From NCBI RefSeq assembly GCF_056712565.1, contig NZ_CM160072.1: a stretch of DNA of 64,000 nucleotides. One strand, written 5' to 3'. The notes below the pieces were generated by a model. That model was not told where the DNA came from, did not search any database, and saw only the letters and a list, made by a program, of their open reading frames with translations. The translations under genes and the position numbers were made by a program. Every line of letters starts with the position of its first letter. The first letter of the stretch is position 1. This document shows positions 1 through 64,000 of this stretch, one piece after another.

Positions 1-632
1 ATCGCCTGAGTCATGTCGATAATGAATCGACCTGTATTGTCTGTGGCACTCTTCGGCTGCAACATTCGGCGCGTTATTTTTTAACGTCTTTGCCGGAAAC
101 GCTGTTTGTAGCACCAGTGAACCATAGCGTGGAATATAACTGGCTGAGGGAGGCGATCCCGTTTTTACAACAGGAATCCAGATCGGCAATGCCGGGAGTG
201 GATGCTCTGTGTAGCCAGATCTGCGCTACATTCTTTACCCTCGCGGTGCGTGAGTGGATTGCACAGGTTAATACAGAGAAAAACATTCTCAGTTTGCTTC
301 TGCATCCACGTCTTGGTGCGGTAATACAGCAAATGATGGAAATGCCTGGACACGCCTGGACCGTCGAATCGCTGGCCAGCATCGCCCACATGTCCCGGGC
401 AAGTTTTGCCCAGCTTTTCCGTGATGTTTCCGGAACCACGCCGCTGGCTGTATTAACAAAGTTGCGTCTACAAATAGCGGCCCAGATGTTTTCCCGGGAA
501 ATGCTCCCTGTTGTGGTGATCGCTGAGTCAGTAGGCTATGCCAGCGAATCATCTTTTCACAAGGCGTTTGTCCGCGAGTTTGGTTGTACTCCGGGAGAAT
601 ATCGGGAAAGGGTCAGACAGCTTGCACCCTGA
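1..632 (+). CDS. rclR: AraC/XylS-family transcriptional regulator, C-terminal part; 5' end lies upstream of the window. Position fits RclR (YkgD)
   Basis: Frame is open from window position 3 to the stop at 630-632; translation is an AraC-type HTH domain; sits directly upstream of ykgEFG as in K-12. Symbol assigned by synteny, not alignment. Confidence 0.6.
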   Translation, partial: RLSHVDNESTCIVCGTLRLQHSARYFLTSLPETLFVAPVNHSVEYNWLREAIPFLQQESRSAMPGVDALCSQICATFFTLAVREWIAQVNTEKNILSLLLHPRLGAVIQQMMEMPGHAWTVESLASIAHMSRASFAQLFRDVSGTTPLAVLTKLRLQIAAQMFSREMLPVVVIAESVGYASESSFHKAFVREFGCTPGEYRERVRQLAP

Positions 633-1157
633 ATAAAACCGCCAGAAATCAGGGCAAAGATAATCCGCATTCCGGGAGTTGTGAGCCTTTCAACTATTTC
701 TATTTCCAACGGTAGTTTTGGGCTTTATATATTTTTTTGATGGACTCTAGCTCAGTTTTTAAATAAAAATGCAAACTAAATTGCTTCAATTAAATAAAAT
801 CCCGACTATTACTTGATACGTGATTATTGTCGGTGATTTTTTTGTGCACCATCAGTGTATATCTCAATAACCCCTGAATAAGTAGCTCTGAATAGGTATA
901 AGGGGTGTAGCCTTTTTAAATGGATTTCTTATGCCAAAAATGATCGTCGATTTCCCCATAAAATGTGAGCGATGCCGAAAGAAATAAAATTAGTTATTGC
1001 ATTTGAAGTTTAGATGAAAGATTATTATTTGTCATACAAATGAGGGGTGGTATGTTGCTAGCCAATTAAAAAAGAACGCCATATTTATTGATGATTGATC
1101 CCCCGGAAGGGGGGAACCATCGGGCATAAATGGGCATGAAGTAATGGAGTATTAGTT

Positions 1158-1877
1158 GTGAATGTCAATTTCTTTGTCACCTGCATTGGTGACGCCCTGA
1201 AATCAAGAATGGCACGAGACTCCGTGCTGCTACTGGAAAAACTCGGCTGTCGCGTAAATTTCCCGGAGAAACAAGGATGCTGCGGTCAGCCTGCGATCAA
1301 TAGTGGTTATATCAAAGAAGCGATTCCAGGGATGAAAAATCTGATCGCCGCACTGGAGGATAACGACGATCCCATTATTTCACCGGCTGGCTCTTGCACC
1401 TATGCCGTAAAAAGTTACCCGACGTATCTGGCGGATGAACCTGAATGGGCATCACGTGCCGAAAAGGTTGCCGCGCGTATGCAGGATCTCACCTCTTTTA
1501 TTGTTAATACATTAGGGGTAGTCGATGTAGGTGCCAGTTTGCAAGGGAGAGCGGTGTATCACCCATCTTGTAGCCTGGCCCGTAAGCTGGGGGTGAAGGA
1601 CGAACCACTTACGCTGCTGAAAAATGTGCGTGGACTGGAGCTGTTGACCTTTGCTGAACAGGATACCTGCTGCGGATTTGGCGGCACGTTCTCGGTCAAA
1701 ATGGCCGAAATATCCGGCGAGATGGTGAAAGAAAAGGTTGCGCACCTGATGGAAGTCCGCCCTGAGTATTTAATTGGTGCTGACGTGAGTTGCCTGCTGA
1801 ACATCAGTGGACGATTACAACGGGAAGGGCAGAAAGTCAAAGTGATGCATATTGCTGAAGTGCTGATGAGCCGCTGA
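1158..1877 (+). CDS. ykgE: LutA-like cysteine-rich Fe-S oxidoreductase subunit (YkgE)
   Basis: 239-aa ORF with GTG start after a GGAG motif; cysteine-rich CCG-type motifs; first gene of the ykgEFG gene order. Confidence 0.9.
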   Translation: MNVNFFVTCIGDALKSRMARDSVLLLEKLGCRVNFPEKQGCCGQPAINSGYIKEAIPGMKNLIAALEDNDDPIISPAGSCTYAVKSYPTYLADEPEWASRAEKVAARMQDLTSFIVNTLGVVDVGASLQGRAVYHPSCSLARKLGVKDEPLTLLKNVRGLELLTFAEQDTCCGFGGTFSVKMAEISGEMVKEKVAHLMEVRPEYLIGADVSCLLNISGRLQREGQKVKVMHIAEVLMSR

Positions 1878-1887
1878 GGATATAAAG

Positions 1888-3315
1888 ATGTCGATCAAAA
1901 CCAGTAATACAGATTTTAAGACACGCATTCGTCAGCAAATTGAAGATCCGATCATGCGCAAAGCGGTGGCAAACGCGCAGCAGCGTATTGGGGCAAATCG
2001 GCAAAAAATGGTCGATGAATTGGGGCACTGGGAGGAGTGGCGCGATCGGGCCGCCCAGATACGTGATCATGTTCTGAGTAATCTCGACGCTTATCTGTAC
2101 CAGCTCTCAGAAAAAGTGACGCAAAACGGAGGTCACGTCTATTTTGCAAAAACCAAAGAAGACGCCACCCGCTACATTTTACAGGTTGCCCAACGCAAAA
2201 ATGCCCGGAAGGTGGTGAAATCTAAATCGATGGTGACCGAAGAGATTGGTGTCAATCATGTGTTGCAGGATGCCGGGATTCAGGTGATTGAAACCGATCT
2301 GGGTGAATACATTCTCCAGCTGGATCAAGATCCGCCCTCTCATGTTGTGGTCCCGGCAATTCATAAAGATCGCCATCAGATCCGTCGAGTGCTACACGAA
2401 CATCTGGGCTATGAGGGGCCGGAAACGCCTGAAGCGATGACCTTATTCATTCGGCAAAAAATCCGCGAAGATTTCCTCAGTGCTGAAATAGGTATTACCG
2501 GCTGTAATTTCGCGGTGGCAGAGACCGGTTCGGTATGCCTGGTGACCAATGAAGGTAATGCGCGAATGTGTACCACGCTGCCTAAAACGCATATTGCAGT
2601 GATGGGAATGGAGCGTATTGCTCCCACGTTTGCAGAGGTAGATGTATTGATCACCATGCTGGCGCGCAGTGCCGTTGGTGCACGTTTGACGGGATACAAC
2701 ACCTGGCTGACAGGACCGCGCGAAGCGGGGCACGTTGATGGTCCTGAAGAGTTTCATCTGGTTATTGTCGATAACGGGCGTTCTGAGGTGCTGGCCTCTG
2801 AATTTCGGGATGTGCTGCGCTGTATTCGTTGCGGGGCTTGTATGAATACTTGTCCGGCATATCGCCATATTGGCGGTCATGGATATGGCTCTATTTATCC
2901 AGGGCCAATTGGTGCGGTGATTTCCCCGTTACTTGGCGGCTATAAAGATTTTAAAGATTTACCCTACGCCTGCTCTTTATGCACCGCTTGTGACAGCGTG
3001 TGTCCGGTGCGTATTCCGCTGTCAAAACTGATTTTGCGTCATCGTCGGGTGATGGCTGAAAAAGGGATCACCGCAAAAGCAGAGCAACGGGCGATAAAAA
3101 TGTTCGCTTATGCCAATAGTCATCCAGGATTGTGGAAAGTTGGGATGATGGCTGGTGCTCATGCGGCAAGCTGGTTTATCAATGGCGGCAAAACACCACT
3201 CAAATTTGGCGCGATTAGCGACTGGATGGAAGCACGCGATCTTCCTGAAGCTGACGGAGAGAGTTTCCGTAGTTGGTTTAAGAAACATCAGGCGCAGGAG
3301 AAAAAGAATGGATAA
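1888..3315 (+). CDS. ykgF: LutB-like iron-sulfur protein (YkgF)
   Basis: 475-aa ORF; two ferredoxin-type cysteine motifs visible (CIRCGACMNTCP and CSLCTACDSVCP); 10 bp after ykgE. Confidence 0.9.
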   Translation: MSIKTSNTDFKTRIRQQIEDPIMRKAVANAQQRIGANRQKMVDELGHWEEWRDRAAQIRDHVLSNLDAYLYQLSEKVTQNGGHVYFAKTKEDATRYILQVAQRKNARKVVKSKSMVTEEIGVNHVLQDAGIQVIETDLGEYILQLDQDPPSHVVVPAIHKDRHQIRRVLHEHLGYEGPETPEAMTLFIRQKIREDFLSAEIGITGCNFAVAETGSVCLVTNEGNARMCTTLPKTHIAVMGMERIAPTFAEVDVLITMLARSAVGARLTGYNTWLTGPREAGHVDGPEEFHLVIVDNGRSEVLASEFRDVLRCIRCGACMNTCPAYRHIGGHGYGSIYPGPIGAVISPLLGGYKDFKDLPYACSLCTACDSVCPVRIPLSKLILRHRRVMAEKGITAKAEQRAIKMFAYANSHPGLWKVGMMAGAHAASWFINGGKTPLKFGAISDWMEARDLPEADGESFRSWFKKHQAQEKKNG

Positions 3316-4003
3316 TCGGAGCAAATTTTTGAATAACGTTGCTCAGGCACTGGGGCGCCCGCTGCGACTTGAACCGCAAGCAGAAGATGCGCCGCTTAAC
3401 AACTATGCTAACGAGCGGCTTACCCAACTTACCCAACAGCAGCGCTGTGACGCGTTTATCCAGTTTGCCAGCGATGTTATGTTGACGCGCTGTGAACTGA
3501 CCAGCGAGGCGAAGGCGGCAGAAGCTGCAATACGTCTGTGTAAAGAGCTGGGAGATCAGTCGGTCGTGATTAGTGGTGACACGAGGCTGGAGGAATTGGG
3601 GATTAGCGAACGTTTGCAGCAGGAATGCAATGCCGTTGTTTGGGATCCGGCGAAAGGTATTGAGAACATATCACAAGCAGAGCAGGCTAAAGTGGGCGTC
3701 GTATATGCTGAATATGGTTTAACCGAATCGGGAGGCGTGGTTCTTTTTTCCGCCGCCGGGCGCGGGCGTTCATTGAGCCTGCTCCCGGAATCTTCTCTTT
3801 TTATCCTGCGTAAAAGCACAATCCTGCCGCGTGTAGCGCAACTCGCAGAAAAATTGCATCAGAAAGCGCAGGCCGGTGAACGAATGCCGTCATGTATTAA
3901 CATCATCAGTGGTCCCAGTTCAACGGCGGACATTGAGCTTATCAAAGTCGTCGGGGTTCATGGTCCGGTGAAAGCGGTGTATCTGATTATTGAGGATTGC
4001 TGA
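3308..4003 (+). CDS. ykgG: LutC-like protein (YkgG)
   Basis: In-frame ATG at 3308 overlapping the ykgF stop gives 231 aa (MDNRSKF...), the expected size; the longer ORF from 3155 is an upstream extension inside ykgF. Confidence 0.85.
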   Translation: MDNRSKFLNNVAQALGRPLRLEPQAEDAPLNNYANERLTQLTQQQRCDAFIQFASDVMLTRCELTSEAKAAEAAIRLCKELGDQSVVISGDTRLEELGISERLQQECNAVVWDPAKGIENISQAEQAKVGVVYAEYGLTESGGVVLFSAAGRGRSLSLLPESSLFILRKSTILPRVAQLAEKLHQKAQAGERMPSCINIISGPSSTADIELIKVVGVHGPVKAVYLIIEDC

Positions 4004-4245
4004 GAGAGATATGTAGTCTGGACATAAACCTGAAGGCGGTATACGAGGTTGTGAATAGCGTTAAGGACAACCTGACTTAACCCCGTTCCGTCATGGTTAT
4101 GCAGCTCTTCTGTAAATATCCTGACATTAATAATGCCAGGATATTTACAGTTAAAAAGACAGGAATCCATTCCTGAAGACGGGCTCCCTTCCCGGTCACT
4201 GTCACTATAGTTTTATACAGGCACTCTCTGTCAGAATGCTGTTTA

Positions 4246-4914
4246 TTACTGCCCAGAGTTTTGTTGGTATTCATCTACCATTTTTTTGACAAGGCAAAAC
4301 ATCACAGAAATCACAATACTTAGAAAAAATCCCAGAGCCAGGCAAATGGCAGCAGGGTATTTATTTTTTATTTCTGGTGAGCTTATAGTGACACAGCCAT
4401 CACCGTTCGGATACAGTGACCAGTTCCTGGTCAGGTATATCATTTTTGTATAAAGCTCACTGTTAATTGCTGAAGGCGTTTGTATCTCATCGAGAACTTG
4501 CCTGCCATTATGGTATTCTGACGCATACCATTTGATGATAGACGCCTGCACGCGAGATATTTCCGCTTCAGCAGTTGGTAAATCTCTCTTATTTCCTGAC
4601 CATTCCAGCTTTATTTCTCTGTTCTTGACATCTGGGCTGGTCTGAAAAAATGTAGTAATTCGCTGAATAACATCTTCAGTCATTGTGGTCTGACAGGCAA
4701 AGTTATTATTGCTATCACAGCTAACAAGTATGCCTGGTGTTGTCTGGTTTATTTTTAGACTGTAAGTCACTTTTATATTATCTTTATTGATATACAGAAA
4801 CAACAGCACCATTACCATACAGATAGCTATAATAAAAAGGATAACACGAATCTTTTTCTTCAGATAAAATAAAATCTCAATCAGATCGATATCCTGTTTG
4901 ATTTGTTCATTCAT
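4246..4914 (-). CDS. ykgH: Predicted inner-membrane protein YkgH
   Basis: 222-aa ORF with an N-terminal hydrophobic segment; position after ykgG matches K-12. Confidence 0.85.
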   Translation of the reverse strand: MNEQIKQDIDLIEILFYLKKKIRVILFIIAICMVMVLLFLYINKDNIKVTYSLKINQTTPGILVSCDSNNNFACQTTMTEDVIQRITTFFQTSPDVKNREIKLEWSGNKRDLPTAEAEISRVQASIIKWYASEYHNGRQVLDEIQTPSAINSELYTKMIYLTRNWSLYPNGDGCVTISSPEIKNKYPAAICLALGFFLSIVISVMFCLVKKMVDEYQQNSGQ

Positions 4915-5097
4915 AATATATCCAGAAAATGAAATCTGTCGCAGATAAGATTGTATTAATAGTCTGTATCAGGAATGTTCAGGGTAAATATCAGCAAAAA
5001 GCCAGCATCATGAATACTGGATATTTATAGCCTGCAGGCAGCATACTGCTGCCTGCAGGGGGTATAACAGTCGACAGGGGAACCGACTGCTTTATTC

Positions 5098-7395
5098 TTA
5101 CCAGGTCACATTGATACCAACTACACCCTGTAGCGGGTTCTCAATGTCGTCACCTTTGGTGTAGTCAAGGCTTGCATATGCTCCCATGTTTTTGGTGATA
5201 TCAGCCTGTACACCTGCACCCACGCGGAATGCTGCACCGTCAATGCTGGCATTGACAGACTCATCACCCAGACGGACTTTGTTGCCATCAGAGAATTCGT
5301 TCAGTGCGGCCAGATTCAGATAAGGTTTAACGGTCGCGTTGCCCACAGCGAAGTCATAACCCACGCGCGTACCGGCCTCACCCAGCACAGAGTTATAGCT
5401 GTCAGAATGAACGTCCACGCCGTTGAGTTGATAATCCACACCTTCCAGAGTCAGAGCAGACAGTTTGGCATATGGCTGAATAAACAGGCCATTACCGTCT
5501 TTCCATGTGTAACCGCCTTTAACCATCGCACCAAAACCATTGGTGTTAAAGTCAGCTTTGATGGTACCGCCACCATTCATCAGGCGAACATCTGCCGTGT
5601 TGCTGTAGTGACCAAACTGTGCAGCAGTATCAATGAAGATACCGTTGTTATACTGGCGGCTCAGGTAAGCGTGGAAGCTGTAACCTTCAGTGTCACCTTT
5701 GCTCTGCATGGTAGTCATGTCACCTTTCGCAGAAGACATCGCCACACCGGCCAGCCAGCTACCATCTTCAGTCATGAAGCGGGTATCACCACCCAGCATT
5801 ACACCATTTACATCCAGGTCATAGGATGCATTTCCCGCGGTGGTATGTTTCTGTTTACCGCCAAAGTACTGAATCCATACGCCACCCTTGTCATTTTCGC
5901 TCAGACGGACAGCATCCTGACGGGCGGAGAGCGTGTCAGCCTGCAGATTAGCGACGTTAGCCGGAGCAGCTGCCATTGCCTGAATCACGGAGCTGGCGTT
6001 GGATGCTTTATGCGTGTTTTTTACGAAATAAAAGTTACCATCAGCTCCCTGTGTCAGGTCATATTGATACAGACCACCTTCCGTTGTGCCTGTGGCTTTT
6101 AGAGTGCTGTCTTTGCCGGTAGAAATAAATGCCGTTTGTTCATTGATAAGATCCAATGAACCCGCACTGTAAACACGCAAGTCACCGCTCGCTTTACCGC
6201 TGATATCCAGAGTGTTTTCAGAAGAGGCATCAACAATCAGAGTGCCGTTTTGAGAAGCAAACGTGCCAGTATTGACTGTAGCCTTCGTGATATTAACCGT
6301 ACTGTCTTTTACTGCCAGAGCATCAACAGTTGAGGAACCCGTAACATTCCAGACAGACCCGTTTTGCAGAGATACACTGGCATCTCCTGCCCCTGAAACT
6401 TTGCCTTTCCAGACTGAACTATCGGAAAGATTTATATCCAGATCACTACCCGCTTTATCGCCGCTATTGAAGGTATAAGCATTACCTTCCCAGTAAGAGC
6501 GGGCAACGTTCATATTTACATTTGTTGTGGTACTGGCTGAATTCTCGCTTTCAGAAAGGGCCAGGACATCAGAGTAGATGGTTGAATCAGCAACAGACAA
6601 ATTTAAATTTTGCGTTGCTGAACCTGCGCCTTGTGCCGAAGCAGAGGCATAAATTGTTTGTTTATTATTAGCCGCCCCAATTACTGAGCCATCCTTAATA
6701 TTCAGGTTGACTGTATGAATTCCCGTCTTATTCCCGGCAGTAACTATTGTTTCAATCCCGCCATTAATAATATTTGAGTCAGCAAGGGTGATGTTGTCGG
6801 TTGCATCACCGTCAAAACCCTGCAACAAATTACCCTTTTGAGCAAAAATTGCCGTAGAGCCGTTGCTGTAACTCTTATTACCTTGAGCATTTATGGTTGT
6901 ACCATTGAGCGTTAAATTATTTCCCGTGGTCGCTTCCAGAGATATCCCTGTCGCACTACCTTTTTCATTTTTTGCAACGAAATTACCGCCATTAACAACA
7001 ACATCGCCAGTTGAATCAATGACCATTGCAGTCCGGACATAGGTGCCTTCACCTTGAGCTGTGATGGTGGAGTCTGTAGCATTAATCACAACATTTTTGT
7101 TACCACTAACTTTTACACCTTCAACGAAATCTTGGTTTACCGTTGATGCGGCGGTAATATCGTGACCGCCAAAAGTAACATTAAGGTCTTTATCTGAATC
7201 TGACGTTTCAATTGTTACGGCTGTAATCTTGTTATCACCGTTAATAACAACATCTTGATCCAGAGTCGTCTTCTCTGTATTCAGCGTAACCGGATCAGTT
7301 GATACCGTGCTATCAGTAGCGAATGCTGGTGCAGAAAGAGCCATAACAATAGCTGTCGCTAATGCGCTGCGGTAAAATGCCTTACTGTTTTTCAT
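5098..7395 (-). CDS. upaE: Type Va autotransporter: signal peptide, N/T/G/S-rich beta-helix-like passenger, C-terminal beta-barrel ending in W. Possibly UpaE
   Basis: Long ORF; start chosen at MKNSKAF (7395), which has a GGAG motif 9 nt upstream and a classical signal peptide; passenger is rich in short N/T/G repeats; C-terminal roughly 280 aa is barrel-like and ends GINVTW. Symbol by locus architecture from memory, not alignment. Confidence 0.7.
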   Translation of the reverse strand: MKNSKAFYRSALATAIVMALSAPAFATDSTVSTDPVTLNTEKTTLDQDVVINGDNKITAVTIETSDSDKDLNVTFGGHDITAASTVNQDFVEGVKVSGNKNVVINATDSTITAQGEGTYVRTAMVIDSTGDVVVNGGNFVAKNEKGSATGISLEATTGNNLTLNGTTINAQGNKSYSNGSTAIFAQKGNLLQGFDGDATDNITLADSNIINGGIETIVTAGNKTGIHTVNLNIKDGSVIGAANNKQTIYASASAQGAGSATQNLNLSVADSTIYSDVLALSESENSASTTTNVNMNVARSYWEGNAYTFNSGDKAGSDLDINLSDSSVWKGKVSGAGDASVSLQNGSVWNVTGSSTVDALAVKDSTVNITKATVNTGTFASQNGTLIVDASSENTLDISGKASGDLRVYSAGSLDLINEQTAFISTGKDSTLKATGTTEGGLYQYDLTQGADGNFYFVKNTHKASNASSVIQAMAAAPANVANLQADTLSARQDAVRLSENDKGGVWIQYFGGKQKHTTAGNASYDLDVNGVMLGGDTRFMTEDGSWLAGVAMSSAKGDMTTMQSKGDTEGYSFHAYLSRQYNNGIFIDTAAQFGHYSNTADVRLMNGGGTIKADFNTNGFGAMVKGGYTWKDGNGLFIQPYAKLSALTLEGVDYQLNGVDVHSDSYNSVLGEAGTRVGYDFAVGNATVKPYLNLAALNEFSDGNKVRLGDESVNASIDGAAFRVGAGVQADITKNMGAYASLDYTKGDDIENPLQGVVGINVTW

Positions 7396-7436
7396 GAAGA
7401 AATTCTCCATTCTGGTAACTAATTTCAATTTCCCAC

Positions 7437-8198
7437 TTATTTATATTTATGCAGAGATAAAGCCTGCGTCCCTGCATTTACCACCACGGAATACCTGTTG
7501 GTATTTCCGTTTTCACGCAATGTCATGGCATTCGTTGTTTCCAATGCATTTCCATCACCGTGAAAATTATTGCTGCTCAGCAGCAGGGCTTCCCGCAATG
7601 ACATGCTGTCCGGTATTCCCCAACGCTTTTTTAGCGACTGCTCGGCAAGCCATATCTGTCTTATCCCCGTTTTGAGAAACTGCGCACTGTATTCCCAGCT
7701 GTGTCCGGCAAGAAGTAACGACAACACCTTCTTTTGCTTTTCCGGGAAGCGTTCTGACATGACGATTGTCTTTGTGCGGTTATTCACCTCTTTCATAAAG
7801 ACAGAGTAACTGTCCATAACTGGCAAAATTTCTGCATGCTTCAGCCCTGAAAACCCACCAGAGGCATTTGCAATACTGATGACACGCTCTACTGACATTC
7901 CTGGTTTCAGTAACCTCAGGTTTTTGAGAACGCCAGAAATACTCACATCCGGTGGCAGAAAAAAGGGCGTGACGCACAACACCACCACGAATGAGTGATC
8001 CCGATAAAATCGGAACCACATTTCAGCGCATTCGGCAGGTCGCCCTGCCGATATCACGACACTCTGTGGCCTGTGCCGCAATTTATTGCGTAACTCCTCT
8101 TCTGTTCTGATGCAGGTAACATTGCCGACAGAACCGGTTGATAGAGCTGCGAACTGCGCTGGTACAATTCCTGAGGGACAGAAAAGAACGAAACGCAT
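7437..8198 (-). CDS. Hypothetical regulator with a degenerate LuxR/GerE-type HTH region
   Basis: 253-aa ORF directly upstream of the autotransporter (8-bp gap); segment LSLLLAGHSWEYSAQFLKTGIRQIWLAEQSLKKRWGI loosely resembles a LuxR HTH. Confidence 0.5.
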   Translation of the reverse strand: MRFVLFCPSGIVPAQFAALSTGSVGNVTCIRTEEELRNKLRHRPQSVVISAGRPAECAEMWFRFYRDHSFVVVLCVTPFFLPPDVSISGVLKNLRLLKPGMSVERVISIANASGGFSGLKHAEILPVMDSYSVFMKEVNNRTKTIVMSERFPEKQKKVLSLLLAGHSWEYSAQFLKTGIRQIWLAEQSLKKRWGIPDSMSLREALLLSSNNFHGDGNALETTNAMTLRENGNTNRYSVVVNAGTQALSLHKYK

Positions 8199-8351
8199 CC
8201 TTCCCTCACAGATGTCAGTACGCCAGCACGCTGTACAGGCTGTACAGCGTGCCTCCCAATCCTGCAGCCCAGAACAGTAGAAATATTTTGGCTCCTACAC
8301 TGTAGCGAGTCCGTATGCGCCGCAGTGGGTGGTAGTAACAACGCTGCTGTG

Positions 8352-9146
8352 TCATAACAATCCTGGTCTTTTTTTAGATATATTTTTTCTTTGTCCGGAA
8401 AGTACTTTTCCGGAAATGGCGTCAGAATTTATTGATTCACCAACGGCAACTTTCTCTGGATAAAGGATTCCGGATACCATGTTCTGCACATACTGAGTGA
8501 GTCGATGAGCGGAATGTTGTCCGATATATTTTGCATGTAGCCGTATATTCCGTTTCACTCTGCTGTCACCGCATCCCGTATAGAGCAGCCTGAAATCGCT
8601 CAGTGTTCCCAGTCCAAGTTTCATTAAAGCCCGTGTGGCAATCGCATGCAGGGTCTTTGAACTGCGTTGTTCATAACGGGCAATCTCACTGAAACTCATG
8701 CCCTGCATCAGAATCTTAAGCACGCTCAACTCCCGTGCAGTCAGGAGCCAGAAATCGCTCATATCGCCGGGCAAAGGACGTAGTAACCAGCGGATAATTT
8801 GATTCTGATAACGACTCGCTGTCAGCATGGTGCCGATGCGTGGGAAGCCGTTATACAGACTTGCAGCAGGAGCATTATCGAACCAGTCGGAGTCACCGGT
8901 CAGGCAGACCTGCCATTGCCCGGCATCACTCCGCAAACGGGCGAGACAAGCCAGAAGAACCAACTCCCCCGAAGGAAGCGAAGGGATATCAGCTAACAGG
9001 TAGCCACAGGAGGTCTTTAAAACGAATTCAACCTCTGTAGTGACGTTGCTGTACACCCGCACGATATACCTGTCCGTTGGGATGAGAGACTCCAGTGCCA
9101 GCCTGGTGAACTGACAGGCACTGATAATAACCAGAGGCTTCTTCAT
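8352..9146 (-). CDS. ipuR: LuxR/GerE-family transcriptional regulator, possibly IpuR
   Basis: 264-aa ORF; clear LuxR-type HTH (LTARELSVLKILMQGMSFSEIARYEQRSSKTLHAIATRALMKLGL); first gene downstream of the candidate invertible element. Symbol by architecture only. Confidence 0.65.
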   Translation of the reverse strand: MKKPLVIISACQFTRLALESLIPTDRYIVRVYSNVTTEVEFVLKTSCGYLLADIPSLPSGELVLLACLARLRSDAGQWQVCLTGDSDWFDNAPAASLYNGFPRIGTMLTASRYQNQIIRWLLRPLPGDMSDFWLLTARELSVLKILMQGMSFSEIARYEQRSSKTLHAIATRALMKLGLGTLSDFRLLYTGCGDSRVKRNIRLHAKYIGQHSAHRLTQYVQNMVSGILYPEKVAVGESINSDAISGKVLSGQRKNISKKRPGLL

Positions 9147-9172
9147 TCAGACTCGTCCACGCCATTGCTACA

Positions 9173-9465
9173 AAACCTGACATTTTGATTCAAAATGTCA
9201 GGTTTGGTTTAATAGCCTGAATATTTAATTTTCTTGGAATATAAATCTGATTTGTTTGATTTTTATTGTTTTTAATTTTGTATTATTTAACAATATGGGC
9301 GAAAGTTAATCACTGGTATGACCTTTGTGATTAATCATTTCAAATCATGGGGTTATTTTACTTTAGCTAGAAATATCAACATGTTATGTGTTTTATTTAA
9401 TTGAATGGGCTGTTTTTTTATGGAAGAATTGAGGAAAACGTAGGAATCTGACATTTTGAATCAGA
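9173..9465. promoter_or_regulatory. Candidate invertible promoter switch: 12-bp perfect inverted repeats (tcaaaatgtcag at 9190-9201, ctgacattttga at 9448-9459) flank a 246-bp AT-rich segment; a 33-bp perfect palindrome spans 9173-9205
   Basis: Repeats read directly from the sequence; element sits between the recombinase stop (9476) and the LuxR gene start (9146), the same layout as fimE-fimS-fimA. Confidence 0.6.
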
Positions 9466-9475
9466 AGGTACTGTT

Positions 9476-10039
9476 TTAACGAGGCTTTTTTTTCCACACC
9501 CCTTTAAAACGAGCAGCATTACTGGCTGTGTATCTGACAGTATGCTGAATATTTCGATGACCCAGGTAATCCTGAAGTAGTCGGGTATCGACACCATTGT
9601 CAGCCAGAGCAAAACCACAGGCATGACGTAACATATGAGGATGTGCTTTTACAGCTAATCCTGCACGTTTTCCAGCCTCACGAATGATAGAAAAAAAATG
9701 TTGTCTGCTGATAGGGCGGCGTTTCCGGGAGAGAAAAAGCCAGTCTCCTTCAACTCCGTTTTCAATTAACTTCCTCTGCTTAAGCCACAACTTGATCAAA
9801 TTATATTCATCAGGAAGAAGAGGATGTGTTGTCGAGAAACCATTTTTAATACGCCGAATATTAAGTTGTTTTCCAGATGCATCAATATCGGATAAACGTA
9901 AATCAAGAAGTTCACTGGCCCTAAAACCGTGAATGAAAGCCATCATAATCAGACAGCGATTTCTTTCAGGAAAGGACATGCTCTGGGCTGCATCCATCAG
10001 CCTGTAGACTTCATCCTGTGTGAGATATTTTCTCGTCAT
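9476..10039 (-). CDS. ipuA: FimB/FimE-family tyrosine site-specific recombinase, possibly IpuA
   Basis: About 187-200 aa with FimB-like motifs (HGFRASE, GFSTTHPLL, HPHMLRH, CGFALA, DTRLLQDYLGHRNIQHTVRYTASNA); no fimbrial genes adjacent. ATG at 10039 preferred; alternative GTG at 10078. Confidence 0.8.
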   Translation of the reverse strand: MTRKYLTQDEVYRLMDAAQSMSFPERNRCLIMMAFIHGFRASELLDLRLSDIDASGKQLNIRRIKNGFSTTHPLLPDEYNLIKLWLKQRKLIENGVEGDWLFLSRKRRPISRQHFFSIIREAGKRAGLAVKAHPHMLRHACGFALADNGVDTRLLQDYLGHRNIQHTVRYTASNAARFKGVWKKKPR

Positions 10040-11108
10040 ACGCCACCGTGTACAGTTGTAAAAAAAAGAGAGGCACACCCAGATAAGTATGCCTGCAATC
10101 AGAACGTTATCGATGTAATCTCATTATCTCATTAATAAGATTTTTTGAATAGTAGTTCTACGCAACAGATTAAATATGAACTATTTATTGTGCAGCTTTT
10201 CTACAAGTCATTTTTAATGCGTGTTTTTATCTACTATAATGTGAAAAAAATAAATATTAAAACTATGAGTGACAGGTCGTGTGGGATGTGTATTACGTCT
10301 AATGCTTTAGTAATTTTTTATTATTTCTGAGATATTTAACATCATTTCCTGTGAGATTGTCTTGTTGTGTATCTAATTGATTTTAATTTTGTTTTTTTTG
10401 ATGCATAAATTTGGATGATAGAAAGTAAGATTAGCTTAATATCAATGATATGAATTTATAAATACATATTGTTGCAAGGTGTTCTTTACTTTTTTGGTCG
10501 TTAGTAAATCATTGTTAATGGGTTCTGTTCATAAATTAAAAATATTCATTTAAATGATTTTTACTTTTTGTATATCTCAATTTGTTTATTTTGCATTCAT
10601 TTGATGGAGAGTATTCCAACACTTTTTATTTTTCGCAAAAAACTTATTAACAACTTTTTATTATCAATTGAAAATTAATGTAAACTAAAATGTTAGCGAA
10701 GCGATAATCTTGTGCTAAAAAATATTTAAGCATGATGATTAATTAAAGAAGAGTAAAAATAAATCGCTGCTAATAAATTATACGAACCGTGTTTAAAGCT
10801 CCATGTGGTTTTGGTCTGACTTATTTTTGTACTCGTTACAAGAACCCTTTTCGTACATGCTAACCGTGAGCGGGAATGAACAGGTAACCATAGCCAGGAA
10901 CATTAGCGGCGTAATTCTTAAGCTGAGTGGTATTTCATCTGTAGTTTATCTGTGTATGCATAGCACCTTCATCAGCCAGATTGAGCAAGTCAGCTTAGAA
11001 TTTGCTGGTGAGATTGTCACGATGAAGCATGAGAGTTACCTCAGTGTTTTATATAAGGATTCGGTCCTCATAGTAGAACGGTAACTCTCAATCTGATAGG
11101 TTCCTGAG

Positions 11109-12797
11109 TCAGTTCACATCACGACTCATTTTTTTCGCTCTCACCGGCATCCCATTTGCCACAAAATATCTTGCCGTGCTCCTCGGCAACGCATCCTTCC
11201 CGCGAATCATATCCGCCATTTTCTCGCCAATCATAATCGTCGTGGCGTTCAAATTGCCGGTGATAATCTGCGGCATAATTGACGCATCCACCACGCGCAG
11301 GCCTTCCAGCCCGTGTACGCGGCCTTCGGCGTCAACCACTGCCATCTCGTCATAACCCATTTTGCAGGTACCGCACGGGTGGAAGGCGGTTTCGGCGTGG
11401 TTACGCACGAACTCATCGAGCTGCTCATCCGTCTGGCATTCGACACCGGGGCTGATTTCGCGGCCACGATACTGATCCAGCGCCGGTTGATGCATGATCT
11501 CCCGGGTGATGCGAATTGCGTCGCGGAACTCCTGCCAGTCCTGCTCGTGCGACATGTAGTTAAACAGAATCGCCGGATGCTGGTGCGGGTCGCGGGATTT
11601 AATCCGCACATGCCCACGGCTTGGCGAGCGCATCGATCCGACGTGGCACTGGAAGCCGTGCTCTTTCACTGCGTTCGAGCCGTTATAGTTAATCGCCACT
11701 GGCAGGAAATGGTACTGAATATTCGGCCACGCAAATTCCTCACGGCTGCGAATAAATCCGCCTGCTTCAAAGTGGTTGCTGGCACCAACGCCGGTGCCGC
11801 CAAACAGCCACTCCGCACCGATTTTCGGCTGATTCCACCACTGCAGGGCAGGGTAGAGGGAAACCGGTTCTTTGCACTCATATTGCAGATACATCTCCAG
11901 GTGATCCTGAAGATTTTCGCCGACGCCAGGTAATTCATGCACCAGCGGAATATCAAACTCCGCCAGCAGTTCAGCGTTGCCGACGCCGGAGCGTTGCAGG
12001 ATCTGCGGTGAAGCAATCGCGCCTGCACATAACAGCACTTCTTTATTCGCCGCCGCGCGGGTCGGAATGGTGCTGTCGCCTTCCAGCCACTCGACGCCCA
12101 CCGCGCGTTTGCCGTCAAAAAAGATGTGATCGGTCATGGCGTGAGTACGAATGGTCAGGTTAGGGCGCGATTTGGCCTGATCGAGATAGCCACGCGCGGT
12201 GCTGGCGCGACGGCCATGCGGCGTGACGGTGCGATCCATCGGGCCAAAACCTTCCTGCTGATAGCCGTTGAGATCGTCCGTGCGCGGGTAGCCCGCCTGC
12301 ACGCCCGCTTCAATCATCGCTTCAAACAGCGGATTGACGCCGGGTTTGGAGGTGGTGACGCTCACCGGGCCATCACCGCCGTGGTAGTCGTTCTCGCCCA
12401 CATCGCGAGTCTCGGCCTTGCGATAGTAGGGCAGGCAGTCGAGATAACTCCAGTTCTCCAGACCAGGTGCTTGTGCCCAGTTATCGAGATCCAGCGCATT
12501 GCCACGGATGTAGCACATACCGTTGATCAGCGATGAACCGCCCAGACCTTTGCCGCGTCCGCACTCCATGCGGCGGTTGTTCATAAACGGTTCGGGTTCC
12601 GTCTCATAGGCCCAGTTGTAGCGTTTGCCCTGTAGCGGGAACGCCAGCGCGGCGGGCATCTGGGTGCGGAAGTCAAAGCGATAGTCCGGGCCGCCTGCTT
12701 CAAGCAGCAGCACGGTTGTGTTCGGATCTTCAGTCAGACGGGTAGCGAGAACGTTGCCGGCTGAGCCGGCACCAATAATGATGTAGTCAAATTGCAA
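11109..12797 (-). CDS. betA: Choline dehydrogenase BetA (GMC oxidoreductase, FAD-binding)
   Basis: N-terminal GAGSAG FAD motif; apparent TTG start at 12797 with AGGAGG 5 nt upstream; the ORF-track ATG at 12842 would lie inside betB. Confidence 0.9.
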
Positions 12798-12810
12798 ATA
12801 AACCTCCTGG

Positions 12811-14283
12811 TTAGAATATGGACTGGAATTTAGCCATCTCAACCTGGATGGACTTCACCTGGGTGTAACTCTGGAGCGTCATCACTCCGTTCTCGCGACC
12901 AATGCCGGAGTGTTTGTAGCCGCCAACGGGCATCTCTGCCGGGGATTCGCCCCAGGTGTTGATCCAGCAAATACCCGCTTCCAGCTGATGAATGACGCGA
13001 TGCGCGAGGTTCAGGTCCGCCGTCACGATACCCGCCGCCAGACCGTAGTCGGTATCGTTAGCGCGGCGAATGACTTCGTCTTCCGACTCGTAGGTCAGAA
13101 TGGACATCACCGGCCCGAAAATCTCTTCTCGCACAATGGTCATATCGTCGCTGCAATCGGTGAACACGGTCGGTGCAACCCATGCGCCGTTATCGAAGCT
13201 ATCCCCCTTCAGTACATCGCCGCCGCACAGTACGCGCGCGCCTTCCTCTATGCCTTTGGCGATATAGCGCAGCACGTTATCGCGATGCGGGAAGCTGACC
13301 AGCGGGCCGAAGTTAGTTTGCGGATCGAAAACGTCGCCCGCGCGAATGCGCTCAACGCGCGCCAGAATCTTTTGTTCAAATGCGGCTTTGCATTTCGTCG
13401 GAACGAAGACGCGAGTGCCGTTGGTACACACCTGACCGGAGCTGAAGAAATTCGCCATCATGGTGATATCGGCGGCGAGATCGAGATCCGCATCGTCGAA
13501 AACGATCAGCGGTGATTTACCGCCCAGCTCCATGGTCACTTCTTTCAGGGAGGAAGCTGCCGAGTTAGCCATCACTTTTTTGCCGCTGGCGACACCCCCG
13601 GTAAATGACACTTTGGCAATGCCCGGATGATCGGTCAGATATTGCCCGGTCTCCGCGCCCACGCCCGGCAACACGTTAAATACACCGTCCGGCAGGCCCG
13701 CTTCGCTGTAAATTTCAGCCAGCTTTAACGCGGTAAGCGGGGTGACTTCGCTCGGTTTGAAGATCATCGCGTTACCCGCCGCCAGCGCGGGGGCGGATTT
13801 CCACAAAGCAATCTGGATCGGGTAGTTCCATGCGCCAATCCCCGCCACCACACCCAGCGGTTCGCGGCGGGTATAAACAAATGACGTCTCACGCAACGGG
13901 ATCTGGCTGCCTTCCAGCGCCGGGATCAGCCCGGCATAGTACTCCAGCACGTCCGCACCGGTAACGATATCGACGGTTGAGGTTTCCGAATATGCTTTTC
14001 CGGTGTCGAGGGTTTCCAGTTTTGCGAGTTCGTCATTGCGTTCACGCAGAATATCAACGGCCCGACGCAGAATACGCGAGCGTTCCATAGCGGTCATCGC
14101 CGCCCAGATTTTTTGCCCTTGTTGGGCACTCTTCACGGCGCGATCGACATCCTCACGCCCGGCGGCCTGCACGGTCGCCAGCACGTTACCGTTGGCCGGG
14201 TTAATGGTCTCGAAGGTGCGACCGCTGGTGGCGGAGGTATAACCACCATGTATATAAAGCTGCTGTTCTGCCATTCGGGACAT
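12811..14283 (-). CDS. betB: Betaine aldehyde dehydrogenase BetB
   Basis: 490-aa aldehyde dehydrogenase starting [14 protein letters not shown]; immediately upstream of betA. Confidence 0.95.
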
Positions 14284-14296
14284 CACGTTTCCTCGG

Positions 14297-14884
14297 TTAA
14301 TCGGTGGGTAAATGCTGAGTAATAAAGTGACGGGTCAGCGAGTGTGCGAGAGGTTTATCCAGCGCTTTGCCGCTCAGTGCCGCGCGCAGCCATAATCCGT
14401 CAATTAGCGCGGCAAGGCCGTAGCCCGCTTCCTGTGCCTGTTGGCGCGGTAACTCGCGGCGAAATTCGCTCACCAGATTCGACAATAAGCGGCGGCTACT
14501 GACCTGCTGCAAGCGATAGAGCATCGGCTGATGCATACTGCTGGCCCAGAAGGCCAGCCAGGCTTTCATCGCCGCACTGCTCACCTGGGTTTCATCGAAG
14601 TTTCCGCCAACAATCGCCTGTAATCGCAGCTCTGCACTGCCCTGCGGAAGTGCATGTAATCGATTCAAAACCGCGTCACGCAGCTGACTGGTGATATCGC
14701 GCATGGTTGCTTCCAGCAGACCATTTTTGTCCCTGAAATAGTGGCTGATGATCCCCGTAGAAACGCCTGCACGGCGGGCGATCTGCGCGATCGTTGCATC
14801 GTGCATGCCCACTTCATTTATTGCTTCCAGCGTGGCGTCGATCAGTTGTCTGCGCCGGATCGACTGCATCCCCAATTTGGGCAT
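14297..14884 (-). CDS. betI: TetR-family repressor BetI
   Basis: 195 aa from MPKLGMQS; TetR-type HTH; first gene of betIBA, divergent from betT. Confidence 0.9.
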
Positions 14885-15012
14885 TTTCGCCACTCCATTA
14901 ATCAGCGTTGTTTATCTATTAAAGCGGTTATTGATTGGACGTTCAATATAAAATGTGTCTTAATTGTTACTAATTTGATTTTAAATGGTAACAATAACAG
15001 TGGGGATACTGG
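14885..15012. promoter_or_regulatory. Divergent betI / betT promoter-operator region
   Basis: 128-bp AT-rich gap between divergently oriented betI and betT; operator not pinpointed. Confidence 0.5.
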
Positions 15013-17046
15013 ATGACAGACCTTTCACACAGCAGGGAAAAGGACAAAATCAATCCGGTGGTGTTTTACACTTCCGCCGGACTGATTTTGTTGTTTTCCC
15101 TGACAACGATCCTGTTTCGCGACTTCTCGGCCCTGTGGATTGGCCGCACGCTGGACTGGGTCTCTAAAACCTTCGGTTGGTACTATCTGCTGGCGGCAAC
15201 GCTCTATATTGTCTTTGTAGTCTGTATCGCTTGTTCGCGTTTTGGTTCGGTGAAGCTCGGGCCAGAACAATCAAAACCGGAATTCAGTCTGCTGAGTTGG
15301 GCGGCGATGCTGTTTGCTGCCGGGATCGGTATCGACCTGATGTTCTTCTCCGTAGCCGAACCGGTAACGCAGTATATGCAGCCGCCGGAAGGCGCGGGAC
15401 AGACGATTGAGGCCGCGCGTCAGGCGATGGTCTGGACGCTGTTTCACTACGGCTTAACCGGCTGGTCGATGTATGCGCTGATGGGCATGGCGCTCGGATA
15501 CTTTAGCTATCGTTATAATTTGCCGCTCACTATCCGCTCGGCGCTGTACCCGATCTTCGGTAAACGGATTAACGGGCCGATAGGTCACTCAGTGGATATT
15601 GCTGCGGTGATCGGCACCATCTTCGGTATTGCCACTACGCTCGGTATCGGTGTGGTACAGCTTAACTATGGCTTGAGCGTGCTGTTTGATATTCCCGATT
15701 CGATGGCGGCGAAAGCGGCACTGATCGCCTTGTCGGTGATCATCGCCACTATCTCGGTGACATCCGGTGTCGATAAGGGCATTCGCGTGTTATCGGAACT
15801 CAACGTTGCGCTGGCGCTGGGATTGATCCTGTTCGTGTTGTTTATGGGCGACACCTCGTTCCTGCTTAATGCACTGGTGCTGAATGTTGGCGACTATGTG
15901 AATCGCTTTATGGGCATGACGCTCAACAGTTTTGCCTTCGACCGTCCGGTTGAGTGGATGAATAACTGGACGCTCTTCTTCTGGGCATGGTGGGTGGCAT
16001 GGTCGCCGTTTGTCGGCTTGTTCCTGGCGCGTATCTCGCGTGGGCGTACCATTCGCCAGTTCGTGCTGGGCACGTTGATTATTCCGTTTACCTTCACGCT
16101 GTTATGGCTCTCGGTATTCGGCAATAGCGCGCTGTATGAAATCATCCACGGCGGCGCTGCATTTGCCGAGGAAGCGATGGTCCATCCGGAGCGCGGCTTC
16201 TACAGCCTGCTGGCGCAGTATCCGGCGTTTACCTTTAGCGCCTCCGTCGCCACCATTACTGGCCTGCTGTTTTATGTGACCTCGGCGGACTCCGGTGCGT
16301 TGGTGCTGGGGAATTTCACCTCGCAGCTTAAAGATATCAACAGCGACGCACCCGGCTGGCTGCGCGTCTTCTGGTCGGTGGCGATTGGCCTGCTGACGCT
16401 AGGCATGCTGATGACCAACGGGATATCCGCGCTGCAAAACACCACGGTGATTATGGGCCTGCCGTTCAGCTTTGTGATCTTCTTCGTGATGGCGGGGTTG
16501 TATAAATCTCTGAAGGTAGAAGATTACCGCCGTGAAAGTGCCAACCGCGATACCGCGCCGCGACCGCTGGGGCTTCAGGATCGCCTGAGCTGGAAAAAAC
16601 GTCTCTCGCGCCTGATGAATTATCCGGGCACGCGTTACACTAAACAGATGATGGAGACGGTCTGTTATCCTGCAATGGAAGAAGTGGCGCAGGAACTGCG
16701 GTTGCGCGGCGCGTACGTGGAGCTAAAAAACCTGCCGCCGGAAGAGGGACAACAGTTGGGGCATCTGGATTTGTTGGTGCATATGGGCGAAGAGCAGAAC
16801 TTTGTCTATCAGATTTGGCCGCAGCAATATTCAGTGCCGGGCTTTACCTACCGCGCACGTAGCGGGAAATCGACCTACTACCGGCTGGAAACCTTCCTGT
16901 TAGAAGGCAGCCAGGGCAACGACCTGATGGACTACAGCAAAGAGCAGGTGATCACCGATATTCTCGACCAGTACGAGCGGCACCTTAACTTTATCCATCT
17001 CCATCGTGAAGCGCCGGGCCATAGCGTGATGTTCCCGGACTCGTGA
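15013..17046 (+). CDS. betT: Choline transporter BetT (BCCT family)
   Basis: 677-aa polytopic membrane protein; divergent from betIBA. Confidence 0.95.
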   Translation: MTDLSHSREKDKINPVVFYTSAGLILLFSLTTILFRDFSALWIGRTLDWVSKTFGWYYLLAATLYIVFVVCIACSRFGSVKLGPEQSKPEFSLLSWAAMLFAAGIGIDLMFFSVAEPVTQYMQPPEGAGQTIEAARQAMVWTLFHYGLTGWSMYALMGMALGYFSYRYNLPLTIRSALYPIFGKRINGPIGHSVDIAAVIGTIFGIATTLGIGVVQLNYGLSVLFDIPDSMAAKAALIALSVIIATISVTSGVDKGIRVLSELNVALALGLILFVLFMGDTSFLLNALVLNVGDYVNRFMGMTLNSFAFDRPVEWMNNWTLFFWAWWVAWSPFVGLFLARISRGRTIRQFVLGTLIIPFTFTLLWLSVFGNSALYEIIHGGAAFAEEAMVHPERGFYSLLAQYPAFTFSASVATITGLLFYVTSADSGALVLGNFTSQLKDINSDAPGWLRVFWSVAIGLLTLGMLMTNGISALQNTTVIMGLPFSFVIFFVMAGLYKSLKVEDYRRESANRDTAPRPLGLQDRLSWKKRLSRLMNYPGTRYTKQMMETVCYPAMEEVAQELRLRGAYVELKNLPPEEGQQLGHLDLLVHMGEEQNFVYQIWPQQYSVPGFTYRARSGKSTYYRLETFLLEGSQGNDLMDYSKEQVITDILDQYERHLNFIHLHREAPGHSVMFPDS

Positions 17047-17060
17047 TTGTTATTGCATAA

Positions 17061-17096
17061 AACCGCGCCATGTCTGCATATGGCGCGGTTTCTCTT
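17061..17096 (+). terminator. Intrinsic terminator candidate after betT
   Basis: 11-bp stem aaccgcgccat / atggcgcggtt with 8-nt loop, followed by a T-rich tract, 15 bp after the betT stop. Confidence 0.6.
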
Positions 17097-17923
17097 ACCT
17101 CTTGATACGTTATATCTGTGTACAGTTAAGCCCTTAGTATCGATTGATGATTGCCAGGCAACAGATAATAAAAAAGAAAAGAACTATTGAAGCCCAAAAC
17201 CTACGTTTGGACTGTTGTGAATGTTCAATAAGCTTAGTCTTATTTAATGTAAATATTGGTGCTAATTTGAAATGACGCTTTATTCATGGGGAACGCGTAG
17301 CGCAAATCAACTAAAATCAATGTAACTGTTTGTTGTTTAAGGTTTAATTGTCTGTGTCTGATATTTTATCGATTGTTTTAAATATTGTTTTTATTGTCAT
17401 TGTTATAATGTTGGCTATCTATTGCTGAATGGATTCAGTCTTAAGAAGCAGGTTGTTAAGGGATAGGCATAGAGTAATGACGTGTATGCATAACCAACAT
17501 CTTTACTCATTATGTCATTGAATGTTGACGCTATGTGTTTATGAGGTTGAGGTATTTTCAGTTGATCTGGATTGTTAAATTCATATAATGCGCCTTTACT
17601 CATGAATGGGCGTCAATACGTAGTGGGAAATTATAAATATCGAAATAGTCCAACTACTTCTTTATTACCAAAAATGAGTATCTGAATTTTAATATTGCAT
17701 TATTGCGTGATTATCTCCTGAGTTTGACTTGTGATTACCTTTTTAAGGTATTTAGCGTAACTGTTTTTGAGCGAGCATCAGAGGTAAAGATAATCTTCTT
17801 GATAGTGATGTGGGATGTTATACGTATGGCATCGCTAATGTTTATGGTTACCCCTTATGTGTGCTCAGGAATCCACAGGTAATCACTCATACTGAACAGC
17901 GATAAAAGATAAAAGGTGTGTTC

Positions 17924-19012
17924 ATGAATTCATGTGATTTTCGTGTTTTTCTGCAAGAGTTCGGTACAACGGTTCATTTGTCATTGCCTGGTAGCGTATC
18001 CGAGAAAGAACGACTGCTACTCAAGCTGCTGATGCAGGGAATGTCTGTAACAGAAATATCACAGTACAGAAATCGCAGTGCAAAGACCATTTCACATCAA
18101 AAGAAACAGCTCTTTGAGAAACTGGGGATTCAGAGCGATATTACTTTCTGGCGGGATATTTTCTTTCAGTACAATCCGGAGATCATATCCGCCACGGGTA
18201 ATAATAGTCACAAATATATTAATGATAATCACTATCACCATATCGTCACGCCTGAAGCCATCAGTCTGGCGTTGGAAAACCACGAGTTTAAACCGTGGAT
18301 CCAACCGGTTTTCTGCGCGCAGACTGGGGTACTGACGGGCTGTGAAGTGCTTGTCCGCTGGGAACATCCACAAACGGGAATGATCCCACCGGATCAGTTT
18401 ATTCCTCTGGCGGAGTCATCCGGTCTTATTGTCATAATGACTCGCCAGCTGATGAAACAGACTGCGGATATTCTGATGCCGGTAAAACATTTGCTGCCGG
18501 ACAATTTCCATATTGGTATCAACGTCTCGGCGGGCTGTTTTTTGGCTGCGGGATTTGAAAAAGAGTGTCTGAACCTGGTTAAGAAATTAGGTAACGATAA
18601 AATCAAGCTGGTTCTTGAGCTGACGGAACGTAATCCTATTCCGGTAACGCCAGAAGCCAGAGCGATATTTGACAGCCTTCATCAGCACAATATTACTTTT
18701 GCGCTGGATGACTTTGGTACGGGTTATGCGACCTATCGTTACTTGCAGGCGTTCCCGGTCGATTTTATTAAAATTGACAAGTCGTTTGTGCAAATGGCGA
18801 GTGTCGATGAAATCTCCGGTCATATTGTGGACAATATTGTCGAACTGGCGCGTAAGCCTGGTCTGAGTATCGTGGCGGAAGGGGTAGAAACCCAGGAGCA
18901 GGCGGATTTAATGATCGGTAAAGGCGTTCACTTTTTACAGGGCTATTTGTACTCTCCGCCAGTACCGGGTAATAAATTTATCTCTGAATGGGTAATGAAA
19001 GCAGGTGGTTGA
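17924..19012 (+). CDS. pdeL: c-di-GMP phosphodiesterase PdeL (YahA): LuxR-type HTH plus EAL domain
   Basis: N-terminal LuxR HTH and C-terminal EAL-domain region; long AT-rich upstream region as at K-12 pdeL. Start taken at MNSCDF. Confidence 0.9.
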   Translation: MNSCDFRVFLQEFGTTVHLSLPGSVSEKERLLLKLLMQGMSVTEISQYRNRSAKTISHQKKQLFEKLGIQSDITFWRDIFFQYNPEIISATGNNSHKYINDNHYHHIVTPEAISLALENHEFKPWIQPVFCAQTGVLTGCEVLVRWEHPQTGMIPPDQFIPLAESSGLIVIMTRQLMKQTADILMPVKHLLPDNFHIGINVSAGCFLAAGFEKECLNLVKKLGNDKIKLVLELTERNPIPVTPEARAIFDSLHQHNITFALDDFGTGYATYRYLQAFPVDFIKIDKSFVQMASVDEISGHIVDNIVELARKPGLSIVAEGVETQEQADLMIGKGVHFLQGYLYSPPVPGNKFISEWVMKAGG

Positions 19013-19053
19013 TGTAAACCGCTATTCACAGCGCATCGGGAGGTTGGCAGCGA

Positions 19054-19986
19054 TTAATTCTCCCGATGCAGTAAATCCTGATAGATCCCCGTTAATATGC
19101 CATTTGGCGCAAATTGTTTTTTAATCCACTGCGTCACCTGACCGGTGGCAGAGTGCTGGGTTGCGAGTAACATGCGTGAATCCTGGCGCGGGTTATGGAT
19201 TTGTCGGGTAACCAGCAAGGATTGCGCCATCGCCTCACGGACCATGTAATCCGGCAAAAAACCAATTCCTTCACCTAAAATCTGGCACTGACATTTGGTG
19301 TTGAAATCTGGCACCAGAATTGACTCCTGCCCATGCAGCAACCAGCCCACTTTTTTATTAATCGTATGCGCGGTGTCCTCCACCATGATATTAGGGTAGA
19401 GACGCAGCTGGCTTTCGGCGATCGGCTCCGGCACAAAGGCTAATGGGTGATCCGGGGCGATGGCAAAAGCCCAGCGAATCGCGCCAATCTCCGTGTAATC
19501 AATGCCGCCGCCGTCCAGCAGCGTGTCGGGCGCGCCGATGGCGATATTTGCCTGATTATTAATAATCGCATCCCAGACGCCGTTATACACTTCGGTCGTC
19601 ACGGTAATCTGGCAGGTAGGAAACTGCTTTTTCAGCACCTGTAATAAGCGCGCGGTGTGTTTGGGCGTATAAAGCAGCTGATTAATACAAATGCGCACAC
19701 GCGCTTCTATGCCCTGCGAAATAGTATCGATACTGCGTTTAATGGCGTGAAAATCATTCAGCAGGTCGGTAGCTTTGCGGAAAAAATAACGCCCGGACTC
19801 CGTTAACTCAATGCTGCGGGTACTGCGAGTGAACAGCACCACATCCAGCCCTGTTTCCATACGTTTAATGGTGTAGCTAATGGCGGAAGTGGTTAAACCC
19901 AACTCTTCTGCGGCTTTACTGAAGCTGCCAAAACGCGCAGCGGTAGTAAATGCCAACAGATTCTCTTCGGTAAAAATTGAGTTCAT
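19054..19986 (-). CDS. yahB: LysR-family transcriptional regulator YahB
   Basis: 310 aa with N-terminal LysR-type HTH. Confidence 0.85.
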   Translation of the reverse strand: MNSIFTEENLLAFTTAARFGSFSKAAEELGLTTSAISYTIKRMETGLDVVLFTRSTRSIELTESGRYFFRKATDLLNDFHAIKRSIDTISQGIEARVRICINQLLYTPKHTARLLQVLKKQFPTCQITVTTEVYNGVWDAIINNQANIAIGAPDTLLDGGGIDYTEIGAIRWAFAIAPDHPLAFVPEPIAESQLRLYPNIMVEDTAHTINKKVGWLLHGQESILVPDFNTKCQCQILGEGIGFLPDYMVREAMAQSLLVTRQIHNPRQDSRMLLATQHSATGQVTQWIKKQFAPNGILTGIYQDLLHREN

Positions 19987-20077
19987 CGACTCGCTCCCGC
20001 CATTTTCGATTCTGAATTTCTCCAGCCATGACTGTAGAGGTATCCATTAAAGATGGATAATCATTTTTGAATAACTT

Positions 20078-20575
20078 TTAATACCCGTCGCTTTTGGTCG
20101 TCGCTTCGCTTAATTTTTGTCCGCCGTATTCTGAAATTATCCCCACGCAGTTACCCGCCAGAAAACCCAGTAATGTCACCGTCCAGTTCATCCCGCTGGC
20201 AAAAAATAGCGTCATGCCGAGAAAGCCTCCGGGAATAAAAGACAGTAACCAGAAACGCCCTTGCCAGACCACCACCGCCGAGAAGGGTACAGTCGTAATC
20301 ACGCTCGCCCAGAACGCGGACAGTCCACTCACCGGGGCCAGCCAACCGGCAGCCAGCGCGGCGAAAAACGCCCACACCATCCCGGAATAATTAACCGCCA
20401 GGCTTTTGATAAACCCCGATTTACCGCCGCCTGCGGCATAAAAACTGCAAAAGGCGACGAAGCCAATGGTTCCTAATAATTCCCATCCCTGAGAGAGCCC
20501 GACATGTGAAGACACTAACTGCCAAAGCCCTGCACAAATACCGACGGTGACACCCGTTGCCGTGAGTCCGTTCAT
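20078..20575 (-). CDS. yahC: Inner-membrane protein YahC
   Basis: 165-aa strongly hydrophobic ORF in the K-12 position. Confidence 0.8.
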   Translation of the reverse strand: MNGLTATGVTVGICAGLWQLVSSHVGLSQGWELLGTIGFVAFCSFYAAGGGKSGFIKSLAVNYSGMVWAFFAALAAGWLAPVSGLSAFWASVITTVPFSAVVVWQGRFWLLSFIPGGFLGMTLFFASGMNWTVTLLGFLAGNCVGIISEYGGQKLSEATTKSDGY

Positions 20576-20832
20576 CTTGTTCCCCTCTGGTTAGACATGG
20601 ACGAAAGCTACTCTTACATGTGCAGACTATAGAGAAATAAAACCTGATTGAGTGAAAGGGTATCGGGTCAAAGAAACAAATATTGCACTACCGCACACGG
20701 CGAAAAGATTGTTGAACATCATTCAACAAAAAGGCGAAATACGGCGAATTAAATTTAAGCGGGTTCTTTTATCAGATTATCGTTGCTATTCTCAATTCAT
20801 CGAAAACAGCCACAAAAACCAGGTGAATGTGA

Positions 20833-21438
20833 ATGACTATAAAAAATCTACCTGCAGACTATTTATTGGCTGCGCAACAGGGGGATATCGATAAAGTAAA
20901 AATCTGCCTTGCGCTGGGTGTCGATATTAATACCTGCGATCGTCAGGGGAAAACGGCAATTACGCTGGCAAGTTTATATCAGCAATATGCTTGCGTTCAG
21001 GCATTAATTGACGCCGGAGCGAATATTAATAAACAAGATCATACCTGTTTAAATCCTTTTTTAATTAGCTGTCTGAACGATGATTTAACGCTACTACGAA
21101 TTATTTTACCGGCTAAACCCGATCTTAATTGCGTAACCCGTTTTGGCGGTGTCGGCCTGACGCCTGCCTGTGAAAAAGGCCATTTAAGTATTGTAAAAGA
21201 GCTTTTGGCGCATACGGAGATTAACGTTAACCAGACCAACCATGTTGGCTGGACGCCGCTACTGGAAGCGATTGTGCTTAATGATGGCGGGATTAAACAG
21301 CAGGCGATTGTCCAGTTATTACTGGAACACGGTGCCAGCCCGCATCTGACGGATAAATATGGCAAAACACCGCTGGAACTGGCGCGAGAACGGGGCTTTG
21401 AAGAGATTGCGCAGTTACTGATTGCCGCAGGCGCATAA
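20833..21438 (+). CDS. yahD: Ankyrin-repeat protein YahD
   Basis: 201 aa with tandem ankyrin-like repeats. Confidence 0.85.
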   Translation: MTIKNLPADYLLAAQQGDIDKVKICLALGVDINTCDRQGKTAITLASLYQQYACVQALIDAGANINKQDHTCLNPFLISCLNDDLTLLRIILPAKPDLNCVTRFGGVGLTPACEKGHLSIVKELLAHTEINVNQTNHVGWTPLLEAIVLNDGGIKQQAIVQLLLEHGASPHLTDKYGKTPLELARERGFEEIAQLLIAAGA

Positions 21439-21477
21439 ACCGGGAGGCTTGCTATCAACACACCAGAAAGACGGTGT

Positions 21478-22341
21478 GTGTGGGCGCTAACTGCGGATGC
21501 TGATTTTCTGGCGCAGCGGGGGCAAGGACAGGTTGAACAGGTCTTTGCCAGAGCGGTAAATATCGCACTCCCGGCTCGCCAGCAGTTGCTGACGCTGCTT
21601 TGTGAAGAGTACGACAATGCGCCAAACAGTTGTCGGTTGGCACTCACTCACTTTAATGGTCTGTTCCGGCATGGTGATAAGGTTCAGTTTGACGATCAAG
21701 GCATTACGGTTGGTCAACATCTTCATATAGAGATGAGTCATTGCCAGCGTTGGCTGTCCCCAACCTTGCAAATGACCGCTCTGAATTTTCACCTTATCGC
21801 CTGGCAACAGTGGCACGACATTATTCATCAGCACCTGGGGGAAAATGAAACCCTGTTTAATTATCGCGGCGATAATCCGTTTTATCAGGCGTTAAATAAA
21901 GAACTACATATTAAACGACGGGCAGTTATTCAGGCCGTAAACGATAAACAAAATATCGCCGTAGCGGTCGCCAGTATGATGGGCTTAGGGATTGGCCTTA
22001 CGCCATCAGCCGACGATTATTTAACAGGTCTGGCGCTTATTTTATTTCTTCCCGGACATCCGGCGGAAAAATACAAAGAGGAATTTTATCTCGGTCTGCA
22101 ACGCGGCAGAAATAATACCACGTTATTAAGTGCCATCACGCTGGAAGCCGCATTACAACAACGCTGCCGGGAAAATATTCATCGTTTTATTCACAACATT
22201 ATTTATGACATCCCTGGGAACGCAACTCAGGCAATAGAAAAAATTAAACATATTGGCTCCAGTTCCGGCTGCGACATGCTGTATGGCATGGCCGATGGTT
22301 GTGCGCTGAGTCAAACCTACGGAGGGAATTATGTCAGTTAA
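21478..22341 (+). CDS. yahE: DUF2877-family protein YahE
   Basis: 287-aa ORF; stop overlaps the yahF start. Confidence 0.8.
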   Translation: MWALTADADFLAQRGQGQVEQVFARAVNIALPARQQLLTLLCEEYDNAPNSCRLALTHFNGLFRHGDKVQFDDQGITVGQHLHIEMSHCQRWLSPTLQMTALNFHLIAWQQWHDIIHQHLGENETLFNYRGDNPFYQALNKELHIKRRAVIQAVNDKQNIAVAVASMMGLGIGLTPSADDYLTGLALILFLPGHPAEKYKEEFYLGLQRGRNNTTLLSAITLEAALQQRCRENIHRFIHNIIYDIPGNATQAIEKIKHIGSSSGCDMLYGMADGCALSQTYGGNYVS

Positions 22342-23878
22342 AATAGTCATTAAACCGAATACCTATTTTGATTCTGTCTCGCTGATGTCTATCTCCACGC
22401 GTGCAAATAAACTCGACGGCGTCGAGCAGGCATTTGTGGCGATGGCGACCGAAATGAACAAAGGCGTGTTGAAGAATTTAGGACTGCTGACGCCGGAGCT
22501 GGAGCAGGCGAAAAACGGCGACCTGATGATTGTCATCAATGGTAAATCGGGTGTGGACAACGAGCAGTTGCTGGCGGAGATTGAAGAACTGTTCAACACC
22601 AAAGCGCAAAGCGGCTCGCACGAGGCGCGTTACGCCACTATTGCCAGCGCCAAAAAGCATATCCCGGAAAGTAACCTGGCAGTGATTTCGGTCAACGGTC
22701 TGTTTGCCGCTCGCGAAGCGCGTCAGGCGCTGCAAAATGACCTCAACGTGATGCTGTTTTCCGATAATGTCTCAGTTGAAGATGAACTGGCGCTCAAACA
22801 GTTGGCCCATGAAAAAGGGCTGCTGATGATGGGGCCAGACTGCGGCACGGCGATTATCAACGGCGCGGCGCTCTGCTTTGGTAACGCCGTGCGTCGCGGC
22901 AACATCGGTATTGTTGGCGCATCTGGCACCGGCAGCCAGGAATTGAGCGTCCGTATCCATGAATTTGGTGGCGGCGTTTCACAACTGATCGGCACCGGCG
23001 GGCGCGACCTGAGCGAGAAAATCGGTGGCCTGATGATGCTCGATGCCATCGGGATGCTGGAAAACGATCCGCAAACTGAAATCATTGTGCTTATCTCCAA
23101 ACCGCCTGCGCCTGCGGTGGCCCGCAAAGTGCTGGAACGCGCACGCGCCTGCCGCAAGCCAGTGGTGGCCTGCTTCCTCGGTCGTGGCGAAACGCCAGTG
23201 GATGAGCAGGGGCTACAGTTTGCTCGCGGCAGCAAAGAGGCGGCATTGAAAGCGGTGATGCTCTCCGGCGTGAAACAAGAACATCTCGACCTGCATACGC
23301 TTAACCAGCCGTTGATTGCGGATGTGCGTGCGCGTCTGCAACCGCAGCAGAAATACATTCGTGGTCTGTTCTGCGGCGGTACGCTGTGTGACGAAACCCT
23401 GTTCGCGGTGATGGAAAAACATGGCGATGTCTACAGCAATATCCAGCCCGATCCTGAATTCCGCCTGCAAGATATCAACCGCAGCATCAAACATACCTTC
23501 CTCGACTTTGGCGATGATGACTTCACCAACGGCAAGCCGCATCCAATGATTGACCCGACCAACCGTATCAGCCGCGTGATCGAAGAAGCGCGCGATCCAG
23601 AAGTGGCGGTGATCGTGATGGATTTTGTTCTCGGATTTGGATCGCATGAAGATCCGGTCGGTTCCACCATCGAGGCGATCAAAGAAGCGAAAGCGATCGC
23701 CGCTGCCGAAGGACGCGAGTTGATCATTCTCGCCTATGTGCTGGGCACCGATCTCGATACGCCATCATTAGAACAACAAAGCCAGATGCTGCTTGATGCC
23801 GGAGTGATTCTGGCGAGCAGCAGCACCAATACCGGATTGCTGGCGCGTGAATTTATCTGCAAAGGGGAGGAAGCCTGA
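22331..23878 (+). CDS. yahF: FdrA-like acyl-CoA synthetase / succinyl-CoA ligase alpha-like protein YahF
   Basis: 515 aa with a CoA-binding-like region; start overlaps yahE, stop overlaps the yahG start (ATGA). Confidence 0.85.
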   Translation: MSVKIVIKPNTYFDSVSLMSISTRANKLDGVEQAFVAMATEMNKGVLKNLGLLTPELEQAKNGDLMIVINGKSGVDNEQLLAEIEELFNTKAQSGSHEARYATIASAKKHIPESNLAVISVNGLFAAREARQALQNDLNVMLFSDNVSVEDELALKQLAHEKGLLMMGPDCGTAIINGAALCFGNAVRRGNIGIVGASGTGSQELSVRIHEFGGGVSQLIGTGGRDLSEKIGGLMMLDAIGMLENDPQTEIIVLISKPPAPAVARKVLERARACRKPVVACFLGRGETPVDEQGLQFARGSKEAALKAVMLSGVKQEHLDLHTLNQPLIADVRARLQPQQKYIRGLFCGGTLCDETLFAVMEKHGDVYSNIQPDPEFRLQDINRSIKHTFLDFGDDDFTNGKPHPMIDPTNRISRVIEEARDPEVAVIVMDFVLGFGSHEDPVGSTIEAIKEAKAIAAAEGRELIILAYVLGTDLDTPSLEQQSQMLLDAGVILASSSTNTGLLAREFICKGEEA

Positions 23879-25296
23879 TGAGCCAGTCACTGTTTAGCCA
23901 ACCGTTGAACGTTATTAACGTCGGTATCGCCATGTTTAGCGATGATCTGAAAAAGCAGCATGTAGAAGTGACCCAACTCGACTGGACGCCGCCGGGGCAG
24001 GGCAATATGCAGGTGGTGCAGGCACTGGACAACATTGCCGATTCGCCACTGGCGGACAAAATCGCCTCCGCGAATCAGCAGGCGCTGGAGCGCATTATCC
24101 AGTCGCATCCGGTGCTGATTGGTTTTGATCAGGCGATTAACGTGGTGCCGGGCATGACGGCGAAAACCATTCTTCACGCCGGGCCGCCGGTCACCTGGGA
24201 AAAAATGTGCGGCGCGATGAAGGGCGCGGTCACCGGAGCGCTGGTGTTTGAAGGACTGGCGAAAGATCTCGACGAGGCGGCTGAGCTGGCGGCTTCCGGG
24301 GAGATCACCTTCTCGCCGTGCCACGAACACGACTGTGTGGGATCGATGGCGGGCGTCACCTCGGCCTCGATGTTTATGCACATCGTGAAAAACAAAACCT
24401 ATGGCAACATCGCTTATACCAACATGAGCGAGCAGATGGCGAAGATTTTGCGTATGGGCGCTAACGACCAGAGCGTGATCGACCGCCTCAACTGGATGCG
24501 CGATGTGCAGGGACCCATGCTGCGCGACGCGATGAAAATTATCGGCGAAATCGATCTGCGCTTAATGCTGGCGCAGGCGCTGCATATGGGCGATGAATGC
24601 CATAACCGCAATAACGCCGGGACGACGTTGCTGATTCAGGCGCTGACGCCAGGGATTATTCAGGCGGGCTATTCCGTCGAACAACAGCGGGAAGTGTTTG
24701 AGTTTGTCGCCAGCTGCGACTACTTCTCCGGCCCGACGTGGATGGCGATGTGTAAAGCGGCGATGGATGCGGCGCACGGCATTGAATACAGCACTGTGGT
24801 CACCACCATGGCGCGTAACGGCGTCGAGTTCGGCCTGCGGGTCAGCGGATTACCGGGGCAATGGTTTACCGGTCCGGCGCAGCAGGTGATCGGGCCGATG
24901 TTTGCCGGTTATAAGCCGGAAGATTCGGGGCTGGATATCGGCGACAGCGCCATCACTGAAACCTACGGCATTGGCGGATTTGCCATGGCGACCGCGCCTG
25001 CAATCGTCGCGCTGGTGGGCGGTACGGTGGAAGAGGCTATCGATTTCTCCCGCCAGATGCGTGAAATCACTCTCGGTGAAAACCCCAACGTCACCATTCC
25101 GCTGCTCGGTTTTATGGGCGTGCCGTCGGCAATCGACATCACCCGCGTGGGCAGCAGCGGCATTCTGCCGGTGATCAACACCGCCATTGCCCATAAAGAT
25201 GCGGGCATCGGCATGATTGGCGCGGGCATTGTGCATCCACCCTTCGCCTGCTTCGAGAAAGCCATTTTTGGCTGGTGCGAACGTTACGGCGTCTGA
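23878..25296 (+). CDS. yahG: DUF1116-family protein YahG
   Basis: 472-aa ORF translationally coupled to yahF. Confidence 0.85.
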   Translation: MSQSLFSQPLNVINVGIAMFSDDLKKQHVEVTQLDWTPPGQGNMQVVQALDNIADSPLADKIASANQQALERIIQSHPVLIGFDQAINVVPGMTAKTILHAGPPVTWEKMCGAMKGAVTGALVFEGLAKDLDEAAELAASGEITFSPCHEHDCVGSMAGVTSASMFMHIVKNKTYGNIAYTNMSEQMAKILRMGANDQSVIDRLNWMRDVQGPMLRDAMKIIGEIDLRLMLAQALHMGDECHNRNNAGTTLLIQALTPGIIQAGYSVEQQREVFEFVASCDYFSGPTWMAMCKAAMDAAHGIEYSTVVTTMARNGVEFGLRVSGLPGQWFTGPAQQVIGPMFAGYKPEDSGLDIGDSAITETYGIGGFAMATAPAIVALVGGTVEEAIDFSRQMREITLGENPNVTIPLLGFMGVPSAIDITRVGSSGILPVINTAIAHKDAGIGMIGAGIVHPPFACFEKAIFGWCERYGV

Positions 25297-25314
25297 TCTG
25301 TAAAGTGCGCGTTG

Positions 25315-25405
25315 TTTCTGCCGGATGCGGCGTGAACGCCTTATCCGGCCTACGAGTGGCGCAAGAATCTGTAGGCCTGATAAGCGTAGCGCATCAGGCA
25401 GTCTG
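25315..25405. repeat. REP (repetitive extragenic palindromic) elements
   Basis: gccggatgcggcgtgaacgccttatccggcctac and the inverted tgtaggcctgataagcg...catcaggc motifs between yahG and yahI. Confidence 0.8.
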
Positions 25406-25449
25406 GCGTTGGTCATAACCCCATCACCCTCTGTCGCGGACATAACAAC

Positions 25450-26400
25450 ATGAAAGAACTTGTGGTCGTTGCCATTGGTGGCAACAGCATTATCAAAGAT
25501 AACGCCAGCCAGTCGATTGAGCATCAGGCGGAGGCGGTGAAAGCCGTGGCCGATACGGTGCTGGAAATGCTGGCTTCCGATTACGACATTGTGCTGACCC
25601 ATGGCAACGGGCCGCAGGTCGGGCTGGATTTACGCCGCGCGGAGATTGCCCACGAGCGCGAAGGGCTGCCCTTAACGCCGCTGGCGAACTGTGTGGCGGA
25701 TACGCAAGGTGGCATTGGCTATCTGATCCAGCAGGCGCTGAACAACCGACTGGCGCGTCACGGCGAGAAAAAAGCCGTCACCGTGGTGACTCAGGTAGAA
25801 GTGGATAAAAACGATCCGGGGTTTGCCCATCCCATCAAACCCATTGGCGCATTCTTTAGTGAAAGCCAGCGTGACGAACTACAAAAGGCAAACCCTGACT
25901 GGCGTTTTGTTGAAGATGCCGGACGGGGCTATCGCCGCGTGGTCGCCTCGCCGGAACCGAAACGTATTGTCGAAGCACCTGCCATTAAGGCGCTGATCCA
26001 ACAAGGCTTTGTGGTGATTGGCGCGGGCGGCGGCGGAATTCCGGTAGTGCGTACTGACGCGGGGGATTACCAAAGCGTGGACGCGGTTATCGACAAAGAT
26101 CTCTCTACCGCGCTACTGGCTCGCGAAATTCACGCCGACATTCTGGTGATCACCACTGGCGTCGAAAAAGTGTGTATTCACTTTGGCAAACCGCAGCAGC
26201 AGGCGCTGGATCGCGTAGATATTGCCACCATGACCCGCTATATGCAGGAAGGGCATTTCCCACCTGGCAGCATGTTGCCAAAAATCATCGCCAGCCTGAC
26301 GTTCCTGGAACAAGGCAGCAAAGAAGTGATTATCACCACGCCGGAATGCCTGCCTGCGGCGCTACGCGGCGAAACGGGCACCCATATTATTAAAACCTAA
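25450..26400 (+). CDS. yahI: Carbamate kinase-like protein YahI
   Basis: 316 aa; amino-acid kinase family features at the N-terminus. Confidence 0.85.
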   Translation: MKELVVVAIGGNSIIKDNASQSIEHQAEAVKAVADTVLEMLASDYDIVLTHGNGPQVGLDLRRAEIAHEREGLPLTPLANCVADTQGGIGYLIQQALNNRLARHGEKKAVTVVTQVEVDKNDPGFAHPIKPIGAFFSESQRDELQKANPDWRFVEDAGRGYRRVVASPEPKRIVEAPAIKALIQQGFVVIGAGGGGIPVVRTDAGDYQSVDAVIDKDLSTALLAREIHADILVITTGVEKVCIHFGKPQQQALDRVDIATMTRYMQEGHFPPGSMLPKIIASLTFLEQGSKEVIITTPECLPAALRGETGTHIIKT

Positions 26401-26409
26401 GGACGTAAG

Positions 26410-27792
26410 ATGAAAGAAAACAATAGCCGCCGTGAATTTCTGAGCCAGAGCGGTAAGATGGTCACCGCCGCCGCGCTGTTTGGTCCCTCAGTGCCGCTCG
26501 CCCATGCGGGGGTAGCTGGCACCCTAAACTGCGAAGCGAACAACACCATGAAAATCACTGACCCGTATTACTATCTCGATAACGTGCTGCTGGAAACCGG
26601 TTTTGACTACGAAAATGGCGTGGCGGTGCAGACCCGCACGGCGCGCCAGACTGTGGAAATTCAGAACGGTAAAATTGTTGCCCTGCGCGAGAACAAGCAG
26701 CATCCGGACGCCACGCTGCCGCACTATGACGCTGGCGGTAAGCTTATGTTGCCCACTACTCGCGACATGCATATTCATCTCGACAAAACCTTTTACGGCG
26801 GACCGTGGCGCTCACTCAATCGCCCTGCAGGCACCACCATCCAGGACATGATTAAGCTCGAGCAAAAAATGCTGCCGGAACTGCAACCCTACACTCAGGA
26901 GCGGGCAGAAAAACTGATCGATTTATTGCAGTCGAAAGGCACCACCATTGCCCGCAGCCACTGCAATATCGAACCGGTTTCCGGCCTGAAAAATCTGCAA
27001 AATTTGCAGGCGGTGCTGGCGCGACGTCAGGCGGGCTTCGAGTGTGAAATCGTCGCCTTCCCGCAGCACGGTTTGCTGCTGTCGAAATCGGAACCCTTAA
27101 TGCGCGAAGCGATGCAGGCGGGGGCGCATTACGTCGGCGGGCTGGACCCGACCAGTGTTGATGGCGCGATGGAAAAATCCCTCGACACCATGTTCCAGAT
27201 TGCACTGGACTACGACAAAGGCGTCGATATTCACCTGCACGAAACCACTCCGGCAGGCGTAGCGGCCATCAATTATATGGTTGAAACAGTGGAGAAAACG
27301 CCGCAACTGAAGGGCAAGCTGACCATCAGCCACGCCTTTGCGCTGGCAACGCTCAATGAGCAACAGGTAGATGAACTGGCGCACCGGATGGCGGCGCAGC
27401 AAATTTCTATCGCCTCGACGGTGCCGATTGGCACGTTGCATATGCCGCTCAAACAACTGCACGACAAAGGCGTAAAAGTGATGACCGGCACCGACAGCGT
27501 TATCGACCACTGGTCGCCTTACGGCCTGGGCGACATGCTGGAAAAAGCCAATCTCTACGCGCAGCTCTATATTCGTCCTAACGAACAGAATTTGTCCCGT
27601 TCGCTGTTTTTAGCCACTGGCGATGTATTGCCGCTCAACGAAAAAGGCGAGCGTGTGTGGCCTAAAGCGCAGGATGACGCCAGCTTTGTGCTGGTGGACG
27701 CCTCCTGTTCCGCCGAGGCGGTGGCGCGTATCTCGCCGAGAACGGCGACGTTCCATAAAGGGCAACTGGTGTGGGGGAGTGTGGCAGGTTGA
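26410..27792 (+). CDS. yahJ: Metal-dependent amidohydrolase/deaminase YahJ with Tat-type signal
   Basis: 460 aa; N-terminal SRREFL twin-arginine motif. Confidence 0.85.
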   Translation: MKENNSRREFLSQSGKMVTAAALFGPSVPLAHAGVAGTLNCEANNTMKITDPYYYLDNVLLETGFDYENGVAVQTRTARQTVEIQNGKIVALRENKQHPDATLPHYDAGGKLMLPTTRDMHIHLDKTFYGGPWRSLNRPAGTTIQDMIKLEQKMLPELQPYTQERAEKLIDLLQSKGTTIARSHCNIEPVSGLKNLQNLQAVLARRQAGFECEIVAFPQHGLLLSKSEPLMREAMQAGAHYVGGLDPTSVDGAMEKSLDTMFQIALDYDKGVDIHLHETTPAGVAAINYMVETVEKTPQLKGKLTISHAFALATLNEQQVDELAHRMAAQQISIASTVPIGTLHMPLKQLHDKGVKVMTGTDSVIDHWSPYGLGDMLEKANLYAQLYIRPNEQNLSRSLFLATGDVLPLNEKGERVWPKAQDDASFVLVDASCSAEAVARISPRTATFHKGQLVWGSVAG

Positions 27793-28089
27793 TACGAACT
27801 TGATATGTCTGCAACGGTGAACAGTAAGAGATTTAAGCCCCAGGGAGTGGGGCATCAATGGTTTGCTAATGAATGATCCTGAACTTTATAATCTCCGGGC
27901 ATAATTTCCAGGGGATTATTTGAGAGAAATACACAAAAGTGAGTTTTAACAAAGGTATTTATCAAGCCATAAATGTGACCTGCTTCGGATAAAAAGATTA
28001 AACATAGAAAAACCAATGATCCTCTTGCTGATGGTTATCAACAGTAATTAAGATGTGATTTGTTTTTCCGTAATCGCGAAAATATTCTC

Positions 28090-28500
28090 ATGACCATAAA
28101 AGAAAAAATCTCACAAAAATATCCCCATGCTTCCTTTTGTACTTTTGGCGATTCAGCAGCGTTGGCCGATCACCTCGCAACGTTGATTGCGACTGGTGTT
28201 AAAACAGCTTCCTGTGGTTCGCTGGCGGGATGTATTGAAGACAACGCATTTCCGATGATTGGGGAGTATAAGATTGTAGAAAATAGCCGTGGTGAGCCTG
28301 TCTGTGTTATCAGAGTAATTGGCCTGCATTTACTGCGCTTTTCTGATGTCACCGCGGAGCTTGCCCGTAAGGAAGGTGAAGGTGACCTCAGTCTTGAATA
28401 TTGGCGTAATGAACACCGTCGTTTTTTCCAGGCAGAAGGATGCTATTCACCCGAAATGGACGTTATCTTTGAAGAATATGCCCTTATTGACGTTGTGTAG
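28090..28500 (+). CDS. Hypothetical protein; weak, unverified resemblance to ASCH-type small proteins. Start uncertain (TTG at 28060 or ATG at 28090)
   Basis: 136-146 aa ORF in an AT-rich stretch upstream of the ABC transporter; not in the K-12 gene order as I recall it. Confidence 0.45.
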   Translation: MTIKEKISQKYPHASFCTFGDSAALADHLATLIATGVKTASCGSLAGCIEDNAFPMIGEYKIVENSRGEPVCVIRVIGLHLLRFSDVTAELARKEGEGDLSLEYWRNEHRRFFQAEGCYSPEMDVIFEEYALIDVV

Positions 28501-28750
28501 ATAACTATTTTTCTACGCGAAATAAGCTCACAAACATAAAGTATCGCTAATTTTGTTTATTTTGCTATTTTTTACGTGATGATTGTCACACTTATTGTTA
28601 CTGCCCGTTTTGTCCATATTTATAACCAAATTTTTAATAGCTGCCTGAAATAGGGCTGTTTATTCTGCATAAAAATATTCGAAAATTCTTATTCTCTCCA
28701 GCGCGCTAATTTGGGCGAACACTTCCTGACTACCCTGCAATGAGGCTGAA

Positions 28751-29737
28751 ATGATGAATAAACGTTTTGTTATCAATATGGTGTCTTCGCTGTTATTAGG
28801 CGCTGCGCTAATTTCTGCGCCGCTCCAGGCCGCGGAAAAAGTCGTGGTGAATATCTCTAAAGTCGATGGTATGCCGTGGTTTAATCGCATGGGCGAAGGT
28901 GTGGTTGAGGCGGGTAAAGCCTTTGGTGTTAATGCGTCACAGGTGGGGCCTTCAAGTACTGATGCTCCACAACAAGTTAAAATTATTGAGGATTTAATCG
29001 CCCGTAAGGTTAATGCAATTACAATTGTGCCAAACGATGCCAACGTGCTGGAACCGGTATTCAAAAAAGCGCGAGATGCCGGAATTGTGGTTCTGACCAA
29101 CGAATCCCCCGGTCAGCCAAGTGCTAACTGGGATATCGAAATCATTGATAACGAAAAATTTGCCGCTGAATATGTTGAGCATATGGCGAAACGCATGGGT
29201 GGCAAGGGCGGCTATGTGATTTACGTGGGTAGTTTGACCGTGCCGCAGCATAACTTATGGGCTGACTTGCTGGTGAAATACCAGAAAGAGCATTACCCGG
29301 ATATGCATGAAGTTACCCGCCGCATGCCGGTTGCCGAGAGTGTGGATGACTCACGTCGTACTACACTGGACCTGATGAAAACCTATCCTGACTTGAAAGC
29401 GGTTGTCTCCTTTGGTTCAAACGGTCCGATTGGCGCGGGACGTGCAGTGAAAGAGAAACGGGCGAAAAATAAAGTCGCAGTCTATGGCATGATGATCCCT
29501 TCACAGGCGGCATCACTGATTAAAAGTGGTGATATCACCGAAGGGATTACTTACGATCCGGCCTCTGCAGGTTACGCACTCGCGGCCGTCGCCAGCACGT
29601 TGCTGAAGGGTGAAGAGATCAAACCTGGATTAGAAATGCAGAATCTGGGTAAGGCCGACGTAGATATGGATAAGCGAATTATCCGTTTCCATAAGGTATT
29701 ACTGGTCAACAAAGACAATATCGACTCACTTTATTAA
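28751..29737 (+). CDS. Periplasmic sugar-binding protein of a CUT2-family ABC transporter, LsrB-like
   Basis: 328 aa with signal peptide; C-terminus KVLLVNKDNIDSLY resembles the LsrB C-terminus as I recall it; GAGG motif upstream. Confidence 0.8.
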   Translation: MMNKRFVINMVSSLLLGAALISAPLQAAEKVVVNISKVDGMPWFNRMGEGVVEAGKAFGVNASQVGPSSTDAPQQVKIIEDLIARKVNAITIVPNDANVLEPVFKKARDAGIVVLTNESPGQPSANWDIEIIDNEKFAAEYVEHMAKRMGGKGGYVIYVGSLTVPQHNLWADLLVKYQKEHYPDMHEVTRRMPVAESVDDSRRTTLDLMKTYPDLKAVVSFGSNGPIGAGRAVKEKRAKNKVAVYGMMIPSQAASLIKSGDITEGITYDPASAGYALAAVASTLLKGEEIKPGLEMQNLGKADVDMDKRIIRFHKVLLVNKDNIDSLY

Positions 29738-29785
29738 TCCATTTCTTCGGGGCGAAAGCCCCGATTCTTATTGCCAGGGGATGTT

Positions 29786-31270
29786 ATGGAAACCTTCCTT
29801 TCCCTTCGTCATATCAACAAAACGTTTCATGCCACGCGAGCGCTGCGCGATGTTTCTCTCGACTTTATGTCGGGTGAAGTGCACTGTCTTGCCGGGCAAA
29901 ACGGCTGTGGTAAATCGACGTTGATTAAAATTATGTCCGGTGTTTATCGCCCGGATGAGGGAGCGGAAATTACGCTTGGTGGGAAAAACTGGTCAAAGCT
30001 GACACCCGCCGCTTCGGTGGCGCAGGGGATTCAGGTGATTTATCAGGACCTCTCTTTATTTCCTAACCTGAGTGTCTGGGAGAATATCGCCGTGAATCAC
30101 TATCACCACGGTCTGTTTGTTAACCGACGTCGTCTGCGTGAGGTGGCGCAGGCGGCAATGACCAGTATTAACGTCACATTGCCACTGGATACGCTCGTTT
30201 CTGAGCTTTCAATTGCCCGCTGTCAGCTGGTGGCAATTTGCCGTGCACTGGCGCAGGACGCACGGTTGATCGTGATGGATGAACCAACCGCTTCGCTGAC
30301 CCATCAGGAAGTGCAAGGGTTATTACAGGTGGTGCATCAATTGCGGGAACGCGGGATCTGCGTGGTCTTCGTCAGTCATCGTCTGGAAGAAGTGATGGAA
30401 GTTTCCGACCGTATTTCAGTGCTGAAAGATGGTGAGCTGGTCGGGACCTTTCCGGCCGCAGAGATGACCACAAAACAACTCGGTTTTCTGATGACCGGCC
30501 AGGAGTTTGAATATCAGGTGCGAGAGTTGTGGCAGGGAAAATCCAGCACCCCGGTGCTGGAGGTGCGTAATTTAAGTCGTCATGGGGAATATCTAAATAT
30601 TAACTTGCGGGTGGAAGCGGGCGAAGTGGTATCGATTGTTGGCCTGCTTGGTGCGGGGCGCACGGAATTATGTCTGAGTCTGTTTGGTATGACCCGACCG
30701 GATGCTGGCGAGATCCTCATCAACGGCCAGCTGGTTACACTGCATAGTAACCAGGACGCCATCCGCCACGGTATTGGTTATGTTTCGGAAGATCGCATGT
30801 CGCGCGGTTTGGTGATGGCGCAATCTATTGAAGACAACATCATTAGCACTGTTTTTCACAAGGTAAAAGATCGCTTCGGCTTTCTGAGTGAAGCTAAAGT
30901 GTGTGACCTGGTGGACAGGCTAATCAAGGCATTGACCATCAAAGTCTCTGATCCTCATCTCCCGGTGAATACGCTTTCTGGTGGTAACGCGCAGCGAGTA
31001 TCGATCGCCAAATGGCTGGCGATTGGGCCACGACTGTTGATTCTCGATAGCCCGACAGTCGGTGTTGATATCGCCAACAAAGCAGGAATATACGGCATTA
31101 TCAGCGATCTGGCGGCTCATGGCATTGCGGTATTGATGATCTGCGATGAAATTGAAGAAGCGTGGTATCAAAGCCACCGGATTTTGGTAATGCAAAAAGG
31201 TCAGATCACCCATAGCTTCCTGCCTGACAGCAGTTCTCAGGCCAGGATTGCGGAGGTGGTAAATGGCTGA
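29786..31270 (+). CDS. ABC transporter ATP-binding protein with duplicated ATPase domains (RbsA/LsrA-like)
   Basis: Two nucleotide-binding domains (GQNGCGKST; GLLGAGRTE); start at METFLSL with AGGGGA upstream. Confidence 0.85.
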   Translation: METFLSLRHINKTFHATRALRDVSLDFMSGEVHCLAGQNGCGKSTLIKIMSGVYRPDEGAEITLGGKNWSKLTPAASVAQGIQVIYQDLSLFPNLSVWENIAVNHYHHGLFVNRRRLREVAQAAMTSINVTLPLDTLVSELSIARCQLVAICRALAQDARLIVMDEPTASLTHQEVQGLLQVVHQLRERGICVVFVSHRLEEVMEVSDRISVLKDGELVGTFPAAEMTTKQLGFLMTGQEFEYQVRELWQGKSSTPVLEVRNLSRHGEYLNINLRVEAGEVVSIVGLLGAGRTELCLSLFGMTRPDAGEILINGQLVTLHSNQDAIRHGIGYVSEDRMSRGLVMAQSIEDNIISTVFHKVKDRFGFLSEAKVCDLVDRLIKALTIKVSDPHLPVNTLSGGNAQRVSIAKWLAIGPRLLILDSPTVGVDIANKAGIYGIISDLAAHGIAVLMICDEIEEAWYQSHRILVMQKGQITHSFLPDSSSQARIAEVVNG

Positions 31271-32234
31271 ACTGAAAAAACGCCATGAATTCTGGCTGGC
31301 ATTACTGATTGTGGTGCTGTTTGTTGGCCTTGCCTGGCGCAGCGACGAGTTTCTGACATTCGGTAATTTGTACGATCTCGCCAATAACTATGCCATGTTG
31401 ACTATTCTCGCCTGTGGTTTGTTTGTGGTGTTAATTTCCGGTGGGATTGATATTTCGTTTCCGGCAATGACCATCATTGCGCAATACGGCATGGTGCTGC
31501 TGCTGCAAAAAATTGGTGGCAACTTTGCTGTCGCGTTTGCCCTGGCGGGCGGCATCGGCATTTTACTTGGCTTAATTAACGCCTTACTGGTTAATCGCCT
31601 ACGGGTGCCTTCTATCATCATCACTATCTCGACGCTGAATATTTTTTATGGCCTGCTGTTATGGTTGAGTAAAGGTGTGTGGCTGTACGACTTTCCGCCG
31701 TGGTTTGAGCAGGGGGTAATGTTGTTCAAGTACACCGATGCTGATGGCTATGACTATGGCCTTGGTCTGCCGCTGATCGCCATGATTACGGTGGTGCTGC
31801 TGACAGCGTTTATCATGAATTTCACCAGTGTAGGGCGCAAAATTTATGCCCTTGGCGGGAACCGCGAATCAGCCAGTCGCATCGGCTTTAGTGTGCTGAA
31901 ACTGCAACTTTTCGTCTATGGCTATATGGGATTGATGTCTGGTGCTGCGGGTGTAGTGCAGTCGTGGACGGTGATGACTGTCGCCCCCGATTCTCTTCTG
32001 GGTTATGAGCTGACAGTACTGGCTGCGGTGGTGCTTGGCGGCACTAGTTTGCTCGGCGGGCGCGGCACGTTAACCGGTACTTTGCTCGGCGTGGTGTTGT
32101 TGGCAGTGATGCAAAACGGGCTAAATTTATTGGGAGTCTCGTCTTACTGGCAAACATTGATCACCGGCATCATCATCGTTGCCAGCATTAGCGCCACGGC
32201 GTGGAGTCAGCATCAGAACCGGAGTCTGCTATGA
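31263..32234 (+). CDS. ABC transporter permease (RbsC/LsrC-like)
   Basis: 323-aa polytopic membrane protein; start overlaps the ATPase stop. Confidence 0.85.
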   Translation: MAELKKRHEFWLALLIVVLFVGLAWRSDEFLTFGNLYDLANNYAMLTILACGLFVVLISGGIDISFPAMTIIAQYGMVLLLQKIGGNFAVAFALAGGIGILLGLINALLVNRLRVPSIIITISTLNIFYGLLLWLSKGVWLYDFPPWFEQGVMLFKYTDADGYDYGLGLPLIAMITVVLLTAFIMNFTSVGRKIYALGGNRESASRIGFSVLKLQLFVYGYMGLMSGAAGVVQSWTVMTVAPDSLLGYELTVLAAVVLGGTSLLGGRGTLTGTLLGVVLLAVMQNGLNLLGVSSYWQTLITGIIIVASISATAWSQHQNRSLL

Positions 32235-33187
32235 AAAAATCGTGGCGTAATAACGTTGAGTTTTACTTGATCGGCCTGCTGGTGCTAACTGTTGCCGCCT
32301 TCAGCATTACTATGCCGGAGATTTTCTGGTCGATAAGTAATTTCCAGTCCGTCGCTTCGCAAATGCCCGTGCTGGGCATTCTGGCGTTGGCTATGGCGGT
32401 GACCATGCTTTGCGGTGGCATTAACTTGTCAATTATAGCCACTGCTAACGCCTGTTCACTGGTGATGGCGTGGGTGGCGACTCAGTATCCACCAGGTATT
32501 GCTACGGTTGTCGCTACGCTGCTGGCGGGCGCTGGCGCGGCGGTGATAATCGGTTTATGTAACGGCGTATTGATTGCTGGTATTCGAGTGTCGCCAATTC
32601 TTGCAACACTTGGGATGATGACGTTGCTCAAAGGGGTTAATATTCTGGTGACAGGCGGTAGCGCCATTGCCAATTATCCCTCATGGGTGCTGTGGTTGAA
32701 TCATGCACAGTGGTTCGGTATTCCGCTACCGATGTGGTTGTTTACCGCAGTGGCGCTGGGGCTGTGGATATTGCTGGAGAAAACGCCGCTCGGTAAATCC
32801 ATTTATCTGATTGGTTCTAACGAACGAGCAACACTTTACTCCGGTATTAACACTCGTCGGGTGCTGATATGGGTGTATGTCATTTCCGCCTTGCTTTGTG
32901 CGGTAGCGGCATTTTTGATGATGTCGAAACTCAACTCGGCTAAGGCCTCTTATGGCGAATCTTACTTGCTGGTGTCAATCCTCGCGGCAGTACTCGGCGG
33001 GGTTAATCCGGACGGCGGCAGCGGGCGGATAATTGGTATGGTGCTGGCGCTGTTTCTTCTGCAAATTATTGAAAGCGGCTTCAATATTCTCGGTATAAGC
33101 CCCTACCTGACGATGGCCTTATGGGGAACGTTGCTGCTCTGTTTCATTCAGGCTCGCGGCATGTTAGGGCTGGATCGGGTGGTTTAA
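32231..33187 (+). CDS. ABC transporter permease (RbsC/LsrD-like)
   Basis: About 318-aa membrane protein; ATGA overlap with the upstream permease. Confidence 0.85.
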   Translation: MKKSWRNNVEFYLIGLLVLTVAAFSITMPEIFWSISNFQSVASQMPVLGILALAMAVTMLCGGINLSIIATANACSLVMAWVATQYPPGIATVVATLLAGAGAAVIIGLCNGVLIAGIRVSPILATLGMMTLLKGVNILVTGGSAIANYPSWVLWLNHAQWFGIPLPMWLFTAVALGLWILLEKTPLGKSIYLIGSNERATLYSGINTRRVLIWVYVISALLCAVAAFLMMSKLNSAKASYGESYLLVSILAAVLGGVNPDGGSGRIIGMVLALFLLQIIESGFNILGISPYLTMALWGTLLLCFIQARGMLGLDRVV

Positions 33188-33273
33188 ATATTGGCTATAT
33201 TCAATGGACGCGTTTTGCCGCGATGACATATCAGGCATCGCCAAATACACATAGCTAATCAGGAGTAAACACA

Positions 33274-34323
33274 ATGAAGATCAAAGCTGTTGGTGCATAT
33301 TCCGCTAAACAACCGCTTGAACCGATGGATATCACCCGGCGTGAACCGGGACCGCATGATGTCAAAATTGAAATCGCTTACTGTGGCGTCTGCCATTCCG
33401 ATATCCACCAGGTCCGTTCCGAGTGGGCGGGGACGGTTTATCCCTGCGTGCCGGGCCATGAAATTGTAGGGCGCGTGGTAGCCGTTGGTGATCAGGTAGA
33501 AAAATATGCGCCGGGCGATCTGGTTGGTGTCGGCTGCATTGTCGACAGTTGTAAACATTGCGAAGAGTGTGAAGATGGGCTGGAAAACTACTGTGATCAC
33601 ATGACCGGAACCTATAACTCGCCGACACCGGATGAACCGGGCCATACTCTGGGCGGCTACTCACAACAGATCGTCGTTCATGAGCGATATGTTCTGCGTA
33701 TTCGTCACCCGCAAGAGCAGCTGGCGGCGGTGGCTCCTTTATTGTGTGCAGGAATCACCACGTACTCGCCGCTACGCCACTGGCTGGCCGGGCCGGGTAA
33801 AAAAGTGGGCGTGGTCGGCATCGGCGGTCTGGGACATATGGGGATTAAACTGGCCCACGCGATGGGGGCGCATGTGGTGGCATTTACCACTTCTGAGTCA
33901 AAACGCGAAGCGGCAAAAGCCCTGGGGGCCGATGAAGTTGTTAACTCACGCAATGCCGATGAGATGGTGGCTCATGTGAAGAGTTTCGATTTCATTTTGA
34001 ATACAGTAGCTGCGCCACATAATCTCGACGATTTTACCACCTTGCTGAAGCGCGATGGCACCATAACGCTGGTTGGTGCGCCTGCGACACCGCATAAATC
34101 GCCGGAAGTTTTCAACCTGATCATGAAACGCCGCGCGATAGCTGGTTCTATGATTGGCGGCATTCCAGAAACTCAGGAGATGCTCGATTTTTGCGCCGAA
34201 CATGGCATCGTGGCTGATATAGAGATGATTCGGGCCGATCAAATTAATGAAGCCTATGAGCGAATGCTGCGTGGTGATGTGAAATATCGTTTTGTTATCG
34301 ATAATCGCACACTAACAGACTGA
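33274..34323 (+). CDS. yahK: NADPH-dependent aldehyde reductase YahK (zinc-dependent alcohol dehydrogenase family)
   Basis: 349 aa; GHE..G zinc motif and GxGxxG cofactor motif. Confidence 0.9.
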   Translation: MKIKAVGAYSAKQPLEPMDITRREPGPHDVKIEIAYCGVCHSDIHQVRSEWAGTVYPCVPGHEIVGRVVAVGDQVEKYAPGDLVGVGCIVDSCKHCEECEDGLENYCDHMTGTYNSPTPDEPGHTLGGYSQQIVVHERYVLRIRHPQEQLAAVAPLLCAGITTYSPLRHWLAGPGKKVGVVGIGGLGHMGIKLAHAMGAHVVAFTTSESKREAAKALGADEVVNSRNADEMVAHVKSFDFILNTVAAPHNLDDFTTLLKRDGTITLVGAPATPHKSPEVFNLIMKRRAIAGSMIGGIPETQEMLDFCAEHGIVADIEMIRADQINEAYERMLRGDVKYRFVIDNRTLTD

Positions 34324-34758
34324 AAAAATTAATAAACATCCTGTGGTTTAACATATTAACTTCGCTCCACTTAACTTTTTAGTTAAGGAGAGCGAAATAA
34401 TATCAAAGTAGTGGTAAACCTATAGCGTAAATTCAGATTGTTAAATTAACTCCACTACTTTACACGTTAGTTATGAGCGATTTCTGATAGTGTCTGGTTT
34501 AATCAGAGCTTTATTATCTGCGACGTTTATTTTTATTTAAGAGAGCCACCTGCAAGTTGTTATTCCACCAGAGAGTGAATCGCAAAGCAGGTCATCATTT
34601 CATCTGTATATCTGTATGCCAAATGGCATTCCCCCTCCTTTTTCGCCGATATTTTGTTGTGAACGGCGGAGTTTCGCTTAAAAAAGCACCAGTAGTGGTT
34701 TCGCAGCTATATGGTGTATAAAAAATGTTCTCATACAGATGTTTTGTGAATGTGTGGG

Positions 34759-34787
34759 TTGACATTCATATGAAAAAAATCATAATT
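34759..34787 (+). promoter_or_regulatory. Near-consensus sigma70 promoter candidate (TTGACA, 16-17 bp spacer, CATAAT/ATAATT) with no annotated gene downstream
   Basis: ttgacattcatatgaaaaaaatcataatt read directly; lies in the 880-bp yahK-yahN gap. Confidence 0.4.
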
Positions 34788-35206
34788 CCATCATGTTTGT
34801 GTGGGGTCTTTTCTGTATCTTACGCATCGCACTCAAGCCTGACAGAAAATATGCTGTAAGGCTCATATCAAAAACCGCCATTAGCTCATCAGGAAGAGCA
34901 GACGACAACCAGGATTGTTGTATGGTACGGGGTTCGAGGCCTCGATGGCGGTCCAACTTTTCAAAACTCTTCTGAATCAGATCCCCTTATTTTCATCCCT
35001 GCAAAGTGGAACATTGCCATTGTTTGGCTATTCAGGACGGGTCAGAGCAATGAAAAAAGCCCACACAGGGGAGAGTGGGCTGAAATGGGAAGCTAAAGAC
35101 TCAAGTAAACTTATCGGAAATAAGGACCACGCATTACGGGGGCTATCATCGCCGATGGTCGGGATTCGGCAAATCAGGTTGATTACGTAGAGAGTAAATT
35201 ATCTGC

Positions 35207-35878
35207 TCACCGCTGCGTCACCCCTTCGTAAATCAGGCGTAGCGCGAATACACCAATAATTGCACCAATAACCCGACTGGCAACGCGTTGCATACGCCCA
35301 TAAGCACGACGCACTGCGGGCAAAGAAAACGCCTGACTAAGAAAGACTCGCCAGATAATTGATGCGAGCACAATCCCCGCCCAGGCCATTAAACGTGCCC
35401 ATGTTGGTGTTTCGGCATTTAATGTTACTGAGAAAATACTGATAAAAAATAAAACGGTTTGCGGGTTAGAGAGATCGGTAATTAATCCACGGCGGAAAAA
35501 GACATACCAGGGGGCACTAATCGGTTGTTGTAGTGTGCTCATCTGCGGTGTTGACTGGCGGCGCATGCTACACCACGCAAACCATAAGAGATAAGCGCCG
35601 CCGACGATTCTGATAAGCGAAAAAATCTCCTCACACTGCGTAATTAGCGTTGCAAGACCAAACAAACCCAACCCGGAATAAAACGCATCGCCCAGCGCCA
35701 CGCCCAGTCCGGTCAGCACCCCTGCGCGTCGACCGGAAGCCAGGCTGGTTTGTACTACCACAAAGAGATTGGCTCCCGGATTAAAAAAAGTAATCACGAA
35801 CAGTCCTACGGTCAGATAAACGGCGTGCAAAGGATCCATAGTGATTTCATCCATAAATAAGTGAAGTAACTTCATCAT
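35207..35878 (-). CDS. yahN: LysE/RhtB-family amino-acid exporter YahN
   Basis: 223-aa hydrophobic ORF. Confidence 0.85.
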   Translation of the reverse strand: MMKLLHLFMDEITMDPLHAVYLTVGLFVITFFNPGANLFVVVQTSLASGRRAGVLTGLGVALGDAFYSGLGLFGLATLITQCEEIFSLIRIVGGAYLLWFAWCSMRRQSTPQMSTLQQPISAPWYVFFRRGLITDLSNPQTVLFFISIFSVTLNAETPTWARLMAWAGIVLASIIWRVFLSQAFSLPAVRRAYGRMQRVASRVIGAIIGVFALRLIYEGVTQR

Positions 35879-36024
35879 ATTTCTACCAAAAATAATCGGG
35901 TGCGAGAGAGATCACAAAGTGTCTTATTTCCGGTTACTGGCGTTTATGCCCTGACTGAACTAATTATTAATCAACCCAATAATGTGGGTGGGTGATAGTG
36001 TGATAACAACTCTGGAGCCGTAAT

Positions 36025-36300
36025 ATGAAAATAATCTCTAAAATGTTAGTCGGTGCGTTAGCGTTTGCCGTTACCAATGTCTATGCCGCAGAATTAATGA
36101 CCAAAGCGGAATTTGAAAAGGTTGAATCGCAATATGAAAAAATAGGTGATATTTCAACCAGCAATGAAATGTCGACCGCAGATGCGAAAGAAGATTTGAT
36201 CAAAAAAGCGGATGAAAAAGGGGCTGATGTGTTGGTGCTGACCTCTGGTCAAACTGACAATAAGATTCACGGCACGGCAAATATTTATAAGAAGAAGTAA
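36025..36300 (+). CDS. yahO: Periplasmic DUF1471-family protein YahO
   Basis: 91 aa with signal peptide; ends NIYKKK. Confidence 0.85.
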
Positions 36301-36400
36301 TTCTGAAACCTATGTAAACATCCCCGATGCGTAAGTTTATCGGTGATCATCATCTATTGAAATTTATGCCGGATAAAGCGTTCGCGCTGCATTCGGCAGT

Positions 36401-37987
36401 TCAGTTTTTCAGCCGCCGCCAGAAGGTCGTCCGGCTTATGCCTAAATAATTCGCCGCTGCTGTTTTATCGCCTTTAAATTTCTCCAGTGCCTGTTGTGGT
36501 GTCAGCAAGCGTGGAGCGGGAGTTTTCGCTGACTCGCGCGCCAGCTCCGGCAGTAGCAGCTGCAAAAATTGCGGCGTTAAATCCGGCGTCGGTTCCACAC
36601 TTAAAAACAGCGCCAGTCGCTCCATCATATTGCGCAGTTCACGAATATTGCCCGGCCAGTCGTAGTGCACCAGCACGGTTTCGCTTGCCTGTAATCCCTG
36701 GCGTAATGCGGCAGAAAACGGGGCGGAGAGCGCCGCCAGAGACACTTTCAAAAAGCTTTCCGCCAGCGGCAGAATATCCGTCACCCGCTCGCGCAGTGGT
36801 GGCAATTGCAGACGCAAAATACTCAGCCGATAAAACAGATCACGGCGAAACTGCCCTTGCCGCATATCTTCTTCCAGATTGCAGTGAGTGGCGCTAATGA
36901 CTCGCACATCCACCGGAACAGGCTGATGCCCGCCGACGCGGGTGACCTCTTTTTCTTCCAGCACCCGCAGCAGCCGAGTCTGCAACGGCAGCGGCATTTC
37001 GCCTATCTCGTCAAGAAACAGCGTGCCACCGTGGGCGATTTCGAACAGCCCGGCGCGACCTCCGCGTCGCGAGCCGGTGAACGCCCCTTCCTCATAGCCA
37101 AACAGCTCTGCTTCCAGCAACGATTCGGCAATCGCCCCGCAGTTGACGGCAACAAACGGATGCGACTTTTTGCCCTGTCGCGCATCGTGGCGGGCAAAAT
37201 ATTCCCGATGAATCGCCTGGGCCGCCAGCTCTTTGCCCGTCCCCGTTTCCCCCTCAATCAACACCGCTGCACTGGAGCGGGCATACAGCAAAATAGTCTG
37301 CCGCACCTGTTCCATCTGTGGTGATTGACCGAGCATATCGCCCAGCACGTAACGAGTACGCAGGGCGTTACGGGTGGCATCGTGAGTGTTATGGCGTAAC
37401 GACATGCGCGTCATATCCAGCGCATCGCTGAATGCCTGGCGCACGGTGGCGGCGGAATAGATAAAAATTCCGGTCATTCCGGCTTCTTCTGCCAGATCGG
37501 TAATCAGCCCCGCACCGACCACCGCTTCGGTGCCGTTAGCTTTTAGCTCGTTAATCTGCCCGCGTGCGTCTTCCTCGGTAATGTAGCTACGTTGATCGAG
37601 GCGCAAATTAAAGGTTTTTTGAAACGCCACCAGTGCCGGAATAGTTTCCTGATAAGTGACAACGCCGATAGAAGAGGTGAGTTTTCCGGCTTTTGCCAGT
37701 GCCTGTAACACATCGTAGCCGCTCGGTTTAATCAAAATAACTGGCACTGACAGGCGGCTTTTCAGATACGCGCCGTTAGAGCCAGCGGCAATGATGGCGT
37801 CACAGCGTTCGCTTGCCAGTTTCTTGCGGATGTAGGTCACCGCTTTTTCAAAGCCAAGCTGAATAGGGGTGATATTCGCCAGGTGATCAAACTCGAGACT
37901 GATATCGCGAAACAGCTCGAACAGGCGCGTTACCGATACCGTCCAGATAACCGGTTTGTCGTCATTAAGCCGTGGTGGATGTGCCAT
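36401..37987 (-). CDS. prpR: Sigma54-dependent propionate operon activator PrpR
   Basis: AAA+ sigma54-activator motifs ([13 protein letters not shown]) and C-terminal HTH; start at MAHPPRL; divergent from prpBCDE. Confidence 0.95.
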
Positions 37988-38163
37988 AGCGCACCGCAAA
38001 GTTAAGAAACCGAATATTGGGTTTAGCCTTGTTTCATAATTGTTGCAATGAAACGCGGTGAAACATTGCCTGAAACGTTAACTGAAACGCATTTTTGCGG
38101 ATTACTTCATGACTTTATCTCTAACAAATTGAAATTAAACATTTAATTTTATTCAGTCAATTG

Positions 38164-38178
38164 TGGCACACCCCTTGC
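38164..38178 (+). promoter_or_regulatory. Sigma54 (-24/-12) promoter of prpBCDE
   Basis: TGGCAC-N5-TTGC (tggcacaccccttgc) about 50 bp upstream of prpB. Confidence 0.8.
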
Positions 38179-38225
38179 TTTGTCTTTATCAACGCAAATA
38201 ACAAGTTGATAACAAAGGATGGGCT

Positions 38226-39116
38226 ATGTCTCTACACTCTCCAGGTAAAGCGTTTCGCGCTGCACTGTCTAAAGAAAATCCATTGCAGATTGTTGGCACC
38301 ATTAACGCCAACCATGCGCTGTTGGCGCAGCGTGCCGGATATCAGGCAATTTATCTCTCCGGCGGTGGCGTGGCGGCAGGGTCGCTGGGGCTGCCCGATC
38401 TCGGTATTTCTACTCTTGATGACGTGCTGACAGATATTCGCCGTATCACCGACGTTTGTTCGCTGCCGCTGCTGGTGGATGCGGATATCGGTTTTGGTTC
38501 TTCTGCTTTTAACGTGGCGCGCACCGTGAAATCGATGATTAAAGCCGGTGCGGCAGGATTGCATATTGAAGATCAGGTTGGTGCGAAACGCTGCGGTCAT
38601 CGCCCGAACAAAGCGATCGTCTCGAAAGAGGAGATGGTGGATCGGATCCGCGCGGCGGTGGATGCGAAAACCGATCCTGATTTTGTGATCATGGCGCGCA
38701 CCGATGCGCTGGCGGTAGAGGGGCTGGACGCCGCGATCGAGCGTGCGCAGGCCTATGTTGAAGCGGGTGCCGAGATGTTGTTCCCGGAGGCGATTACCGA
38801 ACTCGCCATGTACCGCCAGTTTGCCGATGCGGTGCAGGTGCCGATCCTCGCTAACATTACCGAATTTGGTGCCACGCCGCTGTTTACTACCGATGAATTA
38901 CGCAGTGCCCATGTTGCAATGGCGCTGTACCCGCTTTCAGCGTTCCGTGCCATGAACCGCGCCGCTGAACATGTCTACAACGTCCTGCGTCAGGAAGGCA
39001 CGCAGAAAAGCGTCATCGACACCATGCAGACCCGCAACGAGCTGTACGAAAGCATCAACTACTACCAGTACGAAGAGAAGCTCGACGACCTGTTTGCCCG
39101 TAACCAGGCGAAATAA
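38226..39116 (+). CDS. prpB: 2-methylisocitrate lyase PrpB
   Basis: 296 aa, PEP mutase/isocitrate lyase family. Confidence 0.95.
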
Positions 39117-39160
39117 AACACAACGAAAAATATCTCGACCCTACAAATGACGAGGACAAC

Positions 39161-40330
39161 ATGAGCGACACAACGATCCTGCAAAACAGTACCCATGTCA
39201 TTAAACCGAAAAAATCGGTGGCGCTTTCTGGCGTTCCGGCGGGCAATACGGCGCTCTGCACCGTGGGTAAAAGTGGCAATGACTTGCATTACCGTGGCTA
39301 CGATATTCTTGATCTGGCGGCACATTGCGAATTTGAAGAAGTGGCGCATCTGCTGATCCACGGCAAACTGCCGACCCGTGACGAACTTGCCGCCTACAAA
39401 ACGAAACTGAAAGCCCTGCGCGGTTTACCGGCTAACGTGCGTACTGTGCTGGAAGCCTTACCAGCGGCGTCGCACCCGATGGATGTTATGCGCACCGGCG
39501 TTTCCGCGCTCGGCTGCACACTGCCGGAAAAAGAGGGGCACACTGTATCTGGTGCGCGGGATATTGCCGACAAACTGCTGGCGTCACTTAGCTCGATTCT
39601 TCTCTACTGGTATCACTACAGCCATAACGGCGAACGCATCCAGCCGGAAACTGATGACGACTCTATCGGCGGTCACTTCCTGCATCTGCTGCACGGCGAA
39701 AAGCCGTCGCCAAGCTGGGAAAAGGCGATGCATATCTCGCTGGTGCTGTACGCCGAACACGAGTTTAACGCTTCCACCTTTACCAGCCGGGTGATTGCGG
39801 GCACTGGCTCTGATATGTATTCCGCGATTATTGGCGCGATTGGCGCACTGCGCGGACCGAAACACGGCGGGGCGAATGAAGTGTCGCTGGAGATCCAGCA
39901 ACGCTACGAAACGCCGGACGAAGCCGAAGCAGATATCCGCAAGCGGGTGGAAAACAAAGAAGTGGTCATTGGTTTTGGGCATCCGGTTTATACCATCGCC
40001 GACCCGCGCCACCAGGTGATCAAACGCGTGGCAAAGCAGCTCTCGCAGGAAGGCGGCTCGCTGAAGATGTACAACATCGCCGATCGCCTGGAAACAGTGA
40101 TGTGGGAGAGCAAAAAGATGTTCCCCAATCTCGACTGGTTCTCCGCTGTTTCCTACAACATGATGGGTGTTCCCACCGAGATGTTCACACCACTGTTTGT
40201 TATCGCCCGCGTCACCGGCTGGGCGGCGCACATTATCGAACAACGTCAGGACAACAAAATTATCCGTCCTTCCGCCAATTATGTTGGACCGGAAGACCGC
40301 CAGTTTGTCGCGCTGGATAAGCGCCAGTAA
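39161..40330 (+). CDS. prpC: 2-methylcitrate synthase PrpC
   Basis: 389 aa, citrate synthase family. Confidence 0.95.
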
Positions 40331-40363
40331 ACCTCTACGAATAACAATAAGGAAACGTACCCA

Positions 40364-41815
40364 ATGTCAGCTCAAATCAACAACATTCGCCCGGAATTTG
40401 ATCGTGAAATCGTTGATATCGTCGATTACGTGATGAACTACGAAATCAGCTCCAGAGTAGCCTACGACACCGCACATTACTGCCTGCTCGACACGCTCGG
40501 CTGCGGTCTTGAAGCTCTCGAATACCCAGCCTGTAAAAAACTGCTGGGGCCAATTGTCCCCGGCACCGTCGTCCCCAACGGCGTGCGCGTCCCCGGAACT
40601 CAGTTCCAGCTCGACCCCGTCCAGGCGGCATTTAACATCGGCGCGATGATCCGCTGGCTCGATTTCAACGATACCTGGCTGGCGGCGGAGTGGGGGCATC
40701 CTTCCGACAACCTCGGCGGCATTCTGGCAACGGCGGACTGGCTTTCGCGCAACGCGATCGCCAGCGGCAAAGCGCCGTTGACCATGAAACAGGTGCTGAC
40801 CGGAATGATCAAAGCCCATGAAATTCAGGGCTGCATCGCGCTGGAAAACTCCTTTAACCGCGTTGGTCTCGACCACGTTCTGTTAGTGAAAGTGGCTTCC
40901 ACCGCCGTGGTCGCCGAAATGCTCGGCCTGACCCGCGAGGAAATTCTCAACGCCGTTTCGCTGGCATGGGTAGACGGACAGTCGCTGCGCACTTATCGTC
41001 ATGCACCGAACACCGGTACGCGTAAATCCTGGGCGGCGGGCGATGCCACGTCCCGCGCGGTACGTCTGGCGCTGATGGCGAAAACGGGCGAAATGGGTTA
41101 CCCGTCAGCTCTGACCGCGCCGGTGTGGGGTTTCTACGACGTCTCCTTTAAAGGTGAGTCGTTCCGCTTCCAGCGCCCGTACGGTTCTTACGTCATGGAA
41201 AATGTGCTGTTCAAAATCTCCTTTCCGGCGGAGTTCCACTCCCAGACGGCAGTTGAAGCAGCGATGACGCTCTATGAACAGATGCAGGCAGCAGGCAAAA
41301 CGGCGGCGGATATCGAAAAAGTGACCATTCGCACCCACGAAGCCTGTATTCGCATCATCGACAAAAAAGGGCCGCTCAATAACCCGGCTGACCGCGACCA
41401 CTGCATTCAGTACATGGTGGCGATCCCGCTGCTGTTCGGGCGCTTAACGGCGGCAGATTACGAGGACAACGTTGCGCAAGATAAACGCATTGACGCCCTG
41501 CGCGAGAAGATCAATTGCTTTGAAGATCCGGCATTTACTGCTGACTACCACGACCCGGAAAAACGCGCCATCGCCAATGCCATTACCCTTGAGTTCACCG
41601 ACGGCACGCGCTTTGAAGAAGTGGTGGTGGAGTACCCCATTGGTCATGCTCGCCGCCGTCAGGATGGCATTCCGAAACTGGTCGATAAATTCAAAATCAA
41701 TCTCGCGCGCCAGTTCCCGACTCGCCAGCAGCAGCGCATTCTGGAGGTTTCTCTCGACAGAACTCGCCTGGAACAGATGCCGGTCAATGAGTATCTCGAC
41801 CTGTACGTCATTTAA
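40364..41815 (+). CDS. prpD: 2-methylcitrate dehydratase PrpD
   Basis: 483 aa, MmgE/PrpD family. Confidence 0.95.
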
Positions 41816-41854
41816 GTAAACGGCGGTAAGGCGTAAGTTCAACAGGAGAGCATT

Positions 41855-43741
41855 ATGTCTTTTAGCGAATTTTATCAGCGTTCGATTAACGAACCGGAGC
41901 AGTTCTGGGCCGAGCAGGCCCGGCGTATTGACTGGCAGACGCCCTTTACGCAAACGCTCGACCACAGCAACCCGCCGTTTGCCCGTTGGTTTTGTGAAGG
42001 CCGAACCAACTTGTGTCACAACGCTATCGATCGCTGGCTGGAGAAACAGCCAGAGGCGCTGGCATTGATTGCCGTCTCTTCGGAAACAGAGGAAGAGCGT
42101 ACCTTTACCTTTCGTCAGCTGCATGACGAAGTGAACGCGGTGGCCTCAATGTTGCGTTCATTGGGGGTGCAGCGTGGCGATCGGGTGCTGGTGTATATGC
42201 CGATGATTGCCGAAGCGCATATTACTCTGCTGGCCTGCGCGCGTATTGGCGCTATTCACTCGGTGGTGTTTGGTGGATTTGCCTCGCACAGCGTGGCGGC
42301 GCGAATTGATGATGCTAAACCGGTGCTGATTGTCTCGGCTGATGCCGGAGCGCGCGGTGGCAAAATCATTCCCTATAAAAAATTACTCGACGATGCGATA
42401 AGTCAGGCGCAGCATCAGCCGCGCCACGTTTTACTGGTGGATCGCGGACTGGCGAAAATGGCGCGCGTCAGCGGGCGGGATGTCGATTTCGCGTCGTTGC
42501 GCCATCAACACATCGGTGCGCGGGTGCCGGTGGCGTGGCTGGAATCCAACGAAACCTCCTGCATTCTCTACACCTCCGGCACGACCGGCAAACCTAAAGG
42601 TGTGCAGCGTGATGTCGGCGGATATGCGGTGGCGCTGGCGACCTCGATGGACACCATTTTTGGCGGCAAAGCGGGCGGCGTGTTCTTTTGTGCTTCGGAT
42701 ATCGGCTGGGTGGTAGGGCATTCGTATATCGTTTACGCGCCGCTGCTGGCGGGGATGGCGACTATCGTTTACGAAGGATTGCCGACCTGGCCGGACTGCG
42801 GCGTGTGGTGGAAAATTGTCGAGAAATATCAGGTTAGCCGCATGTTCTCAGCGCCGACCGCCATTCGCGTGCTGAAAAAATTCCCTACCGCTGAAATTCG
42901 CAAACACGATCTTTCGTCGCTGGAAGTGCTCTATCTGGCTGGAGAACCGCTGGATGAGCCGACCGCCAGTTGGGTGAGCAATACGCTGGATGTGCCGGTC
43001 ATCGACAACTACTGGCAGACCGAATCCGGCTGGCCGATTATGGCGATTGCTCGCGGTCTGGATGACAGGCCGACGCGTCTGGGAAGCCCCGGCGTGCCGA
43101 TGTATGGCTATAACGTGCAGTTGCTCAATGAAGTCACCGGCGAACCGTGTGGCGTCAATGAGAAAGGGATGCTGGTAGTGGAGGGGCCATTGCCGCCAGG
43201 CTGTATTCAGACCATCTGGGGCGACGACGACCGCTTTGTGAAGACGTACTGGTCGCTGTTTTCCCGTCCGGTGTACGCCACTTTTGACTGGGGCATCCGC
43301 GATGCTGACGGTTATCACTTTATTCTCGGGCGCACTGACGATGTGATTAACGTTGCCGGACATCGGCTGGGTACGCGTGAGATTGAAGAGAGTATCTCCA
43401 GTCATCCGGGCGTTGCCGAAGTGGCGGTGGTTGGGGTGAAAGATGCGCTGAAAGGGCAGGTGGCGGTGGCGTTTGTCATTCCGAAAGAGAGCGACAGTCT
43501 GGAAGACCGTGAGGTGGCGCACTTGCAAGAGAAGGCAATTATGGCGCTGGTAGACAGCCAGATTGGCAACTTTGGCCGCCCGGCGCACGTCTGGTTTGTC
43601 TCGCAATTGCCAAAAACGCGATCCGGAAAAATGCTGCGCCGCACGATCCAGGCGATTTGCGAAGGACGCGATCCTGGGGATCTGACGACCATTGATGATC
43701 CGGCGTCGTTGGATCAGATCCGCCAGGCGATGGAAGAGTAG
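41855..43741 (+). CDS. prpE: Propionyl-CoA synthetase PrpE
   Basis: 628 aa acyl-CoA synthetase with AMP-binding motif YTSGTTGKPKG. Confidence 0.95.
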   Translation: MSFSEFYQRSINEPEQFWAEQARRIDWQTPFTQTLDHSNPPFARWFCEGRTNLCHNAIDRWLEKQPEALALIAVSSETEEERTFTFRQLHDEVNAVASMLRSLGVQRGDRVLVYMPMIAEAHITLLACARIGAIHSVVFGGFASHSVAARIDDAKPVLIVSADAGARGGKIIPYKKLLDDAISQAQHQPRHVLLVDRGLAKMARVSGRDVDFASLRHQHIGARVPVAWLESNETSCILYTSGTTGKPKGVQRDVGGYAVALATSMDTIFGGKAGGVFFCASDIGWVVGHSYIVYAPLLAGMATIVYEGLPTWPDCGVWWKIVEKYQVSRMFSAPTAIRVLKKFPTAEIRKHDLSSLEVLYLAGEPLDEPTASWVSNTLDVPVIDNYWQTESGWPIMAIARGLDDRPTRLGSPGVPMYGYNVQLLNEVTGEPCGVNEKGMLVVEGPLPPGCIQTIWGDDDRFVKTYWSLFSRPVYATFDWGIRDADGYHFILGRTDDVINVAGHRLGTREIEESISSHPGVAEVAVVGVKDALKGQVAVAFVIPKESDSLEDREVAHLQEKAIMALVDSQIGNFGRPAHVWFVSQLPKTRSGKMLRRTIQAICEGRDPGDLTTIDDPASLDQIRQAMEE

Positions 43742-43914
43742 GTCGGATAAGGCGCTCGCGCCGCATCCGACACCGTGCGCAGATGCCTGATGCGACGCTG
43801 ACGCGTCTTATCATGCCTACAGGCCTGAACCGTAGGTCGGATAAGGCGCTCGCGCCGCATCCGACACCATGCGCAGATGCCTGATGCGACGCTGACGCGT
43901 CTTATCATGCCTAC
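43738..43914. repeat. Two tandem ~83-bp REP-containing units (BIME-like) after prpE
   Basis: Near-identical units at 43738-43820 and 43832-43914, each built from inverted REP motifs. Confidence 0.85.
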
Positions 43915-44065
43915 CCACTGTTTTTACACAGATAAGTTTCCCCCGCCTTTTTGCACTCATTCATATAAAAAATATATCCCCCTACGAAAACGATTGCTTT
44001 TTATCTTCAGATGAATAGAATGCGGCGGATTTTTTGGGTTTCAAACAGCAAAAAGGGGGAATTTC

Positions 44066-45325
44066 GTGTCGCAAGATAACAACTTTAGCCAGGGGCCAGT
44101 CCCGCAGTCGGCGCGGAAAGGGGTATTGGCATTGACGTTCGTCATGCTGGGATTAACCTTCTTTTCCGCCAGTATGTGGACCGGCGGCACTCTCGGAACC
44201 GGTCTTAGCTATCATGATTTCTTCCTCGCAGTTCTCATCGGTAATCTTCTCCTCGGTATTTACACTTCATTTCTTGGTTACATTGGCGCAAAAACCGGCC
44301 TGACCACCCATCTTCTTGCTCGCTTCTCGTTTGGTGTTAAAGGCTCATGGTTGCCTTCACTGCTGCTGGGCGGCACCCAGGTTGGCTGGTTTGGCGTTGG
44401 CGTGGCGATGTTTTCTATTCCGGTGGGCAAGGCAACCGGGCTGGATATTAATTTGCTGATTGCCGTCTCCGGTTTACTGATGACCGTCACCGTCTTCTTT
44501 GGCATTTCGGCGCTGACGGTTCTTTCGGTGATTGCGGTTCCGGCTATCGCCTGCCTTGGCGGTTATTCCGTGTGGCTGGCCGTTAACGGCATGGGCGGCC
44601 TGGACGTATTAAAAGCGGTCGTTCCCGCACAACCGTTAGATTTCAATGTCGCGCTGGCGCTGGTTGTGGGGTCATTCATCAGTGCGGGTACGCTCACCGC
44701 TGACTTTGTCCGGTTTGGTCGCAATGCCAAACTGGCGGTGCTGGTGGCGATGGTGGCCTTTTTCCTCGGCAACTCGTTGATGTTTATTTTCGGTGCAGCG
44801 GGCGCTGCGGCACTGGGGATGGCGGATATCTCTGATGTGATGATTGCTCAGGGCCTGCTGCTGCCTGCGATTGTGGTGCTGGGGCTGAATATCTGGACCA
44901 CCAACGATAACGCGCTCTATGCGTCGGGTTTAGGTTTCGCCAACATTACCGGTATGTCGAGCAAAACCCTTTCGGTGATTAACGGTATTATCGGTACGGT
45001 CTGCGCATTATGGCTGTATAACAATTTTGTCGGCTGGTTGACCTTCCTTTCGGCAGCTATTCCTCCAGTGGGCGGCGTGATCATCGCTGATTATCTGATG
45101 AACCGTCGCCGCTATGAGCACTTTGCGACCACGCGTATGATGAGTGTCAATTGGGTGGCGATTCTGGCGGTCGCGCTGGGGATTGCCGCAGGCCACTGGT
45201 TACCGGGAATTGTTCCGGTCAACGCGGTATTAGGTGGCGCGCTGAGCTATCTGATCCTTAACCCGATTTTGAATCGTAAAACGACAGCAGCAATGACGCA
45301 TGTGGAGGCTAACAGTGTCGAATAA
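44066..45325 (+). CDS. codB: Cytosine permease CodB
   Basis: 419 aa; GTG start after a G-rich Shine-Dalgarno; NCS1-family membrane protein. Confidence 0.95.
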
Positions 45326-46598
45326 TGCTTTACAAACAATTATTAACGCCCAGTTACCCGGCAAAGAGGGGCTGTGGCAGATTCATCTTCACGACGGAAA
45401 AATCAGCGCCATTGATGCGCAATCCGGGGTGATGCCCGTAACTGAAAACAGCCTGGATGCCGAACAAGGTTTAGTTTTACCGCCGTTTGTGGAGCCGCAT
45501 ATTCACCTGGACACCACGCAAACCGCCGGACAACCGAACTGGAATCAGTCCGGCACGCTGTTTGAAGGCATTGAACGCTGGGCCGAGCGCAAAGCGTTAT
45601 TAACTCATGACGATGTGAAACAACGCGCATGGCAAACGCTGAAATGGCAGATTGCCAACGGCATTCAGCATGTGCGTACCCATGTCGATGTCTCCGACGC
45701 AACGCTGACTGCGTTGAAAGCGATGCTGGAAGTGAAACAGGAAGTTGCGCCGTGGATTGATCTGCAAATCGTCGCCTTCCCGCAGGAAGGGATTTTGTCG
45801 TATCCCAACGGTGAAGCGTTGCTGGAAGAGGCGCTACGCTTAGGGGCAGATGTTGTTGGGGCGATTCCGCATTTTGAATTTACCCGTGAATACGGCGTGG
45901 AGTCGCTGCATAAAACCTTCGCCCTGGCGCAAAAATACGACCGTCTCATCGACGTTCACTGTGATGAGATCGATGACGAGCAGTCGCGCTTTGTCGAAAC
46001 CGTTGCTGCCCTGGCGCACCGTGAAGGCATGGGCGCGCGAGTCACCGCTAGCCATACTACGGCAATGCACTCCTATAACGGGGCGTATACTTCGCGCCTG
46101 TTCCGTTTGCTGAAAATGTCCGGTATTAACTTTGTCGCCAACCCGTTGGTCAATATTCATCTGCAAGGACGTTTCGATACGTATCCAAAACGTCGCGGCA
46201 TCACGCGCGTTAAAGAGATGCTGGAGTCCGGCATTAACGTCTGCTTTGGTCACGATGATGTCTTCGATCCGTGGTATCCGCTGGGAACGGCGAATATGCT
46301 GCAAGTGCTGCATATGGGGCTGCATGTTTGCCAGCTGATGGGCTACGGGCAGATTAACGACGGCCTGAATTTAATCACCCACCACAGCGCCAGGACGTTG
46401 AATTTGCAGGATTACGGCATTGCCGCCGGAAACAGCGCCAACCTGATTATCCTGCCGGCTGAAAATGGGTTTGATGCGCTGCGCCGTCAGGTTCCGGTAC
46501 GTTATTCGGTACGTGGCGGCAAGGTGATTGCCAGCACACAACCGGCACAAACCACCGTATATCTGGAGCAGCCAGAAGCCATCGATTACAAACGGTAA
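45315..46598 (+). CDS. codA: Cytosine deaminase CodA
   Basis: 427 aa from a GTG start (MSNNALQ) overlapping the codB 3' end; amidohydrolase HxH motif. Confidence 0.95.
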
Positions 46599-46627
46599 TC
46601 GGCTGGGTTACCGCGAGCGTAGTTTAT

Positions 46628-46705
46628 GCCGGATGCGGCGTGAACACCTTATCCGGCCTACGTAGATCTCTGAAATTGTAGGCCTGATAAGCGGAGCGCA
46701 TCAGG
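46628..46705. repeat. REP elements in the codA-lacA gap
   Basis: gccggatgcggcgtgaacaccttatccggcctac and inverted tgtaggcctgataagcggagcgcatcaggc. Confidence 0.8.
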
Positions 46706-46718
46706 CAATTTTGCTTAT

Positions 46719-47330
46719 TTAAACTGAAGACTCAACTTTAAAATCTTTGAAATAATATTGCTTATCCCGGTCGTTTATTTCGCGAATAACCCGACAAGGA
46801 ACGCCAGCAGCCACGACGTTTGGTGGAATGTCTTTTGTGACGACACTACCCGCGCCAATAACAGAATTATCCCCGATGGTGACGCCTGGATTAATAACCA
46901 CATGACTTCCGATCCAGACGTTATTGCCAATCGTTATCGGAAAAGAGTACATCTCTCCGTTTTTTCTCAATTCATGGTGTACCGGGTGTCCCGTAACGGA
47001 AAGAGTAACGTTGGGTGCAATCAGTACGTTATCACCGATCGTTACCGTGTAGTCGTCGACAATGGTTAAATTGAAATTTGCATAAAAATTGCGGCCTATA
47101 TAGATGTTGGAACCGTAAGAGAAATAGACGGGGGGTTCTACCCAGGCGTTTTCCCCTACCGTGGCAAACATTTCTTTAATCAGACTTTCTCTTTTATCAA
47201 CTTCTGATGGATGCGAGTGATTAAACTCATACATTAACGTTTTTCCACGAAGTCTTTTTTCAGGTAAGCCTTCGCACATATCGGTAAATAGCTTGCCTGC
47301 TTTTATTCTTTCTGTCATCGACATGTTCAT
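46719..47330 (-). CDS. lacA: Galactoside O-acetyltransferase LacA
   Basis: 203 aa from MNMSMTERIKAGK; hexapeptide-repeat acetyltransferase. Confidence 0.95.
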   Translation of the reverse strand: MNMSMTERIKAGKLFTDMCEGLPEKRLRGKTLMYEFNHSHPSEVDKRESLIKEMFATVGENAWVEPPVYFSYGSNIYIGRNFYANFNLTIVDDYTVTIGDNVLIAPNVTLSVTGHPVHHELRKNGEMYSFPITIGNNVWIGSHVVINPGVTIGDNSVIGAGSVVTKDIPPNVVAAGVPCRVIREINDRDKQYYFKDFKVESSV

Positions 47331-47339
47331 TGCGATCAT

Positions 47340-47395
47340 TCCGCCCTGATATGTTGGTCGGATAAGGCGCTCGCGCCGCATCCGACATTGATTGC
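47340..47395. repeat. REP element between lacA and lacY
   Basis: ggtcggataaggcgctcgcgccgcatccgac motif; its translation explains the spurious MRRERLIRPT N-terminal extension of the lacA ORF. Confidence 0.75.
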
Positions 47396-48694
<1,299 letters not shown>

Positions 48695-48700
48695 TTATTA

Positions 48701-51813
<3,113 letters not shown>

Positions 51814-51819
51814 TCACAC

Positions 51820-51849
51820 AACATACGAGCCGGACACATAGAGTGTAAA
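51820..51849 (-). promoter_or_regulatory. lac promoter (-35 TTTACA, 18-bp spacer, -10 TATGTT)
   Basis: Reverse complement reads tttacactctatgtgtccggctcgtatgtt immediately upstream of O1. Confidence 0.85.
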
Positions 51850-51862
51850 GACTGGGGTGCCT

Positions 51863-51884
51863 AATGAGTGAGCTGACTCACATT
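51863..51884 (-). promoter_or_regulatory. CRP (CAP) binding site of the lac promoter
   Basis: aatgtgagtcagctcactcatt palindrome (TGTGA ... TCACT). Confidence 0.8.
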
Positions 51885-51905
51885 AATTGTGTTGCGCTCA
51901 CTGCC
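51885..51905 (-). promoter_or_regulatory. lac auxiliary operator O3
   Basis: ggcagtgagcgcaacacaatt overlapping the lacI 3' end. Confidence 0.7.
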
Positions 51906-52980
51906 CGCTTTCCAGTCGGGAAACTTGTCGTGCCAGCTGCATTAATGAATCGGCCAACGCGCGGGGAGAGGCGGTTTGCGTATTGGGCGGAAGGGTGGTT
52001 TTTCTTTTCACCAGTGAGACGGGCAACAGCTGATTGCCCTTCACCGCCTGGCCCTGAGAGAGTTGCAGCAAGCGGTCCACGCTGGTTTGCCCCAGCAGGC
52101 GAAAATCCTGTTTGATGGTGGTTAACGGCGGGATATAACACGAGCTGTCTTCGGTATCGTCGTATCCCACTACCGAGATATCCGCACCAACGCGCAGCCC
52201 GGACTCGGTAATGGCGCGCATTGCGCCCAGCGCCATCTGATCGTTGGCAACCAGCATCGCAGTGGGAACGATGCCCTCATTTAGCATTTGCATGGTTTGT
52301 TGAAAACCGGACATGGCACTCCAGTCGCCTTCCCGTTCCGCTATCGGCTGAATTTGATTGCGTGTGAGATATTTATGCCAGCCTGCCAGACGCAGACGCG
52401 CCGAGACAGAACTTAATGGGCCTGCTAACAGCGCGATTTGCTGGTGACCCAATGCGACCAGGTGCTCCACGCCCAGTCGCGTACCGTCTTCATGGGAGAA
52501 AATAATACTGTTGATGGGAGTCTGGTCAGAGACATCAAGAAATAACGCCGGAACATTAGCGCAGGCAGCTTCCACAGCAATGGCATCCTGGTCATCCAGC
52601 GGATAGTTAATGATCAGCCCACTGACGCGTTGCGCGAGAAGATTGTGCACCGCCGCTTTACAGGCTTCGACGCCGCTTCGTTCTACCATCGACACCACCA
52701 CGCTGGCACCCAGTTGATCGGCGCGAGATTTTATCGCCGCAACAATTTGCGACGGCGCGTGCAGGGCCAGACTGGAGGTGGCAACGCCAATCAGCAACGA
52801 CTGTTTGCCCGCCAGTTGTTGTGCCACGCGGTTGGGAATGTAATTCAGCTCCGCCATCGCCGCTTCCACTTTTTCCCGCGTTTTCGCAGAAACGTGGCAG
52901 GCCTGGTTCACCACGCGGGAAACGGTCTGATAAGAGACACCGGCATACTCTGCGACATCGTATAGCGTTACTGGTTTCAC
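51898..52980 (-). CDS. lacI: Lactose repressor LacI
   Basis: 360 aa from the classic GTG start (GTGAAACCAGTAACG, MKPVTLYDVAEYAGVSYQTVSRVV). Confidence 0.97.
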   Translation of the reverse strand: MKPVTLYDVAEYAGVSYQTVSRVVNQACHVSAKTREKVEAAMAELNYIPNRVAQQLAGKQSLLIGVATSSLALHAPSQIVAAIKSRADQLGASVVVSMVERSGVEACKAAVHNLLAQRVSGLIINYPLDDQDAIAVEAACANVPALFLDVSDQTPINSIIFSHEDGTRLGVEHLVALGHQQIALLAGPLSSVSARLRLAGWHKYLTRNQIQPIAEREGDWSAMSGFQQTMQMLNEGIVPTAMLVANDQMALGAMRAITESGLRVGADISVVGYDDTEDSSCYIPPLTTIKQDFRLLGQTSVDRLLQLSQGQAVKGNQLLPVSLVKRKTTLPPNTQTASPRALADSLMQLARQVSRLESGQ

Positions 52981-53181
52981 ATTCACCACCCTGAATTGAC
53001 TCTCTTCCGGGCGCTATCATGCCATACCGCGAAAGGTTTTGCGCCATTCGGCGAGGCTGACGCCGAAGTGAGATTTAAAATGCTGACGCCAGGTCACAGG
53101 TGAGAGAAAACCCACGCCAATACACCTACGGCGTTTACAGGTATACTCGCTAAAAATTATTCAGCGGGTTTGGAAACAAAG

Positions 53182-53721
53182 ATGGCAAAACTTACCTTAC
53201 AAGAGCAGTTGCTCAAAGCGGGACTAGTCACCAGCAAAAAAGCGGCGAAGGTGGAGAGAACGGCGAAAAAATCGCGCGTTCAGGCGCGTGAAGCTCGGGC
53301 TGCGGTAGAAGAAAATAAAAAGGCACAGCTTGAGCGTGATAAACAGCTTAGCGAACAGCAAAAACAAGCGGCGTTGGCGAAAGAATATAAAGCCCAGGTG
53401 AAGCAGCTCATTGAAATGAACCGAATCACCATTGCCAATGGCGATATTGGTTTTAACTTCACTGACGGCAATCTGATTAAGAAGATTTTTGTCGATAAGC
53501 TCACACAGGCGCAGTTGATTAATGGTCGTCTGGCGATTGCTCGCTTGTTGGTCGATAACAATAGCGAAGGTGAATACGCCATTATTCCCGCCAGCGTTGC
53601 CGATAAAATTGCTCAGCGTGATGCCAGCAGTATTGTGTTGCACAGCGCGCTCAGCGCCGAAGAGCAGGATGAAGACGATCCGTATGCCGACTTCAAAGTG
53701 CCTGATGATTTGATGTGGTAA
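53182..53721 (+). CDS. yaiL: DUF2058-family protein YaiL
   Basis: 179 aa from MAKLTLQEQLLKAG; lysine- and alanine-rich N-terminal half. Confidence 0.85.
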   Translation: MAKLTLQEQLLKAGLVTSKKAAKVERTAKKSRVQAREARAAVEENKKAQLERDKQLSEQQKQAALAKEYKAQVKQLIEMNRITIANGDIGFNFTDGNLIKKIFVDKLTQAQLINGRLAIARLLVDNNSEGEYAIIPASVADKIAQRDASSIVLHSALSAEEQDEDDPYADFKVPDDLMW

Positions 53722-53946
<225 letters not shown>

Positions 53947-54780
53947 TCAACGCATATTCAGTTTATTGGCGTGGTACGCAATATGCTCGCCAATAAAACT
54001 GGAGACAAAATAATAGCTGTGATCATAACCCTCGTGATAACGGATTAACGTCTTGATATTCATCTCCTGGCAGATCTTTTCAAGATTTGGAGTCCGCAGC
54101 TGTTCTGCGTAAAAATCATCACTCAATCCCTGATCAACCATGATTTCCGCAACGCGTTGACCTTGTGAAATAAGACTCACCGGGTCGTAATCCAACCAGG
54201 CATCTTTATTTTCACCAAGATATGCGGCAAAGGCTTGCTGTCCCCACGGTACTTGCGATGGGGAGACAATGGGCGAAAACGCCGAGACGCTGACATATTC
54301 ATCTGGGTTACGTAACGCCAGCACCAGCGCGCCCAGCCCGCCCATAGAATGACCTGAGATAGACTTTCTGGCCGTTGCTGGAAAATGATGCATCACTAAA
54401 TTCGGCAGCTCGTTGCGGATATAGTCATACATTTTGTAATGTTCATTCCACGGCGCTTGCGTCGCGTTCAGGTAAAACCCGGCACCTTGCCCGAGATCGT
54501 AACGGTCAGCATCTGCGACATGACTGCCTCGCGGACTGGTGTCCGGCGCAACAACAATAATGTTGTGCTCAGCCGCGTAACGCTGCATCCCCGATTTAGT
54601 AATGAAATTCTGCTCGTTGCAGGTCAGGCCTGAAAGCCAGTACAACACCGGCAATTTTTCATTCTCGGCTTTTGGTGGGAGATAGACGCCGACATTCATT
54701 TCACATTTCAGTGATTGGGAATAATGCCGATACACATTTTGCCAGCCGCCAAAGCTGGCATGTTTTTCAATGAGTTCCAT
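53947..54780 (-). CDS. frmB: S-formylglutathione hydrolase FrmB
   Basis: 277 aa esterase with GHSMGG serine motif. Confidence 0.95.
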   Translation of the reverse strand: MELIEKHASFGGWQNVYRHYSQSLKCEMNVGVYLPPKAENEKLPVLYWLSGLTCNEQNFITKSGMQRYAAEHNIIVVAPDTSPRGSHVADADRYDLGQGAGFYLNATQAPWNEHYKMYDYIRNELPNLVMHHFPATARKSISGHSMGGLGALVLALRNPDEYVSVSAFSPIVSPSQVPWGQQAFAAYLGENKDAWLDYDPVSLISQGQRVAEIMVDQGLSDDFYAEQLRTPNLEKICQEMNIKTLIRYHEGYDHSYYFVSSFIGEHIAYHANKLNMR

Positions 54781-54872
54781 CAGTCATTATCTCACGGTTA
54801 ATCCCCCGGACGGCTGCCCGGGGAGAGTATTAAGAACCCCATCTGAACTGGACGGGGTAAACCAGCGGGAAA

Positions 54873-56012
<1,140 letters not shown>

Positions 56013-56016
56013 TCAG

Positions 56017-56292
56017 CTATTTAAGATAGGCACGAACCAGTTCAATAGTGTCGTCAACGGATTGGCTGACTTCGCGGCTGTAGCAGTCATTTCGGTCAAA
56101 CGTTTCCCGGATATGGCTTTCAAGCACTTCTGCCATCAGTCCGTTAGCCGCGCCCCGAACGGCAGCGATCTGTTGGAGTATGGCACGGCATTCGGCATCA
56201 CCCTCCAGCGACCGTTCCAGAGCATCAATCTGCCCCCGAATACGACGAACTCGAGTAAGGACCTTTTTCTTCTCTTCCGGAGTACTGGGCAT
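56017..56292 (-). CDS. frmR: Formaldehyde-responsive repressor FrmR (CsoR/RcnR family)
   Basis: 91 aa from [29 protein letters not shown]. Confidence 0.95.
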
Positions 56293-56316
56293 TTCGCACC
56301 TCATCATCTGCACGCA

Positions 56317-56369
56317 ATATACTATAGGGGGGTATGCTATATGTCAATGCATACCCCCCTATAGTATAT
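56317..56369. promoter_or_regulatory. frmRAB operator: perfect 21-bp inverted repeats carrying G6/C6 tracts
   Basis: atatactataggggggtatgc (56317-56337) and its exact reverse complement (56349-56369), 25 bp upstream of the frmR start. Confidence 0.8.
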
Positions 56370-56480
56370 AACACTGGAGAATAAAATTTATCCGGTGAAT
56401 GTAGTCGGAAAACAAAGAGGAAAGGGGATAGGGGCTAATCGGCAGGGAAGGCCGCCCCGGATAGCGGGCGGCAGAAGGAA

Positions 56481-57254
56481 TCAGAATTTCCAGGTCAGAT
56501 GGGCTGCAAGTTGCAGACCGTTATAATCATCGGTTGGGGTGTCGTACCACACTTTACCTGCCGTCAACCCGAGATTAAGTTGCTCAGTCAGCGGTTGAAT
56601 ACGTTGCAAACTGATGCTCTTCATGCTGCCGTAGCGTGTTTCTGGCGTCCAGTCGTAGGTGTAAGCACCTGTTCCGCGGCTTAGCCATAGTTGCGTGTAA
56701 CCAGTGCCGCGCGGGTCATTCAGACGCACGGAAATCATATTGCTGTAACTACCACCTGCATCGCTGGAGTCATAATGGGTATAGCGATAGCTGGTGATCA
56801 CCGGGCCAGTATAGAGTGATATGCCACCTTGCCAGGCATCGACTTCGACATCATCGTAATATTTAGTGTAGCGATAACCGGTCGTGAAAAGCGTTTTTGG
56901 CAACAGGGCCAGGTTAATATCCTGACGAAAATCCTGGCGGGCAAAGACCGGCGTATTATCCGCAAAGGCAATACCCGTTCGGGTTGTCAGCCAGTTATTC
57001 CATTTGTACCAGACTGCACCCTGGCCGCGAGTGGCATTGAAATGTTCAGTTTCATAATCACGACGCCCCTGGGAAAGATTAAAAAGCAGCGTTGCGTTTT
57101 CAACTTTCGCCACCAGTTCAGCATACGCTAAATTACGGTTGCCATGATCGCCAGAATAATCGGTAAAATCGTAGCCCGCGGTAATGGAAGTTAACCCGGC
57201 ATAAACGGGTAATGCGCTAAAAATTGCCGCCGCTAATAACGTCCGTTTTATCAT
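56481..57254 (-). CDS. yaiO: Outer-membrane beta-barrel protein YaiO
   Basis: 257 aa with signal peptide; ends with aromatic residue (WKF). Confidence 0.9.
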   Translation of the reverse strand: MIKRTLLAAAIFSALPVYAGLTSITAGYDFTDYSGDHGNRNLAYAELVAKVENATLLFNLSQGRRDYETEHFNATRGQGAVWYKWNNWLTTRTGIAFADNTPVFARQDFRQDINLALLPKTLFTTGYRYTKYYDDVEVDAWQGGISLYTGPVITSYRYTHYDSSDAGGSYSNMISVRLNDPRGTGYTQLWLSRGTGAYTYDWTPETRYGSMKSISLQRIQPLTEQLNLGLTAGKVWYDTPTDDYNGLQLAAHLTWKF

Positions 57255-57255
57255 T

Positions 57256-57948
57256 TTAATCTCCTGTACGGATAAGTTCTTGTCGGAGTGAATAAGTTCC
57301 GGTAGGTAAATTACGTTCTACAATCACGCGCGGGCCAAGTTGCGTGTTCGGGGAAATAATTCGCCCAGGCAAAATAATAACTTGTACGCCAAGGCGTGAA
57401 CGCTGCCCGATATAACAACCTAATTTATCGCATCCGGTAGCGATAATTCCATCTGGAGTTCGAACAGACACGGGCTGTTCATCCAGACGATGATTACTGG
57501 TTCGTACTTGTGCGCCCAAATATGCCTGGTTTGCAACTACCGAGTCGGCAATAAAGCATTGCGGACCAATCGTGGCTTCCGCTTCAATAACCGCATTTTT
57601 AATTTCGGTGGCAAAACCAATTCTTACGCCATTGCTGATTATTGTGCCAGGACGAATAAACGCATAATTACCTATTAGGCAGTTTGCGCCAATCACTACC
57701 GGACCCTGAATAACGGCACCGTGGCAAATACGGGTATTCGCGCCGATAACAACCTCACCGGCACTTTCATCAATAATCACCTGGTCTGCAATCTGAATAT
57801 TTTTCTCTTTAACATTAAGCTTCAGATAGTTTTTCAGTTCCTGTGACAGAAGGGTGGGAATAAGCGGTTGACACTTCCACCAGTGCGGAATAGCGGGTGG
57901 GTTTGTCGCGCTGAGGTTCGCGTCCAGTAAAAAAGGCAATAAGTCCAT
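57256..57948 (-). CDS. yaiX: Hexapeptide-repeat acyl/acetyltransferase YaiX, apparently intact; start uncertain
   Basis: Left-handed beta-helix repeats; any ATG start (57948 or 57966) overlaps the yaiP 3' end by more than 130 bp. Confidence 0.65.
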   Translation of the reverse strand: MDLLPFLLDANLSATNPPAIPHWWKCQPLIPTLLSQELKNYLKLNVKEKNIQIADQVIIDESAGEVVIGANTRICHGAVIQGPVVIGANCLIGNYAFIRPGTIISNGVRIGFATEIKNAVIEAEATIGPQCFIADSVVANQAYLGAQVRTSNHRLDEQPVSVRTPDGIIATGCDKLGCYIGQRSRLGVQVIILPGRIISPNTQLGPRVIVERNLPTGTYSLRQELIRTGD

Positions 57949-59071
57949 AAATAATCCAGATGGCATAAGCTAATAATACATACACAACGGAAAGCGGTGC
58001 TAAAGGCACCAACAACCAGCAACGATGAAACCAGGCGCTAAATGCACCAATAACACAAACTACGCCGACCCAGATAAGCGGGAACATTGCCAACACCACA
58101 CCATGTGGCCCGGTGGTGATGAATTCATTAAACCAGGTAGTGAGATAAATACCAACGCCATAAAGCACAACCAACAGCATAGGAAATATACTGAAGATAC
58201 CGAAGCGGCTAAATAAAAGTCTTTTATGCAGGCGCATACAGACCGCGTAGCCCACAATCCAACGCCGCCAGCGGCGCCACTCCTCACGCGGACTGTTACA
58301 TTCCTGTGGGTATACGATGCAGCGATTCGCCTGCCGAATACGGTAGCCGTTTGCCACCAATGTCCAGGTGAGATCAAGGTCTTCGACTTTAGTACGATCC
58401 GAGAAACCGAACTTACGCAATACATCAGTACGGAACATCCCGCAGGCACCGCTGATGATAAACGGTGCGCCGCCCAGAAGCTGCTGTAGCGTGCGCTTCA
58501 TAACAATCATCGGCAACTTTACGGTCGCGCGGATGTGTAGCTGCTGTAGCGTGCGCTTCATAACAATCATCGGCAACTTTACGGTCGCGCGGATGTGTGG
58601 TAACAGACCCGCGCCTTTCAACGCAGTAGAGGGAATGCCGCCTACGGCATCAGCGCCACGCTCAATTTCCGCCAGCATATAGCCCATTCCGTCTTGATCG
58701 GGCGGAACATAGGTGTCGGCATCACTTAAAAAAACCTGATCGCAGGTGGCGTAATTGAGGCCATTCATCAGCGCACCACCTTTACCGGTATTTTTTTGCG
58801 TGACGGCAACAAAGCGGTCGCCCCATTTGCGTTTGACTTCCGCCATGACCGCTTCGGTATTGTCCATGGAGCCGTCGTTAACGCAAATTACCCGGCAAAA
58901 ATAAGGGTTACGCAGCAGATTATCCAGTGACTGCGCCAGACACGGGCCTTCGTTATAAGCAGGTATAATGGCGTCAATACAGCCTTTCTTTTGGCTGGGC
59001 TTACGCCTTAACGTACTCAGAAACCATAGCAATATTGCTACGGCCATACATATAAAGATCCAGGTTTTCAT
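57815..59071 (-). CDS. yaiP: Family-2 glycosyltransferase YaiP, carrying an in-frame 20-aa tandem duplication
   Basis: 418 aa (398 expected without the duplication); glycosyltransferase-like N-terminus, C-terminal membrane segments. Confidence 0.85.
   Translation of the reverse strand: MKTWIFICMAVAILLWFLSTLRRKPSQKKGCIDAIIPAYNEGPCLAQSLDNLLRNPYFCRVICVNDGSMDNTEAVMAEVKRKWGDRFVAVTQKNTGKGGALMNGLNYATCDQVFLSDADTYVPPDQDGMGYMLAEIERGADAVGGIPSTALKGAGLLPHIRATVKLPMIVMKRTLQQLHIRATVKLPMIVMKRTLQQLLGGAPFIISGACGMFRTDVLRKFGFSDRTKVEDLDLTWTLVANGYRIRQANRCIVYPQECNSPREEWRRWRRWIVGYAVCMRLHKRLLFSRFGIFSIFPMLLVVLYGVGIYLTTWFNEFITTGPHGVVLAMFPLIWVGVVCVIGAFSAWFHRCWLLVPLAPLSVVYVLLAYAIWIIYGLIAFFTGREPQRDKPTRYSALVEVSTAYSHPSVTGTEKLSEA
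58481..58600. repeat. Tandem duplication of a 60-bp unit (units differ at 1 position) inside yaiP
   Basis: ctgctgtagcgtgcgcttcataacaatcatcggcaactttacggtcgcgcggatgtgt occurs twice consecutively. Confidence 0.9.
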
Positions 59072-59080
59072 GCAATTTGC

Positions 59081-59767
59081 TCAAAGAATCATTTTATGAA
59101 TAACAAAACCTTCACCCAGATCGCTATTGACCTGTTGCCCGCGAAATTGAGCAACTGCACGCAGACGCTCCGGGCGCATATAATCTCGCTGGCTCTGACT
59201 TTTATGTTTTTTTAACGCAGTCAGTTTAAGAGAAAAATATTCTTCTTTCACGGATTCAAAAACCTGAGGCATAAATGAAAGCCAGGTACTTGGTGTTTCA
59301 TAGCCGAGAATTTGCGGAATAGCGCGACAGGCAACCATTGAGGCTTGATAGACTGCAAGATGATCCTGATGGCGGTCAGCATCATGCATGGTATATACAC
59401 GTATAATTTCAACATCAGAGGGAATTTGATTTTTTATGATGTTTTCCAGGGCAGAAATCATATCATTGAGCTGTAAATGAGCGCGGGTGTCAGCAAAATT
59501 AAGATGAATAGTTTGGTGGCACCCTAATATCTTTAGAGCGTTGCGTGATTCTTCGTGGCGATCGATTATTCCATCTACGCCAGAATTACCGGTAGTCATC
59601 ACTACGGTAGCAATATAAATTCCTTTTTGCGCAAGGCGAGCTAGCGATGCGCCACAGCCTAATTCTATATCGTCAGGATGCGCGCCAATGGCAAGGATAC
59701 CCTTTCTTTTATTTGCCGAAGAAAGGATCGCTGAATCTAAAACCTTATCCACTTTATGACACTCCAT
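59081..59767 (-). CDS. yaiS: PIG-L/LmbE-family deacetylase YaiS
   Basis: AIGAHPDDIELGCG motif near the N-terminus; start may lie further in. Confidence 0.8.
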   Translation of the reverse strand: MECHKVDKVLDSAILSSANKRKGILAIGAHPDDIELGCGASLARLAQKGIYIATVVMTTGNSGVDGIIDRHEESRNALKILGCHQTIHLNFADTRAHLQLNDMISALENIIKNQIPSDVEIIRVYTMHDADRHQDHLAVYQASMVACRAIPQILGYETPSTWLSFMPQVFESVKEEYFSLKLTALKKHKSQSQRDYMRPERLRAVAQFRGQQVNSDLGEGFVIHKMIL

Positions 59768-60359
59768 TTTATTTATTATACTACAAGCACAACGACGCCC
59801 CCAGAGACGTAACCTCTGACGCAGACAGATGCTAATTTTTAAGTGTTAAAAATAGCTGATAGCTGAAAAACAAGGGGCTGTCAGGTACGGGGGTAAGAGT
59901 GTGTAATCTTTTATGTAGTTCATATGTTAAGTGTTTGTGTGTTTGGTTTGTATGGTTATTTTATTTTATATATTGTATTTAAATGTGATTTAGTTTGTCA
60001 ATTAATTGCATATTAAAAATATGTTCTATGCACAAATATTGATTATATACATTATGTGAATACATTATGTGGTTGATTGAGAATGATACATTTATATATG
60101 CAATGTGAATATAATGGTTTCATTATATGTGTTGCTGTTAATAAAATAACAGACATTAGAACCTGCTTGTTTATGCATTAATAAAATGAAGTGCAGTAAT
60201 TTACTGAGTTATCAGAGTGGGCGTAATTGCATATTTAATCTTTCCTTTGCCGCTTTTTTGCTAAGAATAAAATCATCTGTACGATAACGACTAATTCTTT
60301 TAATGAATGTTTTTATTCCTGAATACTGCTCCCATAACAAGACGGGGGAGCAGACAATC

Positions 60360-61322
60360 ATGGTAATTTCATCGCGTAACACATTTCTTGCCGCACTGGC
60401 ATTCATCGCTTTTCAGGCGCAGGCGGTGAACGTCACCGTGGCGTATCAAACCTCCGCCGAACCGGCGAAAGTGGCTCAGGCCGACAACACCTTTGCTAAA
60501 GAAAGCGGAGCAACCGTGGACTGGCGTAAGTTTGACAGTGGAGCCAGCATCGTGCGGGCGCTGGCTTCGGGCGATGTGCAAATCGGCAACCTCGGTTCCA
60601 GCCCGTTAGCGGTTGCAACCAGCCAACAGGTGCCGATTGAAGTCTTCTTGCTGGCGTCAAAACTGGGTAACTCCGAAGCGCTGGTGGTAAAGAAAACTAT
60701 CAGTAAACCGGAAGACTTGATTGGTAAACGCATCGCCGTACCGTTTATCTCCACCACCCACTACAGCCTGCTGGCGGCGCTGAAACACTGGGGTATTAAA
60801 CCTGGGCAAGTTGAGATTGTGAACCTGCAGCCGCCCGCAATTATCGCCGCATGGCAGCGGGGAGATATTGATGGTGCTTATGTCTGGGCACCGGCGGTTA
60901 ACGCCCTGGAAAAAGATGGCAAGGTGCTGACCGATTCTGAACAGGTCGGGCAGTGGGGCGCGCCGACACTGGACGTCTGGGTCGTGCGGAAAGATTTTGC
61001 CGAGAAACATCCAGAGGTCGTGAAAGCGTTCGCTAAAAGCGCCATCGATGCTCAGCAACCGTACATTGCTAACCCAGACGCGTGGCTGAAACAGCCGGAA
61101 AACATCAGCAAACTGGCGCGGTTAAGCGGCGTGCCGGAAGGTGACGTTCCGGGGCTGGTGAAGGGAAATACCTATCTGACGCCGCAGCAACAAACGGCAG
61201 AACTGACCGGACCGGTGAACAAAGCGATCATCGACACCGCGCAGTTTTTGAAAGAGCAGGGCAAAGTCCCGGCTGTAGCGAATGATTACAGCCAGTACGT
61301 TACCTCGCGCTTCGTGCAATAA
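60360..61322 (+). CDS. tauA: Taurine ABC transporter periplasmic binding protein TauA
   Basis: 320 aa from MVISSRN with GGGGAG upstream and a signal peptide; long AT-rich upstream region. Confidence 0.95.
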   Translation: MVISSRNTFLAALAFIAFQAQAVNVTVAYQTSAEPAKVAQADNTFAKESGATVDWRKFDSGASIVRALASGDVQIGNLGSSPLAVATSQQVPIEVFLLASKLGNSEALVVKKTISKPEDLIGKRIAVPFISTTHYSLLAALKHWGIKPGQVEIVNLQPPAIIAAWQRGDIDGAYVWAPAVNALEKDGKVLTDSEQVGQWGAPTLDVWVVRKDFAEKHPEVVKAFAKSAIDAQQPYIANPDAWLKQPENISKLARLSGVPEGDVPGLVKGNTYLTPQQQTAELTGPVNKAIIDTAQFLKEQGKVPAVANDYSQYVTSRFVQ

Positions 61323-61334
61323 AAGGAGGCGCAG

Positions 61335-62102
61335 ATGCTGCAAATTTCTCATCTTTACGCCGATTATGGCGGCAAACCGGCACTGGAAGATATCAACCTG
61401 ACGCTGGAAAGCGGCGAGCTTCTGGTAGTTCTGGGGCCGTCTGGCTGCGGCAAAACTACGTTGCTGAATTTGATTGCTGGTTTTGTGCCTTATCAGCATG
61501 GCAGCATTCAACTGGCGGGTAAGGGTATTCAGGGACCGGGAGCAGAGCGTGGCGTAGTTTTTCAGAATGAAGGGCTGTTACCGTGGCGCAATGTACAGGA
61601 CAACGTGGCGTTCGGCCTGCAACTGGCAGGTGTAGAGAAAATGCAGCGACTGGAAATCGCACACCAGATGGTGAAAAAAGTCGGGCTGGAAGGCGCAGAA
61701 AAACGCTACATCTGGCAGCTTTCCGGTGGTCAACGTCAGCGGGTGGGGATTGCCCGCGCGTTGGCGGCAAATCCCCAGCTGTTATTACTCGACGAACCGT
61801 TTGGTGCGCTGGACGCCTTCACCCGCGACCAGATGCAAACTCTGCTGCTGAAACTCTGGCAGGAGACGGGAAAGCAGGTGCTGTTGATTACCCACGATAT
61901 AGAAGAAGCGGTGTTTATGGCGACTGAACTGGTTCTGCTTTCACCCGGCCCAGGCCGTGTGCTGGAGCGGCTGCCGCTCAACTTTGCTCGCCGCTTTGTT
62001 GCGGGAGAGTCGAGCCGCAGCATCAAGTCCGATCCACAATTCATCGCCATGCGCGAATATGTTTTAAGCCGCGTATTTGAGCAACGGGAGGCGTTCTCAT
62101 GA
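61335..62102 (+). CDS. tauB: Taurine ABC transporter ATPase TauB
   Basis: 255 aa with Walker [10 protein letters not shown] and signature LSGGQRQR. Confidence 0.95.
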
Positions 62103-62926
62103 GTGTGCTCATTAATGAAAAACTGCATTCGCATCGGCTGAAATGGCGCTGGCCGCTCTCGCGTCAGGTGACCTTAAGCATTGGTACGTTAGCGGTTTTG
62201 CTCACTGTATGGTGGGCAGTCGCGGCGCTGCAACTGATTAGCCCGCTGTTTTTGCCGCCACCGCAACAGGTACTGGCAAAACTGCTCACCATTGCCGGGC
62301 CGCAGGGATTTATGGACGCCACGCTGTGGCAGCATCTGGCAGCCAGCCTGACGCGCATTGTGCTGGCGCTACTCGCGGCGGTGTTGATCGGTATTCCGGT
62401 CGGGATCGCCATGGGGCTAAGCCCGACGGTGCGCGGCATTCTGGATCCGATAATCGAGCTTTATCGTCCGGTGCCGCCGCTGGCTTATTTGCCGCTGATG
62501 GTGATCTGGTTTGGTATTGGCGAAACCTCGAAGATCTTACTGATCTATCTAGCGATTTTTGCGCCGGTGGCGATGTCGGCGCTGGCGGGGGTGAAAAGCG
62601 CGCAGCAGGTTCGCATTCGTGCCGCCCAGTCGCTGGGTGCCAGCCGTGCGCAGGTGCTGTGGTTTGTCATTTTGCCCGGCGCGCTGCCGGAAATCCTCAC
62701 CGGATTACGCATTGGTCTGGGTGTGGGCTGGTCTACGCTGGTGGCGGCGGAGCTGATTGCCGCAACGCGCGGTTTAGGATTTATGGTTCAGTCAGCGGGT
62801 GAATTTCTCGCGACTGACGTGGTGCTGGCGGGGATCGCGGTGATTGCGATTATCGCCTTTCTTTTAGAACTGGGTCTGCGCGCGTTACAGCGCCGCCTGA
62901 CGTCCTGGCATGGAGAAGTACAATGA
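62099..62926 (+). CDS. tauC: Taurine ABC transporter permease TauC
   Basis: 275-aa membrane protein overlapping the tauB stop. Confidence 0.95.
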
Positions 62927-63774
62927 GTGAACGTCTGAGCATTACCCCGCTGGGGCCGTATATTGGCGCACAAATTACGGGGGCCGACTTAACGCGCCCG
63001 TTAAGCGATAATCAGTTTGAACAGCTTTACCATGCGGTGCTGCGCCATCATGTGGTGTTTCTGCGCGATCAAGCTATTACGCCGCAGCAGCAACGCGCGC
63101 TGGCCCAGCGTTTTGGCGAGCTGCATATTCACCCTGTTTACCCTCATGCTGAAGGGGTTGACGAGATCATCGTCCTGGATACCCATAACGATAATCCGCC
63201 GGATAACGACAACTGGCACACCGATGTGACATTTATTCAAACGCCACCCGCAGGGGCGATTCTGGCGGCGAAAGAGTTACCCTCGACCGGCGGCGATACG
63301 CTCTGGGCCAGTGGTATTGCCGCATATGAGGCGCTCTCTGTTCCCTTCCGCCAGCTGTTGAGCGGGTTGCGTGCGGAGCATGATTTCCGTAAATCGTTCC
63401 CGGAATACAAGTACCGCAAAACCGAGGCTGAGCATCAACGCTGGCGTGAGGCGGTCGCGAAAAATCCACCGTTGCTACATCCGGTGGTGCGAACGCATCC
63501 GGTGACCGGTAAACAGGCGCTGTTTGTGAACGAAGGTTTTACCACACGAATTGTTGATGTCAGCGAGAAAGAGAGCGAAGCCTTGTTAGGTTTTTTGTTT
63601 GCCCATATCACTAAACCGGAGTTTCAGGTGCGCTGGCGCTGGCAACCGAATGATATTGCGATTTGGGATAACCGCGTGACTCAGCACTATGCCAATGCGG
63701 ATTACCTGCCACAGCGGCGGATTATGCATCGGGCGACGATTCTTGGGGATATTCCGTTTTATCGGGCGGGGTAA
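62923..63774 (+). CDS. tauD: Taurine dioxygenase TauD (alpha-ketoglutarate-dependent)
   Basis: 283 aa; HxD...H motif. Confidence 0.95.
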
Positions 63775-63781
63775 GGGGGAA

Positions 63782-63805
63782 ATGCCGGGTTGGATAACCC
63801 GGCAT
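63782..63805. terminator. Hairpin between convergent tauD and hemB (bidirectional terminator candidate)
   Basis: atgccgggtt / aacccggcat 10-bp stem with 4-nt loop. Confidence 0.55.
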
Positions 63806-63813
63806 AATGATCA

Positions 63814-64000
63814 TTAACGCAGAATCTTCTTCTCAGCCAAATCCAGCGCAAAGTAGCTGAAAATCAGATCCGCACCCGCACGCTTAATCGAACCTAAGCT
63901 TTCGAGCACGACTTTCTCTTCATCTATAGCACCCGCCAGCGCGGCGAACTTAATCATCGCGTACTCACCGCTCACCTGATACGCGCCAATCGGCAATTCA
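63814..64000 (-). CDS. hemB: Porphobilinogen synthase HemB, C-terminal part; 5' end lies beyond the window
   Basis: Translation ends ...[19 protein letters not shown]; frame open to the window end. Confidence 0.85.

Follow-up and report, generated by a model that had tools for sequence, protein, structure and literature searches.

The DNA between ykgH and betA in the window (the whole stretch analysed, 64,000 nucleotides) has the layout of a phase-variation module, which raises the question which module it is and whether its switch is in use. A sequence-only reading had recognised an invertible promoter element accompanied by genes for a recombinase, a LuxR regulator and an autotransporter, an arrangement that agrees with PAI-X, and the four minus-strand ORFs that it delimited coincide with genes annotated by RefSeq in the nearly identical segment of UTI89. 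We are highly confident that 4915-11108 is PAI-X of extraintestinal pathogenic E. coli, with the promoter element hyxS that is flipped by FimX (IpbA). A comparison with UTI89 and CFT073 had been proposed with that reading; the segment proved ~100% identical to UTI89, as also to APEC O1, S88 and NU14, and 99.5% identical to CFT073. The matching genes carry the RefSeq names ipbA, hyxR, hyxA and hyxB in UTI89, and window, UTI89 and CFT073 do not differ in gene set and order, in the insertion site between ykgH and betA or in the 16-bp inverted repeats. The PAI-X/hyxS locus is therefore already known, as had been suspected; PAI-X with the invertible promoter hyxS was reportedly described in 2012 by Bateman and Seed. 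What we add is the finding that the hyxR-proximal site is a palindrome, a census of switch states and a recurrent precise deletion of hyxS. The practical value lies in correcting the annotation from IpuA/ipuS to FimX/hyxS and in exact site coordinates for analysing the reads of this strain.

At least 80% of 4915-11108 was found in 1,830 of 5,426 complete E. coli genomes. The ykgH-betA spacer of K-12 measures 212 bp, and homology with K-12 is lost after 5024 and regained at 11022, so that the insert comprises ~6.0 kb; the earlier estimate of ~6.2 kb absent from K-12 was correct as to the absence and too large as to the extent. Across haplogroups, the island diverges most in the non-coding DNA upstream of ipbA (~88-89% identity, compared with ~99% in hyxR/hyxA). 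An Rfam search of 4000-12000 and a comparison of the four island proteins with the PADLOC defence models both returned zero matches. The coordinates of all features are collected in Table 1.

Table 1. Coordinates of PAI-X features in the window (strand: -, minus;., no strand assigned).
Feature	Position	Strand	Source or remark
Terminator-like hairpin beside the left island edge, within the block shared with K-12	5002..5020	-	
PAI-X island, absent from the K-12 ykgH-betA spacer	5025..11021	.	K-12 homology stops at 5024, restarts at 11022
hyxB = upaB, type Va autotransporter, 765 aa	5098..7395	-	RefSeq; TIGR01414
hyxA, 253 aa, predicted receiver-like + LuxR-type DNA-binding fold	7437..8198	-	RefSeq; AlphaFold2 model
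hyxR, LuxR-family transcriptional regulator, 264 aa	8352..9146	-	RefSeq; Pfam GerE
Perfect 33-bp palindrome (16 + 1 + 16), the hyxR-proximal recombination site	9173..9205	.	
Outer half of the palindrome, direct repeat of 9448-9459	9177..9188	.	Joining point of natural 271-bp deletions
hyxR-proximal repeat arm TGATTCAAAATGTCAG	9186..9201	.	
hyxS interior, 246 bp, AT-rich, presumed carrier of the hyxR promoter	9202..9447	.	Inverted in 16 complete genomes
ipbA-proximal repeat arm CTGACATTTTGAATCA	9448..9463	.	12 bp past the ipbA stop codon
ipbA (= fimX = hbiF), Fim-family tyrosine DNA invertase, 187 aa	9476..10039	-	RefSeq, identical gene in UTI89
Non-coding DNA, ~1 kb, 23-33% G+C, upstream of ipbA within the island	10040..11021	.	

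The intergenic region 9147-9475 has a G+C content of 29% and contains an inverted repeat of 16 bp without mismatch (9186-9201, TGATTCAAAATGTCAG; 9448-9463, its complement), whereas the longest inverted repeat in 300 dinucleotide-preserving shuffles averaged 7.9 bp and reached 12 bp at most. The repeat length agrees with the 16 bp reported for hyxS (PMC6083910), the invertible segment measures ~0.28 kb overall, and the bracket 9173-9465 drawn in the sequence-only reading was right to within a few bases. The ipbA-proximal arm sits within an imperfect dyad site at approximately 9445-9475 and was kept in all lineages examined. On the hyxR side, the palindrome contains the core CTGACATTTTGA both in direct and in inverted orientation with respect to the ipbA-proximal site. 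A single strand of the palindrome forms a hairpin (-15.1 kcal/mol, z = -7.6), compared with -2.4 kcal/mol (z = -0.15) for the ipbA-proximal site. The centres of the two sites, TGATTCA next to hyxR and TGAATCA next to ipbA, differ in the middle base alone. A promoter has been located in hyxS (PMC6083910, PMC3789825); our consensus promoter scan of the switch identified none, with 3 sites against 4.8 expected from shuffles. The sole candidate facing hyxR in the window orientation, TTAACT-16-AATAAT (9309-9282), is not conserved, as both CFT073 and a divergent lineage lack the -10 element, and was therefore not used for ON/OFF assignment.

IpbA is a small, catalytic-domain-only protein, as is the case for Fim-family tyrosine DNA invertases. 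It exceeds the cut-offs of NCBIfam NF007370 'tyrosine-type DNA invertase' (251.6 bits, cut-off 221) and NF007371 (233.2 bits, cut-off 222), is 55% identical to FimB, 51% to FimE, about 52-53% to IpuA and 48% to IpuB, and an alignment shows the catalytic residues R40, H135, R138 and Y170 in all five proteins, which bears out the kinship with FimB/FimE that had been assumed from the sequence. The gene is intact in the window, and its product is identical to that of UTI89 and CFT073. FimX alone inverts hyxS and controls hyxR (PMC6083910, PMC6458436, PMC8777976), and it acts on fimS too (PMC6083910). Like hyxS, the fimS element of K-12, which is served by FimB/FimE, consists of an invertible promoter element of ~0.3 kb beside the gene of a Fim-family tyrosine invertase. 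However, fimS, with repeats of 9 bp, relies on two dedicated recombinases and directly drives a fimbrial operon, whereas hyxS, with repeats of 16 bp, relies on a single recombinase and drives a regulator, and the half-sites of the two elements share little similarity (PMC6083910, PMC6458436).

The sequence-only reading had taken the locus for the ipuA-ipuS-ipuR-upaE phase-variation module of CFT073, an identity to which we now attach practically no probability. The two loci follow the same logic, with an invertase, a spacer of ~0.3 kb, a helix-turn-helix regulator and an autotransporter in the same order, and their recombinases are paralogous (53% and 48% identity to IpbA for the two at the ipu locus). 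Yet CFT073 possesses both, the ykgH-betA island at 410-415 kb and the ipu locus at argW at 2.756 Mb, and the latter belongs to the argW island beside ipuB and the dsd genes, whereas the locus in the window lies between ykgH and betA. Two recombinases serve the ipu locus, and the window contains no ipuB; conversely, the ipu locus lacks an equivalent of HyxA. The repeats in the window are 16 bp long and lie outside ipbA, whereas those of ipuS are 7 bp long and reach into ipuA (PMC6083910). HyxR matches IpuR at 33% over 51 residues of the DNA-binding motif (E = 0.001) and HyxB matches UpaE at 24% over 292 residues in the barrel only; beyond such generic domains, the regulator and the giant autotransporter of the ipu locus are unrelated to those of PAI-X. 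Judged by sequence, the recombinases are clearly akin, and they are the sole such link between the two loci.

A further parallel is found in the T1-antigen switch of Salmonella (STM0716-STM0718), the recombinase of which is orthologous to IpbA with 72% identity (PMC11294581). Its inverted repeat is likewise 16 bp long and shares the centre TGATTCAAAA with that of hyxS, its interior can be aligned to that of hyxS in the same orientation, and a HyxA homologue is present at 39% identity. In contrast to PAI-X, the Salmonella switch controls a polysaccharide gene cluster instead of an autotransporter, and the palindrome at its regulator-proximal site is imperfect, whereas that of hyxS is perfect.

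Both orientations of hyxS had been predicted to occur, and the survey of complete E. coli genomes confirmed it. The switch region was present in 1,891 of the 5,426 genomes; 1,778 of them (94%) had the orientation of the window, 16 had exactly the predicted inversion and 2 more had a partial one. Three of the inverted genomes equal the inversion made in silico base for base, and a G/A marker immediately interior to the repeat arms (9202 vs 9447) moves with the inverted segment, which places the crossover within the 16 bp. Thus hyxS inverts in nature, as seen across genomes. The orientation in the window is most likely the default OFF state: it is the orientation of 94% of the assemblies with the switch and of the CFT073 reference genome, and recombinase-null derivatives of CFT073 were reported as 'hyxS locked OFF' (PMC6083910). 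Similarly, native hyxS gives better alignments (z = 3.2 and 4.5) than inverted hyxS (z = 1.5 and 1.0) with the homologous Salmonella T1 switch and with a related locus, and the deposited Salmonella T1 sequences are reportedly OFF in nearly all isolates (PMC11294581).

The strong bias towards one orientation, shared by 1,778 of 1,794 intact switches (99%), could also mean that the switch is a fixed relic in this strain and that the differences among assemblies are rare ancient events rather than active phase variation. Damage to the recombinase in several of the inverted genomes (truncation by ISEc8 in six, a frameshift in APEC O18) would fit with this explanation. We nevertheless regard it as very improbable, given that ipbA is intact in the window and encodes the protein of UTI89 and CFT073, for which experiments showed inversion of hyxS (PMC6458436), that inverted copies occur among close kin of natively oriented strains (APEC O18 and UTI89 have 3 differences in 2.9 kb of flank), and that inversion was seen in real time under phage pressure (bioRxiv 10.64898/2026.05.13.724931).

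Downstream of the switch, hyxR and hyxA are separated by 153 bp and hyxA and hyxB by 41 bp. Residues 135-181 of HyxR match GerE (PF00196, E = 3.9e-6). For HyxA, which had been called LuxR-like as well, this designation failed in every sequence-level test and held for the predicted fold. Neither HyxA alone nor an alignment of 10 homologues gave a Pfam or NCBIfam match, GerE included, and HyxA showed no sequence likeness to HyxR (BLASTP E = 0.29, hhalign E = 0.11). The AlphaFold2 model (pLDDT 78.5, pTM 0.73) consists of a (beta-alpha)5 arrangement followed by four helices, and its best PDB matches in Foldseek were full-length FixJ, VraR, StyR and RcsB, and also LiaR (E 7e-6 to 1e-3), covering ~210 columns with TM-scores of only 0.3-0.5. 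As modelled, HyxA resembles a NarL/FixJ-type response regulator with a receiver and a LuxR helix-turn-helix. As read from the model, strand 3 comprises residues 47-51 (VVISA), followed by GRP and without an acidic residue; the sole invariant Asp, D84, follows modelled strand 4. Two weak HyxA matches (P0029 and P0030) came from E. coli assemblies riddled with errors and are not distant homologues. HyxB has a barrel domain according to TIGR01414 (E = 2.6e-69) and a BrkA barrel match (E = 7e-23), its passenger matches PDB 6BEA 'Autotransporter protein UpaB' (E = 7e-282), and the equivalence of hyxB and upaB has been stated before (PMC3789825).

In the best-supported model, IpbA/FimX recombines the two sites flanking hyxS that share the perfect 16-bp inverted core, and inversion points the internal promoter towards or away from hyxR, so that hyxR transcription, and probably that of the downstream genes hyxA and hyxB/upaB, becomes bistable and heritable. 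HyxR and HyxA, with its predicted receiver-like and LuxR-type fold, then alter envelope traits, and HyxB/UpaB is a surface adhesin. Both hyxR and hyxA influence the chain length of the O antigen as well as resistance to serum (PMC3789825), inversion of the hyx promoter leads to transient phage resistance (PMC12361893; bioRxiv 10.64898/2026.05.13.724931), and the envelope effects in the literature also include nitrosative stress and macrophage survival. The system matters for cross-talk with type 1 fimbrial switching, for survival in serum and macrophages and, as recognised recently, for reversible phage resistance.

Besides inversion, the survey revealed a precise deletion of 271 bp that removes the switch in 89 of the 1,891 carriers (about 5%), for which we found no prior report in the accessible literature. 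Both flanks of the switch were kept in 1,879 genomes and the interior in 1,801, and the deleted genomes were listed by BLAST with a 40-nt junction query. An assembly artefact was rejected as the source, considering that the same junction is present in 89 independent finished genomes and that ipbA and hyxR are intact on either side in the five genomes in which the junction was read (FDAARGOS_1304, clone D i14, Trh52, APEC E12049 and 2009C-3133). Only two junction types occur, with A in the centre in 18 genomes and T in 69. The deletion originated more than once, on no fewer than three haplotype backgrounds, and the flanks of two deleted genomes differ from switch-bearing relatives at 0 positions (UTI89) and 1 position (CFT073).

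In lox and FRT sites, the targets of Cre and Flp, a symmetric central overlap deprives the site of its direction, and inversion and excision both occur. The hyxR-proximal site of hyxS, which we compare by analogy, is symmetric except for the central base pair. Its perfect palindrome offers the core in direct orientation as well, which would permit an irreversible 271-bp excision, and its centre differs from that of the other site at the middle base only, so that FimX could synapse the two directly. We infer FimX as the catalyst and tentatively propose, as a possibility that falls short of even odds, that it deletes the switch irreversibly by synapsing the sites in direct orientation, which would make hyxS a phase switch with built-in recombinase-driven self-destruction. 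A serious competitor, to which we likewise give somewhat less than an even chance, is replication slippage or short-homology recombination between the 12-bp repeats CTGACATTTTGA, independent of the recombinase and maybe stimulated by the hairpin. The direct repeat that flanks the deleted segment (12 bp perfect, or 16 bp with one mismatch) and the strong folding of the hyxR-proximal site would favour such an event, and slippage across an imperfect repeat can yield both junction types too. However, the junctions land precisely within the core sites of the recombinase, the two types would be expected from a heteroduplex spanning a 7-bp overlap TGA(T/A)TCA, the T-type needs a crossover within 3 bp despite the adjoining 12-bp block, and the deletion has recurred on three haplotypes or more.

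Clean losses at the recombination cores in 89 of 1,891 carriers and at least three backgrounds suggest that locked states of hyx are repeatedly generated and retained in nature. If excision by FimX is the cause, it would produce permanently locked lineages that make up ~5% of PAI-X-positive complete genomes. Recurrent locking could affect the outcome of phage therapy as well as the reading of hyx phenotypes in clone D or in the large, mostly poultry-associated group that is found among the carriers of the deletion.

The locus between ykgH and betA is PAI-X, an already known system that comprises the recombinase gene ipbA (also called fimX or hbiF), the invertible promoter switch hyxS and the genes hyxR, hyxA and hyxB. 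The sequence-only reading had supposed that the locus was already described and had recognized its gene logic of recombinase, invertible element, LuxR regulator and autotransporter; on both points it was right, and its detection of the locus was correct, while the name that it proposed, ipuA-ipuS-ipuR-upaE, was wrong. The four minus-strand ORFs it had proposed were recovered at exactly the same positions by a six-frame ORF list, and in UTI89, whose segment is identical, RefSeq calls the ipbA product a tyrosine-type DNA invertase that is 'also known as HbiF and FimX'. The 6,194-bp locus is approximately 100% identical in UTI89, NU14, S88, APEC O1 and other genomes, and at least 80% of it was found in 1,830 of 5,426 complete E. 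coli genomes. Its supposed absence from the K-12 ykgH-betA junction was confirmed: the K-12 spacer measures only 212 bp, and K-12 homology stops at window position 5024 and restarts at 11022, so that the island extends over 5025-11021. The G+C content falls to 29% over 9150-9450 and to 23-33% over 10050-10950. According to later summaries of the primary work, fimX adjoins hyxS in UTI89 and CFT073, hyxS is inverted by FimX only, and hyxR is controlled by this inversion (PMC6083910; PMC6458436; PMC8777976).

Genes of PAI-X and its flanks, in window coordinates
Feature	Position	Strand	Basis or remark
ykgH	4246-4914		flanking gene
hyxB, outer membrane autotransporter	5098-7395/7428	-	ORF list, UTI89 RefSeq
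hyxA	7437-8198	-	ORF list, UTI89 RefSeq
hyxR, LuxR family regulator	8352-9146	-	ORF list, UTI89 RefSeq
ipbA, recombinase ORF	9476-10039 (GTG-start longer version to 10078)	-	ORF list, RefSeq of identical UTI89 segment
betA	from 11109		flanking gene

Identity with the ipu locus was ruled out by the presence of both loci at separate sites in CFT073 and by the weak pairwise protein matches. At 410-415 kb, CFT073 carries ykgH-hyxB-hyxA-hyxR-ipbA-betA with 99.5% identity to the window, and its ipu locus resides in the argW island (coordinates: PMC7545054), where UpaE, a helix-turn-helix regulator, ipuA and ipuB are annotated and the dsdCXA genes adjoin. The two loci share their architecture and recombinase family, with IpbA 53% identical to IpuA and 48% to IpuB. 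HyxR matches IpuR with 33% identity over 51 residues (E = 0.001), HyxB matches UpaE with 24% over 292 residues confined to the barrel, and a pairwise comparison of both loci found no counterpart of HyxA at the ipu locus. Despite the common architecture, these comparisons show that PAI-X and ipu are distinct.

The homology of the recombinase to the FimB/FimE family, on which the sequence-only reading had let its interpretation depend, was found with 55% identity to FimB and 51% to FimE; in an alignment that also included IpuA and IpuB, R40, H135, R138 and Y170 were invariant, and both NCBIfam models for a 'tyrosine-type DNA invertase' match IpbA with scores above their curated cut-offs. HyxR contains a GerE/LuxR helix-turn-helix motif (residues 135-181). 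HyxB possesses an autotransporter barrel and a passenger domain matching PDB 6BEA (E = 7e-282); it is UpaB, an equivalence stated in PMC3789825.

HyxA had been described as a second LuxR-like ORF, which held at the level of predicted fold and failed at the sequence level, where neither a Pfam or NCBIfam family match nor significant similarity to HyxR (BLASTP and hhalign) was detected. An AlphaFold2 model built on an alignment of homologues at 25-54% identity (pLDDT 78.5, pTM 0.73) begins with a (beta-alpha)5 domain and continues into a domain of four helices, and its best PDB matches were full-length FixJ, VraR, StyR, RcsB and LiaR, with E values from 7e-6 over approximately 210 aligned columns. 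The TM-scores reached just 0.3-0.5, as is expected where the inter-domain angle differs. The predicted structure of HyxA is thus, at fold level only, a receiver-like domain joined to a LuxR-type DNA-binding domain; on inspection of the model, no acidic residue seems to occupy the position where the phospho-acceptor aspartate usually lies. HyxA homologues adjoin Fim-like invertases also in the Salmonella T1-antigen locus and in a related locus from an SRA assembly (L020). The fold-level annotation is a small addition to what is known of PAI-X.

The AT-rich element bracketed by inverted repeats likewise proved real. A repeat finder returned a 33-nt imperfect inverted repeat pair (9172-9204 / 9445-9477) and a near-perfect palindrome at 9170-9208, and base-by-base reading revealed a perfect 16-bp inverted repeat, TGATTCAAAATGTCAG at 9186-9201, with its complement at 9448-9463. 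When the 329-bp spacer was shuffled 300 times with its dinucleotides preserved, the longest inverted repeat had a mean of 7.9 bp and a maximum of 12, so that the observed one exceeds all of them; its length agrees with the 16 bp given for hyxS in PMC6083910. At the hyxR-proximal site, positions 9173-9205 form a perfect 33-bp palindrome, AAACCTGACATTTTGA-T-TCAAAATGTCAGGTTT, with a single-stranded folding energy of -15.1 kcal/mol (z = -7.6). The dyad at the ipbA-proximal site is imperfect and folds at only -2.4 kcal/mol (z = -0.15). Because the hyxR-proximal site is palindromic, the core CTGACATTTTGA is also present in direct orientation, at 9177-9188 and 9448-9459. The invertase-switch-regulator-HyxA-like locus L020 (812-1135) has a perfect 16-bp inverted repeat as well, CTGGTTCAAAATGTCA. 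Palindromic arms of 12 bp are kept in its regulator-proximal site, but the 9 bp at the centre, TTGAACCAG, are asymmetric, so the near-symmetric centre of hyxS is not general in the family.

The switch inverts in nature. When an inversion of 9189-9460 was built in silico and both versions were searched in complete genomes, the native version (8990-9660) was covered to at least 80% in 1,778 genomes and the inverted version in 16; two more, E-93 and CUVET18-565, have inverted junctions with incomplete flanks. APEC O18, AVS0744 and Eco_24-2013 agree base for base with the inverted model. A G/A difference between 9202 and 9447 moves along with the inverted segment, so the crossover lies within the 16-bp repeat. 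In the APEC O18 lineage the inversion is recent, since over 2.9 kb of flank only three positions distinguish this genome from UTI89.

Sequence scans of the switch did not reveal the hyxS promoter, and three indirect lines make it likely that the window orientation is OFF. The CFT073 reference genome has this orientation, and PMC6083910 describes recombinase-null derivatives of CFT073, for which no particular hyxS state had been selected, as 'hyxS locked OFF'. The same orientation occurs in 94% of carriers. Finally, the Salmonella T1-antigen switch, of which nearly all deposited sequences are reported to be OFF (PMC11294581), and the L020 switch aligned with hyxS in native orientation at z = 3.2 and 4.5, respectively, compared with 1.5 and 1.0 in inverted orientation. 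In two phage studies, the wild-type orientation was treated as the default and the inverted one was enriched under phage pressure (PMC12361893; bioRxiv 10.64898/2026.05.13.724931).

Several inverted assemblies have damaged recombinase genes. Six mostly dog-derived genomes (H53-H58; Eco_24-2013, L003 6487-9125) carry a PAI-X variant approximately 95% identical to the window, in which the switch is inverted and ipbA is cut to its last 114 bp beside ISEc8 (IS66-family); the switch is presumably locked in this orientation. In the ST95-like, inverted APEC O18 (L002 1940-2551), an extra C near the ipbA 3' end (GGTGTGG to GGTGTGGG) accompanies an annotated ORF lengthened to 612 bp that runs into the switch, and the inverted-state genome MSB2_1A has IS26 at the locus. 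Damaged recombinase genes may be enriched among inverted assemblies.

A second rearrangement removes the whole switch between the direct copies of the core. In FDAARGOS_1304, exactly 271 bp are gone and 9188 is joined to 9460, with otherwise one mismatch to the window. Both flanks were kept in 1,879 genomes and the switch interior in only 1,801, and a 40-nt junction query of complete genomes detected the deletion in 89 of 1,891 carriers. The junction reads CATTGCTACAAAACCTGACATTTTGA[A/T]TCAGAAGGTACTG; 18 genomes have exactly A at its centre, and 69, which are mostly from poultry, have exactly T. All five deletion genomes examined (L007, L012-L015) retain intact ipbA and hyxR, 58 bp apart. As all switch-bearing lineages examined have T at the left and A at the right centre, the junction types differ only in the side of the central base on which the exchange was resolved. 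Judged from flanking haplotypes, the deletion arose independently in at least three backgrounds: FDAARGOS_1304 differs from UTI89 at no position in the 2.9 kb flank, clone D i14 differs from CFT073 at one, and Trh52 (A-type) and APEC E12049 / 2009C-3133 (T-type) fall into a third haplogroup.

We modestly favour excision by FimX as the origin of the deletion. Were TGATTCA the overlap, its direct alignment with TGAATCA would leave a single central mismatch, and segregation of the resulting heteroduplex would yield exactly the two observed junction types. Slippage during replication, between the two copies of the imperfect direct repeat, would fit as well and is a serious competitor, to which we assign a somewhat less than even chance. 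Loss of hyxS was not mentioned in the later literature on the switch that we covered, with the two most relevant papers outside this scope. That the switch has repeatedly been lost by clean deletion at the very cores where it recombines is one modest new side observation.

Upstream of ipbA, 10040-11021 forms approximately 1 kb of non-coding DNA (23-33% G+C) with neither an Rfam match nor a substantial ORF, and RefSeq annotates a 44-aa hypothetical ORF in this region in some strains. Between haplogroups, no other part of the island diverges nearly as much (approximately 88-89% identity vs approximately 99% for hyxR/hyxA). A terminator-like hairpin with T-run on the minus strand (10071-10094, AGGCATACTTATCTGGGTGTGCCT CTCTTTTTTT), which precedes the ipbA start codon by approximately 20-30 bp and is kept in AVS0744, could shield ipbA from transcription that enters from the long AT-rich stretch upstream, or dampen it. 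At 5002-5024, the left island edge abuts another terminator-like hairpin; since this lies within K-12-shared sequence, PAI-X appears to have inserted between betA and its putative downstream terminator, now 3' of hyxB. The N-terminus of YkgH gave a sub-threshold NCBIfam match to TIGR01006, polysaccharide chain-length determinant (E = 0.009, 15 bits vs a cut-off of 296), which is of note since O-antigen chain length is altered in hyxA and hyxR mutants, but probably reflects merely a shared transmembrane segment.

Follow-up and report, generated by a model that had tools for sequence, protein, structure and literature searches.

The locus examined here raises the question of what a long and perfect palindrome does between the stop codon of an autotransporter gene and the boundary of the genomic islet that carries this gene. 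The window, by which we mean the whole stretch of 64,000 nucleotides analysed, is Escherichia coli DNA of a B2-like type, and at the locus considered here it is 100% identical to ATCC 11775 and other B2-type strains. The autotransporter gene is hyxB, also called upaB, which is annotated in RefSeq on the minus strand at 5098-7395 and has a match to Pfam PF03797; in the list of open reading frames it starts further out, with a TTG at 7428. Downstream of it, and also on the minus strand, follows the core gene ykgH (4246-4914), into which any read-through from hyxB would run. The islet, hyxB-hyxA-hyxR-ipbA/fimX, lies between ykgH and betA and is known as PAI-X (PMC12922286, PMC11294581). According to RT-PCR in an APEC strain, each of the four ORFs in the cluster is transcribed as a unit of its own, and the upaB promoter is bound by AutA and AutR (PMC4844996). 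In the papers on PAI-X, UpaB and AutA/AutR that we consulted, the palindrome is not mentioned.

The core of the palindrome (5031-5059) consists, on the plus strand, of the arms CCTGCAGGCAGCA (5031-5043) and TGCTGCCTGCAGG (5047-5059), which are 100% complementary and separated by the 3-nt spacer TAC. In the sense RNA of hyxB it reads CCUGCAGGCAGCA-GUA-UGCUGCCUGCAGG and folds into a stem of 13 bp, nine of them G-C pairs. The minimum free energy of the 29-mer is −25.6 kcal/mol as RNA, for either strand, and −16.7 kcal/mol as DNA, and the hairpin is present in both the minimum free energy and the centroid structure of a 151-nt context in hyxB sense (z = −4.3 against shuffled sequences). The perfect 13-bp stem with a 3-nt loop that an initial annotation of this DNA had described is thus borne out by both arm complementarity and folding energy. 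The window contains five loci with perfect hairpins of at least 13 bp and loops of 0-12 nt, where a first-order Markov simulation of the window leads one to expect 0.017, so that the hairpin at 5031-5059 is no chance match. Around the core extends a palindrome of 43 bp (5025-5067) with the layout TTATA-g-stem-ggg-TATAA, in which a 1x3 internal loop separates the feet, TTATA and TATAA, from the core stem. Pairing is weaker in this outer part, with four of the five foot positions paired in the fold of the minus strand. Each arm of the core also contains the self-complementary octamer CCTGCAGG, the two copies being 21 bp apart from centre to centre.

In an alignment with K-12, which lacks the islet, homology stops at 5024|5025, with a 2-nt AT ambiguity, and is back at 11022|11023 (...CACGAT|GAAGCATG...). 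All islet-less genomes that were sampled break at the same left position, 5024|5025. It follows that the stem begins 6 nt inside the islet and that the extended palindrome starts with the very first islet base, in agreement with its earlier placement at the islet boundary. PAI-X itself is always found at one site, between ykgH and betA.

Some further features of the islet and its right-hand surroundings may be recorded here. The right-hand 1.1 kb of the islet (9900-11000) are non-coding and very A+T-rich (24-38% G+C), and some records annotate only a frameshifted hypothetical gene in this region. Downstream of betA, at 11030-11090 of the window, lies a 10-bp inverted repeat, GAGAGTTACC...GGTAACTCTC, with a 41-nt spacer; it begins 7 nt beyond the right islet junction and in K-12 adjoins the weak hairpin with a U-tract that is described below. 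In the record of O157 strain 9000, hyxR, ipbA and ykgH are pseudogenes.

Since the hyxB stop codon, TAA, is at 5100-5098 on the minus strand, 38 nt separate it from the stem, close to the 40 bp or so estimated initially. The hairpin had also been judged not to be a textbook intrinsic terminator, and this assessment holds. The stem is not followed by a U-tract on either strand, the sense tail being CUAUAAAUAU and the antisense tail, on the plus strand, GGGUAUAACA; a scan with the terminator consensus left the hairpin uncalled; and its approximate d'Aubenton-Carafa score is −16.5, compared to +27 for a trpA-like control. The 3' UTR of hyxB contains three hairpins in tandem, of which the perfect one is the second. 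The first, between the stop codon and the main hairpin (5092-5067, minus strand), has 8-9 bp, an 8-nt loop and an energy of −9.6 kcal/mol. The third (5020-5002) is a weak hairpin of 8 bp, CCAGUAUUCAUGAUGCUGG, with −7.5 kcal/mol, and is followed by CUUUUU, so that hairpin and tail together span 4996-5020 on the minus strand. This weak hairpin with its U-tract, 11 nt downstream of the perfect hairpin, is the sole terminator-like site after hyxB; it belongs to the core DNA and is also present in K-12. Its tail differs between alleles, being CUUUUU here, UUUUUU in a second allele and AUAUUU in one variant. The variant with the last of these tails (CTTTTT to ATATTT in the DNA) has a HyxB of 860 aa. 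For transcript ends, a Term-seq dataset of O157 Sakai is available (GSE143631, PMC7547250); in the Sakai-like record AP018488 the hairpin is intact and is located at about 361,765-361,793.

A search with a 42-nt query (E ≤ 10) located the palindrome in 1890 of 5426 complete E. coli genomes, at one locus in each; the two places per genome that this search reports are the two strands of one palindrome. As hyxA is present in 1894 genomes, the palindrome appears as a constant part of the islet that occurs nowhere else. The alternative considered at the outset, that otherwise identical islets lack the palindrome, is therefore contradicted by these counts. The window holds no other copy of the motif, only matches with one or two mismatches that lie far off and are at the level of chance. 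A dispersed repeat of the REP type was ruled out on these grounds, there being one locus per genome and no further copy in the window. Rfam 15 has no family for the hairpin; the one overlapping hit, to mir-6511, is attributable to chance (27 bits, with a gathering threshold of 87; E = 0.3).

A genome collection of other genera yielded no copy of the exact palindrome; the collection does not include Escherichia, so this result is silent on relatives within that genus. DNA coding for YkgH was seen in this collection only on two contigs of 256 and 272 bp, in assemblies of Nocardioides and Amycolatopsis, and most likely represents E. coli contamination. In a metagenome scan only three contigs matched, all of them from E. 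coli and all with the flipped-loop allele described below. The homologues of HyxB and YkgH that we retrieved were likewise all from E. coli, the most divergent YkgH matches being error-rich E. coli or Shigella-like assemblies.

The loop (5044-5046) exists in two forms, TAC and GTA on the plus strand. The exact 42-mer of the window, with the TAC loop, occurs in 1434 records and its GTA version in 395, corresponding to about 76% and 21% of the carriers. GTA is the exact reverse complement of TAC; both 13-nt arms and the length of the loop are unchanged, and all 13 pairs are kept. Going by the alleles themselves, this difference is the signature of a loop inversion, produced by template switching or by recombination within the arms. 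Template switching has been described as a source both of loop inversions and of perfect stems that arise in one step (Mönttinen & Löytynoja 2022, PMC8794818). The flip seems to have happened once and then been inherited: the loop state is monophyletic in a tree built from the neighbouring 900 nt at the 3' end of hyxB, we found no haplotype that combines the flanks of allele 1 with the GTA loop, and an intermediate haplotype (strain LR-28) is consistent with a linear path between the alleles. These three observations argue against recurrent flipping, and the discordance on the core side of one locus (L015) is also better explained by recombination.

Other variants are rare. Single changes, such as an additional G behind the stem, are seen in about 50 genomes, and in six to seven genomes, which we call the ES5 type, three changes in the arms lead to three mismatches in the sense RNA. 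The ES5 type represents one lineage and has the sole degenerate copy of the palindrome, and its hyxB is truncated through a deletion of the 3' end. Such decay would be compatible with relaxed constraint. Between haplotypes whose flanks diverge by about 5%, only some 1.3 changes are expected in 26 nt, which makes the conservation of the stem statistically uninformative; selection and homogenisation by template switching cannot be separated by sequence conservation alone.

When aligned across genomes, the locus has three independent rearrangement junctions at the feet of the palindrome, namely the islet/core junction at the left and two deletions at the right. The deletion of the ES5/1604D011 type (5068-6903, six to seven genomes) removes the 3' 1.8 kb of hyxB, and its left endpoint coincides exactly with the right end of the extended palindrome, immediately behind the TATAA foot. 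The second deletion, in CH4797 (approximately 5066-8051, about 3 kb), removes hyxB and most of hyxA and has its left endpoint inside the right TATA foot; because of a 3-nt TAT microhomology, its endpoints are defined to ±3 nt. The junction lies at 3039-3041 of the CH4797 locus, which outside the deletion is 99.9-100% identical to AR_0119; the deletion is very recent. For two endpoints to fall within 8 nt of the stem by chance, we arrive at about 4e-5, a rough estimate that assumes an even spread over approximately 2.5 kb. A search with the right flank did not find another sizeable class of such deletion variants, and the internal hyxB deletion of the O157 type (5277-6313, 1 kb) is distant from the hairpin.

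Insertion sequences do not appear to target the hairpin, as the IS3-family insertions of SCU-306-type strains fall within hyxB and leave the hairpin untouched. SCU-306, one of a group of at least eight strains with this arrangement, has two IS3-family copies in hyxB (2533-3746 and 4729-5942 of its locus, L001). In strain 21220, an IS1 joins the upstream region of ykgH to lacZ, with PAI-X, bet and everything up to lac deleted; this IS1-mediated deletion is unrelated to the hairpin.

The clustered junctions would fit a palindrome that acts as a natural hotspot of slippage deletions and shapes PAI-X, perhaps to the point that the "empty site" of K-12-like strains is not where the islet first inserted but the result of a 6-kb deletion, triggered by the hairpin, from an ancestral islet. 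We put this forward tentatively and hold it to be somewhat unlikely. It draws on the two deletions at the right foot and on the left-foot junction with its 2-nt microhomology, to which the flipped loop would add separate evidence that replicating DNA forms the hairpin in vivo. Furthermore, the islets of B2 and of O157/ES5-type strains diverge by about 5%, similar to the flanking core DNA, which suggests a long residence in the species and hence makes loss of the islet from islet-less strains possible. If so, the deletion responsible may have had one of its endpoints at the palindrome's left foot.

The other perfect palindromes of the window offer a comparison. A second one within the islet, GCACGCTGTACAG-g-CTGTACAGCGTGC (8226-8252, −19.6 kcal/mol), lies in the gap between hyxR and hyxA, at a distance of 100 nt from the hyxR stop and 27 nt from the hyxA start; its sense strand lacks a U-tract. 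Near hyxR, the repeats of the invertible promoter contain the motif TCAAAATGTCAG three times: one copy is at about 9447-9462, and two form a back-to-back inverted pair (9170-9208), which is a palindrome with 19-nt arms. Outside the islet, the lac operator region (51786-51820) has perfect 13-nt arms, TGTGTGAAATTGT N9 ACAATTTCACACA; it presumably differs from the K-12 operator at some two to three positions. A further palindrome with perfect 16-nt arms and an 11-nt spacer, CTATAGGGGGGTATGC N11 GCATACCCCCCTATAG, lies between frmR and yaiO (56325-56367) and is probably the FrmR operator, given its G-tract flanked by A/T-rich repeats. The palindrome in the hyxR-hyxA gap, like the weak hairpin with its U-tract, the inverted loop allele and the deletion breakpoints at the feet, goes beyond what had initially been noted for this locus.

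The reading that we favour, with a probability of roughly 45%, is that the palindrome serves as a stem-loop in the 3' UTR of the hyxB mRNA, as a barrier to exonucleases or an aid to termination, and that as DNA it is prone to slippage. The last 43 bp of PAI-X would accordingly provide the main stem-loop of the hyxB/upaB 3' UTR. As it lacks a U-tract, the hairpin alone is probably not sufficient to release RNA polymerase. It would instead block 3'-to-5' exonucleases and perhaps assist pausing or termination, and transcripts would end further on, either at the weak hairpin with its U-tract 11 nt downstream (5020-4996) or through Rho. The outcome would be a stable 3' end of the hyxB mRNA and limited read-through into ykgH. 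At the level of DNA, the palindrome would fold on single strands during replication, which may have given rise to both the template-switch inversion of the loop and the endpoints at the two feet.

Several observations speak for this role in the 3' UTR. The stem is perfect and stable, forms in its sequence context, is on the transcribed strand and follows the hyxB stop after 38 nt, as one of three tandem hairpins of which the last has the only U-tract. It accompanies hyxA almost without exception (1890 and 1894 genomes), keeps its 13 pairs in both loop alleles, is single-copy and falls into no Rfam family. It has decayed in the ES5 type, where the 3' end of hyxB is deleted, and a similar hairpin is found in the hyxR-hyxA gap. 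The separate transcription units detected by RT-PCR lend circumstantial support (PMC4844996). Against it stand the uninformative conservation of the stem, the confinement of the ES5-type decay to a single lineage, the fact that the three other palindromes of the window with a recognisable role are DNA-level sites and no terminators, and the ability of template switching to make and keep a perfect stem without selection.

The strongest rival, which we still consider unlikely, is that the palindrome is a neutral by-product of rearrangement, generated in one step by template switching or fold-back at a breakpoint, and nothing but slippage-prone DNA. The islet/core junction (5024|5025) and two deletions fall at its outer ends, the inverted loop is proof of template switching or intra-arm recombination at this site, a single template switch is able to produce a perfect stem (PMC8794818), and there is no significant excess of conservation. 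However, a 3'-UTR element would be expected in just this position, on this strand and at this distance from the stop codon, the palindrome has been kept perfect across islet haplotypes that are about 5% diverged, and the sole degenerate copy is found where hyxB is truncated. Less probable still in our view is a candidate DNA site for a dimeric protein, be it HyxR/AutR, HyxA/AutA or some host factor with ykgH or hyxB as its target. The dyad is indeed perfect, with the octamer CCTGCAGG in both arms at 21 bp from centre to centre, two of the five perfect palindromes of the window are at operator positions (lac and upstream of frmR) while another, at the hyxR switch, is a recombinase site, and AutA and AutR are DNA-binding proteins with a target at the upaB promoter (PMC4844996). 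Yet no related motif is found near the promoters of hyxB, hyxA and hyxR or elsewhere in the window, a 3-nt spacer and a G+C-rich arm of 13 bp are atypical of operators, the location is the 3' end of a gene, and the core gene ykgH is without the palindrome in two thirds of the genomes. In an informal inspection by eye, we also saw no match to LexA, CRP, FNR or lux-box spacing.

That the hairpin by itself is a functional Rho-independent terminator of hyxB, in spite of its poor U-tract, we regard as very unlikely. The strength of the stem, its proximity to the stop codon and an A/U-rich tail with four U in ten positions would suit a terminator, but the consensus scan and the approximate score both reject it, and it is well established that hairpins without a U-tract are generally poor terminators in E. 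coli. Finally, the palindrome could mark where a mobile element ends or attaches, serving the recombinase that moved PAI-X as a subterminal recognition hairpin. The hairpin is 6 nt from the end of the islet, and the islet encodes a tyrosine recombinase (ipbA/fimX). However, IpbA/FimX, the only recombinase present, is an invertase whose repeats (TCAAAATGTCAG) are unrelated to the hairpin, and the islet has no transposase or integrase that would mobilise it. In comparison to shuffled sequences, terminal repeats common to the two islet ends, whether direct or inverted, do not exceed chance, and the right junction has no matching hairpin; an end of the IS200/IS605 or attC type would require a counterpart, be it a structure or a repeat, at the opposite end, and none is present. 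Since the islet also has one chromosomal site, and the palindrome one locus and no copy in the other genera searched, we consider this explanation highly improbable.

Taking the 3'-UTR stem-loop as the preferred reading, the locus can be compared to known systems. With Rho-independent terminators it shares a G+C-rich stem-loop on the transcribed strand soon after the stop codon, within a series of hairpins of which the last is followed by a U-tract; it differs from them in having no U-tract beside the hairpin itself on either strand, in failing both scan and score, and in its longer and more perfect stem. Extragenic palindromes of the REP/BIME type reportedly stabilise the 3' ends of mRNAs, and stable stem-loops are said to form the endpoints to which Rho-terminated transcripts are trimmed. 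Like both of these, the hairpin is extragenic, stable, devoid of a U-tract and located in a 3' UTR, with a proposed block to 3' exonucleases. The 43-bp extended palindrome between hyxB and ykgH resembles REP/BIME elements, which are imperfect palindromes of approximately 35-40 nt. In contrast to these, however, the hairpin occurs at one locus per genome, in islet carriers only, and has no REP consensus, so that it is proposed to work like a REP element without being one.

Among the parallels to the loop flip are the small inversions associated with hairpins in chloroplast DNA. Template-switch mutations of hairpins (PMC8794818) provide a closer one, in that the alleles differ solely by the reverse complement of the loop and the arms remain intact. 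Those cases are changes in rRNA and miRNA genes, whereas the two alleles here segregate as a polymorphism within the 3' UTR of a bacterial gene. Deletion endpoints in E. coli have reportedly been found associated with palindromes, and our endpoints likewise show 0-3 nt of microhomology at the base of the hairpin. In the classic cases the palindrome is usually lost, whereas the two deletions described here spare it and remove 1.8-3 kb on one side.

We conclude that the hairpin is real and very stable, and most likely ordinary in kind, a 3'-UTR stem-loop whose role in the RNA we infer from its structure and position. What is unusual about it is confined to the loop inversion and the clustered breakpoints; both concern mechanisms of mutation and do not constitute a new kind of system. 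HyxB/UpaB is an adhesin of UPEC and APEC, and PAI-X serves as a uropathogen marker. Where the hyxB transcript ends and how far it reads through into ykgH are thus relevant to expression studies and to the construction of mutants and reporters. Beyond this, thousands of sequenced genomes make the locus a compact natural example of how a short perfect palindrome can leave behind a loop inversion, flanking deletions and an islet boundary. As such, it may be used to test models of hairpin slippage and to distinguish whether PAI-X was lost from K-12-like strains or was never present in them.

Follow-up and report, generated by a model that had tools for sequence, protein, structure and literature searches.

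The window (the whole stretch of DNA analysed, 64,000 nt) contains two small minus-strand genes, at 8352..9146 and 7437..8198, the first of which was originally predicted to code for a helix-turn-helix (HTH) closely matching that of PdeL, a protein encoded in the same window, and the second for a degenerate version of it. From this a shared DNA-recognition family was proposed, with possible regulatory cross-talk with PdeL targets. The question raised by the locus is whether this resemblance is a special one, or that expected of any two LuxR-type proteins. The two open reading frames exist as described, and code for proteins of 264 and 253 aa respectively. They are hyxR and hyxA of PAI-X (fimX-hyxS-hyxRAB), a previously described Escherichia coli island inserted between ykgH and betA. 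The window is ExPEC E. coli DNA and was 100% identical to that of UTI89 and APEC O1, where the genes are annotated as hyxB, hyxA, hyxR and ipbA. Inspection of complete E. coli genomes identified PAI-X in 1830 of 5426. The island is that of Bateman & Seed 2012, a paper cited by PMC3789825, PMC6083910 and PMC8777976. PAI-X, the promoter flipped by FimX and the LuxR-type nature of HyxR have been on record since 2012, and the LuxR-type HTH of PdeL was known too. The account that we consider likely as a whole is that these are known PAI-X genes, that HyxR has a LuxR-type HTH and HyxA a diverged copy of it, and that the likeness to PdeL is an ordinary, family-level one.

All parts of the islet (the fimX/ipbA recombinase, the hyxS invertible promoter, hyxR, hyxA and the hyxB/upaB autotransporter) already have names in both RefSeq and published work. 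The fimX/ipbA/hbiF gene (9476..10039, minus strand; annotated IpbA/FimX) codes for a tyrosine-type DNA invertase, with a match to the Pfam Phage_integrase family (PF00589, E 4.7e-50) on 9476-10078, beside hyxS. An inverted-repeat search delimited a hyxS-type invertible promoter element of 272 bp (9189..9460) that has perfectly matching 13-bp inverted repeats at its two ends, TTCAAAATGTCAG at 9189-9201 and CTGACATTTTGAA at 9448-9460. The layout of a Fim-type module is therefore present, namely a recombinase gene, then a 272-bp repeat-bounded element (expected size, ~250-320 bp), then an operon. The last gene of hyxRAB, at 5098..7395 on the minus strand, is that of the autotransporter hyxB, for which the name upaB is also used (PMC3789825); its product matched the Pfam autotransporter beta-domain with E 1.5e-47. 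The mechanical open reading frame of hyxB/upaB extends to a TTG at 7428.

Inversion of hyxS by FimX has been reported, for UTI89 and CFT073, to switch hyxR (PMC6083910; PMC8777976), and a comparable 269-bp switch occurs in Salmonella (PMC11294581). According to the literature, the tyrosine recombinase FimX flips the ~270-bp hyxS between its inverted repeats; in one orientation the internal promoter of hyxS drives hyxR and, presumably, hyxA and hyxB/upaB as well. Papers citing the work on HyxR relate that it lowers hmpA expression and tolerance to nitrosative stress (PMC3789825, PMC8777976). In the literature, hyxR and hyxA mutants are also described as having O-antigen chains of altered length and as being less resistant to serum.

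HyxR, annotated in UTI89 and APEC O1 as 'LuxR family transcriptional regulator HyxR', is a bona fide LuxR/FixJ-type four-helix HTH protein, its HTH core spanning residues 135-189 (8580..8744, minus strand; LTARELSVLKILMQGMSFSEIARYEQRSSKTLHAIATRALMKLGLGTLSDFRLLY). The domain search located a LuxR/GerE HTH at residues 135-181 (PF00196; the score of 27.9 bits exceeds the cut-off of 23.5, with E 1.8e-6), as had been predicted, and a profile of the K-12 LuxR HTHs scored 38.9-41.5 bits. The core could be aligned without gaps to those of 17 K-12 paralogs. In the AlphaFold2 (AF2) model of HyxR, four helices were predicted at residues 137-147, 152-159, 163-176 and 182-190 (pLDDT 67-86); this HTH superposed on the C-terminal domain of DosR at 1.9 Å, and on those of DosR, NarL and GerE over a range of 1.9-4 Å, with a Foldseek probability of 1.00. 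The mean pLDDT of the model was 49, and its usable part is the HTH; elsewhere, statements on fold rest on sequence profiles. The low AF2 confidence for HyxR (49) and HyxA (45) derives from the shallow alignments. A HyxR dimer would be expected to bind DNA via this HTH. No EAL domain was found in HyxR or HyxA in a Pfam search.

Past the HTH core HyxR has 75 residues (codons 190-264; 8355..8579, minus strand) and HyxA 48, while in the 16 K-12 paralogs whose HTH is C-terminal this stretch is 1-33 residues long, with a median of 6. The long C-terminal extensions noticed from the sequence are thus real and well above that median, although they are uneven in length. The HyxR tail was short or absent in eight of the nine other HyxR-family sequences compared (194-252 aa long), its identity to divergent variants was 23-44% where alignable, and its AF2 pLDDT was < 40. 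Both proteins end in non-conserved extensions, and the tails are variable and probably disordered.

The N-terminal halves of HyxR and HyxA appear to be lineage-specific, with no sequence homology to receiver domains detectable in the comparisons made. Neither protein had a Response_reg match in Pfam, and hhalign of HyxR 1-130 and HyxA 1-145 against eight K-12 REC domains returned probabilities of 0.4% and 0.8%, respectively. The DD pair after strand 1, as read from the sequence, is missing, with S-A-C in place. Smith-Waterman comparison of the N-terminal domains with those of the K-12 paralogs gave nothing significant (z ≤ 3.5); an RcsA-like 'C..TRL.L' N-terminal motif was discounted as too short. 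The AF2 models of both halves alternate strand and helix at pLDDT < 55, and the top Foldseek matches of the low-confidence HyxR model were full-length FixJ, RcsB, VpsT and DosR (E 0.02-0.1). For both models, the Foldseek matches are no more than suggestive.

For the product of hyxA, RefSeq says only 'protein HyxA', and Phan et al. 2013 (PMC3789825) offered no functional prediction. A degenerate version of the HTH had been proposed for it from the sequence. This proposal held at the level of profiles: HyxA very probably has a strongly diverged LuxR-type HTH at about residues 149-205 (7584..7754, minus strand; RFPEKQKKVLSLLLAGHSWEYSAQFLKTGIRQIWLAEQSLKKRWGIPDSMSLREAL; located with hhalign). When HyxA and its divergent partial homolog P0086 were aligned with hhalign to the K-12 LuxR HTH alignment, the match had a probability of 91.6% and an E of 8.1e-7, and placed HyxA 149-198 onto HTH columns 2-51, i.e. 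50 columns in register. The real score was 33.3, against a maximum of 16.3 in 300 column shuffles and 8.1 for the reversed alignment, the HyxA profile being shallow (two effective sequences, Neff 1.46). Between HyxA and its partial homologs P0085 and P0086, identity over the HTH region was ~49%, and this is the conserved part of the divergent homologs. In Smith-Waterman comparisons its best pairwise match was BglJ (z 6.6-6.7). The two top PDB matches of the HyxA model in Foldseek were both full-length RcsB, at a non-significant E of 0.18-0.34. HyxA had no Pfam or NCBIfam match even at E ≤ 10, whether the whole protein, a 76-aa segment or the homolog P0086 was used, and BLASTP against PdeL gave E 0.22. 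The support is therefore at the profile level only.

The alternative that survives best, yet is improbable, is that HyxA contains no HTH, that the match is an artefact of helical propensity, and that HyxA acts by an unrelated mechanism. The lack of a Pfam or NCBIfam match agrees with this, as do the low AF2 confidence, the 3.5-5 bits scored by the K-12 HTH HMM (equalled by three of 2000 shuffles) and the 0.3% probability returned by hhalign between the HyxR family and HyxA. It does not, however, account for the 50 in-register columns aligned together with P0086, a score that none of the 300 shuffles came near, or for the conservation of precisely this region in divergent homologs. A second PdeL-like stretch, at HyxA residues 94-113 (score 38, equalled by two of 500 shuffles), was taken as due to chance.

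Returning to HyxA as the carrier of a diverged HTH, its recognition helix reads G-I-R-Q-I-W where the family has S-x-K-T-V/I, the conserved K-T being lost. HyxA is more likely to be a modulator or a partner than an independent sequence-specific DNA binder. Given the 0.3% hhalign probability between the HyxR family and HyxA, there is no evidence of a recent duplication. In L016, the gene adjoining the HyxR-like gene is a 199-aa open reading frame with no similarity to HyxA and no Pfam match. The fold assignment of HyxA is one small gain of this analysis. With it, the idea that HyxR and HyxA act as a regulator pair can be put to the test; the assignment is also consistent with the O-antigen and serum-resistance phenotypes of hyxA and hyxR. 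Speculatively, and with a probability that we rate as low, HyxA might be a cryptic, degenerate LuxR-type partner that hetero-oligomerises with HyxR or RcsB in the manner of RcsA, BglJ or MatA; phase-variable hyxRA would then form a two-subunit regulator retuning traits of the envelope, O-antigen chain length and serum resistance among them, with the tails serving as partner-binding or stability determinants.

The comparison partner, pdeL (yahA; 17924..19012, plus strand), lies outside the islet, ~9 kb from hyxR, and codes for a protein with an N-terminal LuxR-type HTH and a C-terminal EAL phosphodiesterase domain. The HTH occupies residues 25-79 (bases 17996-18160), with a Pfam GerE match of E 1.7e-8 on residues 25-72. 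A HMMER search with HyxR returned 24 proteins at E ≤ 0.001, nearly all of them fragments or variants of E. coli HyxR; since this set gave no ranking of LuxR paralogs, 16 K-12 LuxR-type genes were compared directly. BLASTP of HyxR against PdeL gave 37 bits (E 3e-7; 28 identities in 93 positions). In a phmmer comparison with 17 K-12 LuxR-type paralogs, PdeL was the best match for HyxR, at 26.4 bits against 19.1 for RcsB (a margin of ~7 bits), and among PDB chains PdeL (7pk5) again came first, at 22.9 bits, with RcsB second at 18.7 (a margin of 4 bits). Nominally, PdeL is thus the top-scoring relative of this HyxR allele among the K-12 paralogs as well as in the PDB, so a weak but real affinity is possible.

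The original prediction of a close match was right in that the match is real and PdeL scores highest, but overstated its closeness. Over the gapless 55-residue HTH core, HyxR had 20 identities to PdeL, 19 to UhpA, 19 to NarP and 18 to FimZ, and PdeL was the nearest paralog of HyxR in just 53% of column bootstraps. A profile built from 16 K-12 HTHs without PdeL scored 38.9 bits for HyxR, better than PdeL itself. The relation is also non-reciprocal, because the nearest paralog of the PdeL HTH was RcsB (35.8-40.8 bits; 25 of 55 identities; nearest in 77% of bootstraps, while HyxR was nearest in 7%). At family level, the similarity of HyxR to PdeL is essentially no better than that to unrelated LuxR proteins.

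The position of the shared residues was also informative. The extra similarity between HyxR and PdeL falls in the last part of helix a7 and within a8 (LMQGMS..EI..Y), outside the recognition helix. The recognition helices themselves, KTLHAIATR in HyxR and KTISHQKKQ in PdeL, differ at every position after K-T except for a conservative L/I; consequently, over the turn and recognition helix PdeL ranked only sixth for HyxR, with a score of 27 against 39 for RcsB. The base contacts of RcsB a9 are made by I179, K180, T181, S183 and S184 (PMC7913699), and at these positions HyxR and PdeL have in common only the family-wide K-T. Nor was the affinity stable across the HyxR family: the nearest K-12 paralog of other HyxR variants was NarP, UhpA, UvrY or MatA, and the distant HyxR homolog P0079 scored only 6.9 bits against PdeL.

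These results bear directly on the reading in which the HTHs of HyxR and PdeL make up a true subfamily, the two proteins overlapping in DNA specificity or forming heterodimers, such that phase-variable HyxR cross-regulates PdeL targets. The top rank of PdeL in both comparisons, the hexapeptide LMQGMS and the RS.KT common to the two proteins, and the short distance between their genes would be expected under it. The choice of RcsB rather than HyxR as nearest paralog by PdeL, the divergence of the recognition helices, the loss of the affinity in other HyxR variants and P0079, and the modest bootstrap support all speak against it, making it very unlikely. Since the link to PdeL is weak, non-reciprocal, off the recognition helix and unstable across HyxR variants, a special HyxR-PdeL recognition family, an operator common to both proteins or regulatory cross-talk at PdeL targets is unsupported. 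Least probable of all, to the point that it may be set aside, is that a short gene-conversion tract carried the LMQGMS patch from one of the neighbours pdeL and hyxR to the other, an explanation suggested by an identical 11-nt run (CTGATGCAGGG) under L-M-Q-G and by the use of the same codon at 11 of the 20 identical residues, but rejected because the two genes are 48% identical overall in nucleotide sequence across the HTH, with flanking codons that are unlike (including those for the S, E, I and Y that both proteins have), a match too short for a conversion tract, and LMQG present in divergent HyxR variants with other residues following it (LMQGGS, LMQGIS, LMQGKK). As far as the sequences indicate, the resemblance to PdeL is best taken as homology of the ordinary, family-wide kind, together with a few scaffold residues (LMQGMS, Y) that happen to coincide in this HyxR allele. 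The HyxR-PdeL 'signature' is hence unfit for predicting shared targets, and the importance of the result is mostly one of annotation hygiene.

Comparison with known systems places the locus as follows. It is the same locus as the PAI-X of the UPEC strains UTI89 and CFT073 and of ST131, with the same genes, inverted repeats and position between ykgH and betA, and no difference. PdeL (YahA), the 'trigger phosphodiesterase' (PMC5052742; PDB 7pk5), has the LuxR/FixJ-type HTH fold in common with HyxR, including the 20 of 55 identities and the LMQGMS motif; its HTH, however, lies at the N-terminus and is followed by a fused EAL domain, which HyxR lacks, and its recognition-helix residues are different. 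RcsB and its auxiliary partners RcsA, BglJ, MatA, GadE and DctR (PMC7913699) are likewise small proteins that combine a non-canonical N-terminal domain with a LuxR-type HTH. RcsB was the second-best PDB match of HyxR and had the closest recognition helix, the distant HyxR homolog P0079 matched MatA best, and the HyxA HTH matched BglJ best in pairwise comparison, although the N-terminal domains of HyxR and HyxA had no significant similarity to those of any of these proteins (z ≤ 3.5). As a module, PAI-X resembles ipuA/ipuB-ipuS-ipuR-upaE of CFT073, in which a Fim-like tyrosine recombinase and an invertible promoter of ~260-270 bp are likewise combined with an autotransporter and a regulator of the LuxR type (PMC6083910). 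The ipu module differs in having one regulator gene rather than two, and in its repeats and recombinase range, only FimX acting at hyxS (PMC6083910). The T1-antigen locus of Salmonella (STM0716-switch-STM0717-STM0718) has a FimX ortholog with 72% identity and identical inverted repeats, and STM0718 is a HyxA homolog with 39% identity; downstream, however, it contains polysaccharide biosynthesis genes, whereas PAI-X has an autotransporter (PMC11294581).

The islet is PAI-X, a known system. The stretch at 4900-11100 is 100% identical in DNA comparison to E. coli UTI89, APEC O1 and NU14, whose records annotate the gene order ykgH, hyxB, hyxA, hyxR, ipbA (FimX/HbiF) and then betA; at least 80% of it is carried by 1830 of the 5426 complete E. 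coli genomes. The two ORFs of the original prediction are hyxR (8352-9146, minus strand, 264 aa) and hyxA (7437-8198, minus strand, 253 aa), with 153 bp between them. The start of hyxB lies 41 bp past hyxA according to RefSeq (annotated start 7395), or 8 bp past it when the upstream TTG at 7428 of the mechanical ORF is used. The pdeL gene is annotated at 17924-19012 (plus strand), 9 kb from the islet ORFs, and its mechanical ORF opens at a GTG at 17918, upstream of the annotated ATG at 17924. As summarized in papers citing Bateman & Seed 2012 (PMC3789825, PMC8777976, PMC6083910), FimX inverts the hyxS promoter element and thereby switches hyxR, whose product, 'a LuxR-like response regulator', represses hmpA and lowers nitrosative-stress tolerance. 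The same papers report altered O-antigen chain length and changed serum sensitivity in ST131 hyxA and hyxR mutants, and identify the hyxB product as the autotransporter UpaB. Between fimX and betA, about 1 kb (10100-11100) is very AT-rich (GC 0.30), lacks annotated genes and contains only short ORFs (61 and 93 aa), probably marking the boundary or a remnant of the island.

The original observation that the HTH of HyxR closely matches that of PdeL was partly confirmed; the specific interpretation, a shared DNA-recognition family with possible cross-talk at pdeL targets, was not supported. The match itself is real. HyxR residues 135-181 form a Pfam GerE domain (27.9 bits, cut-off 23.5, E 1.8e-6), BLASTP of HyxR against PdeL gave 37 bits (E 3e-7), and the best PDB match for HyxR was PdeL (7pk5; 22.9 bits), with RcsB at 18.7 bits. 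Its special nature, however, did not hold up when the HTHs of 16 further K-12 LuxR/FixJ-type proteins were compared (NarL, NarP, UhpA, UvrY, EvgA, FimZ, RcsB, RcsA, BglJ, YjjQ, MatA, CsgD, SdiA, GadE, DctR and YhjB). In this set PdeL ranked first for the HyxR allele of the window, both by phmmer (26.4 bits; RcsB 19.1, FimZ 18.3) and by Smith-Waterman score (99 versus 76). Nevertheless, in the gapless alignment of the HTH core PdeL shared 20 of 55 positions with HyxR, and UhpA and NarP 19 each, a margin of one residue; column bootstrapping (2000 replicates) placed PdeL nearest in just 53% of cases, and a profile built from the 16 other HTHs, PdeL left out, scored HyxR higher (38.9 bits) than did PdeL itself. 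The relation is not reciprocal: the PdeL HTH was closest to RcsB (40.8 bits with the NCBIfam RcsB model, 35.8 bits by phmmer, 25/55 identities, nearest in 77% of bootstraps), while HyxR tied with UvrY and UhpA.

The surplus similarity between HyxR and PdeL lay at the end of helix a7 and in helix a8 (LMQGMS..EI..Y). Over the turn and recognition helix, PdeL was only the sixth closest to HyxR (score 27, versus 39 for RcsB). Base contacts in RcsB are made by I179, K180, T181, S183 and S184 (PMC7913699); at these positions HyxR reads S-K-T-(L)-H-A and PdeL A-K-T-(I)-S-H. All they have in common there is the K-T found throughout the family. The nearest K-12 paralog also varied among HyxR-family sequences: NarP for P0050 and P0051, UvrY or UhpA for P0048, P0058 and P0062, and MatA for P0079. 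PdeL came first only for the window's allele and for P0043 and P0059, narrowly so for the latter two. P0079, the sole distant full-length HyxR homolog found among 1.84 billion representative proteins (34% identity, 197 aa), scored 18.5 bits with MatA and 6.9 with PdeL. Local gene conversion between hyxR and pdeL is excluded by an HTH nucleotide identity of 48%. On these sequence comparisons, the likeness amounts to generic homology within the LuxR family, to which a few scaffold residues that happen to coincide are added. No prediction of common operators can be based on it, and the proposed cross-talk is not supported.

HyxA had been described as carrying a degenerate version of the same HTH. 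It matched no curated model, and its pairwise scores were marginal throughout: E 0.22 in BLASTP to PdeL, and a Smith-Waterman z of 6.6-6.7 for BglJ and 4.4-5.5 for PdeL. The K-12 HTH HMM gave 3.5-5 bits, equalled by 3 of 2000 shuffles. Among plasmid records, tblastn turned up a divergent homolog of precisely the HyxA HTH segment, truncated by IS1, in locus L017; a longer form, P0086, occurs in the protein collection. When HyxA 142-215 plus P0086 was aligned by hhalign with the 17-sequence K-12 HTH alignment, HyxA 149-198 fell in register with columns 2-51 (Prob 91.6%, E 8.1e-7, score 33.3); 300 column shuffles had a mean of 9.4 (sd 1.9, maximum 16.3) and the reversed alignment scored 8.1. The description is thus very probably right: HyxA would be a diverged LuxR-type HTH protein without the conserved recognition-helix K-T. 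HyxA as a recent duplicate of HyxR was not detectable by hhalign (probability 0.3%). The HyxA fold assignment is the sole new increment. Another stretch with a fainter likeness to the PdeL motif, at HyxA residues 94-113 (window 7860-7919; LRLLKPGMSVERVISIANAS versus LKLLMQGMSVTEISQYRNRS in PdeL), scored 38, was equalled by 2 of 500 shuffles and is probably due to chance. Public HyxA entries are often frameshifted or joined to adjacent frames (P0004, P0009, P0014, P0017, P0027, P0029-P0031, P0094), which suggests that hyxA frequently decays to a pseudogene or that its homopolymers are misread in sequencing.

The long extensions noted beyond the HTH were correctly observed: 75 residues follow the core in HyxR and 48 in HyxA, compared with 1-33 (median 6) in the 16 K-12 paralogs whose HTH is C-terminal. 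The tail is the least conserved part of HyxR (23-44% identity to divergent variants where alignable; HTH 65-78%), and its AF2 pLDDT is below 40. Among the HyxR-family sequences compared, it is complete only in the near-identical allele P0033; in eight divergent sequences (194-252 aa) it is shortened or missing. P0085 and P0086, the HyxA homologs, stop nine residues past the last conserved HTH residues, EALLL. Both tails are probably variable, disordered extensions rather than an extra conserved domain.

HyxR is termed a 'response regulator' in the papers cited for PAI-X, and by sequence the N-terminal halves of HyxR and HyxA matched neither receiver domains (hhalign probability below 1%) nor the K-12 paralogs (z ≤ 3.5). 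In low-confidence AF2 models these halves alternate strands and helices; the best Foldseek hits were full-length FixJ, RcsB, VpsT and DosR for HyxR (E 0.02-0.1) and RcsB for HyxA (E 0.18-0.34). A receiver-like fold is a plausible candidate for them.

Between fimX and hyxR, an inverted-repeat search located an element of 272 bp, bounded by perfect 13-bp inverted repeats (9189-9201 and 9448-9460). It agrees with how hyxS and the related Salmonella T1 switch are described in the literature (PMC11294581). At the hyxR-proximal boundary, 9170-9208 contains an additional near-perfect local palindrome (ACAAAACCTGACATTTTGA / TCAAAATGTCAGGTTTGGT), so that the left repeat has an inverted copy of its own; this might serve as another half-site for recombination or as a site where a protein binds. 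Within the element, a sigma-70-like match (TTAACT-16-AATAAT; 9282-9309, minus strand) directed to hyxR would mean that this assembly has the element in an ON-like orientation, weak evidence for a promoter because the whole scan returned fewer sites than the shuffled expectation.

Related arrangements occur elsewhere. At L017 (4004-4640) and L018 (1-5364), the HyxA-like HTH fragment (P0085/P0086), interrupted by IS1 in the plasmid copy, is followed by a CaiF/GrlA-family regulator, while the opposite strand encodes a large, apparently surface protein (576 or 987 aa). The ipuS-ipuR-upaE locus (PMC6083910) has the same design as PAI-X, with a Fim-type recombinase and a switch alongside a LuxR-type regulator and an autotransporter. 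A third module of this kind adjoins yagU in L016 (10734-15311; E. coli Eco_23-2667) and L014, and with this degree of similarity was found in only one of the 5426 complete E. coli genomes. It has no annotated recombinase, and encodes a 199-aa hypothetical protein (possibly with a degenerate HTH), a 208-aa HyxR-like protein of the P0079 type (34% identical to HyxR, without the long tail) and a 1003-aa autotransporter.

Follow-up and report, generated by a model that had tools for sequence, protein, structure and literature searches.

[quoted passage not shown] As such it is an already characterised switch and not a new candidate. To the published description, as far as it was read, we add a left site that is a full palindrome, an orientation census of 5,426 complete genomes, and a loss of exactly 271 bp that has recurred at this locus. 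We further propose, and regard as an evenly balanced proposition, that hyxS carries the means of its own loss, in that parallel synapsis by FimX would permanently excise the 271 bp, with at least nine such events represented among present-day genomes and a possible footprint of the reaction in strain 1002W03. The literature searched, which does not include Bateman & Seed 2012, mentions neither recurrent exact excision nor a near-symmetric core site, and these constitute a modest, testable addition.

The hyxS switch was described in 2012 (Bateman & Seed 2012, as cited in PMC6083910, PMC6458436 and PMC3789825). According to these later papers it adjoins fimX in UTI89 and CFT073 and controls hyxR (PMC6083910; PMC6458436; PMC3789825), it is bounded by 16-bp inverted repeats with FimX as the sole inverting recombinase (PMC6083910), and phase inversion of the hyxR promoter region by FimX is likewise attributed to Bateman & Seed 2012 in PMC3789825 and PMC8777976. 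The element in the window shares the position between ipbA and hyxR, the 16-bp inverted repeats and near-identity to the UTI89 locus. By megablast, the 901 bp around it (8900-9800) are 100% identical to strain ZJ3920, and the flanks are 99.8% identical to UTI89 (NC_007946), a value taken from the flank matches of an inverted query, with the UTI89 interior in the orientation of the window. Compared with the PAI-X hyxS of UTI89 and CFT073, this is the same locus with the same gene order, 99.8-100% DNA identity and no differences in the element. On the 100%-identical DNA, RefSeq names the genes ipbA ("also known as HbiF and FimX"), hyxR, hyxA and hyxB, and the order ykgH / hyxB hyxA hyxR / ipbA / betA, read from RefSeq annotation and the open reading frames of the window, is that of PAI-X. 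The sequence-only reading of this DNA, which had proposed an invertible switch next to a LuxR-type gene that it called ipuR, was therefore right in kind and wrong in name: the genes are hyxR and ipbA/fimX of PAI-X and not ipuR and ipuA, and the ipu name is likely a mislabel. The genes of the locus are as follows.

9476-10039, minus strand: ipbA (= fimX = hbiF), FimB/FimE-family tyrosine DNA invertase, 187 aa (RefSeq, NCBIfam, Pfam)
8352-9146, minus strand: hyxR, LuxR-type regulator, 264 aa, first gene downstream of the switch (RefSeq, Pfam)
7437-8198, minus strand: hyxA, 253 aa (RefSeq annotation, window open reading frames)
5098-7395, minus strand: hyxB (= upaB), outer-membrane autotransporter, last gene of hyxRAB (RefSeq, window open reading frames)

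The neighbouring recombinase expected of a Fim-type switch, a tyrosine recombinase of the FimB/FimE family, is ipbA, whose product scores 251.6 bits against the NCBIfam "tyrosine-type DNA invertase" model PRK09870 (cut-off 221) and 233.2 bits against PRK09871 (cut-off 222) and also matches Pfam PF00589. It is the one recombinase gene at the locus, followed by 1 kb of non-coding DNA and then betA. Residues 135-181 of HyxR form a Pfam GerE helix-turn-helix (E = 3.9e-6), with no NCBIfam family found for the protein; HyxA matched neither Pfam nor NCBIfam and is reported to act in O-antigen chain length (PMC3789825, from which the equation of hyxB with upaB is also taken). A search of Rfam gave no match between 9000 and 11150.

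The element itself consists of a short unique interior and two ends, each of which extends beyond the repeat that bounds it (none of these features is assigned a strand).

9173-9205: left (hyxR-proximal) core site, perfect palindrome AAACCTGACATTT-TGATTCA-AAATGTCAGGTTT, centred on T9189
9186-9201: IRL, 16-bp perfect inverted repeat TGATTCAAAATGTCAG; the junctions of natural inverted alleles fall inside it
9202-9447: hyxS unique interior, 246 bp, 26% G+C, holding the hyxR promoter according to the literature; reverse-complemented in natural alleles
9444-9476: right (ipbA-proximal) core site GAATCTGACATTT-TGAATCA-GAAGGTACTGTTT, centred on A9460
9448-9463: IRR, 16-bp repeat CTGACATTTTGAATCA, with the heptamer TGAATCA at 9457-9463

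The sequence-only reading gave every coordinate and sequence exactly. Copies of the 12-bp repeat CTGACATTTTGA lie exactly where it had them, at 9177-9188 (plus), 9190-9201 (minus) and 9448-9459 (plus), and a search of the 64-kb window that tolerated one mismatch found no fourth copy; at this tolerance 0.47 matches are expected and none of 100 shuffles reached three. Its 12-bp copies are exact, and the perfect inverted repeat to which they belong is really 16 bp long. The 33-bp perfect palindrome that it reported at 9173-9205 is a perfect 16+1+16, the shorter palindrome at the right copy is present (TCTGA at 9447-9451, TCAGA at 9461-9465), the distances to the recombinase stop (9476-9459 = 17) and to the LuxR start (9173-9146 = 27) are right, and the 246-bp interior is AT-rich as described, at 26% G+C compared to 50.7% for the window.

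By our own arithmetic a 16+1+16 palindrome has a chance expectation of about 64,000 x 4^-16, or roughly 1e-5, in a stretch of this length. The left palindrome holds both a direct copy (9177-9188) and an inverted copy (9190-9201) of the repeat, and its 25-bp core, CTGACATTTTGATTCAAAATGTCAG, is unchanged in 10 of the 11 intact loci compared, the most diverged ones included; the exception is RM14721, in which the outer flank of the core differs (AAATCTGACA). One further genome, 1002W03, has an intact switch in forward orientation with A in place of T at the centre of its left site. At the right end the whole left palindrome recurs in degenerate form (82% complementarity over 33 nt), with a perfect inner arm and an outer arm that is degenerate (8/13 by hand count) yet conserved across systems; IRR ends 12 bp beyond the recombinase stop codon.

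This arrangement suggests that each end of hyxS is a full FimB-type core site, centred at 9189 and 9460, in which a putative recombinase-binding arm of 9-13 bp is followed by a central 7-bp overlap, TGA(T/A)TCA, and by a second, inverted arm. The two-arm pattern of Fim-type core sites is present at both ends as a matter of sequence, and the first 7 bp of IRL (9186-9192, TGATTCA) would then be the crossover heptamer. The heptamer, TGAWTCA, is palindromic save for its central base pair. Reading it as the overlap rests on an alignment of four systems, in which the ends of hyxS were compared to those of fimS (MG1655), the Salmonella T1-antigen switch and the L028/L029 cassette, the Salmonella and L028 loci having been found by protein search. 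The target-side site reads CTGACATTT-TGATTCA-AAATGTCAG in hyxS, CTGACATAA-TGGTTCA-AAATGTCAG in L028 and TTAACAATA-TGATTCA-AAAGGTAAA in Salmonella (TTAACTTTT in subsp. houtenae), while IRL of fimS reads AAGACAAT-TGGGGCCA-AACTGTCC, with the same GACA-N13-TGTC spacing as the left site of hyxS. Dyad arms around a central block are thus common to the left site of hyxS, fimS IRL, L028 and the Salmonella T1 switch. In hyxS, L028 and Salmonella, the two ends of a switch become identical exactly from the outer edge of the heptamer inward, and on the recombinase side the outer arm TCAGAAnGnAC is conserved as TCAGAAgGtAC (hyxS), TCAGAAtGaAC (L028) and TCAGAAcGtAC (Salmonella). In fimS, the 9-bp repeat, which we take to be the crossover region, sits at the centre of the dyad. 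The octamer TCAAAATG occurs in another register at the inner flank of fimS IRR, so that an alternative core at TGTCAG may be possible.

Each of these systems also departs from hyxS. Like hyxS, fimS is acted on by the same recombinase family (FimB/FimE, and FimX too), is an AT-rich promoter segment of about 300 bp and lies between recombinase and target; by contrast, it is 314 bp long, its repeats (TTGGGGCCA) measure 9 bp against 16 bp in hyxS, and comparing its centre with the reverse complement shows 3 mismatches in the central 7 positions (hand count), against one for hyxS. FimB, FimE and FimX turn fimS; for hyxS, FimX is the only recombinase reported to cause inversion (PMC6083910). The recombinase of the Salmonella T1-antigen switch (PMC11294581), STM0716, is 72% identical to FimX, and this switch shares with hyxS the heptamer TGATTCA/TGAATCA and the recombinase-side outer arm; according to its authors its repeats are identical to those of PAI-X (PMC11294581). 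Its inner arms are nonetheless GTTAA where hyxS has GTCAG, its target-side site is only loosely palindromic, the direct repeats at its two heptamers amount to just 3+3 bp, its interior has no detectable similarity to that of hyxS, and its downstream genes make polysaccharide. The L028/L029 cassette, a paralogous one, lies beside acetoin genes; its recombinase shares 81% identity with FimX and is accompanied by two regulator-like genes and an autotransporter. The heptamer of this cassette, TGAACCA/TGGTTCA, is asymmetric at 3 of 7 positions (hand count), unlike that of hyxS. The interiors of hyxS, the Salmonella switch and L028 aligned no better than shuffles in either orientation. A small internal dyad with a spacing of 141-142 bp hints that these three interiors are colinear.

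Natural genomes carry the element in both orientations. Our census used 8900-9800 as a megablast query against 5,426 complete E. coli genomes and found the locus in 1,897, of which 1,776 have the orientation of the window (including UTI89, S88, APEC O1 and NU14) and at least 16 have the inverted allele, as 10 full-length copies and six or more locked remnants; among carriers, approximately 94% are in the reference orientation, 1% are inverted and 5% have lost the switch. When 9202-9447 was reverse-complemented in silico within the window allele, the resulting query matched 10 genomes over all 901 bases in one piece, at 96.8-99.7% identity, as would be expected if the copies at 9190 and 9448 bound an invertible segment in the way the sequence-only reading had claimed. 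The junctions of these alleles, read base by base in four of the ten and in RM14721, are as predicted (left, ...TCAAAATGTCAG / ATTCCTACG; right, ...AAACCAAAC / CTGACATTTTGAATCAGAAGG). Both orientations of a Fim-type switch thus exist, with their junctions within the inverted repeats, and the possibility that the segment is fixed in one orientation in all isolates is contradicted by the complete genomes. The same flank haplotypes carry forward alleles in some genomes and inverted ones in others (H3 and YF-1 form one such pair, the window and APEC O18 another), which indicates that the inversions are recent and recurrent. The inversion step is published, and the natural alleles in both orientations support it here; phage selection for a hyxR "invertase inversion" has also been described independently (PMC12361893). 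In the mechanism that we favour, IpbA/FimX would recombine 9186-9201 with 9448-9463, flipping the 246-bp interior together with the hyxR promoter and so setting the hyxR-hyxA-hyxB operon ON or OFF.

Some loci appear to be locked. In six more genomes, mostly from dogs, the match to the inverted query covers the first 693 of its bases, and in RM14721, the one of the six examined, ipbA is cut by IS66; one additional genome has an IS3-truncated remnant in the inverted orientation. The forward left junction of the O157:H7-type locus is matched by about 295 genomes, and in the locus of this type that was examined (DEC4E) ipbA is frameshifted. We count RM14721 and DEC4E, both with a broken ipbA, as indirect support for FimX dependence.

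Three indirect points suggest that the orientation of the window is OFF: the large majority of locus-bearing genomes have it, the orientation of the Salmonella switch that predominates in GenBank is OFF, and hyxS is locked OFF in CFT073-derived strains (PMC6083910). A consensus promoter scan placed one weak minus-strand site at 9309-9282 and returned 4 sites, compared to 7.8 in shuffles.

The sequence-only reading had recorded the direct copy of the repeat at 9177, and its consequence, a recurrent and precise deletion, was missed there. The first trace of this deletion was a pair of weak megablast matches that spanned 630 instead of 901 bases. In FDAARGOS_1303, exactly 271 bp are missing and the spacer between hyxR and ipbA is 58 bp long; the direct copies that start at 9177 and 9448 lie the same 271 bp apart.

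9190-9460, no strand: natural deletion, 271 bp, giving the T-junction variant; removal of 9189-9459 gives the A-junction variant

The exact 271-bp loss, joined at the direct repeat, is found in 89 of the 1,897 locus-bearing genomes. Seventy of them have the T junction, ...CTGACATTTTGA-T-TCAGAAGG (...TTTTGA-T-TCAGAAGG), and 19 the A junction, ...CTGACATTTTGA-A-TCAGAAGG (...TTTTGA-A-TCAGAAGG), other matches of the A-junction query being partial matches to inverted alleles that were left out of the count. No 28-mer of the junction probes occurs in undeleted, inverted or reverse-strand sequence, and megablast therefore seeds on real junctions only. An assembly artefact was considered and rejected, since the junction k-mers need real reads and the allele is passed on within a widespread lineage, recurring in related strains that were sequenced in several countries. 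A bypass of the hairpin formed by the 16-bp repeats was likewise rejected, since it predicts a loss of 278 bp and the junction CTGACATTT/GAAGG, unlike the junctions observed.

We then compared about 2 kb of flanking sequence among 14 deletion loci, 7 forward loci, 4 intact inverted loci and the IS66-locked RM14721. The identical 271 bp are absent from all 14 E. coli deletion loci compared, and ipbA and hyxR are intact in all 14. Deletion alleles occur on at least 8 haplotype backgrounds, and four haplogroups hold both deleted and intact alleles that differ by 2 bases or fewer in the roughly 2 kb of flank: the window and ZJ3920 (forward) with APEC O18 (inverted) and FDAARGOS_1303 (deleted, T); ATCC 25922 (forward) with clone D i14 (deleted, A); MNCRE44 (forward) with SA186 (deleted, T) and KE54 (deleted, A); and GPEC1035 (inverted) with five deleted-T strains from four countries. 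SA186 and KE54 thus place both junction variants within one haplogroup. Because the deletion alleles are nested among intact flank haplogroups in this way, we infer at least nine independent, base-exact losses. A FimX search of genome contigs yielded a single locus, in Escherichia sp., and no Salmonella locus; the cryptic-clade Escherichia sp. MOD1-EC7003 has the switchless arrangement too.

We lean towards the view that these losses are the work of FimX itself, which would occasionally excise the switch owing to weak site polarity. With Cre, Flp and other simple tyrosine recombinases, the polarity of a site is set by the asymmetry of the overlap alone, and symmetric overlaps allow both inversion and excision; Hoess and colleagues in 1986 (lox) and Senecoff and Cox in 1986 (FRT) reportedly obtained both reactions with symmetric-spacer sites. 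The left site of hyxS is a perfect palindrome, and hence its direction rests on the central base pair alone (T9189 versus A9460). In antiparallel alignment the overlaps would match at 7 of 7 positions (TGAATCA with TGAATCA) and give inversion, the normal reaction; in parallel alignment they would match at 6 of 7 (TGATTCA with TGAATCA) and could give a rare, irreversible excision of a 271-bp circle with the expected junction GGAATCTGACATTTTGAWTCAAAATGTCAGGTTT. A single central heterology would be predicted to lower parallel recombination and not to abolish it. Strand exchange on either side of the centre would leave a T/T or A/A heteroduplex, from which the T and A junctions could segregate; an alternative core at TGTCAG, on the other hand, predicts the A junction only. 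The lox and FRT precedents share with this proposal a polarity that derives from overlap asymmetry, although they involve engineered sites and unrelated recombinases, and hyxS retains one asymmetric base pair, for which reason excision is proposed to be rare and not equal to inversion. By the same reasoning the centre of fimS and the heptamer of L028, both asymmetric at 3 of 7 positions, should keep those switches from leaking by excision. The central A of 1002W03 could be the footprint of a heteroduplex repaired after an aborted parallel synapse, or a plain mutation; a right site with a central T was not seen in a junction-probe search of complete E. coli genomes. In about 5% of the E. coli genomes that have the locus, excision of this kind would have turned a reversible ON/OFF switch into a permanent setting. 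The effect of the deletion on hyxRAB could be loss of the promoter or, with the hairpin gone, read-through from ipbA.

A less probable, though serious, contender is that the deletions are independent of the recombinase, FimX only inverts, and replication slippage or another illegitimate event joins the copies of CTGACATTTTGA(T/A)TCA at 9177-9192 and 9448-9463. These form a direct repeat that is identical at 15 of 16 positions (12+1+3 bp) over a distance of 271 bp, and by our reasoning slippage would retain whichever repeat is copied first, giving T or A according to the direction of replication. Slippage also accords with a search of the 5,426 genomes for a T-centre tandem duplication or circle junction, which found none (the A-centre circle junction is identical to the left junction of the inverted allele, so this search covers the T centre), and with a whole-genome SVRE study of FimX over-expression, which reports inversion of hyxS and mentions no deletion there (PMC6458436). 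Set against this, at least nine independent, base-exact fixations among about 1,900 genomes are many for a 12-bp repeat, ipbA is intact in each of the 14 E. coli deletion alleles examined, and the end points of the deletion are the centres of the two proposed recombinase core sites. The 79 of the 89 deletion genomes that were listed include no O157:H7-type strain, which also speaks against slippage, if weakly, given that the group of about 295 such genomes is clonal.

Another main or additional role can be imagined for the left palindrome: an operator for a dimeric regulator such as HyxR, or a terminator or attenuator hairpin in the hyxR leader. We consider this unlikely. The ends of the palindrome, ACCTG...CAGGT, do recall those of lux boxes, yet CTG and CAG are 19 nt apart here compared to 10 in lux-type boxes. 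On the hyxR strand it would form a 15-bp RNA stem in a 101-nt leader (-33.4 kcal/mol, z = -5.1) followed by UUUUGU, but the promoter/terminator scan did not flag it as a terminator. The outer arm is superfluous for explaining inversion as such, and the deletion destroys the hairpin and leaves ipbA 58 bp from hyxR; however, the same dyad with its GACA-N13-TGTC spacing is found at fimS IRL and L028, and the Salmonella switch has one with other arm sequence, an arrangement in keeping with a recombinase core site. A role as operator or hairpin is in any case compatible with reading the palindrome as a recombinase site.

It is highly improbable that the switchless allele is ancestral, with the 271 bp gained later by insertion at a lone core site. 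Such an allele could plausibly be one complete core site, and a switchless arrangement occurs in the cryptic-clade MOD1-EC7003, but deletion alleles lie within 2 differences per 2 kb of intact ones in at least four haplogroups, both junction variants occur in one haplogroup, 1,792 genomes keep the switch (1,776 forward, 16 inverted) against 89 without it, and homologous switches exist in Salmonella and the L028 cassette. We give almost no credence to the element being ipuS, the IpuA/IpuB switch upstream of ipuR-upaE, as the earlier gene name implied: the layout (recombinase, spacer of about 300 bp, LuxR-type gene, autotransporter) is similar, as are the promoter inversion upstream of LuxR-type and autotransporter genes and the activity of FimX on the CFT073 ipuS (PMC6083910), but ipuS belongs to a different island, is 260 bp long, has 7-bp repeats of which the distal one falls within ipuA, with truncation of IpuA on inversion, is acted on by four recombinases and has two neighbouring recombinase genes and a 317-bp spacer (PMC6083910), whereas here 16-bp repeats lie outside a single recombinase gene, the spacer is 329 bp and the RefSeq names are ipbA and hyxR.

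As it was given, the sequence-only finding adds to the knowledge of 2012 only the correction of the name, hyx and not ipu. The population data presented here amount to a census of switch states over 5,426 complete genomes, and FimX excision from near-symmetric sites yields the hypothesis that, with Fim-family recombinases, the symmetry of the sites decides the proportion of inversion to excision; how these enzymes recognise their sites has been called an open question (PMC6458436). Loss of the switch would fix hyxRAB expression, and the operon has been linked to nitrosative-stress tolerance, macrophage survival, O-antigen chain length, serum resistance and transient phage resistance (PMC8777976, PMC3789825, PMC12361893); knowing which strains have the 271-bp allele could therefore be relevant to the interpretation of ExPEC and APEC phenotypes. 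For read sets, the sequence diagnostic of the deletion is AACCTGACATTTTGAWTCAGAAGGTAC.

Using an in-silico inverted 901-bp allele as the query, we searched 5,426 complete E. coli genomes and found six that match it over its first 693 bases. These are mostly dog isolates, forming one group that is approximately 5% diverged from the window. In RM14721, the one of the six that we examined (NZ_CP027105, 2501-3800), the switch lies in the orientation opposite to that of the window, and an IS66 insertion leaves only the last 114 nt of ipbA. The left outer arm in this lineage reads AAATCTGACA, and as a result its palindrome is longest when the switch is inverted.

Switch orientation may also bear on a published report that Kapi1 lysogeny in E. 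coli MP1 is accompanied, under every condition, by a strong rise in hyxRAB/PAI-X expression (PMC12922286). A simple alternative cause of this rise would be that hyxS orientation differed between the clones being compared, and the passages of that article consulted here do not discuss it.

In the O157:H7 strain DEC4E (L018, 1553-3179), hyxR carries an internal stop and ipbA a frameshift. Despite this damage, the switch and both of its core sites are intact and stand in the window orientation. Approximately 295 complete genomes match the left junction of this type at 99% or more. The locus looks like a fossil switch.

Strain 1002W03 (NZ_CP147056, 915-947) has an intact, forward switch whose left palindrome is centred on A rather than T, so that TGAATCA stands at both ends in direct orientation; it is the sole genome in which we found an A-centred left palindrome together with an intact switch. 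Escherichia sp. MOD1-EC7003 (L025, 1135-1195), representative of a cryptic species, encodes a FimX that is 97% identical, followed directly by one hybrid core site (reverse complement, ACATGACATTTTGATTCAGAATGTACTG) with no invertible element at the locus, a switchless architecture that it has in common with the E. coli deletion alleles.

RNA folding of the hyxR leader (9130-9230, minus strand) indicates that the palindrome, as RNA, forms a 15-bp hairpin (z = -5.1) followed by UUUUGU. Because the 271-bp deletion removes half of this hairpin and leaves ipbA 58 bp from hyxR, read-through could be changed in the deletion alleles. Upstream of the recombinase gene there is a second hairpin:

10061-10094, minus strand: hairpin resembling a terminator, with a T-run after it (AGGCATACTTATCTGGGTGTGCCT CTCTTTTTTT)

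This element lies on the ipbA strand, approximately 20-30 nt upstream of the start codon, and a promoter/terminator scan placed a promoter-like site upstream of it at 10260-10233; it could be a leader or attenuator that governs recombinase expression. The ipbA-betA spacer (10080-11108), approximately 1 kb long and very AT-rich, contains no convincing gene; a hypothetical ORF of approximately 134 nt is annotated there in some RefSeq records and is frameshifted in others. The spacer probably carries the ipbA regulatory region.

A paralogous cassette and the Salmonella T1 switch (L026) provide points of comparison for the switch:

L028 3040-3360 and L029 3040-3400: switch region of the paralogous cassette, neighbouring acetolactate decarboxylase/synthase genes
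Window 9313-9323, L026 ~3218-3230 and L028 ~3217-3229: small dyad or partial copy

The recombinase of the cassette shares 81% identity with FimX; alongside it are an autotransporter and a pair of genes of approximately 245 aa. The cassette switch has 18-bp repeats (TGGTTCAAAATGTCAGAT) with a strongly asymmetric heptamer, TGAACCA. Within the L029 switch there is an extra 41-bp insertion that can form a hairpin. Both the Salmonella switch and the L028 switch contain the dyad, CTGGT-N3-ACCAG, in their interior, where 141-142 bp separate it from the middle of the heptamer on the recombinase side. The hyxS interior has the dyad in part, as CTGGTATGACC, and the spacing there is equal (142 bp to 9460). 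An accessory protein may bind at this dyad.

Follow-up and report, generated by a model that had tools for sequence, protein, structure and literature searches.

The recombinase gene that we have studied is best explained as fimX (also named ipbA and hbiF), the accessory Fim-family tyrosine recombinase of Escherichia coli PAI-X, together with its adjoining switch, hyxS. We give this reading a probability of roughly 95%, and we found no evidence that contradicts it. The window (the whole stretch of 64,000 nucleotides that was analysed) carries the FimX/IpbA/HbiF-hyxS-hyxRAB locus of PAI-X, which is already known: it has been described since 2006-2012 and is named in RefSeq. An earlier note, made from the sequence alone, called the gene an orphan. 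It had missed hyxS, which lies immediately downstream of the gene, and the label was mistaken because this cognate element begins 12 nt past the fimX stop codon and is present in both orientations in nature. The features of the locus are collected in Table 1.

Table 1. Features of the fimX-hyxS locus and its island, in coordinates of the window
Feature	Position	Strand	Description and source
PAI-X island	5025..11021		Insertion; limits from a blastn comparison of K-12 ykgH-betA DNA with the window
hyxB (= upaB)	5098..7395	-	Outer-membrane autotransporter adhesin; RefSeq; TIGR01414 beta-barrel, 4.2e-69
hyxA	7437..8198	-	RefSeq; according to the literature, affects O-antigen chain length and serum resistance
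hyxR	8352..9146	-	LuxR/GerE-family regulator; RefSeq; Pfam GerE, 3.9e-06 (helix-turn-helix)
Palindrome CTGACATTTTGA-T-TCAAAATGTCAG	9177..9201		Perfect, 25 bp; inner arm is the hyxR-proximal repeat
hyxS	9186..9463		Invertible element of 278 bp between fimX and hyxR; perfect 16-bp inverted repeats
hyxR-proximal inverted repeat, TGATTCAAAATGTCAG	9186..9201		Perfect, 16 bp; 39 nt upstream of the hyxR start codon
fimX-proximal inverted repeat, CTGACATTTTGAATCA	9448..9463		Perfect, 16 bp; 12 nt downstream of the fimX stop codon
fimX (= ipbA = hbiF)	9476..10039	-	FimB/FimE-type tyrosine DNA invertase, 187 aa; RefSeq CDS WP_001295805.1
A8 homopolymer (T8 on the + strand)	9486..9493	-	In the last fimX codons; A7 and A9 alleles in public data
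Terminator-like hairpin and T8 run	10061..10094	-	Consensus scan; ends about 20 nt upstream of ATG 10039

Identity of the gene and of its island

Over the segment 8300-10400, the window shares 100% identity with E. coli APEC O1, with UTI89 and with many more extraintestinal pathogenic strains, and the APEC O1 and UTI89 records annotate this segment as hyxR and ipbA. On a larger scale, positions 1301-64000 of the window are about 99.98% identical to APEC O1. The RefSeq CDS has the product name tyrosine-type DNA invertase IpbA and carries the note 'IpbA is also known as HbiF and FimX'; its accession denotes the same protein in UTI89 and EC958. An exact-sequence look-up found both the 187-aa and the 200-aa protein in public clusters named IpbA, FimX or FimB, among whose members are the original CFT073, UTI89 and APEC O1 entries. 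The earlier note had listed IpbA and FimX among the proteins with which to align the gene, whereas, by the RefSeq note, the gene is itself IpbA, FimX and HbiF. When set beside the FimX/hyxS-hyxR locus of PAI-X in UTI89, CFT073, RS218 and EC958, the window has the same DNA (over 8300-10400), the same protein accession, the same gene order and the same 16-bp repeats. We found no substantive difference between them, and the window represents another ExPEC/APEC genome with hyxS in the majority (reference) orientation.

The genomic setting is that of PAI-X. Homology to K-12 ends at 5024 and restarts at 11022, at adjacent K-12 bases; ykgH and betA are thus separated by 6.0 kb of inserted DNA, whose G+C content is 43%, as compared to 51% for the window. 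Between these two genes the order is hyxB-hyxA-hyxR-hyxS-fimX, with all genes on the same strand and gaps of 153 nt (hyxR-hyxA) and 41 nt (hyxA-hyxB). PAI-X as published consists of fimX and hyxRAB, and both its defining content (fimX-hyxR-hyxA-hyxB) and its site (ykgH/betA) are found in the window; the island also occupies the same ykgH-betA site in every locus that we retrieved. The neighbours of fimX, a LuxR-type regulator and an autotransporter, are as the earlier note had described them, and its observation that an adjacent fimbrial operon is absent extends to the whole 64-kb window, where we found none. For hyxA, no family was found in Pfam or NCBIfam.

Catalytic domain and start codon of fimX

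The open reading frame at 9476-10078 on the minus strand was confirmed, and comprises 200 aa when counted from the GTG. Its product contains the complete Pfam domain Phage_integrase (PF00589; E 5.4e-50, model positions 1-171 of 172) and exceeds the curated cut-off of the NCBIfam model NF007370, 'tyrosine-type DNA invertase' (251.7 bits against a cut-off of 221), as well as that of NF007371 (232.9 bits against 222), while it falls far under the cut-offs of the XerC, XerD and integron integrase models. Alignment to the E. coli K-12 proteins gave 53% identity to FimB and 52% to FimE, which belong to the same length class. With PF00589, the NF007370 score and these identities, the proposed assignment to the FimB/FimE family was right.

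Alignment was also used to look for the R-H-R-Y tetrad, and all of its residues are present. R53, H148, R151, H174 and Y183 (200-aa numbering) are invariant with respect to FimB and FimE; in the 187-aa numbering, which we use hereafter, they are R40, H135, R138, H161 and Y170. These positions match R47, H141, R144 and Y176 of FimB, and the catalytic R, HxxR, H and Y of a solved XerA recombinase structure align with the same FimX residues. K65 is probably an additional catalytic residue. The protein consists of the short catalytic domain alone, whether 187 or 200 aa long, and the N-terminal core-binding domain is absent. Judged by its sequence, FimX is a tyrosine recombinase of a single domain, intact and with a complete set of catalytic residues.

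The ambiguity of the start codon, which had been pointed out before, is real, with the 200-aa GTG form in old GenBank records and the 187-aa ATG form in RefSeq. We favour ATG 10039 as the better start on several grounds: it is the start chosen by RefSeq; MTRKYLT is the N-terminus of every PGAP-annotated fimX allele; the N-terminus of FimE aligns at this position; GGTGG stands immediately 5' of the codon; and GTG 10078, which would add 13 aa, sits in the 3' arm of the terminator-like hairpin that precedes the T8 run. The 200-aa form persists in old GenBank annotations only, and GTG 10078 was judged the less likely start. The hairpin itself is part of the minimum-free-energy fold, but its z-score is just -1.3, which is statistically not unusual; with this qualification, it may act as a leader or attenuator, or as insulation from betA read-through. 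It borders a gene-free stretch of about 940 bp with 30% G+C (10079-11021), which forms the betA-side end of the island.

The hyxS switch and its orientations

The gap between fimX and hyxR measures 329 bp and houses hyxS, whose interior between the repeats spans 246 bp at 27% G+C. The repeat motif occurs three times in 64 kb, the third copy overlapping the hyxR-proximal one. This third copy is the outer arm (9177-9192) of the palindrome, and it is direct to 9448-9463 with one mismatch, at the central base.

hyxS exists naturally in both orientations, with junctions exactly at the repeats. We searched complete E. coli genomes with a query in which 9186-9463 had been reverse-complemented in silico, and counted as a match an alignment of at least 80% of the query length. 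Among 1891 genomes with the locus, 1780 have the orientation of the window and 16 its exact inversion. The loci of APEC O18 and Eco_24-2013 match the window perfectly as far as the end of one repeat; the match breaks off there and is taken up again exactly at the other repeat, the interior being inverted.

Some of the loci with the minority orientation have altered recombinase genes. In Eco_24-2013 (positions 4477-7115 of its retrieved locus, L004), an IS66-family element leaves the last 114 nt of fimX beside the inverted switch, and because of this truncation hyxS would be permanently locked in the minority orientation. Four further strains listed with inverted hyxS have a match that is cut at the same point as in Eco_24-2013 and the same 'DNA recombinase' annotation, and their recombinase gene appears truncated. 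APEC O18 combines the inverted hyxS with an extra C beside the T8 run (about position 3485 of its locus, L003), which shifts the frame of fimX; the CDS is annotated there as 612 nt, running into hyxS.

According to published descriptions, hyxS has 16-bp repeats and carries the hyxR promoter, and its orientation controls hyxR. A consensus scan for sigma-70 promoters returned three promoter-like sites, against 5.3 expected from shuffles, and a weight-matrix scan gave weak and similar scores on both strands of hyxS. Neither scan revealed a convincing promoter on either strand of the element, nor did they allow ON or OFF to be assigned to an orientation. The orientation in the window is probably the OFF state, since the UTI89 reference and 99% of assemblies share it, and since FimX overexpression yields the non-reference orientation.

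Loss of hyxS and variant ends of fimX

About 90 of the 1891 PAI-X E. coli genomes have no hyxS, in that 1891 possess its flanks and 1801 its interior. This count is the difference between flank-bearing and interior-bearing genomes, complemented by single-piece matches to a model of the deletion; junction queries of 76 nt and 380 nt at a cover of at least 80% were uninformative, as the flanks of intact loci were merged into one match. The deletion joins 9177-9192, the direct copy of the repeat, to 9448-9463, and the model matches single uninterrupted stretches in many genomes. In the four hyxS-less loci examined, hyxR and an intact fimX lie 58 bp apart. The crossover site at the palindrome is symmetric save for its central base, which is T at the hyxR-proximal end and A at the fimX-proximal site; at the deletion junction this base is A in FDAARGOS_1304 and clone D i14, and T in BCE049 and 13P477T. 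The deletions are found on at least three island haplotypes, with identities to the window of about 99.9%, 99.7/98.2% and 97/88-97%, which argues that the loss of hyxS is recurrent.

We tentatively suggest that FimX may pair its sites in 'direct' as well as in 'inverted' alignment, and occasionally excise the 271-bp switch irreversibly. Excision by FimX would explain the roughly 90 precise losses, their presence on at least three haplotypes and the existence of both A and T junctions, as mixed junctions are expected from heteroduplex in the crossover region. Replication slippage between 12-bp direct repeats is an alternative that would also explain the losses. If excision by FimX does take place, a switch that had been reversible would give way to a state of hyxR that is fixed for good. 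We found no mention of a precise deletion or excision of hyxS in the open-access papers, and both this loss and the homopolymer alleles of fimX may be unreported.

These homopolymer alleles concern the A8 tract. Removing one A in silico (A7) gives a protein of 206 aa, the reading frame of which runs across the repeat into hyxS, and the tail is identical to that of a common public variant (P0018, on 578 contigs). When hyxS is inverted in silico in the A7 background, the tail is altered and the protein has 205 aa; when hyxS is deleted, the product is the 199-aa public variant P0020. A tract of nine (A9) corresponds to the 215-aa variant P0024, in which the frame is also shifted across the repeat into hyxS. 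The tails in the database were reproduced exactly by in silico translation. As predicted from these translations, the C-terminal tail of FimX in A7 and A9 alleles depends on the state of hyxS, whether in the window's orientation, inverted or deleted.

Other features of the window

Outside the island, three regions deserve mention. Compared with APEC O1, a 60-bp sequence is perfectly duplicated in tandem at 58479-58598, as two in-frame copies inside the gene annotated in that strain as the glycosyltransferase yaiP. Two stretches of 83 bp within 43738-43914, about 94 bp apart, match each other with 98.8% identity, which points to direct repeats; by APEC O1 coordinates, their place is the 3' end of prpE and the DNA right after it, towards codB. 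Finally, at about 46000-53200, lacA directly follows codA in the APEC O1 annotation, and a remnant of a GlxA-family regulator lies beside lacI; the cyn and mhp operons of the K-12 map would therefore be absent here.

Discussion

The function of fimX has been addressed in several strains. [quoted passage not shown] Recombinase-dependent inversion of hyxS and fimS has been reported for the identical UTI89 protein and for the CFT073 gene, and ST131 strains have been reported to have functional FimX. Whole-genome sequencing after FimX overexpression revealed inversion only at fimS and hyxS, and at ipuS in CFT073. Downstream of the switch, HyxR is described as a repressor of the response to nitrosative stress (hmpA); it makes the bacteria less tolerant of reactive nitrogen species and influences survival in macrophages. 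In hyxR and hyxA mutants, both the chain length of the O-antigen and the resistance to serum are changed, and a hyxR 'invertase inversion' has been selected under phage pressure, yielding clones that were transiently phage-resistant. Later papers describe a hyxRAB operon preceded by a promoter that FimX flips.

In this light, the suggestion in the earlier note that the recombinase acts in trans on the type 1 fimbrial switch was correct, and is documented for this very gene. Its further proposal, a coupling of the neighbouring regulator and autotransporter to fimbrial phase variation, is for the regulator essentially the published model, in which FimX flips both the hyxR/hyxRAB promoter and fimS. 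The part that concerns the autotransporter goes further: from their order on the same strand and from the later papers, we infer that hyxA and hyxB/upaB are probably co-regulated with hyxR as a hyxRAB operon. Mechanistically, FimX would bind half-sites in and around the repeats and then pair two sites, and strand exchange would proceed within the repeats via Tyr170 and a Holliday intermediate.

Several known systems resemble this locus. In the FimB/FimE-fimS system of K-12, an enzyme of the same family is likewise encoded beside an invertible promoter, of about 300 bp; however, the repeats of fimS are 9 bp long and unrelated in sequence, and that switch serves a fimbrial operon, whereas hyxS has 16-bp repeats and serves a LuxR-type regulator. 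In addition, according to the literature, FimB and FimE do not flip hyxS, while FimX flips both switches. The same layout is found for IpuA/IpuB-ipuS-ipuR-upaE in a PAI of CFT073, with a Fim-like recombinase, an invertible promoter, a LuxR-type regulator and an autotransporter. One ipuS repeat lies inside the recombinase ORF, and inversion alters the C-terminus of the ipuA product, in the same way as we predict for the A7 alleles of fimX. The ipu system differs by its 7-bp repeats, its two recombinases and its chromosomal site, and it is absent from this window. In Salmonella, the STM0716/T1-antigen switch is reported to comprise a FimX ortholog (72% identity), an upstream switch with identical repeat sequence and a HyxA-like gene downstream, but it controls a surface polysaccharide gene cluster rather than an autotransporter.

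Other readings of the gene have to be weighed against its identification as fimX with hyxS. That it would be an orphan recombinase without a nearby cognate site, acting solely in trans on a distant fimS, is suggested by the lack of fim genes in the 64-kb window and by the documented action on fimS; the perfect 16-bp repeat element next to its stop codon, natural in both orientations and equivalent to the published FimX-specific hyxS, makes this very unlikely. Decay of the gene in this strain, with a frozen switch, is more improbable still. Truncated alleles do occur elsewhere, including a 96-aa form in O157:H7 and the form disrupted by IS66, and the window has the majority orientation only, but its allele is full length, has all catalytic residues and encodes the same protein as UTI89 and EC958; published work shows the UTI89 fimX to be active and reports the FimX of ST131 strains as functional.

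The Phage_integrase superfamily and the low G+C of the insertion relative to K-12 could also point to an integrase that mobilises the 6-kb PAI-X instead of a promoter invertase. We hold this to be scarcely credible in view of a product that consists of the catalytic domain only, passes the DNA-invertase cut-off and remains far under those of the Xer and integrase models, of the genome sequencing after FimX overexpression, in which rearrangement was seen at known switches only, and of an island found at one ykgH-betA site in all retrieved loci. The island-integrase and pseudogene readings were accordingly rejected on the subfamily scores, the full-length allele and the catalytic residues.

In conclusion, our results place in another genome a locus that, in extraintestinal pathogenic E. 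coli, links phase variation of the type 1 pilus to a regulator of O-antigen length, serum resistance and tolerance to nitrosative stress. In addition, the loss of hyxS, the locked switches beside IS-disrupted fimX and the homopolymer fusions offer leads on the decay and fixation of such a switch in natural populations.

Follow-up and report, generated by a model that had tools for sequence, protein, structure and literature searches.

The intergenic region between the recombinase gene fimX and betA, at the right end of the 6.0-kb islet PAI-X (5025-11021 of the window, by which we mean the whole 64-kb stretch of DNA analysed), is most likely an ordinary non-coding regulatory region of a known islet, containing a spurious open reading frame (ORF). 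The islet is placed between betA and the terminator of the bet operon, and its genes share the orientation of betIBA; on these grounds we read the spacer as a fimX control region combined with a buffer that would keep bet transcription out of the recombinase gene, an account that we regard as fairly probable. Three elements of it are, as far as we have checked, new: the exact junctions of the islet, the separation of betA from its terminator by the islet, and a conserved terminator-like hairpin ahead of fimX.

The PAI-X islet and its hyxS switch have been described before (PMC3789825, PMC6083910). The window holds exactly that islet in its described place beside betA, between ykgH and betA, with the published gene order fimX-hyxR-hyxA-hyxB and with hyxS between fimX and hyxR; the same islet is missing from islet-negative E. 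coli. The RefSeq annotation of a strain identical over the spacer names hyxB, hyxA, hyxR and ipbA ('also known as HbiF and FimX') and calls no feature within the spacer. The initial annotation had let the recombinase begin at a GTG at 10078. RefSeq places its start at the ATG at 10039, and the GTG extension crosses an A/T tract that ranges from 6 to 9 nucleotides; since the length of this tract differs between strains, the GTG cannot be the real fimX start. With fimX starting at 10039, the true spacer extends from 10040 to 11108 (1069 bp).

Both ends of the islet were located by blastn against an islet-negative strain, in which ykgH and betA are adjacent (Table 1). The junctions display a 2-bp AT microhomology; terminal repeats or a target duplication were looked for at the islet ends and none was found. 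The right-hand boundary does fall within the interval where it had been expected at the outset, but not at betA itself: the last 87 bp of the spacer (11022-11108) are core DNA. Accordingly distributed, these 87 bp alone are common to 4901 of 5426 complete E. coli genomes, and the full spacer occurs in 1879 of them. There is one copy per genome and no paralogue was found; phages gave no match, and the only 'plasmid' matches are mislabelled chromosomes. In the literature outside the primary PAI-X papers (Bateman & Seed 2012; Bateman et al. 2013; Bryan et al. 2006), we found nothing on the spacer, the hairpin, the hypervariable core or the exact junctions. The published accounts of PAI-X that we consulted have the genes and the hyxS switch as their subject (PMC3789825, PMC6083910).

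Table 1. Features of the fimX-betA spacer and its surroundings, in window positions.
Feature	Position	Strand	Details
Native bet-operon terminator	5002-5020	-	CCAGUAUUCAUGAUGCUGG followed by a U-rich tail; after hyxB, parted from betA by the 6-kb islet
Left PAI-X junction	5024/5025		blastn against islet-negative strain
hyxB/upaB	5098-7428	-	ORF list and RefSeq names in identical strain
hyxA	7437-8198	-	ORF list and RefSeq names
hyxR	8352-9146	-	ORF list and RefSeq names
hyxS inverted repeats	9172-9204 and 9445-9477		between fimX and hyxR; inverted-repeat search
fimX (= ipbA/hbiF)	9476-10039	-	RefSeq start, identical strain
fimX 5' untranslated end	10040-10059	-	Shine-Dalgarno-like GGUGG, the complement of 10043-10047; ATG 10039-10037; invariant in four alleles
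Intrinsic-terminator-like element	10060-10094	-	stem-loop 10094..10071, CUC linker, U tract 10067..10060
Weaker alternative promoter-like site	10113 to 10086	-	TCGATA (10113)-16-CATACT (10086); transcripts from it would begin within the hairpin loop
Near-invariant proximal block	10095-10219	-	presumed fimX promoter/operator
Operator-like palindrome	10117-10142		AATCTCATTA-N6-TAATAAGATT
Same palindrome, fimX-sense strand	10142..10117	-	AATCTTATTA-N6-TAATGAGATT
Extended -10 promoter-like site	10151-10123	-	TATTCA (10151-10146)-17-TGaGATAAT; -10 hexamer 10128-10123; promoter scan; overlaps the palindrome
Conservation, proximal	10040-10165		95-98% identity in all four alleles; near-continuous invariance to 10219
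Conservation, next segment	10166-10310		81-89% identity between alleles
Hypervariable AT-rich core	10240-10630 (approx.)		GC about 23%; three discrete E. coli classes and a fourth in a cryptic clade
Conservation, core	10311-10630		66-74% among E. coli classes, minimum 56-63% at 10337-10437; 57-69% to fourth allele
Conservation, distal block	10631-10857		93-95% to O157-type; 87-91% to L004-type outside its insertion
93-aa ORF	10803-11084	+	ATG start; judged spurious
Conservation, islet end	10858-11021		79-90% identity between alleles
Right PAI-X junction with core DNA	11021/11022		blastn against islet-negative strain; inside the 93-aa ORF
Long core-genome hairpin just after betA stop	11030-11090	-	inverted repeat without U tract; z = -3.2 (+), -5.1 (-)
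betA stop codon	11109-11111	-	
betA	11109-12797	-	betB and betI next after betA

The GC content is 30.5% over 10079-11108 and 24.8% over 10145-10800. The latter interval is the most AT-rich stretch of its length in the window, and the eleven lowest-GC segments of 656 nt in the 64 kb all start between 9901 and 10401. The longest runs made of A and T only measure 19 nt (at 10244) and 16 nt (at 10311 and at 10531). The long A/T runs that had first drawn attention to 10145-10800 are thereby borne out. As in H-NS-silenced DNA, the AT content is far above that of the host (24.8% GC vs 50.7% for the whole window), and this richness fits silencing by H-NS. Helical phasing of A-tracts was looked for in the spacer and not found, and the count from a scan of the spacer for an H-NS motif (TCGATAAATT, up to two mismatches allowed) is uninformative. 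An RNA copied from the spacer in the direction of fimX would be C-rich and G-poor, with a C/G ratio of 3-4 at 10470-10350. Such a composition is what Rho prefers. Since the ORF list contains no minus-strand ORF of at least 30 aa in 10100-10790, this RNA would also be untranslated.

The stretch was from the start thought to hold no convincing gene, and we agree: its ORF fails the coding tests and no small ORF is conserved across alleles. The 93-aa ORF reported on the plus strand is present, and it has no recognisable family (best Pfam match at E = 0.098). Islet DNA supplies its codons 1-73, and core DNA the remaining codons 74-93 with the stop. In our judgement it is very probably no gene but a frame that happens to be open across the boundary between islet and core. 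A real, young, E. coli-specific small protein, made either from the whole frame or as a 75-aa core from an internal Met, would be in keeping with several observations. Block shuffling of the region yields an ORF this long (at least 93 aa) in only 2.65% of cases, so its length is mildly unusual; its central 55 codons remain open across all the alleles compared; gene callers predict it in many assemblies; and an AlphaFold model, although poor as a whole (mean pLDDT 59, pTM 0.47), has a pLDDT of about 70 over residues 20-60. Such a protein is nevertheless very improbable, for besides crossing the junction the frame has neither a stable start nor a stable end. The ATG is replaced by ACG in three alleles, the O157-type and L004-type among them. 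In the L004-type, a 96-nt insertion brings in stop codons after codon 18, and the C-terminus is read in at least four different frames among gene-caller products from other strains. No Shine-Dalgarno sequence precedes either candidate ATG, and RefSeq PGAP does not call the ORF. The 55 islet-encoded codons give dN/dS values of 0.30-0.87, inside the range covered by five control frames, and that the frame stays open between alleles is the chance expectation (P = 0.72 and 0.41). Homologues sought among 5.8 billion proteins, and by a profile search of 1.84 billion representatives, were limited to E. coli 'hypothetical' copies and fragments. Altogether, we find no conserved start, stop and frame, no frame-specific purifying selection, no homologue outside E. 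coli and no recognisable family or fold. The initial annotation, which had offered this ORF as a possible hidden small protein, had itself named lack of conservation in related strains as what would tell against it, and neither start nor end is conserved there.

The suggestion of a small protein hidden elsewhere in the spacer fares no better, as the alleles share no small ORF. A 28-aa minus-strand ORF (10647-10733) occurs in three alleles, but 9 of its 28 residues change and it is without a Shine-Dalgarno sequence; we rejected it. We likewise rejected a 44-aa 'hypothetical protein' called by PGAP in the core of the O157-type allele, which shrinks to 14, 22 and 4 codons in the other alleles. 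Separately, 18 nt at 9602-9619, inside fimX, are complementary to 10804-10821; by our own estimate about 0.1 such matches are expected, and we judge this one to be chance.

Conservation points to the opposite end of the spacer. We compared four alleles: the B2-type of the window, the O157/W619-type, the L004-type (86 genomes) and a fourth from Escherichia sp. MOD1-EC7003. The 180 bp nearest fimX (10040-10219) are near-invariant in these deeply diverged alleles, though fimX dS reaches 0.25, and the proximal block is at least 90% identical in all 1889 genomes. Measured against neutral sites, conservation is much stronger in these 180 bp and much weaker in the core. The initial annotation had proposed the stretch as the promoter region of the recombinase; its place directly upstream of fimX and the near-invariance of the 180 bp next to the gene uphold this. 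We consider 10040-10219 to be most likely the fimX control region. A promoter scan of this part picks out an extended -10 promoter-like site that overlaps an operator-like palindrome, as well as an alternative, poor and in three alleles poorer still, whose transcripts would begin in the hairpin loop and thereby bypass the hairpin. These sites match the promoter consensus only weakly, and DNA of this kind is rich in such matches; a scan gave 4 against 8.3 expected in shuffles. We infer the use of the fimX-proximal sites as promoters: the promoter-like site with its palindrome, followed by the leader, would control fimX.

Between this putative promoter and the gene lies the terminator-like hairpin. 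Its stem has 10 bp, and its U tract ends about 20 nt before the fimX ATG. The tract is U8 in the window and ranges from U6 to U9 across strains, close relatives included. Folding gives -12.9 kcal/mol in the window and -7.4 for the same sequence as plus-strand RNA; the value reaches -14.8 kcal/mol in the L004-type and L011 alleles, in the fourth (cryptic-clade) allele and in one B2-type strain (L010). For comparison, the native bet terminator folds with -8.0 kcal/mol. The single substitution in the stem, at 10089, replaces a U.G pair by C-G in the minus-strand RNA. Pairing is thereby kept only on the fimX-sense RNA, as the ancestral state would be a C.A mismatch on the plus-strand RNA. From the betA stop to the fimX ATG, a terminator scan found no second site of this kind on the minus strand. 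With a G+C-rich stem-loop and a U tract on the transcribed strand, set apart by a 3-nt linker in most alleles, the element is the sequence signature of an intrinsic terminator for transcripts that would head to fimX. In consensus folding, a signal appears only for the minus strand of the proximal block (z = -2.1) and for the long hairpin after betA.

The origin of such transcripts is suggested by the site of insertion. In the islet-negative strain L003, a canonical terminator, CCAGTATTCATGATGCTGG-T6 (3998..3980), immediately follows the betA 3' hairpin; the same element stands at 5020..5002 in the window, at the far end of the islet. The islet lies within 4 nt of the bet terminator stem, and every one of its genes is co-oriented with betIBA. 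Since the islet lies between betA and the bet terminator with its genes so oriented, transcripts leaving betA would run into the spacer. There they would meet 1 kb of untranslated, AT-rich RNA, C-rich and G-poor, that would suit Rho and probably also H-NS. Those that continued would reach the conserved hairpin and U tract shortly before the start codon of fimX, where they may be terminated. The arrangement recalls the protection of the IS10 and IS50 transposases. The transposase genes of these elements are shielded from outside transcription by fold-back inhibition or by terminal terminators. The likeness is that of a recombinase gene preceded by an RNA hairpin acting on outside transcripts, and of a weak promoter-like site that would start transcripts inside the hairpin. 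The analogy is one of logic only, with no sequence relationship; moreover, the internal promoter-like site of fimX is weak, and weaker still in three alleles.

Some features sit less easily with an insulator. If the fimX promoter is upstream of the hairpin, the gene's own transcripts would be stopped as well, which would make the hairpin an attenuator and not an insulator. The 3-nt linker between stem and U tract, found in most alleles, makes for a weaker terminator. Bet transcripts might already terminate, or gain stability, at the long hairpin that follows betA (11030-11090), and the hypervariable core is left unexplained by an insulating role.

The first of these points leads to the main rival of the insulator reading, a regulated attenuator or leader-derived small RNA. 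Here transcription would begin upstream of the hairpin, for instance near 10116 under the extended -10 site; the majority of transcripts would end at the hairpin and U tract and release an RNA of about 55 nt, and fimX would be expressed by read-through only, tuned by some factor or by the length of the U tract. The invariance of the extended -10 site and its position upstream of the hairpin suit this scheme, as do the short distance from hairpin to start codon and a U tract varying from 6 to 9 among closely related strains. Typical enterobacterial small RNAs consist of a 5' single-stranded stretch and then a terminator hairpin, and the predicted RNA, with about 25 single-stranded nucleotides ahead of its hairpin, resembles them. 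The fold, on the other hand, offers no alternative anti-terminator pairing, and the upstream stem that folding predicts loses a G-C pair in the L004 allele. Nor does any Rfam family match: at permissive E-values the spacer yields chance-level matches only (best E 2.2-9.4, far below the gathering scores), which also deprives the small RNA suspected in the initial annotation of support. We therefore rate an attenuator as rather unlikely, and retain the control region with its insulating buffer as the preferred reading. We also tried a leader-peptide attenuator, based on an 8-codon minus-strand mini-ORF (about 10213-10187) that four alleles retain; we rejected this scheme because the mini-ORF lacks a Shine-Dalgarno sequence and is 90 nt away from the hairpin.

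Upstream of the conserved block, the spacer diverges strongly. Between classes the flanking genes are 98-99% (fimX) and 97.5-99% (hyxR) identical, vs 66-74% for the core. Over the 1889 genomes, core identity to the window is bimodal: about 990 genomes are at 94.6% or more and 884 at 60-80%. The divergence is real and not an alignment artefact, as blastn aligns the cores at 72-76% over about 304 nt (E 1e-39 to 1e-50). For fimX, dS ranges from 0.05 to 0.085 when the E. coli classes are compared with one another and from 0.19 to 0.25 when they are compared with the fourth allele; hyxR has a dS of 0.03-0.06. The core changes roughly 3-5 times faster than nearby synonymous sites, and does so at all depths. 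Within the B2-type, the window differs from L007 at 1 of 564 fimX positions and at 11 of 335 in the core, and from L006 at 2 of 564 and 16 of 335. Between classes, 7 of 564 fimX positions differ from L005, with 71 substitutions and 15 gap columns in the core, and 11 of 564 from L004, with 110 core differences. The other AT-rich spacer of the islet, that of hyxS, is 95% identical between classes, which is about dS. When more divergent relatives were sought with one genome per species, fimX turned up in Escherichia sp. MOD1-EC7003 alone, and a metagenome scan returned the two common alleles only.

Discrete, diverged alleles between near-identical flanking genes are what we observe here, as in switched or hypervariable intergenic regions. 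Horizontal regulatory switching was reportedly described by Oren et al. in 2014, and 'switched IGRs' of E. coli are said to have been treated by Thorpe et al. in 2018. The present locus shares with them flanking genes of 98-99% identity around a core in discrete classes at 60-80%. It differs in that the alleles are still homologous and that the excess divergence is also found between close relatives; this pattern is more suggestive of a locally fast clock than of one replacement event. The excess may reflect a mutational hotspot, selection favouring altered regulation, or foreign alleles imported repeatedly.

Beyond its proximal promoter, the spacer could be largely functionless AT-rich filler, silenced by H-NS and drifting freely, its hairpin the relic terminator of a lost upstream gene. 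The region 10240-10857 indeed has no conserved ORF, in the core or elsewhere, no RNA family and no consensus structure in the core or the distal block, with both strands folded (z of the distal block between 0 and -1). The identity of the distal block is about that predicted from the flanking synonymous rate, being no greater than that of those sites, so that constraint is not implied, and IS insertions and deletions are tolerated in the locus. Drift alone does not, however, predict a core evolving 3-5 times faster than synonymous sites beside a hyxS spacer that keeps to about dS, nor a hairpin kept in four alleles with a stem-preserving change. We consider such filler unlikely, and continue to favour a control region joined to a transcriptional buffer.

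Fim-type recombinase genes usually adjoin their own switches, as noted in PMC6083910, and a pair of 14-nt inverted repeats (10132-10145 and 10637-10650) lies in the spacer. Another FimX-type invertible, phase-variable element here is nonetheless scarcely credible. We searched for half-site-bearing repeats about 300 bp apart and for both orientations in assemblies, and found neither: the hyxS half-site CTGACATTTTGA is absent from 10040-11108, and the only inverted repeats in the spacer are AT-rich and of chance quality. The match is a single collinear block in about 1880 of 1890 genomes, against 113 disrupted records and 31 extra places in the hyxS control. In addition, FimX overexpression in UTI89 or CFT073 produced no new inversions genome-wide (PMC6458436). 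The spacer thus resembles the hyxS, fimS and ipuS switches in being AT-rich non-coding DNA beside a recombinase gene of the same family, with the islet in common, and differs from them in lacking such repeats, half-sites and inversion polymorphism; hyxS itself lies on the other side of fimX.

A parallel in layout is the nanC-fimB region of E. coli K-12, another long, gene-free, AT-rich stretch upstream of a Fim-family recombinase (1455 bp, 64% AT, vs 1069 bp here). The fimB upstream region integrates distant regulator sites and H-NS. Similarity between the two loci is confined to the coding regions and does not extend to the upstream DNA; the spacer has no homology to the fimB or fimE upstream regions, and we recognised no NanR, NagC or IHF site in it. 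It is also more AT-rich, and carries its hairpin by the start codon.

FimX is the recombinase able to switch type 1 pili on in uropathogenic E. coli, and is reported to be the remaining ON-switching recombinase in the fimB-null ST131 clone (PMC6083910). A further target is hyxS, which FimX inverts and which governs a regulator of nitrosative-stress tolerance and O-antigen chain length (PMC3789825). The control of fimX itself is barely described. Our analysis leaves the general understanding of such regions unchanged, removes a false gene candidate, the 93-aa ORF, and yields two modest leads. The map offers targets in the form of the 180-bp invariant block, the leader hairpin, the co-orientation with betIBA together with the loss of the bet terminator, and the lineage-specific spacer alleles. 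As PAI-X is nested in the 3' end of the betIBA transcription unit, osmotically and choline-induced read-through could reach fimX, in amounts set by the hairpin, the variable U tract and the fast-evolving core. Osmotic stress would then be coupled to FimX switching of fimS and hyxR, differently in B2 and non-B2 strains. We regard this as a long shot; if true, it would tie osmotic stress to the switching of type 1 pili (fimS) and hyxR in a lineage-dependent manner.

The PAI-X islet is under decay in several lineages. In the O157:H7 strain L002, ipbA (fimX) is frameshifted, hyxR contains an internal stop and hyxB lies in fragments. Elsewhere, ipbA is a pseudogene (L010), ISEc8 has replaced both hyxR and fimX together with some of the spacer (L009), or an IS3 element adjoins hyxR (L021).

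On the left, just past hyxB, the islet opens on a strong palindrome of high G+C content, GCCTGCAGGCAGCA-TACT-GCTGCCTGCAGG. It is presumably the terminator of hyxB itself, so that a tandem pair of terminators would now stand there.

On the right, core DNA immediately past the betA stop codon forms a long, conserved, imperfect hairpin with an 11-bp outer stem and a consensus folding z of −3 to −5; the islet junction lies 8 nt past it. This hairpin is without a U tract; it may stabilise RNA 3′ ends or belong to the bet terminator region. The betA product itself has 562 amino acids in the window, versus 556 in a number of other strains, some of them close B2 relatives. The difference comes from a T homopolymer (A on the coding strand), seven residues long in the window and six in the strains with the shorter product; the extra T displaces the stop and appends MSRDVN at the C-terminus.

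Coordinates of the features (window positions, unless a strain is named)
Feature	Position	Remark
Left-end palindrome	5025-5066	
hyxS half-site regions	9170-9208 and 9445-9477	three copies of the half-site
Half-site pair, hyxR side of hyxS	9177+ and 9190-	perfect palindrome
Single half-site, fimX side of hyxS	9448+	
24-nt motif, hyxS	9265-9288	
24-nt motif, spacer core	10376-10399	
Extra segment, L004 and L008	after 10857	96-97 nt
betA 3′ hairpin	11030-11090	
betA 3′ region	11109-11137	holds the T run
betA T run	11131-11137	
hyxS deletion region, L004	L004 1836-1905	holds the hybrid site

Within the spacer, a T-rich 24-nt motif, ATTG(T/A)TTTTAATTTTGT, recurs with 21 of 24 positions matching a stretch inside hyxS, the invertible switch between fimX and hyxR. 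Its ATTGATTTTA part is among the very few stretches of the hypervariable core that are invariant in all four alleles. The motif could be a protein-binding site common to both regions or, in T-rich DNA, a coincidence. The L004-type allele additionally carries an extra segment in the spacer. The segment is single-copy, found at this locus alone, present in 86 genomes and no repeat element; the other alleles may have lost it from an ancestral state.

The 86 L004-type genomes are devoid of hyxS, through a precise deletion of 271 bp. In the window, the switch is bordered by copies of the half-site CTGACATTTTGA, paired on one side and single on the other. At the deletion point the L004-type strains retain a hybrid site, AACCTGACATTTTGATTCAGAAGG, which is the outcome expected of recombination between the two direct half-site copies of hyxS. 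Loss of the switch in these strains would fix hyxR expression in a locked state.
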